Shown here: positions 1-30,183 of the stretch, in pieces
How the letters are laid out: each line of letters begins with the position of its first letter
Position numbering within the stretch: position 1 is the first letter of the stretch
DNA from: Pseudomonadota bacterium
Lineage (GTDB): Bacteria > Pseudomonadota > Gammaproteobacteria > GCA-001735895
Length of the DNA: 30,183 nt
Direction: 5' to 3'
Assembly: GCA_022545625.1 (NCBI GenBank)
Contig: JACZQS010000001.1
Span: 1-30,183, forward strand
Program-made: the position numbers and the translations under genes
Notes under the pieces: model-generated
The model's input: the letters and a program-made list of their open reading frames with translations, nothing else
What the model was told of the DNA's origin: nothing
Database searches by the model: none

Positions 1-213
1 AAATTGAATTCCCACGATCACTGGTTGTGCGAGCAAATTGGTCCAGCGCTGCGCGACAAGGGACTGGTTTTTGTCGGTATCGACGTGATCGGTGATTACA
101 TCACCGAAATCAACGTCACCAGTCCCACCTGTATACGTGAGCTCGACCAGGAATTTGGTTTGAACATTAGCGCAGATCTGTTCAATTGTATCGATCAATT
201 GATTGCCGACTGA
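1..213 (+). CDS. gshB: Glutathione synthetase, C-terminal end (5' truncated by window)
   Basis: Frame open from base 1; GLVFVGIDVIGDYITEINVTSPTCIRE matches the ATP-grasp C-terminal signature of bacterial GshB; position upstream of tonB/algH as in Pseudomonas. Confidence 0.95.
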   Translation, partial: KLNSHDHWLCEQIGPALRDKGLVFVGIDVIGDYITEINVTSPTCIRELDQEFGLNISADLFNCIDQLIAD

Positions 214-1214
214 TTAAACCCCTGTTAATTGGGGTTATTCTGCTGGCAGGCTGCGAGCAGCAACCACATCTGGTCGAACAACGCATACTCCAATTCGGCA
301 CCGTCATCGATGTTAGCCTGGTACATCACGACCTGGCAAAATCCGAACAAACCCTGATCGAAATCGAGCAGCTGTTATCAGCATATCGTCAAAGCTGGCA
401 TGCCTGGGAAGACAGCGAGTTAAGCCGATTCAATTTAGCTCTGGGTAGCTCCGGGGCTGTTAAGGTTCCTGCTTCGCTGCTTGAATTAATCACTTTAAGC
501 CAGCGGTATTATCTCAGCTCAAATCGGTTATTCAACCCGGCACTGGGGAAACTGATTGCTGCCTATGGGTTCCATGGGCAAGCAGACATCGACGAAGAAC
601 TGATCAAAATTATTCAACGAGACCTTCCAACGATGGCCGATCTGGAGATTCAGGATCGGCTAGCGATTAGTCGTAACCCACATTTACAACTGGATTTCGG
701 TGGTATCGCGAAAGGTTATGCGATAGGACTGATTGCCAGTCACCTGGATCGGCTGGGGTTTGAGCACTATTTGATCAATGCCGGGGGCGATCTGATAACT
801 TCGGGAAACAAGCTTGGTAAAGCCTGGCGTATTGGCGTGAAAAATCCGTTCGAGCCGGGGGCTATCGCCAGTATCGGTCTGCTCGGCAAGCAGGCTTTAT
901 TTACTTCGGGCAATTACCAGCGTTTTTATCTTAACAACGATGAAACCGTACACCATATTATCGATCCGCGCAGCGGCGAACCATCAAAACACATCAGTTC
1001 GGCCACTGTATTGACCTCGGATCCGGTACTCGCCGACGTGGCCGCCACAACGTTGATGATAGATGGCCTAAATAATTATCGCTCCCTGGCTGGCTCACTG
1101 GGCATCGAAGATTACATGATTATTGACGACCAGCAGAGGATTACGATCTCAGGTTCGCTGGCGGGAAAAATTGAGCTGTCTGCAGGACTGATGGTTACTA
1201 TCGTCGACCAGTAG
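186..1214 (+). CDS. apbE: FAD:protein FMN transferase (ApbE family) lipoprotein
   Basis: Lipobox LLAG-C at residue 23; motifs DFGGIAKGY, INAGGD, TSGNYQR, HHIIDPRSG; TTG start uncertain (overlaps gshB by 28 nt). Confidence 0.92.
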   Translation: MYRSIDCRLIKPLLIGVILLAGCEQQPHLVEQRILQFGTVIDVSLVHHDLAKSEQTLIEIEQLLSAYRQSWHAWEDSELSRFNLALGSSGAVKVPASLLELITLSQRYYLSSNRLFNPALGKLIAAYGFHGQADIDEELIKIIQRDLPTMADLEIQDRLAISRNPHLQLDFGGIAKGYAIGLIASHLDRLGFEHYLINAGGDLITSGNKLGKAWRIGVKNPFEPGAIASIGLLGKQALFTSGNYQRFYLNNDETVHHIIDPRSGEPSKHISSATVLTSDPVLADVAATTLMIDGLNNYRSLAGSLGIEDYMIIDDQQRITISGSLAGKIELSAGLMVTIVDQ

Positions 1215-1296
1215 ATGGACCGCGAGGCTCGGGAAAACGCCGCTGATCTCGTAAATCGCTGGTTATACCTGCCCAAAGTTGGCAAAATACGGGTTA

Positions 1297-2190
1297 ATGG
1301 CACAACATGGCTCACAAACCATAACACCCCGAATCGGCGCCAGTGATCGGCTGGGATTCACGCTGTTCGTTGCGCTGATGGTCCACGCAATTGTGGTGTT
1401 GGGTGTTGGTTTTACCACCAGTAAAAAACCGAAATCTGACGCCCTACCCAGCCTGGAGATCATCGTGGCTAATTCGCGCAGCCTGGAAAAAGCGGAAAAT
1501 CCAGACTTTCTCGCGCAGGTGGATCAGTCCGGGGGTGGGAAAGCCGAGGATAAAGCGCGCCCCAGCGCACCAGCTTCGGCAAATTCTCCGCTGGATCAGC
1601 AGGGCTTCGCCAGCCAGGCAAAGTCCGAGCGGTATAGAAATCAGCTCGCTATCAACAGGATTTATTTCATTACCGAGGCCGAGTCACAATACGCGGTCGA
1701 CAAGCAGAAGCAGGTTCGTAAAAAACAAACCAGCTCAAAACAACCAGACGAAGTCGAAAAACGAAAAAGCCTGATTGCAAGTTTACAGGCAGAAATCAGG
1801 CAGATGACGATTAATTATGCCAAGCGACCGAAGTCGATCACTCTCACTGCATCGACCAAAAAAGCGGTGGAAGCGAGCTACCTGGCGAGCTGGGTAAAAA
1901 AAATTGAACGTACCGGAAATTTGAACTATCCACAGGAAGCCAGGATCAAAAAAATAGATGGTCAACTACGATTAAGTGTAAGAATTAATTCGGCAGGTAA
2001 GGTACTAGATGTTAAAATAACGCGTTCATCGGGTAGCAGTGTACTAGACGAAGCAGCAAAACGTATCCTTCGCCTGGCGGAACCATTTGCACCGTTTTCT
2101 GAAGAATTGAAACAACGTGCTGACCAGCTAGTCATCATCAGGACATGGGATTTTAAGAGCAACCGGTTGAGCACGAAGGGAAAGGTATAA
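1297..2190 (+). CDS. tonB: Energy transducer TonB family protein (TonB3-like)
   Basis: N-terminal TM helix (RLGFTLFVALMVHAIVVLGVGF), charged linker, TonB_C domain (YPQEAR..IDGQLRLSVRINSAG...SSGSSVLDEAA); conserved position before algH; ATG 1297 preferred over TTG 1279. Confidence 0.88.
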   Translation: MAQHGSQTITPRIGASDRLGFTLFVALMVHAIVVLGVGFTTSKKPKSDALPSLEIIVANSRSLEKAENPDFLAQVDQSGGGKAEDKARPSAPASANSPLDQQGFASQAKSERYRNQLAINRIYFITEAESQYAVDKQKQVRKKQTSSKQPDEVEKRKSLIASLQAEIRQMTINYAKRPKSITLTASTKKAVEASYLASWVKKIERTGNLNYPQEARIKKIDGQLRLSVRINSAGKVLDVKITRSSGSSVLDEAAKRILRLAEPFAPFSEELKQRADQLVIIRTWDFKSNRLSTKGKV

Positions 2191-2210
2191 CTCTCCATCA
2201 AGGTGGTATT

Positions 2211-2777
2211 ATGACCGAGGATAAAGCAAACTTAGTCGATAAGTGCCTGATCGCGACCCCCGCGATCAAGGATCCGCTGTTTGCCTCCAGCCTGGTTTAC
2301 ATTTGCGAGCACAGCAAGGATGGCACCATGGGGTTGGTTATCAATCATCAAACCAACCAAACGCTGGAAGATATATTTATCCAGCTTGATATTGAATGCC
2401 TCGACGAGGCAATCAAGCAGCAGCCAGTTTTTATCGGCGGACCGGTCCAGCTCGAACAGGGGTTCGTGTTACACACCACTACCGAAAACTGGCAAAAATC
2501 GGCTGAAATTTCTCCCGGCATTCACCTGACTAGCTCGATGGATATCCTGCAGGCAATTGCCGATAACAAGGGACCCGAGGATTATCTGGTAATTTTGGGC
2601 TTTTCCGGGTGGGCTTCCGGGCAACTCGAATCGGAACTACAGCAAAACTCGTGGCTCACTTCAGCTTCGGGCGCGGAATTATTGTTTCATAAGCAGCCCG
2701 GTGATAAGTGGCAGATGGCCTTCGATACACTGGGATTCGATATCAGCATGCTATCGCCTGTGAGCGGGAATGCCTGA
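2211..2777 (+). CDS. algH: YqgE/AlgH family protein (UPF0301)
   Basis: LIATPAIKDPLFASSLVYICEH..GTMGLVIN, VFIGGPV, GFSGWASGQLESELQQNSWL. Confidence 0.95.
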   Translation: MTEDKANLVDKCLIATPAIKDPLFASSLVYICEHSKDGTMGLVINHQTNQTLEDIFIQLDIECLDEAIKQQPVFIGGPVQLEQGFVLHTTTENWQKSAEISPGIHLTSSMDILQAIADNKGPEDYLVILGFSGWASGQLESELQQNSWLTSASGAELLFHKQPGDKWQMAFDTLGFDISMLSPVSGNA

Positions 2778-3210
2778 TGCCGCCATCGAAACCGTAATCG
2801 GATTTGATTACGGTACCAGCTGGATTGGTATCGCGGTCGGCCAGACCCTGACTGCCCAGGCCAGGCCGTTAAGCGCAATAAAATCCTTTAAGCGGTCACC
2901 CAACTGGGAGGCAATATCACTATTACTCAGTGAATGGAAACCACAGAAATTGATCGTCGGGCTGCCGACTTCGGACTATTCCGAAACGAAATACATGACC
3001 GACAAGGCCAGTCGCTTCAGTCGCCAGTTACATGGCAGATTCCACATTGATACCCAGCTGATCGATGAAAGACTGACCACCCGCGAGGCATATACCATCG
3101 CGATCGCCAGCCGAAAACGCAAAAGCAAGTCGGAAATCGATAGTTTGTCAGCAGTACTGATAACAGAGACCTGGCTACGCGAGTATCAGCGCCAACTAGG
3201 CGAAGCCTAA
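2770..3210 (+). CDS. yqgF: Holliday junction resolvase-like pre-16S rRNA nuclease YqgF/RuvX
   Basis: GFDYGTSWIGIAVG, LIVGLP, IDERLTT, IDSLSAVLI; 8-nt overlap with algH. Confidence 0.95.
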   Translation: MPDAAIETVIGFDYGTSWIGIAVGQTLTAQARPLSAIKSFKRSPNWEAISLLLSEWKPQKLIVGLPTSDYSETKYMTDKASRFSRQLHGRFHIDTQLIDERLTTREAYTIAIASRKRKSKSEIDSLSAVLITETWLREYQRQLGEA

Positions 3211-3252
3211 TTGGCTGTTAATATAAGAGTTTTATCCTCGATTACGCCAAAT

Positions 3253-3710
3253 TTTTTCGCACATAAATACTCTTAATACTTCGTAGTTAATTATGAGTAA
3301 GTGCGCGAGTCACTTTTCTTACCGGCGAGAAAAGTAACCAAAAGCGCCGCCCCCGAACAAGCCCTTCATCAGAAAAATAATGTCCATATCGAGGTCGGTT
3401 TACACGCGCTCCTGGCACGGGTAAACCTAAAACAGCTTCCCTGCTGTTTTACCCCAATCTGAACACTATTTTTCTGCGGGCTTGAAAGGGGGATTAAAAC
3501 AAAAAGCAAAGCATAACGTCATTCCGGCCTCCGAGCCGGAATCTTACAACAATTCGCATTCACCAGATTCCGGCTCTACGGCCGGAATGACGGTTGTCTC
3601 TTTTGATCGCCCTTTTCTTGGTTACTTCTTTTGGGCAAACAAAATGAAGTGACTCGCGCATTTACTCCCTAATTAACTACGAAGTGAGGAAAGTAGTGGT
3701 GTGCGAAAAA
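3253..3710. mobile_element. Non-autonomous MITE-like element with long imperfect terminal inverted repeats
   Basis: 3278-3315 ACTTCGTAGTTAATTATGAGTAAGTGCGCGAGTCACTT is the reverse complement of 3647-3685 with 2 mismatches and 1 gap; the IR extends outward (TTTTTCGCACA / TGTGCGAAAAA) and inward (AAGTAACCAA / TTGGTTACTT); no ORF of 60 aa or more inside; no clear target duplication. Confidence 0.75.
3517..3592. repeat. Inverted pair of CGTC-tagged REP palindromes (REPIN-like doublet)
   Basis: CGTC-ATTCCGGC-ctccga-GCCGGAAT-C (3517-3543) and inverted copy G-ATTCCGGC-tctacg-GCCGGAAT-GACG (3566-3592), 22-nt spacer. Confidence 0.85.
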
Positions 3711-3803
3711 CCTTCCTGTTCGAGATATTTCACCAAATTACGTACAGGTAGATTTCGTAGAATAAATAAAATCAAACCAACTACTGTATGAATATAAAAA
3801 TTA

Positions 3804-3812
3804 TGCTATAAA
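3804..3812 (+). promoter_or_regulatory. Possible extended -10 promoter (TG-c-TATAAA) for pyrR-pyrB-pyrC'
   Basis: TGCTATAAA in an AT-rich stretch just upstream of pyrR; no good -35. Confidence 0.35.
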
Positions 3813-3826
3813 GCCCCCCGAGTTCA

Positions 3827-4363
3827 ATGCATGGAAATTACGTGGCACTACCCTCAGTCGAAACTCTGATTGATAAGCTGACCCAGGCACTGAAACCCTA
3901 TTTCCCATCGAATCTTCCCCCCGCTGAGCAACCTGTCATTATCGGTATCGAAACCGGTGGATACTGGATAGCCAACGCGATACATCAGGCCATTGCTCCG
4001 GAAACCGACCTGGGCCGACTGAATATTACTTTTTACCGGGATGACTTTACCAAAATCGGTTTACACCCAACCGTAAAGCCCTCGATCTTGCCCACTGGTA
4101 TCGACGGCAAAACAGTTATCCTGGTAGACGATGTATTATATTCAGGTCGGACGATTCGTGCGGCAATGAACGAAATTTTTGATTACGGTCGTCCACAACA
4201 AATAATCCTCGCCATTCTAATCGATCGGGGTGAGCGCGAGATTCCGATCCAGGCTGATATAGTCGCCGAAACTATCCAGCTTGATCCGGGTAATCACATT
4301 AAACTCGATGGCCCAAACCCACTTCAACTGACGATCAAATCCAATCTCGACAATGTCAGCTAA
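3827..4363 (+). CDS. pyrR: Bifunctional pyr regulator / uracil phosphoribosyltransferase PyrR
   Basis: [13 protein letters not shown]-binding [32 protein letters not shown]; start may be GTG 3842. Confidence 0.95.
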
Positions 4364-5327
4364 AAACCTACAGCTCGATGAAAACGGTAAACTACAACAT
4401 TTTCTTAGTATCGAAGGTTTAAATCAGCAGATAATTACCGAGATTCTCGATACCGCCGAGTCCTTCACCTCGGTGGCTGACCGGGTGATCAAAAAAGTAC
4501 CGATTTTACGGGGTAAGACGGTTGCCAACCTGTTCTTTGAGCCCAGCACTCGTACCCGTTCGACATTTGAACTCGCCGAACAACGACTGTCCGCAGATAT
4601 TCTGAGCCTGAATGTCGATACCTCGGCAACCACCAAGGGAGAATCACTGCTCGATACCATCCATAATCTCGAGGCGATGCAAATTGATATGTTTGTAATC
4701 CGTCATAAGGACAGTGGCAGCGCGCATTTCTTTGCCCAACATGTGCGACCCGGTGTTAGCGTATTGAACGCCGGCGACGGGCAACACGAACACCCGACCC
4801 AGGCGATGCTCGACCTGTATACGATCCGCCACCATAAGCAGGATTTTACCCGTCTGAAGATAGCGATAGTTGGCGATATCATGCATTCACGCGTCGCTCG
4901 TTCGCAGATCCATGCACTTAATCTACTCAATACTGCCGAGGTGCGCGTGATCGCCCCCAAGACACTATTGCCGGTCGATACGGAATCGTTGGGAGTGCAG
5001 TTGTACGATGATCTGGAACGGGGACTTCGGGATGTTGACGTTGTAATCATGTTACGCCTGCAAAAAGAACGCATGAGCAGTGCGCTGCTACCCAGCGAAA
5101 ATGAGTATTTCAACCAGTTTGGATTGACCCAGGAACGGCTCGACCGGGCAAACCCCGATGCCATCGTGATGCACCCCGGGCCCGCCAATCGCGGTGTTGA
5201 AATCGAATCCAGTGTCATGGATGGCAACCAGTCGGTAATTTTGCAGCAGGTGGGTTTTGGTATTTCGGTACGAATGGCCGTCATGTCAATCATCGTCGGT
5301 CGTACAGGATTACAGGTCAGCGAATGA
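4353..5327 (+). CDS. pyrB: Aspartate carbamoyltransferase catalytic subunit (Pseudomonas-type)
   Basis: [42 protein letters not shown]. Confidence 0.98.
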
Positions 5328-6595
5328 CAATTCTTATTAAAAATGGCCTTTTGATTGACCCTGTTGGAGCAAGTGAGTCAAAAAGCGATGTCTTTATCGA
5401 TGGTAATCTGGTGGTTGGCATCGGTAAACCACCTGCCGGATTTAAACCGCAGCAAACCATCGATGCGAAGGGGTATTGGGTAATCCCGGGGCTGGTAGAC
5501 GGCCAGGCAAGACTCAGGGAACCGGGTCAAACTCACAAGGCAAATATTGCTTCGGAATCCGCTGCCGCGGTAAAAAACGGAATAACCAGCCTGTGTATAC
5601 CGCCGGATACTCAACCAGTGATAGATAACACGGCCGTTGTTGATTTGATACATCATCGAAATGCGAAAGCTGGCAATCAATGCCATATTTATACCATCGG
5701 TGCCCTGTCACAGGCATTAGAGGGCGAACATCTCTGTAATATGGCGAGCCTGAAAGCGAACGGCACCATCGCATTCAGCAATGCCGGGCGTCCTTTTATC
5801 AATAATCTGGTCCAGCGCCGGGCGATGGAATATGCCGCAGGGGTGGACATGTTGGTAATCATCCATCCCCGGGACAGTGATTTATATGCCGATGGCTGTG
5901 TACACGAAAGTGCCGTATCCACCCGACTCGGTTTACCGGCAATCCCCGAGGCCGCAGAAACTGCAGCGCTGGCAAAGGATATCGAGCTTGTTGCCCAGAC
6001 TGGAGCCAGAACCCATTTTGGCCAGTTATCCTGCGCAAGGTCGGTCGACATGATTCGACAGGCCAAGGCCAATGGACTGCCGATAACCGCAGATTGTGCG
6101 ATGCATCAGCTTTTTCTCACCGATCATGACATTGGTGAATTCGATACCAACAAGCTGACAATGCCGCCGCTTCGCAGCCAGTACGACAAGCAGGCGCTTC
6201 GTGACGGGGTTGCCGATGGCACTATCGACAGCATTTGCTCAGACCATCAACCGCACGAAATCGATGCCAAACTACGCCCCTTCCCTTCGGCCGAACCCGG
6301 TATCAGTGCATTTGATACTCTACTGCCGCTGGCAATTCGTCTGGTCGAAGAAAATATACTGTCAATTCCAGCGGTGATCGCGAAACTCAGTATTAACCCT
6401 GCTCGCATTCTTGGGCTTCCTGCCGGTCAAATAGCGCCGGGAGAGTTGGCGGATATAGTTATTGTCGATCCAGACGCCCACTGGTACTGCGAGGGTAAAA
6501 ACTTTGCTTCCAGGGGTAAAAACACTGCCTTTGAAGGCTGGGATTTTAATGGTCGCGTGAAGCAGACATTGGTAGCGGGACAGATCGTTTATTGA
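5324..6595 (+). CDS. pyrC: Dihydroorotase-like protein PyrC' (probably catalytically inactive ATCase scaffold subunit)
   Basis: Amidohydrolase fold (LREPG, SDHQPH); the D-x-H-x-H metal motif reads DGQAR; 4-nt overlap with pyrB. Confidence 0.9.
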
Positions 6596-6627
6596 GTGCG
6601 GCCTGGAAAAATTCAAATTATTTAAAT

Positions 6628-6665
6628 TAATAAATCCGACAATCAGTTGGCTTGTCGATTTATTA
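6628..6665. terminator. Bidirectional terminator-like hairpin between convergent pyrC' and pilU-like genes
   Basis: TAATAAAT-c-CGACAA / TTGTCG-ATTTATTA inverted repeat, 9-nt loop. Confidence 0.55.
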
Positions 6666-6684
6666 CAGCCTGGGTTGTCGAGGT

Positions 6685-7845
6685 TTAAACCTCTTCTGAA
6701 GGCAGGGTCAGATCTTCCAGGCCATCCAGCTGACTCAGATTCTGGCGCGTATCCTGTTTGTTTTGTTCACCACCAAAATTAATTTTCCACTCAAGGTTGG
6801 TACTTGAATCAGCATAGGCTAGCGCATTCTTGATCGAAATCTTGTCGGCCTTGTACAGATCATACAGTGACTGGTCAAAGGTCTGCATACCGGCAGTATC
6901 ACCTTTTTCCATGATTTCCTTAATCTGGTTAAAATTACCCTCGCGCAATAGCTCTTTGATGTAGGGAGTGTTTACCATCACCTCGACCGCACAGGCGAGT
7001 TTGCCTTTCATGCCAGGTACCAGGCGTTGCGAGATAATTGCCTTCAGATTCAGCGACAGGTCCATCAACAGTTGCCTGTGCATATCGGTAGGAAACATAT
7101 TCAACATTCGATCCATCGCCTGATTTGAATTTACCGCGTGTAAAGTGGTCAGGCACAGGTGGCCCGTATCGGCGAAATTGATGGCCGCTTTCATGGTTTC
7201 GGCATCCCGCGCTTCACCAATCATAATCACTTCCGGCGCTTCACGCAGCGCCTCTCTTAAAGCGTTTTCGTAGCTGAGTGTGTCAATACCAACTTCACGC
7301 TGCGAAACAATTGCCTGGTCATGCTTGAAAACAAATTCGATTGGATCTTCAATGGTAAGAATATGACCACCTTCGAGATTGTTGCGATAGTTGATCATCG
7401 ACGCCAGGGTAGTAGACTTGCCAGACCCGGTAGATCCAACCACCAGTACCAGGCCGGACTGATTCATCACGATTTTTTTCAAAATTTTCGGTAACCCAAG
7501 TTGTTCGATAGTCGGAATCTCCCACTTGATATACCTGATTACCATCGATACCTCGGAGCGCTGGATAAAAATATTCACCCGGAAGCGGCCCACGCCCGCG
7601 AGGGTGAATCCGAGGTTCATCTCGCGGTTAATTTCGAAATCACGGATCTGCTCGTCATTCAGTAAACTATAGGCAAGAGCCTGTACCTGGCCGGTATGAA
7701 AAGCATTTTTTGCAATCGCTGCGGTTTTTCCCTGCACCTTCATATTTGGTGGTGCAGCAGTCACGAAGTACAGGTCCGACGCCTGTTTATCGACCATTAT
7801 TTTCAGGTAAGGCTCGAGTAACTTGGTAGTATTTTCGCTGCTCAT
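6685..7845 (-). CDS. pilU: Second PilU-like type IV pilus retraction ATPase (PilT/PilU family)
   Basis: Walker A GSTGSGKST, TIEDPIE, Walker B IMIGEARD, TTLH, LLMDLSLNL; ATGA overlap with the upstream pilU. Confidence 0.9.
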   Translation of the reverse strand: MSSENTTKLLEPYLKIMVDKQASDLYFVTAAPPNMKVQGKTAAIAKNAFHTGQVQALAYSLLNDEQIRDFEINREMNLGFTLAGVGRFRVNIFIQRSEVSMVIRYIKWEIPTIEQLGLPKILKKIVMNQSGLVLVVGSTGSGKSTTLASMINYRNNLEGGHILTIEDPIEFVFKHDQAIVSQREVGIDTLSYENALREALREAPEVIMIGEARDAETMKAAINFADTGHLCLTTLHAVNSNQAMDRMLNMFPTDMHRQLLMDLSLNLKAIISQRLVPGMKGKLACAVEVMVNTPYIKELLREGNFNQIKEIMEKGDTAGMQTFDQSLYDLYKADKISIKNALAYADSSTNLEWKINFGGEQNKQDTRQNLSQLDGLEDLTLPSEEV

Positions 7846-9011
7846 ATCATCCCACTACGCTTATTGTCGTCGGGCTCCTCCATTTCGAAATCACGCTCAT
7901 CCTCAGCCACCCCGGACGCTTTAGCAGTTTTACTATGTAGTTTGATTCGCAGGCGGATATCATTAATTGAATCTGCGTTGCGAAGCGCATCTTCAAAGGT
8001 GATTTTTTTGTCTTCAAACAGATCGTACAGGGCCTGATCAAAGGTTTGCATGCCTGCTTCGTTGGACTTCGAAATCAGGGTTTTCATTTCATGCACGTCG
8101 CCCTTGAAAATCAAATCGGCCATCAGCGGAGAATTGATCATCACTTCGACGGCCGGGATGCGGCCGGTCTCGCCTAGATTCGGAATCAAACGCTGCGAGA
8201 TCAGACCTTTCAAATTTAACGACAAATCCATCAATAGCTGTGATCGTCGATCGTCCGGGAAAAAGTTGATAATCCGATCCAGCGCCTGATTGGTATTGTT
8301 GGCGTGCAGTGTAGTCAGGCACAGGTGCCCTGTTTCAGCAAATGTTATTGCATGCTCCATAGTCTCGCGATCACGAACTTCGCCTATCAGAATAACGTCG
8401 GGCGCCTGGCGCAGGGTATTTTTCAGCGCAATCGCGTAGGTTTCAGTATCTACCCCGACTTCGCGCTGGGTCACTAGGCAGTTGCCGTGTTCATGGATGA
8501 ATTCAACCGGGTCCTCTATGGTAATGATATGCCCGTGGCTATGCCTATTGCGGTAATCAACCATCGATGCCAATGAAGTCGATTTACCCGAGCCGGTCCC
8601 ACCAACAAATATTACAAGTCCACGTTTGGTCATCGCGATGTCCTGCAGGATATCGGGTAGATTTAACTCCGCAAAACTGGGAATCTCGGAATTGATAATT
8701 CGCAACACCAGCCCGGTACAGCCCCTTTGCACAAAGGCATTAACACGAAAACGTGCCACCCCGGTCAACGCAATAGAAAAATTACATTCCTGATTTTCCT
8801 CGAACTCGGAAACCTGCTTATCGTTCATAATTGAACGGGCTAGCATCTGGGTATGGCTAGGGGATAGGCTCTGCTTTGAAACTACCTTTACCTTACCGTC
8901 GATTTTCATCGCTGGTGGAGAACCCGAGGTGATGAATATATCCGACCCGTCCTTACTGACAATCATGCGCATCAAGTCGTGCATGAAACTTATTGCCTTA
9001 TTTCGATCCAT
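7842..9011 (-). CDS. pilU: Type IV pilus ATPase PilU
   Basis: GGTGSGKST, LKNTLRQAPDVILIGEVRD, TTLHANN, LLMDLSLNL; directly downstream of pilT. Confidence 0.95.
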   Translation of the reverse strand: MDRNKAISFMHDLMRMIVSKDGSDIFITSGSPPAMKIDGKVKVVSKQSLSPSHTQMLARSIMNDKQVSEFEENQECNFSIALTGVARFRVNAFVQRGCTGLVLRIINSEIPSFAELNLPDILQDIAMTKRGLVIFVGGTGSGKSTSLASMVDYRNRHSHGHIITIEDPVEFIHEHGNCLVTQREVGVDTETYAIALKNTLRQAPDVILIGEVRDRETMEHAITFAETGHLCLTTLHANNTNQALDRIINFFPDDRRSQLLMDLSLNLKGLISQRLIPNLGETGRIPAVEVMINSPLMADLIFKGDVHEMKTLISKSNEAGMQTFDQALYDLFEDKKITFEDALRNADSINDIRLRIKLHSKTAKASGVAEDERDFEMEEPDDNKRSGMI

Positions 9012-9041
9012 TACCCATTCCTATAATTAACTTCACAGTAT

Positions 9042-10076
9042 TTACAGTTGATCGGGATGCGCGGCTTTCTTCCGTGCTTCTTCCTTGGAAATGGCTCCCT
9101 TCGCCAGCAAGGCTTTGAGATCCTGATCGAGTGTTTGCATACCAATGCTTTGACCCGTTTGAATCGCCGAATACATCTGCGCTACCTTATCTTCGCGAAT
9201 CAGGTTTCGAATAGCGGGCGTACCGATCATTATTTCGTGGGCCGCGATTCGACCGCCACCAGTTTTTTTCAGCAGGGTTTGTGCGATTACGGCTTTAAGC
9301 GACTCAGATAACATCGATCTAACCATCGATTTTTCGCCTGCCGGGAACACATCGACTATTCGATCAATAGTCTTCGCTGCGGAGCTGGTGTGCAGGGTGC
9401 CAAACACCAGGTGACCCGTTTCTGCCGCAGATAATGCAAGTCGAATGGTTTCCAGATCGCGCATTTCGCCGACCAGTATAGTATCCGGGTCTTCGCGCAG
9501 GGCTGAACGCAACGCTTCGTTAAATCCCAGCGTATCGCGATGTACTTCACGCTGGTTAACCAGGCATTTTTTGCTTTCGTGGACAAATTCGATCGGATCT
9601 TCAACAGTCAGTATATGGCCATACTCGGTGTCATTTTTGTAATCGACCATCGCCGCCAGAGTGGTCGATTTACCCGAACCGGTGGGGCCGGTAACCAGTA
9701 CGATACCGCGGGGAAATTCAGAAATATCCTGGAAGATTTTCGGTGCACCCAACTCCTCGAGGCTCAATATCTTTGAAGGAATAGTTCGGAACACCGCGCC
9801 TGATCCGCGATTATGGTTAAACGCATTGACTCGAAATCTGGCAAGCCCCGGGATCTCGAAGGAAAAGTCAGTTTCCCAGTATTCTTCATAATCCTTGCGT
9901 TGTTTGTCGCTCATGATGTCATAAACCATGTCGTGCACCTGCTTATGATCCATTTCCGGCACGTTGATTCTGCGAATATCACCGTCCACCCGAATCATCG
10001 GTGGCAAACCCGCAGACAGGTGTAAATCAGAAGCGTTCTGTTTAACACCAAAGGCTAACAATTGAGCTATATCCAT
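9042..10076 (-). CDS. pilT: Type IV pilus retraction ATPase PilT
   Basis: GPTGSGKST, LRSALREDPD, ETGHLVFGTLH, PilT-specific AIRNLIRE. Confidence 0.99.
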   Translation of the reverse strand: MDIAQLLAFGVKQNASDLHLSAGLPPMIRVDGDIRRINVPEMDHKQVHDMVYDIMSDKQRKDYEEYWETDFSFEIPGLARFRVNAFNHNRGSGAVFRTIPSKILSLEELGAPKIFQDISEFPRGIVLVTGPTGSGKSTTLAAMVDYKNDTEYGHILTVEDPIEFVHESKKCLVNQREVHRDTLGFNEALRSALREDPDTILVGEMRDLETIRLALSAAETGHLVFGTLHTSSAAKTIDRIVDVFPAGEKSMVRSMLSESLKAVIAQTLLKKTGGGRIAAHEIMIGTPAIRNLIREDKVAQMYSAIQTGQSIGMQTLDQDLKALLAKGAISKEEARKKAAHPDQL

Positions 10077-10298
10077 GAATGGTCCTGTAATGCGTTATTA
10101 ATCTGACAATCTAGTCCCGGGCATTCCCGCACGGAGCTGGTACGCCCAATACAACGCTTGCCCGCACTGAAGTTTGGTTCCGCTCTGGAGCATCCCCGTT
10201 TCAAACTATTAACCGGCCAGCCTACTGGCTTACCGGGTTCATAGATTTGCTAATCCTTATATAGCAGTTAATTGCCTGTAGGGAGAAAATTTATTATT

Positions 10299-10328
10299 TT
10301 TACTGCGCGTTGCCAAAGCGCTTATAAT
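10299..10328 (+). promoter_or_regulatory. Putative sigma70 promoter for yggS-proC-yggT
   Basis: TTTACT (10299-10304), 18-nt spacer, perfect TATAAT (10323-10328). Confidence 0.45.
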
Positions 10329-10417
10329 CGGGTTATCCATGTGTCGTTAGGCTCATATAGTGCTTCTGGCTAATTGCTGATTTGCCCAAATCTTATATCT
10401 GAACTATCGCTAATCCC

Positions 10418-11101
10418 ATGCACAGCATCGAAAAAAATCTCGCCCAGATTCGCCTCCAGATTGAGCAGGCGGCAAGCGAATATAACCGTGACTCCCACAA
10501 TATTTCACTACTGGCAGTCAGCAAAAAAAAACTCCCGGCTGACCTACGAAACGCCTATAGTTGCGGGCAAAGAGATTTTGGTGAGAATTTCCTGCAGGAA
10601 GCGCAGGCTAAGATGCGAGATCTGTCCGACCTGGATATTATCTGGCATTTTATCGGTCCGGTGCAGTCGAACAAGACCCGGGCTCTTGCAGAGTCATTTG
10701 ACTGGGTGCACTGTGTCGACCGTCTCAAGATCGCGCGACGCCTGAGCGATCAACGACCCGAATCGATGCCCCCGCTAAATATATGCATCCAGGTGAATAT
10801 TGATCTTGAAACAAGCAAGTCTGGCGTTGCACCCGACGGTATCGTTGCTATCGCCGAAGCTATTTGCAATTTACCAAAGATAAGACTCCGCGGTTTAATG
10901 GCTATTCCGGCACAACAGTCCAGGTTTGAATTACAGCGTGAACCCTTCGCGAAAATGAGACAGGCCCTGCATGACTTGCAACAACGCGGTCTCGATTGTG
11001 ATACGCTTTCCATGGGCATGAGCCACGATATGCGGGCAGCGATTGCAGAAGGCTCGACGCTGGTTAGAATTGGTACCGCAATCTTCGGGGAACGACTTTG
11101 A
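10418..11101 (+). CDS. yggS: PLP homeostasis protein YggS
   Basis: LLAVSK, FGENFLQE, WHFIGPVQSNK, LSMGMS, VRIGTAIFG. Confidence 0.98.
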   Translation: MHSIEKNLAQIRLQIEQAASEYNRDSHNISLLAVSKKKLPADLRNAYSCGQRDFGENFLQEAQAKMRDLSDLDIIWHFIGPVQSNKTRALAESFDWVHCVDRLKIARRLSDQRPESMPPLNICIQVNIDLETSKSGVAPDGIVAIAEAICNLPKIRLRGLMAIPAQQSRFELQREPFAKMRQALHDLQQRGLDCDTLSMGMSHDMRAAIAEGSTLVRIGTAIFGERL

Positions 11102-11937
11102 ATCATCAACAGCTTTGCTTTATCGGCGGGGGCAATATGGCATTTAGCCTGATCGGCGGCATGCTTGCCAACGGCTATTCGGCGTCAAATATTACAGCCT
11201 GTGATATAGACGAAGAAAAACTTGCCGGGTTATCAACGAATTACGGCATTAACACATCAACCGATAGCCTGAAAACGGTTGGGTCAGCCGATATAGTCAT
11301 ACTTGCAGTTAAACCCCAGGTCATGCAGGTGGCTTGCGAACAGCTGGCTCCTGCCGACATTAAAACCGATTGTTTGTTTATCAGTATTGCTGCCGGTATC
11401 CGCGAATCGGCAATCAATCGCTGGCTTGGGAGCGAACGGTCTGTAGTTCGCTGCATGCCTAACACTCCCGCACTGGTGCAACTCGGCGCCACCGCTTTGT
11501 TCGCCAATCCACGGGTCAGCGCAGAACAAAAAAGTGCCGCCCAGGCGATACTCGACGCCGTTGGCATCACGGTCTGGGTAGAGCAGGAATCGGCGCTGGA
11601 CGCGGTAACTGCTATTTCTGGTAGCGGTCCCGCTTATTTTTTTTATTTTATCGAGCTATTGCAACAGTCCGGCGAAAAACTCGGTCTGCCAAAGGAAACT
11701 GCCCTGTTGCTGGCAAAGCAAACCGCCCTGGGGGCAGCCTCGATGGCACAGAACGGGGATGTCGTGCAATTACGCGCCCAGGTGACTTCCAAGGGCGGTA
11801 CCACGGAAGCGGCCATACTCTCGTTAGAGCAAAATGGTTTAGCTTCGTTGCTTGAAAAAGCGACCCAGGCTGCTCGCGACCGCTCTGTCGAACTGGCGGA
11901 TCAATCTGAATCCAGGGAACCTGTATACAAGTCATGA
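11098..11937 (+). CDS. proC: Pyrroline-5-carboxylate reductase
   Basis: FIGGGNMA, LAVKPQ, SIAAG, RCMPNTP, SGSGPAYFF, VTSKGGTT. Confidence 0.98.
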   Translation: MNHQQLCFIGGGNMAFSLIGGMLANGYSASNITACDIDEEKLAGLSTNYGINTSTDSLKTVGSADIVILAVKPQVMQVACEQLAPADIKTDCLFISIAAGIRESAINRWLGSERSVVRCMPNTPALVQLGATALFANPRVSAEQKSAAQAILDAVGITVWVEQESALDAVTAISGSGPAYFFYFIELLQQSGEKLGLPKETALLLAKQTALGAASMAQNGDVVQLRAQVTSKGGTTEAAILSLEQNGLASLLEKATQAARDRSVELADQSESREPVYKS

Positions 11938-12107
11938 ACGACCAGATTGGAGCTGGAATAGTTAATTTCCGCATCGCTAAACCTGACCCCATGGGGAAAC
12001 GATTGCACTGGGTCTTAGCCAGGTTTTGCACCCTGATTTTTATCCTGGTGACTTCAAAATTAACTCACCCAAACCTGATCAGAGATTCTATAATATTCAC
12101 TAACTAA
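11934..12107 (+). CDS. Possible 57-aa small membrane protein (not in ORF track)
   Basis: ATG overlaps proC stop (ATGA); frame open to TAA 12105-12107; one hydrophobic segment LHWVLARFCTLIFILVT; no recognisable family. Confidence 0.25.
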   Translation: MNDQIGAGIVNFRIAKPDPMGKRLHWVLARFCTLIFILVTSKLTHPNLIRDSIIFTN

Positions 12108-12122
12108 ATCGTCGGATCTGAT

Positions 12123-12728
12123 ATGGGTTCAAGCTATTTTACATCTCCGTTAACGCTGATCGTCTCTACATTGTTTGATTTGTACGTGCTGATCGTTTTG
12201 CTAAGATTTATGCTGCAATTGATGCGCGCTGACCCTCACAATTCGGTGTCCCAGTTCATCATCAAGTCGACCTCACCGCCGCTGAGATACCTGCGCCGGT
12301 TCATTCCCAGCGTATTCGGGCAGGATGCCTCCGCAATCGTATTATGCCTGGTCGTTACCTACGCCAAATTCGTCTTGTTGCGTCTGCTCGATACCGAGGT
12401 AGTGCATATCAATAATACGATTGCGTATATTGGTGGTGTTAGTTACCTGGGTTTATTGATTTATTCTATCGCCGACCTGGTATCGCTGTTTCTCAGTATT
12501 TTTCTGATTGCCATTTTAATCCAGGTAATCCTGAGTTGGATAAACCCCGGCATTTACAACCCGGTCATAGGTCTTGTCAATACCCTGGCGACACCTGCTT
12601 TGCGCCCAATACAAAAACTGATCCCTCCTGTCGGGGGAATTGATTTATCACCATTATTCGCCATGCTGATGATCATGGTAGCCAAGATGCTGATAATTTC
12701 CCCGATAATGAACCTTGCCAATCAGTGA
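12123..12728 (+). CDS. yggT: YggT family membrane protein
   Basis: Two YGGT repeats (LLRFMLQLMRADPHNSVSQF; LSWINPG..NP..PIQKLIPPVGGIDLSPL); conserved position after proC. Confidence 0.95.
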   Translation: MGSSYFTSPLTLIVSTLFDLYVLIVLLRFMLQLMRADPHNSVSQFIIKSTSPPLRYLRRFIPSVFGQDASAIVLCLVVTYAKFVLLRLLDTEVVHINNTIAYIGGVSYLGLLIYSIADLVSLFLSIFLIAILIQVILSWINPGIYNPVIGLVNTLATPALRPIQKLIPPVGGIDLSPLFAMLMIMVAKMLIISPIMNLANQ

Positions 12729-12750
12729 TTTAACCTGGCACCGGAGCGAT

Positions 12751-13206
12751 TCAGTTATCGATCGACTGCTCGGCCTTATGTCGAGCCTGGATGAACTTTG
12801 AATGGGGTAGATAAAGCAGTTCTGAGACTTGTCGAATCAAATGTTCTTCATAGCGGTCCTTGATGCCATCCGCGTAGACAACCTGCCACATCATTTCGAC
12901 CACACGCACTTTCATCGACGCATCAAACTGCTCATTCAGCAGACGCGTAATATGCTGTATCGACACCAGCTTATCCGAACTTTCTCGCGCCTGAATCATC
13001 AGTTCGTCCAGATCGGTCTCATTCAACGAAAACTGCTGCGCCAACAATTGCCTCATTCGATCAAGTTCAGATTGCTGCTCCACGAAGTCAGCCCGGCAAA
13101 CTTCGACTAGCAGCGTTGCAGTCGCAACGTGCAATGCATGTTCCTGATCAAAAGCCGATGATTGCGGTTCGCTGCTGCGAAATAATTTGTGCAGAATTGA
13201 TTTCAT
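12751..13206 (-). CDS. TerB family (tellurite-resistance-like) protein
   Basis: ATATLLVEVCRAD..E, MMWQVVYADG..DRYEEHLIRQVSELL pattern typical of TerB-like proteins. Confidence 0.85.
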   Translation of the reverse strand: MKSILHKLFRSSEPQSSAFDQEHALHVATATLLVEVCRADFVEQQSELDRMRQLLAQQFSLNETDLDELMIQARESSDKLVSIQHITRLLNEQFDASMKVRVVEMMWQVVYADGIKDRYEEHLIRQVSELLYLPHSKFIQARHKAEQSIDN

Positions 13207-13270
13207 TAATAACTCCTGGAATTCTATTGTTACTTTCGTATTTGACAGTTAGCGCCTAAATAATTATTCC

Positions 13271-13306
13271 ATAGGTTTTATCGATAGACAAATAGATTTT
13301 AATTGC
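13271..13306. promoter_or_regulatory. Candidate OxyR/LysR binding site in the terB-like/oxyR divergent region
   Basis: ATAG-gttttat-CGAT (13271-13285, 7/8 match to ATAG-N7-CTAT, T-N11-A) and a second ATAG at 13292, 1 nt off ideal spacing. Confidence 0.45.
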
Positions 13307-13360
13307 TTTTATCTAAAATTCTCTGCAGAATTGGATGTCATATCGAGTACTTTCAGTGCC

Positions 13361-14281
13361 ATGACATTAACTGAACTAAGATACATCGTAGCAGTTTCGC
13401 AAAAAAATCATTTTGGCAAGGCAGCACAGGCCTGCTTTGTTAGTCAACCCACACTCAGTATTGCAATCAAGAAACTCGAGTCAGAACTTGAAATCCGTCT
13501 GTTTGAGCGCAGCTCCAAAAACGAAATTCGAATTACTGAAATCGGCCAGCAAGTGATTAACCAGGCCTATATCGTCCTCCAGGAGGCACGTTTGTTGGGT
13601 GAGATCGCCCAACAGGGCAAGGACCCGTTGTCTGGCCCATTCAAGCTAGGCGTTATTTATACAATAGGACCCTATCTATTACCCAGTTTGATTCCGGTGC
13701 TGACCAAAAGCGTACCAAACTTGAAGCTTATTATCGAAGAAAATTTTACCGCCAACTTGTTCCAGTCGCTAAAACAGGGGACACTCGACGCTATTATTAT
13801 TTCTTATCCATTCGAGGAACCCGGAATCGAGACAGCTCCACTCTACGAAGAGCCTTTTATCGTTGCCCTGCCAGGTAATCACGCCTGGAAAGATCGGGAT
13901 ACAATTCCGACAGATGAACTGGCATCGCAGGATTTGATGTTACTCGGCGCGGGCCATTGCTTCAGAGACCAGGTAATTAGAGCCTGCCCTAACTGCATGT
14001 CGGGAAATAGCGAATTAACCCGTACCCTCGAAGGCGGGTCGCTGGAGACTATACGGCACATGGTTGCTGCCGGAACCGGAATTACGGTATTACCTCGCAC
14101 CAGTATCATGCCGGGCCAGATCAACGAAAACATGATCGATATTAAACCGTTCGAACCACCCGCTCCGAGCCGCATCGTAGCAATTGCCTGGCGTAAGCAT
14201 TACCCTCGCAAGGCGGCCATCGAAACCATTCGTGACACGATACAAACCTGCCCTTTAAGTGGCGTTGAAATTATTCATTAA
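13361..14281 (+). CDS. oxyR: Hydrogen peroxide-inducible LysR-type regulator OxyR
   Basis: LysR HTH MTLTELRY..HFGKAAQACFVSQPTLS; redox motif GHCFRDQVIRAC with E. coli C199/C208 spacing; SLETIRHMVAAG; ATG 13361. Confidence 0.93.
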   Translation: MTLTELRYIVAVSQKNHFGKAAQACFVSQPTLSIAIKKLESELEIRLFERSSKNEIRITEIGQQVINQAYIVLQEARLLGEIAQQGKDPLSGPFKLGVIYTIGPYLLPSLIPVLTKSVPNLKLIIEENFTANLFQSLKQGTLDAIIISYPFEEPGIETAPLYEEPFIVALPGNHAWKDRDTIPTDELASQDLMLLGAGHCFRDQVIRACPNCMSGNSELTRTLEGGSLETIRHMVAAGTGITVLPRTSIMPGQINENMIDIKPFEPPAPSRIVAIAWRKHYPRKAAIETIRDTIQTCPLSGVEIIH

Positions 14282-14451
14282 GGGTTCTTTAGATGAACTA
14301 GGTAATAACAGGCAAAATGAACTCCTGGTAGATAAGGGTACTGTGCCGCTACCACAGATTTTTCCAGCAGCCTCCTGGAATAATGCTACTCTGGTACAGC
14401 ACCGAACTTATGTTGTAAAATCAAAGTCCCATTTGTAGATGTCTTCTCCCT

Positions 14452-14721
14452 ATGCCCCGAGTTACCGTATACAGTACCGCAAGCTGCCCGATTTGCGTGA
14501 AAGCCAAAAACCTGCTCAACAAGTGGGATATAGATTATTCCGAGGTAGCTATCGATACCGGTGACAGCGGGTTAAAAGAATTTCGTGACGCCACGCAAGG
14601 GGCTAGAACTGTGCCACAAATTTTGATTGATGGTAAACTGATAGGTGGTTTCTCCGATTTAACCGAATTGCATATGGACGGTGATCTCGATGAACTGATG
14701 AAGCAGGATTGTGAAACCTGA
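14452..14721 (+). CDS. grxC: Glutaredoxin 3-like protein
   Basis: VTVYS..SCPIC, RTVPQILIDG..IGGFSDL. Confidence 0.92.
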   Translation: MPRVTVYSTASCPICVKAKNLLNKWDIDYSEVAIDTGDSGLKEFRDATQGARTVPQILIDGKLIGGFSDLTELHMDGDLDELMKQDCET

Positions 14722-15053
14722 TGGCAAAATCTAAAAAACATACCTTTCGCATCCAGTTCCATAATCATAATCGCATTTATGAACTCTATGCGCATCAGGT
14801 CAGCCAATCTCAAATGGCCGGATTTATCGAAGTAGGTGATATTATTTTCGGTGAACATACGAAATTGCTGATCGATCCGGCGGAAGAGAAACTCAAAAAT
14901 GAATTCGGTAATGTGAAACACATCTATATCCCACATCACTCGGTTATTCGAATCGACGAGGTCGATCATAGCGGCAAAAACAGGATTCTTGACGAAGAGG
15001 GTTCAACGGTCACACATTTTCCCGGGTCGAGCATCATCCCGCAAAAGAATTGA
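14721..15053 (+). CDS. DUF1820 family protein
   Basis: IYELYA..V.QS...GFIEV..IIFGE...LLIDPAEEKLKNEF..V...YIPHHSVIRIDEV; TGATG overlap with grxC. Confidence 0.85.
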   Translation: MAKSKKHTFRIQFHNHNRIYELYAHQVSQSQMAGFIEVGDIIFGEHTKLLIDPAEEKLKNEFGNVKHIYIPHHSVIRIDEVDHSGKNRILDEEGSTVTHFPGSSIIPQKN

Positions 15054-15066
15054 GCGTTATGCAGTA

Positions 15067-15906
15067 ATGCAGATTTCTGCTGTCATACCCAGCCACAATC
15101 GACTGCATTCCCTGATACCGGCTATCGAGTCGGTATCTAGTCAAACCAGCGCAGTTGACGAAATCATTGTAGTAGACGATGGCTCAACCGATACAACTAC
15201 CGCTGAAATTTCCCGGCGTTATCCGCAAATCAAGCTGATCCAACAACCCAACCGCGGTGTTAGCGCCGCCCGTAACGCGGGCATCAAGCTGGCTAGTTTT
15301 GACTGGATAGCACTGCTGGATTCAGACGACACCTGGCTACCTGGAAAAATCTCCTCGATTAGACAGGCTTATTCTTTACAACCCGAATACCTGTTATTCC
15401 ATTCCGATGAAATCTGGATGCGACGCGGCGTCAGGGTCAATGCGATGAAAAAACACGTCAAATCGGGCGGCTGGATATTTGAAAACTGCTTACCCCTCTG
15501 TGTTATATCACCATCGGCCGTAGTATTTCATCGCTCGATTCTGGCCGCGTCGGGTTACTTTGATGAGAACCTGCCTGCCTGCGAGGACTATGACCTATGG
15601 CTTAAAATTTGCCACCAGTACCCGGTGTGTTATATCGACAAACCACTGATCACCAAATACGGTGGACACCGGGATCAATTGTCGACCCGATACTGGGGCA
15701 TGGATAGGTTTCGTATTCGTTCCCTGTATCGGCTGCTACAACGAAATGTTCTCTGTAAACGTTATCACCAGGCAGCAGTTTCAACCCTAATAGAAAAACT
15801 CGAAATCCTGCTAAAAGGCGCGCATAAGCATGGTAATCAAAAAGTCATCGATGAGTTTGCACCGATACTGGATCAAATATGCCTTGCTGGAACCACCCGA
15901 TGCTAG
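15067..15906 (+). CDS. Soluble glycosyltransferase family 2 (GT-A fold)
   Basis: VIPSHNR, VVDDGS, NRGVSAARNAG, DSD, CEDYDLW; no TM helices; ATG 15067 preferred. Confidence 0.93.
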   Translation: MQISAVIPSHNRLHSLIPAIESVSSQTSAVDEIIVVDDGSTDTTTAEISRRYPQIKLIQQPNRGVSAARNAGIKLASFDWIALLDSDDTWLPGKISSIRQAYSLQPEYLLFHSDEIWMRRGVRVNAMKKHVKSGGWIFENCLPLCVISPSAVVFHRSILAASGYFDENLPACEDYDLWLKICHQYPVCYIDKPLITKYGGHRDQLSTRYWGMDRFRIRSLYRLLQRNVLCKRYHQAAVSTLIEKLEILLKGAHKHGNQKVIDEFAPILDQICLAGTTRC

Positions 15907-16709
15907 TCTGGGTTGTCGCGCTCCACTGCGAGGCTAAACCGGTCATCGATCACTACGGGTTAAAGAAATCGGCATCGCACCACGCCTTCGATGTTTACCA
16001 GAAGGATAATATGCACTGTATAATCAGTGGTATAGGGAAAACAGCAGTGGCTGCGGCGACCGCCTGGATCGCCGGCCTCAACCGTCACCAGGGTTCGATT
16101 GCCTGGATCAATCTCGGTACAGCAGGCTCGTCGGCACACACCCTGGGGACCATATTATCGATTTTCAAAATTTCCGATAGTGAATCAGATCGAAACTTCT
16201 ACCCGGTACCAATATTTGACTCGGCTCTGGAACCGGCTCATTGCCTTACACTCAGCCAACCCAGCACTGATTACCAATTGGATCAAATATATGACATGGA
16301 AGCGAGTGCATTTTTTGACGCGGCTACCCGATTCAGCAGTGCAGAACTGGTTCATTGCTTAAAAATAATCTCCGACACGCCCGCGCAAAAAATTGGGCAC
16401 GATAAGGCTCGTATCAGCGAACTGATCGGTCAGCATATTGTCGAACTGGCTAGCTTCGCACAATCGCTCGAAGAATTGAATGATCAGGTTGCTCGACTTG
16501 AGATCAATCAATCCGACTGGGAGAAAATTCTCGGTTGCGCCCATTTTACTCGAACCCAGCAATCGCGAGTGAGTAAATCGCTGCGTTTTTTATTTAGCCA
16601 ACAGCGCCAAACCAGGGCCTTGATCGCTGAAGTAACAAAACTGCAGTCGGCAGAATTGGTCATCGCCCATCTCGAAAATCTTTGCCACCAGCAAACACAG
16701 ACTTTGTAG
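15900..16709 (+). CDS. Nucleoside phosphorylase / MTA-SAH nucleosidase (PNP_UDP) superfamily protein with C-terminal helical extension
   Basis: VVALHCEA, SGIGK..AA, WINLGTAG, YDMEASA, LKIISD correspond to MTAN motifs; ATG 15900 overlaps the GT2 gene by 7 nt. Confidence 0.8.
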   Translation: MLVWVVALHCEAKPVIDHYGLKKSASHHAFDVYQKDNMHCIISGIGKTAVAAATAWIAGLNRHQGSIAWINLGTAGSSAHTLGTILSIFKISDSESDRNFYPVPIFDSALEPAHCLTLSQPSTDYQLDQIYDMEASAFFDAATRFSSAELVHCLKIISDTPAQKIGHDKARISELIGQHIVELASFAQSLEELNDQVARLEINQSDWEKILGCAHFTRTQQSRVSKSLRFLFSQQRQTRALIAEVTKLQSAELVIAHLENLCHQQTQTL

Positions 16710-16711
16710 CC

Positions 16712-17710
16712 ATGGTCAGTTGTGTTTATGTCGAGACCGAGATTCGCCAGCATCCACGTACCCAACGCATATTAAAACGACTTAACAACACGCCCGTTGT
16801 CGAGATCAGACACTATGGTGAAGTTTTCAATCCAAGGGCGCAAAATTTCCGTCTGCAAAAATCAAATCCCGCGTTAATTATCGCCAGAAAGCACAAGCGG
16901 CAGGTACTGAAAACACCAAAATCTTATGGCATCGGCGGCTATCATAATTATTACTTTTCGCACATGCTCAATTGCATTTACGATTGTCGGTACTGTTTTT
17001 TGCAGGGTATGTATCGATCGGCACACCAGCTAGTATTTATCAACTATGAAGATTTCGCAGCAGAAATTTCACGAGTTACCGCCCAGCATGATGGAGAGCC
17101 AGTCTGGTTTTTCTCCGGGTACGACTGTGACAGTCTGGCCAACGAACCGCTAACCAGGTTTGTGGAATACTTCGTTCCTGTATTTGCCAGGCTGGATAAC
17201 AGCTGGATGGAGCTACGTACCAAAAGTACTCAAATCAGGCAATTGTTGAAACTGGAACCCTGCCCTCGTGTCATCACCGCATTCAGCTTTACCGATCAGC
17301 ATAGCCATCGCAAACTCGAACATGGCGTGGCTTCGATAAAAAAACGCATCGATGCAATGCAGGCACTAGTAGAGTCGGGTTGGCCAGTAGGGTTGAGGCT
17401 CGATCCGATTATCTATCACCATGATTACCAGGCGGCTTTTATACAACTACTTGAACAAATTTTTGCGGTAATCGAACCAACATTATTGCACTCGGTTAGC
17501 CTCGGCGCATTTCGATTGCCGAAAAATAATTTTAAACAGGTTCACAGGCTTTTCCCTGACGAAGCCCTGTTTGCCCAAAACCTGGCCCTTAACAATGATA
17601 TCATCAGCTATCCATTGACTCTGGAACAGGAAATGATCTCGTTTTGTGAACAGCAATTGCTGCAATGGATACCAGCCGAAATTTACTTCCCCTGCAATTG
17701 GCATGACTAA
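16712..17710 (+). CDS. Spore photoproduct lyase (SplB)-like radical SAM protein
   Basis: CIYDCRYC (CxxxCxxC, 16973-16996) followed by FLQ; FIN.ED; GYDCDS; ELRTKS; LEHGVASIKKRI; GLRLDPII; starts 2 nt after the upstream stop. Confidence 0.85.
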   Translation: MVSCVYVETEIRQHPRTQRILKRLNNTPVVEIRHYGEVFNPRAQNFRLQKSNPALIIARKHKRQVLKTPKSYGIGGYHNYYFSHMLNCIYDCRYCFLQGMYRSAHQLVFINYEDFAAEISRVTAQHDGEPVWFFSGYDCDSLANEPLTRFVEYFVPVFARLDNSWMELRTKSTQIRQLLKLEPCPRVITAFSFTDQHSHRKLEHGVASIKKRIDAMQALVESGWPVGLRLDPIIYHHDYQAAFIQLLEQIFAVIEPTLLHSVSLGAFRLPKNNFKQVHRLFPDEALFAQNLALNNDIISYPLTLEQEMISFCEQQLLQWIPAEIYFPCNWHD

Positions 17711-18440
17711 TTCAGCAGTTAGCATGGCAGCACTGGTTACCGGGGCCAGCTCCGGTATAGGTCTTGCCACTACCAAATTATTATTAAAAAATAATTACCA
17801 GGTATTTGGTATCAGTCGGCGCGGGACAGTACCCGGACTCGAAAACGATCAATTTACCGGTGTCGCCATCGATCTCTCCCAACCGGATAAAATAGACGCT
17901 CAGATCGGGACTTTATTAAAACAGTGTCAAATCGATTGCTTTATCCATGCTGCCGGCAATGGCCAATTTGGATCGATCGAGCAATTTTCAGTCTCCCAAA
18001 TCGATACGGCAATCAGGCTTAATCTGACCAGTGCGCTGGTACTGAGCCGCTCGATCGTTCCCCTGTTCAGACGCAGAAACCAGGGGCGTATGATTTTTAT
18101 CGGATCGGAATCTTCTCTAAGCGCGGGAAGAAAGGGGGCTCTTTACAGCGCTGCGAAATTTGGCCTGCGCGGCTTTTGCCAGGCGCTGCGTGAAGATTGC
18201 GCCAGTGACGGCATCAATGTCAGCCTGATAAATCCCGGCCTGGTGAGAAGTCCGTTTTTTGATGGGCTAGCATTTTCGCCGGCGGCAAATTCAGAAAATG
18301 CAATTACGGTCGAGGACATAGCCGAGGTAATATTGCAGCTTTTGCAGAGCAGTCCAGATATAGTATTCGATGAAATTAATATATCGCCGAGGGTAAAGTC
18401 TTTAATATTTTCTGGGTCGCAAACCGGGAATAACAGGTAA
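17703..18440 (+). CDS. Classical short-chain dehydrogenase/reductase (probably NADP(H)-preferring)
   Basis: TGASSGIG, HAAG, IGSES, YSAAK; basic SRR after beta2; ATGACTAA 8-nt overlap with the radical SAM gene. Confidence 0.93.
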   Translation: MTNSAVSMAALVTGASSGIGLATTKLLLKNNYQVFGISRRGTVPGLENDQFTGVAIDLSQPDKIDAQIGTLLKQCQIDCFIHAAGNGQFGSIEQFSVSQIDTAIRLNLTSALVLSRSIVPLFRRRNQGRMIFIGSESSLSAGRKGALYSAAKFGLRGFCQALREDCASDGINVSLINPGLVRSPFFDGLAFSPAANSENAITVEDIAEVILQLLQSSPDIVFDEINISPRVKSLIFSGSQTGNNR

Positions 18441-18442
18441 TA

Positions 18443-18468
18443 CCAGGCAAGCTCGTCGCGTTGCCGGG
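18443..18468. terminator. Weak hairpin between convergent SDR and GGDEF-EAL genes
   Basis: CCAGGCAA / TTGCCGGG, 7 of 8 complementary, no U-tract. Confidence 0.25.
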
Positions 18469-18493
18469 TTGCATGCGTATTAACCTGAGCAGT

Positions 18494-21268
18494 TTATTGC
18501 TTCGCCTTCGCCTTCTTTTTCGCTTTCGTTTTCGTTTTAGGCTTCGGCTTCGACTTGGTTTTCTTTACTTCAGCGGTTTTTAACTCCAACGACTCTATTG
18601 GGGCGGGTTTACCGACATAGTAACCCTGTATATAGTCGATATTGGCTTCGCGCAGGCGGTCAAACATCGTATCCGACTCGACGAACTCGGCAATTACTTT
18701 CATATCGAGACTATGTCCCACCTCGGCCATTGAACGCACAAACACGAAACTGGTGTCGTTATCGATGATGTCGCGAACAAATTCACCGTCGATCTTCAGG
18801 AAATCAACCGGAAACCGTTTTAGATAACTAAACGATGACAGGCCGGTGCCAAAATCATCCAGCGAAAATTTAGCCCCTAGCCGTTTGATAGAGTTGATAA
18901 ATTCGACCGATTTTTCCACATTTTCAACAACCGAAGTTTCGGTAATCTCGAAACATAGTGCGCTTTTTTTGATGTCACTTTGTTGCAGACTTTCATGCAA
19001 GAATTTATGGAAGGTCTGCGAACCGAGGCTGCGCCCGGATAAATTGACTGAAAACATAATTTCCTGATCCTGATGATCCTCTAGCCACTGGATGATAGTT
19101 TTGACCACCCAGGTGTCAATTTTTTCAATCAGGTTATAGCGTTCGGCCGACGGTAAAAAATCGTTGGGTGGAACAATAGTGCCATCTGGTTTCCGATAGC
19201 GAATCAATACTTCATAGTGGGCGCTCTTATCACTCTCGTCTATCGAAATGATTGGTTGCACATAGAGGCAAAAACGATCCTCGTTAAAGCCCTTCATAAT
19301 ACCCGCAACCCAGTCTCTGGACACTTGCTGCGCCATCACGCCTTCGTCGTTTTCGCCGATATAGTGATACTGATTACCGCCGTTTTTCTTCGCTAAAGCA
19401 CAGGCGGTGGTAACCTTCGAGTAAAAATCAGGATATTCGTCATTCATCTGGCCAAAAGCCATCGCGCCAATACTGGCGGTAACCTGATATTGCTTGTCCT
19501 CCCATTCAAAGCCGGTTTGCTGTATTCCAATGATGATTTGCTGCATTACCTGCATCGCTTTATCGATGTCGAAAAACGGCATAATCAGACCGAATTCATC
19601 TCCGCCCAGACGGGACAATATATCCGACTTGCGCACATGCTTTTTTATTATCGAACCTACCTGTCGCAACAATACATCGCCCGCAGTATTGCCGCTGGTT
19701 TCGTTCACAATTCTGAATTGATCGACATCAAGGTATGCCAGCACATGCTGCGGGTCGGTACCATAGTCTTCAGTAACGAGGTTTTCAAACCTTTGTTCAA
19801 AAGCGCCACGATTGAGAAATCGAGTGAGTCGATCATGACTACCCTCATAACTGAGTTTGCGCCGCAGTTTGTGGTCTTCCGAAACATCCTTCAGTATGAT
19901 GACATAGCCGACATCCTCGGCTTCCATGTCGATCATTGGAGAAGCCGAAAATTCCAGTTCAACAATATTCCGCCCGGGGTCGTAAAAAAACATCGAATTC
20001 AGCACGGTTTTCCTGGTCAGTAAATGTTTAATGTCGATAATATGTGTCGCCTGCCGGTTCGAATAAAGGATTAGTGCTTCGTGTATCGATTGGCCTACCA
20101 GGTTTAATTCCTTGTCGCCGAACAACTTTTCGCCCCCTGGATTTACCAGTTTGATCACCCCTTTAGAGTCGATAACGATGACAGGATTGTTAATCGAATC
20201 CAGCGTGGTCGCGATAAAGTCTTTTTCGGATCGAAGTTTTTCTTCCATTTGCCGACGGTTTATTGTCTCGGTTTCGAGCCCTTCGACCATCTCGTTATAG
20301 GACGACACCAAATCACGCAATTCATACGGTAATTTTTTTTCACCAATCGAGGCATATTTACCAGTCAACAGTGCGCCGACAGAATTTCGTAGTGTATTCA
20401 AAGGTGAAAAAGCGCGGCTTAACAGAATTACTACCGCCATGAATACCAGGCCAGTTGCTAAGGTCGTGACGAGCATAAAATTGCCCCTGGTGCGGTCGAG
20501 CTGGCCGAGAAAAAGTTGTTGATCGAACAACCCGGTAATATTGGCGCCGAGGATCAGATCATCCCCGTACAGGTCGAAAACCGAGCGCAATTGGATGTCA
20601 CTAACGGTATCTGGCCAACTACTTGAGCGGTAGCGAACATTTTTATCACCGGTGGTAATCTTAACCGGCATATCAATATGCTCTTCGAGCGCTTTTAGAC
20701 TGTCGATGGCGTAGGCGATAATCTGCAAATAGACCCGCGAATTCAAAATATTAATCGGTGACAGAACTTCGGTGTAGAGATTATTTTCATGCGAGCACAG
20801 CACATTTTTTGAAATCTGGCGATTGAAACTGGCCTCGTTTATAGCGTTCAGAGTCAATATGCACCCGTAATAAGTCTGGCCATTATCACTGGCCTCGGCA
20901 AGAATTTCACCATCGAGATTTCGAATAATCATCGATTTTAAGCGGAATCTATCAGCGTCCCTGGCGAGGTTGTCGAAATTTTCTGTCACCCAGGTTCTCA
21001 GGCGATCTCCATTCGGGTTCTTCAGCGCCTGTTTAAAAGAGTTTTTATTTTGTAGCCTCAAGGCAAAACGGATTTGCCGTTCGTACAGGCTGTCGACTAT
21101 CTCCCGACTTTTTGTTTCCAACATTAATTTCAGGGATTCGGATTTATCTTCAACCGCCAGTTCGCGATAAACCTGGGTGCTGTAAAATGCCAGTCCGTAA
21201 GCCAGCAGCGCTAACCATAAAACTGCTATACCGATTATTAGTTTAAAACTGTAGAGACGGTCCAACAA
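18494..21268 (-). CDS. Membrane-anchored HAMP-PAS-GGDEF-EAL c-di-GMP signalling protein
   Basis: Two TM segments flanking an extracytoplasmic domain; HAMP (PLNTLR..ELRDLVSSYNEM); PAS; RKSD I-site plus GGDEF; EAL motifs EVLIR, NLS, EITE, DDFGTG, KIDGEF, AEFVE, QGYY; TTG start. Confidence 0.95.
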   Translation of the reverse strand: MLDRLYSFKLIIGIAVLWLALLAYGLAFYSTQVYRELAVEDKSESLKLMLETKSREIVDSLYERQIRFALRLQNKNSFKQALKNPNGDRLRTWVTENFDNLARDADRFRLKSMIIRNLDGEILAEASDNGQTYYGCILTLNAINEASFNRQISKNVLCSHENNLYTEVLSPINILNSRVYLQIIAYAIDSLKALEEHIDMPVKITTGDKNVRYRSSSWPDTVSDIQLRSVFDLYGDDLILGANITGLFDQQLFLGQLDRTRGNFMLVTTLATGLVFMAVVILLSRAFSPLNTLRNSVGALLTGKYASIGEKKLPYELRDLVSSYNEMVEGLETETINRRQMEEKLRSEKDFIATTLDSINNPVIVIDSKGVIKLVNPGGEKLFGDKELNLVGQSIHEALILYSNRQATHIIDIKHLLTRKTVLNSMFFYDPGRNIVELEFSASPMIDMEAEDVGYVIILKDVSEDHKLRRKLSYEGSHDRLTRFLNRGAFEQRFENLVTEDYGTDPQHVLAYLDVDQFRIVNETSGNTAGDVLLRQVGSIIKKHVRKSDILSRLGGDEFGLIMPFFDIDKAMQVMQQIIIGIQQTGFEWEDKQYQVTASIGAMAFGQMNDEYPDFYSKVTTACALAKKNGGNQYHYIGENDEGVMAQQVSRDWVAGIMKGFNEDRFCLYVQPIISIDESDKSAHYEVLIRYRKPDGTIVPPNDFLPSAERYNLIEKIDTWVVKTIIQWLEDHQDQEIMFSVNLSGRSLGSQTFHKFLHESLQQSDIKKSALCFEITETSVVENVEKSVEFINSIKRLGAKFSLDDFGTGLSSFSYLKRFPVDFLKIDGEFVRDIIDNDTSFVFVRSMAEVGHSLDMKVIAEFVESDTMFDRLREANIDYIQGYYVGKPAPIESLELKTAEVKKTKSKPKPKTKTKAKKKAKAKQ
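18501..18560. repeat. Degenerate 6-bp tandem repeat encoding the Lys-rich tail of the GGDEF-EAL protein
   Basis: ttcgcc ttcgcc ttcttt ttcgct ttcgtt ttcgtt ttaggc ttcggc ttcgac ttggtt. Confidence 0.8.
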
Positions 21269-21535
21269 TGTTTTACTCTATTGGGAATTTACAGTTCTTA
21301 TAGCCCGATTCTCTCAATTTACATGGAATATCATTAGAAATTTCGACGACTTTATTTGCCACGGCACCATTGGCATGCGTCAAATACGGCAGTTCGAATT
21401 GAATGACAACGCCGGTCAATCACTACATGAGATCGAATATTTTTGATTTTAATCGTATTGGAAAATAATCAGGATAATTTCTGATTTATTTTTTTATTAT
21501 ATTTTTTATTAACTTAGGTGATTTTTCTAAAATGA

Positions 21536-22162
21536 TTATGAGCTCAAAACTCCAGTGCCACCCAGACCACAATAGCCCGAAGGATTCTTTGCCAGGTACT
21601 GCTGGTGATAGTCTTCGGCATAATAGAATTCTCCTGCCGCCTGTATTTCAGTGGTAATCATACTTAAACCCTGTGCTGACAAATTCACCTGGTAATCGTT
21701 CATGCTAGAAACCGCCTGTTGGTGCTGGCTTTCATTGCTGTAATAAATTCCAGAACGATATTGCGTACCCTGGTCGTTACCCTGACGCATACCCTGCGTC
21801 GGGTCGTGCGATTCCCAGAACACTTTTAACAGGATTTGCAGCGACACTACTGCTGGGTCGTAAACTACCAGGACTACTTCGTTGTGCCCGGTCATACCGG
21901 TGCAGACTTCCTCATAGCTGGGGTTTAATGTATGGCCGGCAGCGTAACCTACCGCGGTTGTATAAACCCCCTCCAGATTCCAGAATTTCTTTTCAGCACC
22001 CCAAAAACAACCCAGGCCGAAAATCACCTGTTCCATATTTTGCGGAAATGGCTCCACCATACTTCTGCCGTGCACATAGTGCACAGGATTCAATTGCATT
22101 TTCTCGTCACGACCGGGTAAGGCCTGGGCTGAACTGGGTATTTCCATTGATTTGCTAAACAT
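21536..22162 (-). CDS. msrA: Peptide methionine sulfoxide reductase A
   Basis: [48 protein letters not shown]. Confidence 0.99.
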
Positions 22163-22240
22163 TTTGACCTCGTTAATTAACTAGTACCGCATTTGACCTG
22201 TGCCGATTGCCTAGATTCAAATTTTACCGGATCATCTTAA

Positions 22241-22300
22241 AGGAACCTCTGATCAATTCATGAATGAACGCGTTGTGCCCAGAATTAATCAGAGGTTCCT
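22241..22300. mobile_element. 60-bp mini-MITE with 19-bp TIRs and TAA target duplication
   Basis: AGGAACCTCTGATCAATTC (22241-22259) / GAATTAATCAGAGGTTCCT (22282-22300), 18 of 19 complementary; flanked by TAA direct repeats at 22238-22240 and 22301-22303. Confidence 0.8.
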
Positions 22301-23104
22301 TAATTCAATCCAGGTCGGTGCATGATCCGACGGTTTAGGCATCGCCCTGATATCGTAATCAACCCCGGCATCAACCACCGCAGGTCGCAGATTCTCCGAT
22401 ACCAGCAGGTGGTCGATTCGTAGCCCTCGCCTGGGTTCACGCTCGAAACCTTTGCTTCGATAATCAAACCAGCTAAATATATTGTTTTCCTGCGCATGAC
22501 ACAATCGATATCCATCGTGTAATCCGAGCGCAACCAGTGCTTCGAACCATTCTCTTTCCTCGGGCAGAAAACTGGTTTTTCCAGTTTTGAGCCATCGTTT
22601 GGCGTTGTCTTCGCCAATTCCAATATCAATATCCTGCGGTGCAATATTGTAGTCACCCATCACAACCAGTGGCGTCTTATCCATATCAAAAGAATTCAGA
22701 AAACCATTCAGCTCCTTGTAAAACAAGGTTTTAGCTGGAAATTTTAGCGGATGATCGCGGCTCTCGCCCTGCGGGAAATATCCATTAAATACATTCATCA
22801 GCTTGCCATCAACCTCGAATTCGCCACCGATAAAACGTTTTTGCGACTCATCGTTATCATTTGGTAACCCGTAACACGCGTTGCGGCAGTGCGATTTCGA
22901 TAACAATGCAACTCCGTAATGGGTTTTTTGGCCCATATAAATGACCTGGTACCCGAGCGCCTCGATCTCGGCAAGCGGAAATTCGTGATCCTGCACCTTG
23001 GTTTCCTGCAAGCCTATAAATTCCGGGGCATGTTTTTCGATCACCCGAGCCAGCTGGTGTAATCGCACCCGAATGCTATTTACATTAAACGAGACTATTT
23101 TCAT
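22289..23104 (-). CDS. xthA: Exodeoxyribonuclease III
   Basis: MKIVSFNVNSIR, LQETK, GQKTHYGVA, YFPQGESR, GDYNIAP, GLRIDHLL, PSDHAP; ATG 23104 preceded by GGGGGA. Confidence 0.98.
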   Translation of the reverse strand: MKIVSFNVNSIRVRLHQLARVIEKHAPEFIGLQETKVQDHEFPLAEIEALGYQVIYMGQKTHYGVALLSKSHCRNACYGLPNDNDESQKRFIGGEFEVDGKLMNVFNGYFPQGESRDHPLKFPAKTLFYKELNGFLNSFDMDKTPLVVMGDYNIAPQDIDIGIGEDNAKRWLKTGKTSFLPEEREWFEALVALGLHDGYRLCHAQENNIFSWFDYRSKGFEREPRRGLRIDHLLVSENLRPAVVDAGVDYDIRAMPKPSDHAPTWIELRNL

Positions 23105-24440
23105 TATTTCCCCCGGTACTTTGCGCCAGTAAATCAGCCAGTGTGCGTTCACCTAAAACAGATTCATAGCTGGATTCGATGTCGCTCTGTAGTTTCAAAA
23201 TTGACCTGTCACAAAAAATGGCGTCGCCGGAACCGGTAACCTGTGCACCGCGCAAACTGCGTAAAATATCAATCAGGCGTGTGCGACTGATCGACCGCGT
23301 GAGTAGATAACGCGGCGGATCATCCGTGGAGCGGTGCACCAGTTCACCATCTTCCAGCGCATCCAACAGGCGTCGGAGTATTTCCACCGGCACCTGCTGG
23401 TATTGCGCAAGCTTCTCGATCGAGCTTTGCTTATTTGATTGCTGTTCCTGCGAACGGCCAATATTCAGCATCAACTGTAGTGCTATCCGCTCACGCATTC
23501 GACCTGTCAGGTGGACATTCAAATTGCGCCATCTCAGGACTTCAGGGTGCTGGTGATAATAGGCGATACTGGATCCAATGAGTAATATCAGCCAGCTCAA
23601 ATAGACCCAGACAATGAACAACATTACGATCGCGAATCCCGAGTAGATCACTGTATAACTGGTAGAACCAGCGACAAATGCAGCAAACAATACACCGGTA
23701 CTTTGCCAGAGAATGCCGGCTAACAGACCACCATAAAAAGCCGAACCGAGCCTGACACTGGTATCGGGCACGGTGAAGTAAATTAGAGTAAATGCGCTTA
23801 TCACCAGCATGTAAGGCAGAAATTTCCCAAATACCCCGACCATATCGCCGAGTAACGGAAAATCGAAAACCACCGCAGGCATCGACTGGGCAGCCAGCGA
23901 CGCAGTCACAGCCAGGGCAGAGAAAAACAACGTCGGGCCGACCGACAACAAAACCAGGTATATGCTGATACGTTGCACCCAACTGCGCCTGTTTTTCAGT
24001 CGCCAGGTATGATTGAACGCCGACTCAATTTTCCTCATTAATGAAATTGCGGTGTATATCAGCATGCTCACACCCAGAATTCCAAGCAGACCAATCTTCA
24101 TGTTATCGACAAATGTGACGATCCTGGAACTGAATTCAACGCTTTGTTCTCCCAACGGCGCGAGTAAACTCGCCAGCCCCGGCTCTAATTGTTCGTGCAC
24201 ACCAATCCATCTTAATAACCACATACTGACTGCAAGCAGGGGTATGAATGCCAGGAGTGTCGTATAAACCAGGCTCATCGACCGCAGGTTCAGCAGGCCA
24301 CTGACCAGGTCGCGTCCGACCAGTGCCATTATTTGCAAAAAGTGGTGCCAATGGGATCGCCGCTCTCCAGGCTCACAGGGATTGTAAGTCCAGACATAGT
24401 CAACAATTTTTGCCTTGACTGTTGCTGCGTTTACTGGCAT
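23085..24440 (-). CDS. YihY/BrkB (virulence factor BrkB-like) membrane protein with C-terminal winged-helix domain
   Basis: SLVYTTLLAFIP, IESAFNHTW, six TM segments, WVYLSWLILLIGS; C-terminal IEKLA...VP...LRRLLDALEDGELV resembles an Rrf2-like wHTH. Confidence 0.88.
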   Translation of the reverse strand: MPVNAATVKAKIVDYVWTYNPCEPGERRSHWHHFLQIMALVGRDLVSGLLNLRSMSLVYTTLLAFIPLLAVSMWLLRWIGVHEQLEPGLASLLAPLGEQSVEFSSRIVTFVDNMKIGLLGILGVSMLIYTAISLMRKIESAFNHTWRLKNRRSWVQRISIYLVLLSVGPTLFFSALAVTASLAAQSMPAVVFDFPLLGDMVGVFGKFLPYMLVISAFTLIYFTVPDTSVRLGSAFYGGLLAGILWQSTGVLFAAFVAGSTSYTVIYSGFAIVMLFIVWVYLSWLILLIGSSIAYYHQHPEVLRWRNLNVHLTGRMRERIALQLMLNIGRSQEQQSNKQSSIEKLAQYQQVPVEILRRLLDALEDGELVHRSTDDPPRYLLTRSISRTRLIDILRSLRGAQVTGSGDAIFCDRSILKLQSDIESSYESVLGERTLADLLAQSTGGNNENSLV

Positions 24441-24568
24441 GAGTCCCGGGATATCAATAGTCAGAATTTCTCTAGATAATTTTGCATAGCTTATTCCAGC
24501 GCGGTCGAATTAAGCCACTGAATTCTATCCGGGGGTGAGAGAATAATCGCTACTGAAAGGATAATCGA

Positions 24569-25108
24569 CTAACCCCGGAAAGCCTCTTTCGAATTCAAAT
24601 ATTTAATTTCAGCCTCGCTACTTTCACGACCCAGCATTTCATTTCGATGTGGGAAACGTCCAAAGCGTTCCACGATGCCATAATGGTGTCTGGCAAAACG
24701 TAAATTATTTTCCAGTCCAGGCTGGCTAAATAGCTCAACGCCCAGAGCCTGATCGTCCAGGTCCTCGCTATGCATGAACGGCATATACATGAATGATTTC
24801 TGATCTGACGTTAACTCCCTGTCATAAGCCTTATCGATAGCACCGCGGGCTACGGCGAGAGACGATGCGTCGGTGGAAAAGCATTTTGCTGTACCCCGAA
24901 ACATATTTAGCGGGAACTGATCGAGCACAATGACCAGGGCGAGGCTTCCGATTGCGCTCTGCTGCCATCGATCCAGTTTTCCCTGCTTCGCCTGCCGCCA
25001 GGTATCGATATAAGAATCGATCAAGCGTTGATCAAACGACCGGGTCGATTTAAACCAGTATTGCTTTGCTTCATCAGAAAACCAAAAATCTATCAGGGCC
25101 TGGTACAT
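24569..25108 (-). CDS. DUF924 family protein
   Basis: LIDFWF, LALVIVLDQFPLNMFRGT, FMYMPFMHSE, IVERFGRFPHRN..LGRES. Confidence 0.93.
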   Translation of the reverse strand: MYQALIDFWFSDEAKQYWFKSTRSFDQRLIDSYIDTWRQAKQGKLDRWQQSAIGSLALVIVLDQFPLNMFRGTAKCFSTDASSLAVARGAIDKAYDRELTSDQKSFMYMPFMHSEDLDDQALGVELFSQPGLENNLRFARHHYGIVERFGRFPHRNEMLGRESSEAEIKYLNSKEAFRG

Positions 25109-25138
25109 AGTCTCTAGTGTTAGATTCTAACCGCATTA

Positions 25139-25180
25139 CGGTTAACTGAAACCGGTCCGAAAGATCGGTTAATTTAACCG
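25139..25180 (-). terminator. Nested palindrome, possible terminator downstream of tmcA
   Basis: CGGTTAA / TTAACCG enclosing AACCGGTC / GATCGGTT; on the minus strand the inner stem is followed by TTTCAGTT. Confidence 0.35.
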
Positions 25181-25254
25181 ACTATATACCGCACCATCCT
25201 AACCCTTTGCAAATGACTTTCACACTCAATTGATGCGTATTATTTCTGCACTCG

Positions 25255-27354
25255 TCACTCGCAGGAATGCAAGGACCTTACCAGTTGGCGAAGTACCTGC
25301 TGGACCTGTTTTCGTCCAACAACTCCAGAAGATCGATCGAGCCGGTCCCAGTCTCGATTCTGCACTGCCTTTTCAATCAACCAGGGGTGTACCTCGGTAT
25401 CCGCTGGCAAGCTGGCAATTTTCTGCATGACAAATCGCTGCAAGCTACCAAAACACAGTTCGAATCCCTTGTGGCCACAGGCAAATGCATGCACTTCGGC
25501 TAAATCCATTGTCGACATCACCGGATTAAAGCGACAATAGTTTAACAGAGCAACGACATTCGCTACATCCATCGCCTGCAAGAACTGGCATAACCAGACC
25601 GGCAGGTACTCCTGGATGCGATCCTTCAATTTAATTATGTGGTCGTCTAGCTCCTGATTAAGACTCCTGAGCACTGCAACCGAATGATTACCACTCGATT
25701 TTCCCAAGCCGAAGCCGATGTGCACCAGAGAAAAATCGCAACTATGCCAAAATGCAACCGACTCAGAATCAAGCGCGAAGCTCGCACCGATATAGTCAAA
25801 ACCCTGGTCCTCCGCATGCTGTGTGGCGGTTTCGATCAACTGTCGCCCTATTCCAATTCGGCGCCAGGGCTCAAGCACTGCAATTCGCTGAACCCTCAGA
25901 CCCCTGTAGCCAGCAAAGTATTTGTCCCCCGCATGGGCGGTAATCATTTGTGCCAGCAAATGCCCCCTGGGTCGACGTGTGCCGAGATACACCTGTTCGC
26001 ATAGTTCCCTGTCCAGCCCTCCCTCGACATTTAACAGGGCCACAGCTATCAGATCACTCCCTGCTTCGGCCAAAATAACGCGAAGATGTGGATTTTCCAT
26101 CAACATGCGTAGATCCGAGGGTCGTGTACGATAGTGCGCGGAGGTCATCAGTGAATAGACTTTTTCTAGTAGCCCAGGGTTGCCTCCAAGTGCCGCTGCA
26201 TCAAGTATCCGAAGCTGACACGATTTACGTCTACCGGCATCCATAGGTATGGAAGCGGATACTGGCTTTAGTAACAGCGTGGACTCTAGCCAGGCTTCGA
26301 GACAATCGCCCGAGGCCCAGCGTACCGGCAGGGTTAATTCCAGTCGTCGCAGCTGCGCTTTTGGCAGGCGCGCGATAAAACGCAGCAGGAACCCCTGACC
26401 GGTACCTTCGTATCCGCCGGTAGTGGTAGCCATGATAATTTTTCGGTATTGCCTGCACAGTTGTTGCAGCATCGGATAAGGCAACATGGCCGCTTCATCA
26501 ATGATTAGAATAGCGGCAGCCTGTTGCTCGGCAATCAATCGGTCGGGTGCAATGAAGTCAATATCGAGTCCGGTGTTTGACTGGTTTTTCGCCTGAAGTA
26601 TCAAAATTGCAGCAGATTGTCGGGAAGGGGCCGTCACCAAAACTGACGACTGCCGACTTAATAATAAGTTGCCCAGGATAAATCCGAGGCAGGTGCTTTT
26701 TCCCCGACCACGATCGGCAGTAATCAAGGCGATGGATTGATTTTGATCACCCAACCATTCATCGACCTCTGCCATGACCGCTGATTGTTCGGCAGTCTTA
26801 CCCGAGATTAGTGGGGTTGGCCGTGCCCTGGGTAATTTCGGAATCGGGGGAAGATTTTTACCCTGTGTCAGCGTGATACCCCCGGTCGACGGGTGGCCAA
26901 GGCTGTTAAATAGTGATTCGGCAAACACCGGGTGCCTGGATTTCAGGTTATCTTGCCAGATACCATACTGATCTTTAATCGTTCCCCAATTCTGAGGGCC
27001 CGGTGACAGTAGTATCATTAAACCGCCACAACTGACCAGTCCACTCGCGATACACAGTACATCGGGGTTGAGTCCATCAAATAAATCGACCACAACGACA
27101 GGCGATTCGCTGCCCAGTAAAGTTTCAACCCTGTCGAAAGAGACTGGCTGCTCGCACAACTCACGGTTTGATATTGCCAATACATCCTTATATAACGATT
27201 GCACCGAAAGAAAAAGTTCCCTGCACCAGGCCCAATCTCCCTCAATCGATAAAACTAGCCGCTGGTGGGCACCCCGCAATTCGTCCGACAGCAGCCCCAA
27301 CCAACTTATAATTTCGTCTTTAGGGATGCTTCTTGGTGGACTGGTATTCGACAT
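25255..27354 (-). CDS. tmcA: tRNA(Met) cytidine acetyltransferase TmcA
   Basis: DUF1726-like N-terminus, helicase-like TADRGRGKST and IDEAA, TTTGGYEGTGQGF, AHYRTRPSDL, GNAT RVQRIAV...RRIGIG. Confidence 0.95.
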   Translation of the reverse strand: MSNTSPPRSIPKDEIISWLGLLSDELRGAHQRLVLSIEGDWAWCRELFLSVQSLYKDVLAISNRELCEQPVSFDRVETLLGSESPVVVVDLFDGLNPDVLCIASGLVSCGGLMILLSPGPQNWGTIKDQYGIWQDNLKSRHPVFAESLFNSLGHPSTGGITLTQGKNLPPIPKLPRARPTPLISGKTAEQSAVMAEVDEWLGDQNQSIALITADRGRGKSTCLGFILGNLLLSRQSSVLVTAPSRQSAAILILQAKNQSNTGLDIDFIAPDRLIAEQQAAAILIIDEAAMLPYPMLQQLCRQYRKIIMATTTGGYEGTGQGFLLRFIARLPKAQLRRLELTLPVRWASGDCLEAWLESTLLLKPVSASIPMDAGRRKSCQLRILDAAALGGNPGLLEKVYSLMTSAHYRTRPSDLRMLMENPHLRVILAEAGSDLIAVALLNVEGGLDRELCEQVYLGTRRPRGHLLAQMITAHAGDKYFAGYRGLRVQRIAVLEPWRRIGIGRQLIETATQHAEDQGFDYIGASFALDSESVAFWHSCDFSLVHIGFGLGKSSGNHSVAVLRSLNQELDDHIIKLKDRIQEYLPVWLCQFLQAMDVANVVALLNYCRFNPVMSTMDLAEVHAFACGHKGFELCFGSLQRFVMQKIASLPADTEVHPWLIEKAVQNRDWDRLDRSSGVVGRKQVQQVLRQLVRSLHSCE

Positions 27355-27421
27355 TATTGAGTGGACTGGCCGGGAAATCTTTGATTAAATTTGCGTCCGC
27401 ATTATAGGGCAGTGCCTCTCA

Positions 27422-27736
27422 ATGACAAAAGATCAACAAACCCAAATCGAAGCCGCCGCATTTCGCGGGCTGATGCAACACCTGCAACAACGCTCCGATG
27501 TGCAGAACATCGACCTGATGAACCTGGCTGGATTTTGCCGTAACTGTTTAGCGAAATGGTATTCCGCGGCAGCGAAAGACCAGGGTCTCGAATACGATTA
27601 CCCCAGGGCGCAAAAAGTAATCTACGGCATGGAGATTGGCGAATGGAAAGCAAACTTCCAGGGTAAGGCCAGTGACGAGCAAAAGAAACGCTTCGAGGAA
27701 ACCAGCGACCTACACGCTAAAATCACTGGTTACTAG
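27422..27736 (+). CDS. DUF1244 family protein
   Basis: IEAAAFR.L..HL..R.DVQNIDLMNLAGFCRNCLAKWY, IYGM...EWK. Confidence 0.93.
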   Translation: MTKDQQTQIEAAAFRGLMQHLQQRSDVQNIDLMNLAGFCRNCLAKWYSAAAKDQGLEYDYPRAQKVIYGMEIGEWKANFQGKASDEQKKRFEETSDLHAKITGY

Positions 27737-27765
27737 CCCACATATTGCACGAAGGCAGCGACTAC

Positions 27766-29427
27766 TCAACCCTTTCTCAATTCACGCCGCAAAATCTTAC
27801 CCACATTGGTTTTCGGCAGCTCGGACCTGAATTCAACAATTTTGGGAACCTTGTAACCGGTCAAGCTCTCTTTGCAGTGTTTTATCACGTCCTTCTCTGT
27901 CAGCGACTGGTCTTTTTTAACAATAACCGCCTTCACGATTTCCCCACATTTTTCGTCGGGCTCACCGATAACAGCGATCTCCAGAACGCCTTCATGCCCG
28001 GCAATGACCGTTTCTATTTCATTTGGGTAAACGTTAAACCCGGATACCAGAATCATATCCTTCAAACGGTCAACGATGCGAAAGTAACCTGCCGCATCCA
28101 TTTTGGCCACGTCACCGGTTTTCAACCAGCCATCGGAAGTAAATACCTTCGCGGTTTCTTCCTCCTGATTCCAGTAGCCTTTCATTACCTGCGGACCCCG
28201 GACACAAAGTTCGCCCGATTCTCCCTGGGGCATTAATTTCCCATTTTCGTCCTGAATCGAAACTTCAGTCGACGGTATCGGCAGTCCAATACTGCCGTTG
28301 TATTCGGCCAGGCTCAACGGGTTAATACAAACAGCCGGAGAAGTTTCGGTGAGACCATAGGCTTCGATTAGTGGCACACCCGTAGCTTTTTTCCAGCGTT
28401 CGGCAACTGGCTTTTGCACGGCCATGCCTCCACCCAGTGTTATTTTCAATCCCGAAAAATCGATTTCATCGAAACCCGGGGTATTCATCAGGCCAATAAA
28501 CAGGGTATTGACGCCGGTAATCGCGGTAAATGAAACATTTTTCAGCTCCTTGACGAAATTTGGCATATCCCTGGGATTGGTGATTAAGTAATTTTCTGCT
28601 CCCTCTTTCATAAAAGTCAGACAATTCGCAGTGAGCGAAAAAATATGGTAAAGCGGCAGGGCGGTTATAATGACCTCCTTATCAGCGCTGAGATGGTCCT
28701 TAATCCAGGCCGATGCCTGTTGCATATTGGCGACCATATTGCGGTGCGTCAGCATCGCGCCTTTCGCCAAACCCGTAGTGCCACCGGTATATTGTAAGAA
28801 AGCGATGTCTTGATGAGAGCATTCAACCGGCTCGTAAGGTTTCTGTGCCCCATTTTTTAAGGCATCTTTAAAGGTGACACGGCGCGGCAGGGAAAAAGCT
28901 GGCACCATCTTTTTCACATATTTCACCACCAGGTTCACAATTAGCGATTTGGGGAACTTCAGCATATCGCCAAGCTGCGTGGTAATGACATGCTGAATCG
29001 GTGTTTCATCGATGACTTCCTGCAAAACCTGGCAAAAATTTTCCATCACGATGATTGCCTTCGCGCCTGAATCGCTGAGTTGATGCTTTAATTCACGCGT
29101 GGTATAGAGCGGATTTGTATTTACCACGGTAAATCCACAGCGCAGCGCAGCGAATATAGCTATCGGGTTTTGCAAAACATTGGGCATCATTATCGCAATA
29201 CGATCGCCCTTACGCATGTTGGGTAACCGCTGTAGATAGCTGGCTAGATTACCGGTTAAACGATCCATGTCGGCATAACTAAGTGTTGTGCCCAAATTAG
29301 TGAACGCGGGGCTATCACCATATTCGGCAACAGCCCGATCAAATACCTCGGCTATCGATTGATAAGCATCGACGTCGATAGTCGCCGGCATGCCTGGGGG
29401 GTAGCTTTTTAACCATGCCTTATCCAT
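27766..29427 (-). CDS. fadD: Long-chain fatty acid-CoA ligase
   Basis: LQYTGGTTGLAKGAML, EAYGLTETSP, GWLKTGD, IVDRLKDMILVSGFNVYPNEIE, PKTNVGKILRR. Confidence 0.97.
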   Translation of the reverse strand: MDKAWLKSYPPGMPATIDVDAYQSIAEVFDRAVAEYGDSPAFTNLGTTLSYADMDRLTGNLASYLQRLPNMRKGDRIAIMMPNVLQNPIAIFAALRCGFTVVNTNPLYTTRELKHQLSDSGAKAIIVMENFCQVLQEVIDETPIQHVITTQLGDMLKFPKSLIVNLVVKYVKKMVPAFSLPRRVTFKDALKNGAQKPYEPVECSHQDIAFLQYTGGTTGLAKGAMLTHRNMVANMQQASAWIKDHLSADKEVIITALPLYHIFSLTANCLTFMKEGAENYLITNPRDMPNFVKELKNVSFTAITGVNTLFIGLMNTPGFDEIDFSGLKITLGGGMAVQKPVAERWKKATGVPLIEAYGLTETSPAVCINPLSLAEYNGSIGLPIPSTEVSIQDENGKLMPQGESGELCVRGPQVMKGYWNQEEETAKVFTSDGWLKTGDVAKMDAAGYFRIVDRLKDMILVSGFNVYPNEIETVIAGHEGVLEIAVIGEPDEKCGEIVKAVIVKKDQSLTEKDVIKHCKESLTGYKVPKIVEFRSELPKTNVGKILRRELRKG

Positions 29428-29559
29428 CAGTACTCCTTCATTTTCTGCCTGGGCTGAACGCCGCAGTAGATACTATCTACCTCCAGGTCGACTAAATCAA
29501 ATTATGCCAAAGGATGCACATTACTACTGCCGGCAGGTAATACGGTCGGCTAGCCTAAT

Positions 29560-30183
29560 TTATGCAACCTTGCGGTTGCTTTTCTTTACTTGCGCAATAT
29601 CCTGCGGCTCAAAATCATCGACCATTATTACTTTTCTTGTCGCTGCCTGTGCCTGCCGCAAAATTTCCACCTCTTTGACAGTAAGCAAATCTAATCCCAA
29701 CAAATCATCTAGCCACTGCTGGTAAGTTTGCAAATCGGATTTCATCTGATGGCTTGCACGCAGCCTGCGCTCGATTGGCTCCGCCCGAATCACTTTCAAC
29801 AGAGCATCTTCCAGGCATCCGGTGATATCGTTTTCATCGTCACTGATAAAAATGCCCTGGGTTAGCCTATCTCTTGCCTTACCAGGTTTGATCAGCAATG
29901 CCGCCACGCGGTGACTCAGGGAATCGTTGGGTTGACGCAGGCTCAGACCCAACGGAAAAAGGACAACTCTTACCAGCAAACCCAGCCACTTGATCGGAAA
30001 ATTGCGCAGAATCTCGTCAAGCGCCATCTGGATCTGATACAGGCAGTATTTGGCTGACCACTCGACCAATGGAATATCTAACCTGGGACGACCATCGTCC
30101 TCAAATTTCTTCAGTACTGCCGAGGCATAGAACATATAACTCAAGGCATCGGCAAATCGCCCGGACAATTTTTCCTTGCGTTT
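29560..30183 (-). CDS. fadE: Acyl-CoA dehydrogenase FadE, C-terminal DUF1974 part (5' truncated by window)
   Basis: Frame open to window edge: KRKEKLSGRFADALSYMF..SAVLKKFED.GR, LDEILRNFP, RKVIMVDDF; adjacent to fadD. Confidence 0.9.
   Translation of the reverse strand, partial: KRKEKLSGRFADALSYMFYASAVLKKFEDDGRPRLDIPLVEWSAKYCLYQIQMALDEILRNFPIKWLGLLVRVVLFPLGLSLRQPNDSLSHRVAALLIKPGKARDRLTQGIFISDDENDITGCLEDALLKVIRAEPIERRLRASHQMKSDLQTYQQWLDDLLGLDLLTVKEVEILRQAQAATRKVIMVDDFEPQDIAQVKKSNRKVA

Follow-up and report, generated by a model that had tools for sequence, protein, structure and literature searches.

What does an enzyme with the fold of spore photoproduct lyase (SPL) do beside a nucleosidase, a reductase and a glycosyltransferase in a bacterium that does not sporulate? 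The question is raised by four genes lying in the window, by which we mean the whole 30,183-nucleotide stretch of DNA analysed (Table 1). The initial annotation had described them as four plus-strand genes with near-continuous junctions, and gene ends read directly from the sequence bear this out: the GT2 and nucleosidase genes overlap by 7 nt, a 2-nt gap separates the nucleosidase and radical SAM genes, and the radical SAM and SDR genes overlap by 8 nt (ATGACTAA). In alignments A1 and A2, homologs have N-termini that fit the start codons chosen. Identical gene order was found in 11 genomes of the same genus and in many other families, and the arrangement is therefore no chance neighbourhood.

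Table 1. Cassette genes and their two upstream neighbours in the window.
Feature	Position	Strand	Details
GT2 glycosyltransferase	15067..15906	+	279 aa; ATG 15067, TAG 15904-15906
MTAN-like adenine nucleosidase	15900..16709	+	269 aa; ATG 15900, TAG 16707-16709
SPL-fold radical SAM enzyme	16712..17710	+	332 aa; ATG 16712, TAA 17708-17710
Classical SDR	17703..18440	+	245 aa; ATG 17703, end 18440
Glutaredoxin (context only)	14452-14721	+	PF00462
DUF1820 (context only)	14721-15053	+	PF08850

Upstream, the glutaredoxin stop and the DUF1820 start overlap by 1 nt at 14721, and 13 nt lie between the end of the DUF1820 gene (15053) and the start of the GT2 gene. Both neighbours are probably co-transcribed with the cassette in the window. 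We excluded them as members of the system because DUF1820 occurs in 146 of 300 genomes of the class (a tally that takes in the unpublished genome G068) and is often unlinked to the cassette; it is also absent from some cassette genomes. The adjacency of DUF1820 and glutaredoxin was seen again in some lineages, in two different orders. A promoter and terminator scan returned sites no more numerous than in shuffled sequence. The carrier of the window's cassette was detected in many marine-sediment metagenomes. Contigs from runs labelled as metatranscriptomic span all three junctions; that label is guesswork, and a bridging contig is no proof of a single transcript, so we take these contigs as a weak hint of expression.

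We evaluated the radical SAM protein against SPL, since it had been placed in that family on a CxxxCxxC motif and was held not to be a true SplB. Both statements stand. The protein matches PF20903 (SPL; E 1.6e-17, 63.9 bits, above the 27-bit gathering threshold), and its AlphaFold (AF2) model (pLDDT 95) aligns with SPL structures at TM 0.84-0.87 over the full length, including the N-terminal domain, at a sequence identity of 15-18%. Residues were mapped by conservation in alignment A1, aligned to 4RH0/4FHC. The cluster motif is kept (C88xxxC92xxC95, with the tyrosine inside it, Y94, equivalent to SPL Y96), as are the SAM-binding residues K171, S192 and R268, which correspond to K174, S195 and R273 of SPL. 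Against the SPL equivalog profile TIGR04070 the protein scores 75 bits, short of the cut-off of 400. The SPL hydrogen donor Cys140/141 is not conserved, the aligned column being Tyr, and a nearby Cys in GYDCDS is changed to S, T, G or N in members of the family. The SPL lesion- and DNA-binding residues are lost (R193 to A190, E268 to G265, and K309 to the hydrophobic Ile/Val), and the hairpin tip bearing R304/Y305 corresponds to a 7-residue deletion. Without these residues for binding lesion and DNA, without the hairpin tip and with no conserved hydrogen-donor Cys, the enzyme is not a spore photoproduct lyase. Databases name members of this family 'spore photoproduct lyase' or 'DNA photolyase', which are mislabels.

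The weakest of the original assignments was that of the nucleosidase to the MTAN/PNP superfamily. The protein scores 19.7 bits against PF01048 (E 6e-4), under the curated cut-off of 25.1 bits, and 21.5 bits against the futalosine hydrolase (MqnB) profile TIGR03664, where the cut-off is 124.7. The label proved correct on other grounds: a family profile matches solved MTANs in the PDB (E 2.6e-8), the AF2 model (pLDDT 93) has the MTAN fold, and its top Foldseek matches are only MTAN, futalosine hydrolase and other enzymes of the PNP/uridine-phosphorylase superfamily. The invariant E11, M133-E134, K155 and S158-D159 correspond to E12, M173-E174, R193 and S196-D197 of MTAN; E11, E134 and D159 (MTAN Glu12, Glu174 and Asp197) are invariant across 25 nucleosidase sequences. 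A catalytic domain of ~175 aa is followed by a helical C-terminal extension of ~90 aa, through which, in the modelled complex, the nucleosidase probably docks on the radical SAM enzyme. This complex is a prediction; it scored 0.86 against 0.37 for the best control, with controls passed. Of 78 solved complexes 51 attained this score, compared with 2 of 108 mismatched pairs. The predicted nucleosidase interface takes in residues 278-290, beside the segment that aligns with the SPL hairpin.

The nucleosidase could have been the cell's general MTAN, and its own genome has no match to TIGR01704 (cut-off 73.8 bits). Canonical MTAN is absent from five cassette genomes. All five carry MTAP, and general disposal of MTA and 5'-deoxyadenosine is therefore already provided for. 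Together with the lack of any case, among 300 genomes, of the nucleosidase without the rest of the system, this ruled the candidate out.

The reductase is a classical SDR, as had been proposed, with a PF00106 match (E 8e-36, 123.8 bits), the cofactor motif TGASSGIG (TGxxxGxG) and the Ser-Tyr-Lys residues including YSAAK. An SRR after strand 2 suggests NADP(H) as the cofactor. Of 75 related loci, 70 have an SDR of this cluster no more than 4.5 kb from the radical SAM gene, on the same strand in 61, and typically directly downstream; Lachnospiraceae and Chlamydiota-like contigs also have an SDR gene 3' of the one for the radical SAM enzyme. In one genome (G126) the usual place of the SDR, after the radical SAM gene, is taken by an aldo-keto reductase, and in another (G295) a gene of similar size to the aldo-keto reductase occupies that place. 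Because the type of reductase can be replaced, carbonyl reduction is seemingly required.

The glycosyltransferase matches PF00535 (E 1.2e-27, 97.4 bits) and carries the DxD motif of GT-A enzymes as LDSDD; its matches, such as chondroitin synthase and PglI, are generic only. The earlier description of it as soluble agrees with our finding that none of the four cassette proteins contains a segment whose hydrophobicity would suffice for a membrane helix. It belongs to a GT2 subfamily encountered solely alongside the nucleosidase/SPL-like radical SAM system. Orthologs of the GT2 (E<=1e-69) are present in 39 of 300 genomes of the class, 38 of which also have an SPL-family radical SAM match. The sole ortholog among the ~258 genomes without such a match (in G162) has a short nucleosidase adjoining it. 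Systems observed outside Gammaproteobacteria lack the GT2, as do 4 of the 36 class genomes with the radical SAM ortholog, and the core chemistry can thus do without glycosylation. We regard the GT2 as an add-on, which in this analysis was confined to Gammaproteobacteria-type systems.

Those 36 genomes, out of 300 from Gammaproteobacteria, all contain the nucleosidase (34 at E<=1e-15, two as a divergent neighbouring gene), and 32 contain the GT2-subfamily ortholog. Among 150 listed representatives of 50%-identity clusters, at least 17 are fusions of nucleosidase and radical SAM enzyme, and genome G093 also encodes such a fusion. A search from one such fusion gave 553 homologs at E<=1e-20; among the 120 listed, most are of fusion length and the few that are named are from Lachnospiraceae. 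In G126 the nucleosidase is joined instead to the GT2. The ortholog in G295 agrees with that fusion in length and GT2 position, although its N-terminal part gave no match to the nucleosidase profile. In G330 and G325 the GT2, a short nucleosidase and an SDR form a separate operon, with the SPL-family gene convergent alongside or unlinked. Both these operons and the G126 fusion thus tie the nucleosidase more closely to the enzymes that process the sugar than to the radical SAM gene.

The radical SAM family is large, with 1933 cluster representatives at E<=0.001 and more than 5000 relatives in a further search. Cultured bacteria in which it occurs are Methylomonas, Methylobacter tundripaludum and Methyloglobulus morosus. 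We discounted cross-phylum spread suggested by three cassette loci in MAGs labelled Urechidicola, Thermoanaerobaculia and Planctomycetota (L013, L059 and L079), with identities of 50-71% to the gene in the window, which are probably mis-binned contigs. No conserved substrate-supplying gene was found in the neighbourhoods inspected, several representative proteins lying on contigs too short for neighbourhood context. The four genes are one conserved multi-enzyme system, and its universal core is the nucleosidase, the radical SAM enzyme and the reductase. Co-occurrence and fusion across taxa had been put forward in the initial annotation as the test of a functional system including all four genes; the outcome clearly favours such a system and leaves the GT2 outside the universal core.

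These data allow us to propose, at a probability of about 0.45, that radical adenosylation is followed by adenine removal, aldehyde reduction and glycosylation, as with HpnH, HpnG and HpnI, and builds a side chain on an acceptor X. The SPL-fold enzyme would cleave SAM, and the 5'-deoxyadenosyl radical would most likely add to an unsaturated carbon of X to give adenosyl-X. The MTAN-like nucleosidase, in its predicted complex with the radical SAM enzyme, would hydrolyse adenine off to produce a 5-substituted ribose, whose freed C1 aldehyde would be converted to a polyol chain by an NADPH-type reductase, a role taken by the SDR in the window and by an aldo-keto reductase in one lineage. The soluble GT2 would glycosylate the resulting chain last. 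We infer adenosyl transfer rather than hydrogen abstraction only, the order of the steps, and the nature of X, which may be a soluble metabolite or a nucleic-acid base. The reaction order had been anticipated in the initial annotation, and it fits the fusions, the GT2-nucleosidase-SDR operon and the aldo-keto replacement; that the adenosyl moiety enters the product is a step we likewise infer, and the earlier interpretation is in this sense partly supported. The adenosylating radical SAM enzymes HpnH and MqnE have dedicated partners of the PNP/MTAN family, HpnG (followed by the GT2 HpnI) and MqnB, respectively (PMC13459092). Against adenosylation, fusions and a predicted complex mean proximity, not reaction order, and a bound MTAN could merely relieve product inhibition by 5'-deoxyadenosine. 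We also know of no SPL-fold enzyme that adenosylates a substrate.

The rival that fares best, though we judge it unlikely, is hydrogen-abstraction chemistry of the lyase, isomerase or dehydrogenase type, in which the bound nucleosidase would only destroy 5'-deoxyadenosine while the reductase and GT2 process a carbonyl product. The scaffold speaks for it, being that of a hydrogen-abstracting enzyme: SPL abstracts a hydrogen atom (PMC3467042). So does queuosine salvage, where QueK and QueL have a like layout of nucleosidase and radical SAM lyase (PMC11570991). The five cassette genomes that lack canonical MTAN point the same way, a point offset by the MTAP in all five. 5'-Deoxyadenosine inhibits many radical SAM enzymes, and a dedicated means of removing it would suit this chemistry. 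A role limited to clearing 5'-deoxyadenosine is, however, hard to explain given the tighter linkage of the nucleosidase to the sugar-processing enzymes, seen in its fusion to the GT2 in one lineage and, in another, in an operon that does not include the radical SAM gene, and in none of the 300 genomes does the nucleosidase occur without the system. Clearance of 5'-deoxyadenosine alone had been offered earlier as the simpler alternative; the fusion and operon variants weaken it, and it survives as part of this rival.

A more doubtful possibility, compatible with either chemistry, is that the substrate is a DNA or RNA base that undergoes sugar-bearing hypermodification or repair of a lesion other than spore photoproduct. 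The full-length SPL fold, N-terminal domain included, is consistent with this, and an SPL-like radical SAM enzyme modifies phage DNA (PMC8989533). The core trio is retained in small, host-associated-looking genomes, one of which has it beside rsmI. The sister system seen in G126 and G295 encodes, 5' of the SPL-like gene, a protein that matches ParB_N weakly (E ~0.01, below cut-off). The lost DNA-recognition elements of SPL (R193 to Ala, E268 to Gly, the deleted hairpin tip and the hydrophobic residue at K309) argue against a nucleic-acid substrate, as do the lack of a ParB-like gene in the system type of the window and a family median pI of just 8.0; the predicted nucleosidase interface, next to the hairpin-equivalent segment, may also hinder access of DNA. 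A genuine lyase of spore photoproduct or a similar thymine dimer in a non-sporulating bacterium, to which the database names and the Pfam SPL match would point, is very improbable in view of the low TIGR04070 score, the unconserved Cys140 position, the lost lesion-binding residues and the constant partners (nucleosidase, reductase and GT2), none of which SPL needs.

Literature searches for this combination of genes brought up no relevant paper. Should the adenosylation reading be true, SAM would have a new and widely distributed role, that of a five-carbon sugar donor, on a scaffold so far associated with DNA repair and a single phage DNA modification, and the system would include a dedicated reductase for the step from ribosyl aldehyde to polyol. 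The bolder version, in which the SPL-fold enzymes are a third independent radical-adenosylating family after MqnE and HpnH and, with their partners, install a glycosylated SAM-derived ribose polyol on a DNA or RNA base, seems improbable; it would amount to a new type of hypermodification, from marine Gammaproteobacteria to gut Lachnospiraceae.

Among known systems, SplB (TIGR04070; PDB 4FHC/4FHD, Geobacillus thermodenitrificans) shares the full-length fold, the cluster motif and the SAM-binding Lys, Ser and Arg, whereas the cassette enzyme occurs in non-sporulating bacteria and is always accompanied by partner enzymes. The nucleosidase shares its fold and catalytic residues with MtnN/Pfs, R193 being Lys, but falls below all curated cut-offs, has the additional helical domain and is strictly co-distributed with the radical SAM enzyme. 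In queuosine salvage of Clostridioides difficile, as in the cassette, a nucleosidase (QueK) is paired in one operon with a radical SAM enzyme, the queuine lyase QueL (PMC11570991, PMC11477304). The hydrolase family of QueK, IPR023186, is unrelated to the cassette nucleosidase (PMC11130926). The window gave no Rfam match, and hence none to a preQ1 riboswitch. An MTAN-type mechanism acts by protonating the purine at N7, an atom absent from 7-deazaguanine, and would be ill-suited to a 7-deazapurine; we set a QueK/QueL analogue aside and keep the likeness as a possible analogy only.

The futalosine pathway (MqnE, MqnB/MTAN) shares the logic of radical SAM adenosylation followed by an MTAN-family nucleosidase, and the structures that the cassette nucleosidase matches include futalosine hydrolase and Chlamydia CT263. 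It differs in that MqnE is a distant fold match to the cassette radical SAM enzyme (TM <0.5) and in having neither reductase nor GT2. In hopanoid side-chain synthesis, adenosylation by HpnH is followed by adenine removal by HpnG, reduction to bacteriohopanetetrol and the GT2 HpnI (PMC13459092). The cassette enzyme has the SPL fold rather than that of HpnH, and TIGR03470 (HpnH) is absent from its matches; the window's own genome has no real match to this profile (best 43 bits, on another contig). A link to hopanoids was ruled out, with HpnH in only one of five cassette genomes, and the cassette is also found in Lachnospiraceae. Its four proteins are predicted to be soluble, and it has a dedicated reductase; to our knowledge, none has been assigned to the ribosyl-aldehyde-to-polyol step of the hopanoid pathway. 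What the cassette has in common with that pathway is a set of matching enzyme types in the matching logical order.

The GT2, the MTAN-like nucleosidase, the radical SAM enzyme of the spore photoproduct lyase (SPL) family and the classical SDR constitute one functional system. Their order is unchanged in 11 other genomes of the same genus. Two layouts are most frequent in 80 related loci drawn from species-representative genomes: GT2-nucleosidase-radical SAM-SDR, and a version in which the SDR sits upstream of the GT2 and faces away from it. We evaluated co-occurrence in 300 evenly sampled Gammaproteobacteria genomes, whose relatedness to one another makes the counts descriptive rather than a statistical test: 36 carry a radical SAM ortholog (E<1e-120), and the nucleosidase is found in 34 of these at E<=1e-15, while the remaining two encode a divergent one between the GT2 and radical SAM genes. 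A GT2 ortholog is present in 32 of the 36, mostly directly upstream. Starting from the GT2 (E<=1e-69), 38 of 39 genomes have an SPL-family match, and in the 39th (G162) a short nucleosidase adjoins the GT2. Cassette loci (L013, L059, L079) also occur in MAGs labelled Urechidicola (Bacteroidota), Thermoanaerobaculia and Planctomycetota, with 50-71% identity to the window's gene; because their gene order is gammaproteobacterial, these are probably mis-binned contigs.

Features of the window and of two sister-system loci
Feature	Coordinates	Strand	Context
yggS, proC, yggT	10418-12728		just upstream of cassette region
terB		-	upstream of cassette
OxyR-like LysR regulator	13331-14281		upstream of cassette
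Terminator-like hairpin	14341-14357		between OxyR-like gene and grx
Glutaredoxin (grx)	14452-14721	+	cassette context
DUF1820	14721-15053	+	cassette context
GT2	15067-15906	+	cassette
MTAN-like nucleosidase	15900-16709	+	cassette
SPL-family radical SAM enzyme	16712-17710	+	cassette
Classical SDR	17703-18440	+	cassette
PAS-GGDEF-EAL gene	18494-21268		downstream, convergent to cassette
MsrA	21536-22162
BrkB/YihY-Rrf2 fusion	23085-24440	-
TmcA homolog	25255-27354	-	7 kb downstream
Weak ParB_N match, L110	6541-7596	-	sister system, other genome
Weak ParB_N match, L122	5949-6962	-	sister system, other genome

The source genome is a 2.46-Mb gammaproteobacterial MAG in 394 contigs, and its sequence is contained in many marine-sediment metagenomes. 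Six plus-strand genes, from grx to the SDR, follow one another with near-zero spacing. The sequence confirms the junctions given in the initial annotation: 13 nt separate DUF1820 from the GT2 gene, which overlaps the nucleosidase gene by 7 nt; 2 nt then lie before the radical SAM gene, and this overlaps the SDR gene by 8 nt (ATGACTAA). Since a terminator-like hairpin separates the OxyR-like gene from grx, the six genes may share one transcript; promoter- and terminator-like sites in the window were no more frequent than in shuffled sequence, and no Rfam family matched it. All three cassette junctions are bridged at 95-99% identity by contigs from runs labelled metatranscriptomic, an RNA label that is uncertain. 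DUF1820 was rejected as part of the system on account of its spread (146 of the 300 class genomes, a tally that includes the unpublished genome G068 and whose publication needs the permission of that genome's depositors), its frequent location on contigs other than the cassette's and its absence from some cassette genomes. The surroundings have an oxidative-stress flavour, with the OxyR-like regulator and glutaredoxin (13331-14721) and MsrA. Further downstream lie an unusual fusion of a BrkB/YihY-type membrane domain (PF03631) to a C-terminal Rrf2-type transcription-regulator domain (PF02082) and a TmcA-type tRNA(Met) cytidine acetyltransferase homolog (helicase and GNAT domains), for which we saw no link to the cassette.

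The radical SAM enzyme matches Pfam SPL (E 1.6e-17) and scores far under the true-SPL equivalog cut-off (75 vs 400 bits) and that of the 'SPL family' model TIGR03886 (63 vs 437 bits); no NCBIfam model is passed. Its AlphaFold model (pLDDT 95.4) superposes over its whole length on SPL structures (TM 0.84-0.87, 15-18% identity), the next fold matches being much weaker (Rv2578c, TM 0.63; PFL activase, about 0.5). We mapped the family alignment A1 (34 sequences) onto Geobacillus SPL using published residue roles (PMC3467042). The family keeps the three Fe-S cluster cysteines (C88, C92, C95), the tyrosine of the cluster motif (Y94; SPL Y96) and the SAM-binding residues K171, S192 and R268 (SPL K174, S195, R273). 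The column of the hydrogen donor Cys140 is not conserved, the lesion-binding R193 and E268 are Ala and Gly, the phosphate-binding K309 is a hydrophobic residue, and a 7-residue deletion falls at the hairpin tip (WGR304-Y305GIG). Judged by these residues, the cassette enzyme appears not to be a spore photoproduct lyase.

The nucleosidase alone is recognised weakly (PF01048, E 6e-4); a profile of 25 family members matches solved MTANs (E 2.6e-8), and the top fold matches of its model (pLDDT 93) are only MTAN, futalosine hydrolase, Chlamydia CT263 and other PNP/uridine-phosphorylase-superfamily enzymes. Residues E11, M133-E134, K155 and S158-D159 are invariant in the 25-member alignment and align with E12, M173-E174, R193 and S196-D197, the catalytic residues of E. 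coli MTAN. Because these MTAN residues are kept, the protein is probably a competent adenine-type N-ribosyl hydrolase. It bears an additional helical tail of about 90 residues. The SDR contains TGASSGIG and YSAAK motifs and an Arg-Arg after strand 2, which is typical of NADP(H) users, the GT2 has a DxD motif, and membrane helices were predicted in none of the four proteins.

Structure prediction supports binding of the nucleosidase to the radical SAM enzyme. The highest of three control scores was 0.37, whereas the complex of the window proteins scored 0.86 in 3/3 runs, a mark that 51 out of 78 solved complexes and 2 out of 108 mismatched pairs attain. The predicted interface comprises the helical tail (193-269) and loops 89-112 and 143-151 of the nucleosidase, and the N-terminal domain (3-54, containing the family-specific FNxxxQNFxxQK motif) and residues 278-290 of the radical SAM enzyme. 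The latter adjoin the segment aligned with SPL's DNA-probing hairpin, and the nucleosidase may block this face. The prediction agrees with natural nucleosidase::radical SAM fusions, which make up at least 17 of the best 150 cluster representatives (50% identity). Searching with one such fusion gave 553 homologs at E<=1e-20; among the 120 listed, most have fusion length and the few with names are Lachnospiraceae.

An SDR follows the fusion in two of three Lachnospiraceae contexts, none of which contains a GT2, and also in G093, one of the 300 class genomes, where the fusion has 657 aa. Chlamydiota-like contigs, which carry eukaryote-type deubiquitinase genes, have a nucleosidase-sized gene, a radical SAM gene and usually an SDR, and in one case among very distant contigs the set lies directly after rsmI. 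A nucleosidase-sized and a radical SAM gene are also carried by a TGA-as-Trp organism: at its locus L119 (6001-6996), with no adjacent SDR, the radical SAM gene must be translated with TGA as Trp to yield the database protein, so the system extends to a bacterium in which a stop codon has been reassigned.

Within Gammaproteobacteria, G126 and G295, the genomes of the sister system, encode a GT2 ortholog with an N-terminal extension of about 220 residues, which matches the nucleosidase profile in G126 (E 7e-11) but not in G295, despite the same length and GT2 position. Their SPL-family gene (373 aa) is located elsewhere, preceded by a gene whose product of 337-351 aa matches ParB_N weakly (E about 0.01). 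In G126 a 97-aa ParE-toxin-like ORF is wedged between the two, and an aldo-keto reductase gene, not an SDR, lies 3 nt after the SPL-family gene; the gene at that position in G295 is similar in size and unannotated. G330 and G325 have an operon that combines GT2 and SDR with a short nucleosidase lacking the helical tail, with an N-terminally extended SPL-family gene (422-476 aa) convergent beside it or unlinked. These fusions and layout variants define the constant set as the SPL-fold radical SAM enzyme, the MTAN-like nucleosidase and a carbonyl reductase, to which a dedicated GT2 is added in Gammaproteobacteria.

In Methylococcales the radical SAM-SDR pair directly adjoins a divergent proC-yggT (L044 4474-5876; L067). 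All five genomes tested from this order still encode the nucleosidase at another site (E about 1e-80), which in Methylobacter tundripaludum is 2 kb from the GT2 ortholog. The window likewise has yggS-proC-yggT just upstream of the cassette region, which suggests an old, conserved chromosomal site from which GT2 and nucleosidase were later lost or relocated. One Gammaproteobacteria group has a small DSP/PTP-type phosphatase gene between GT2 and nucleosidase (L050 4728-5183; L056, L060, L081, L082), and a sodium:solute symporter gene follows the radical SAM gene at L050 (7003-8454), L056, L060, L061, L081 and L082. Both hint that the substrate is phosphorylated or imported.

As the nucleosidase::GT2 fusion and the GT2-nucleosidase-SDR operon show, links among the three accessory enzymes are no looser than their links to the radical SAM enzyme, a pattern consistent with enzymes that handle one molecule in succession. 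An adenine nucleoside would lose its base to the nucleosidase, the freed aldose would be reduced by the SDR or by an aldo-keto reductase, whose family typically reduces sugar aldehydes, and the polyol or sugar would then be glycosylated by the GT2. The nucleoside would have to originate from SAM that the radical SAM enzyme cleaves, and radical addition of 5'-deoxyadenosyl to an acceptor would be the economical reading, which we prefer at a probability of about 0.45. Less likely is the main rival, in which the radical SAM enzyme performs ordinary hydrogen abstraction and the bound nucleosidase merely removes 5'-deoxyadenosine. Canonical MTAN is absent and MTAP present in five cassette genomes. 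With regard to the acceptor, solubility is predicted for all four proteins, and the neighbourhoods examined contained no conserved substrate-supplying gene. A DNA or RNA base as acceptor, which overlaps both chemistries, seems unlikely; the ParB-like partner of the sister system keeps it possible. True spore photoproduct repair, for all the shared fold, is highly improbable for an enzyme with SPL's lesion- and phosphate-binding residues replaced.

We found nothing relevant in the literature on the gene combination and SPL homologs. The class-wide co-distribution of the GT2, the aldo-keto reductase in place of the SDR, the residue-by-residue loss of SPL's DNA determinants, the MTAN/MTAP background and the controlled complex prediction are new. 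Pathways combining a radical SAM enzyme and a nucleosidase, with SAM as ribose donor, are already known; the cassette would place one on a different scaffold. Radical addition of 5'-deoxyadenosyl has precedents in the hopanoid side-chain pathway, where the radical SAM enzyme HpnH is followed by the nucleosidase HpnG, reduction and the GT2 HpnI, and in the futalosine pathway, where radical adenosylation by MqnE precedes MqnB (PMC13459092), and it is to these two that we liken the cassette.
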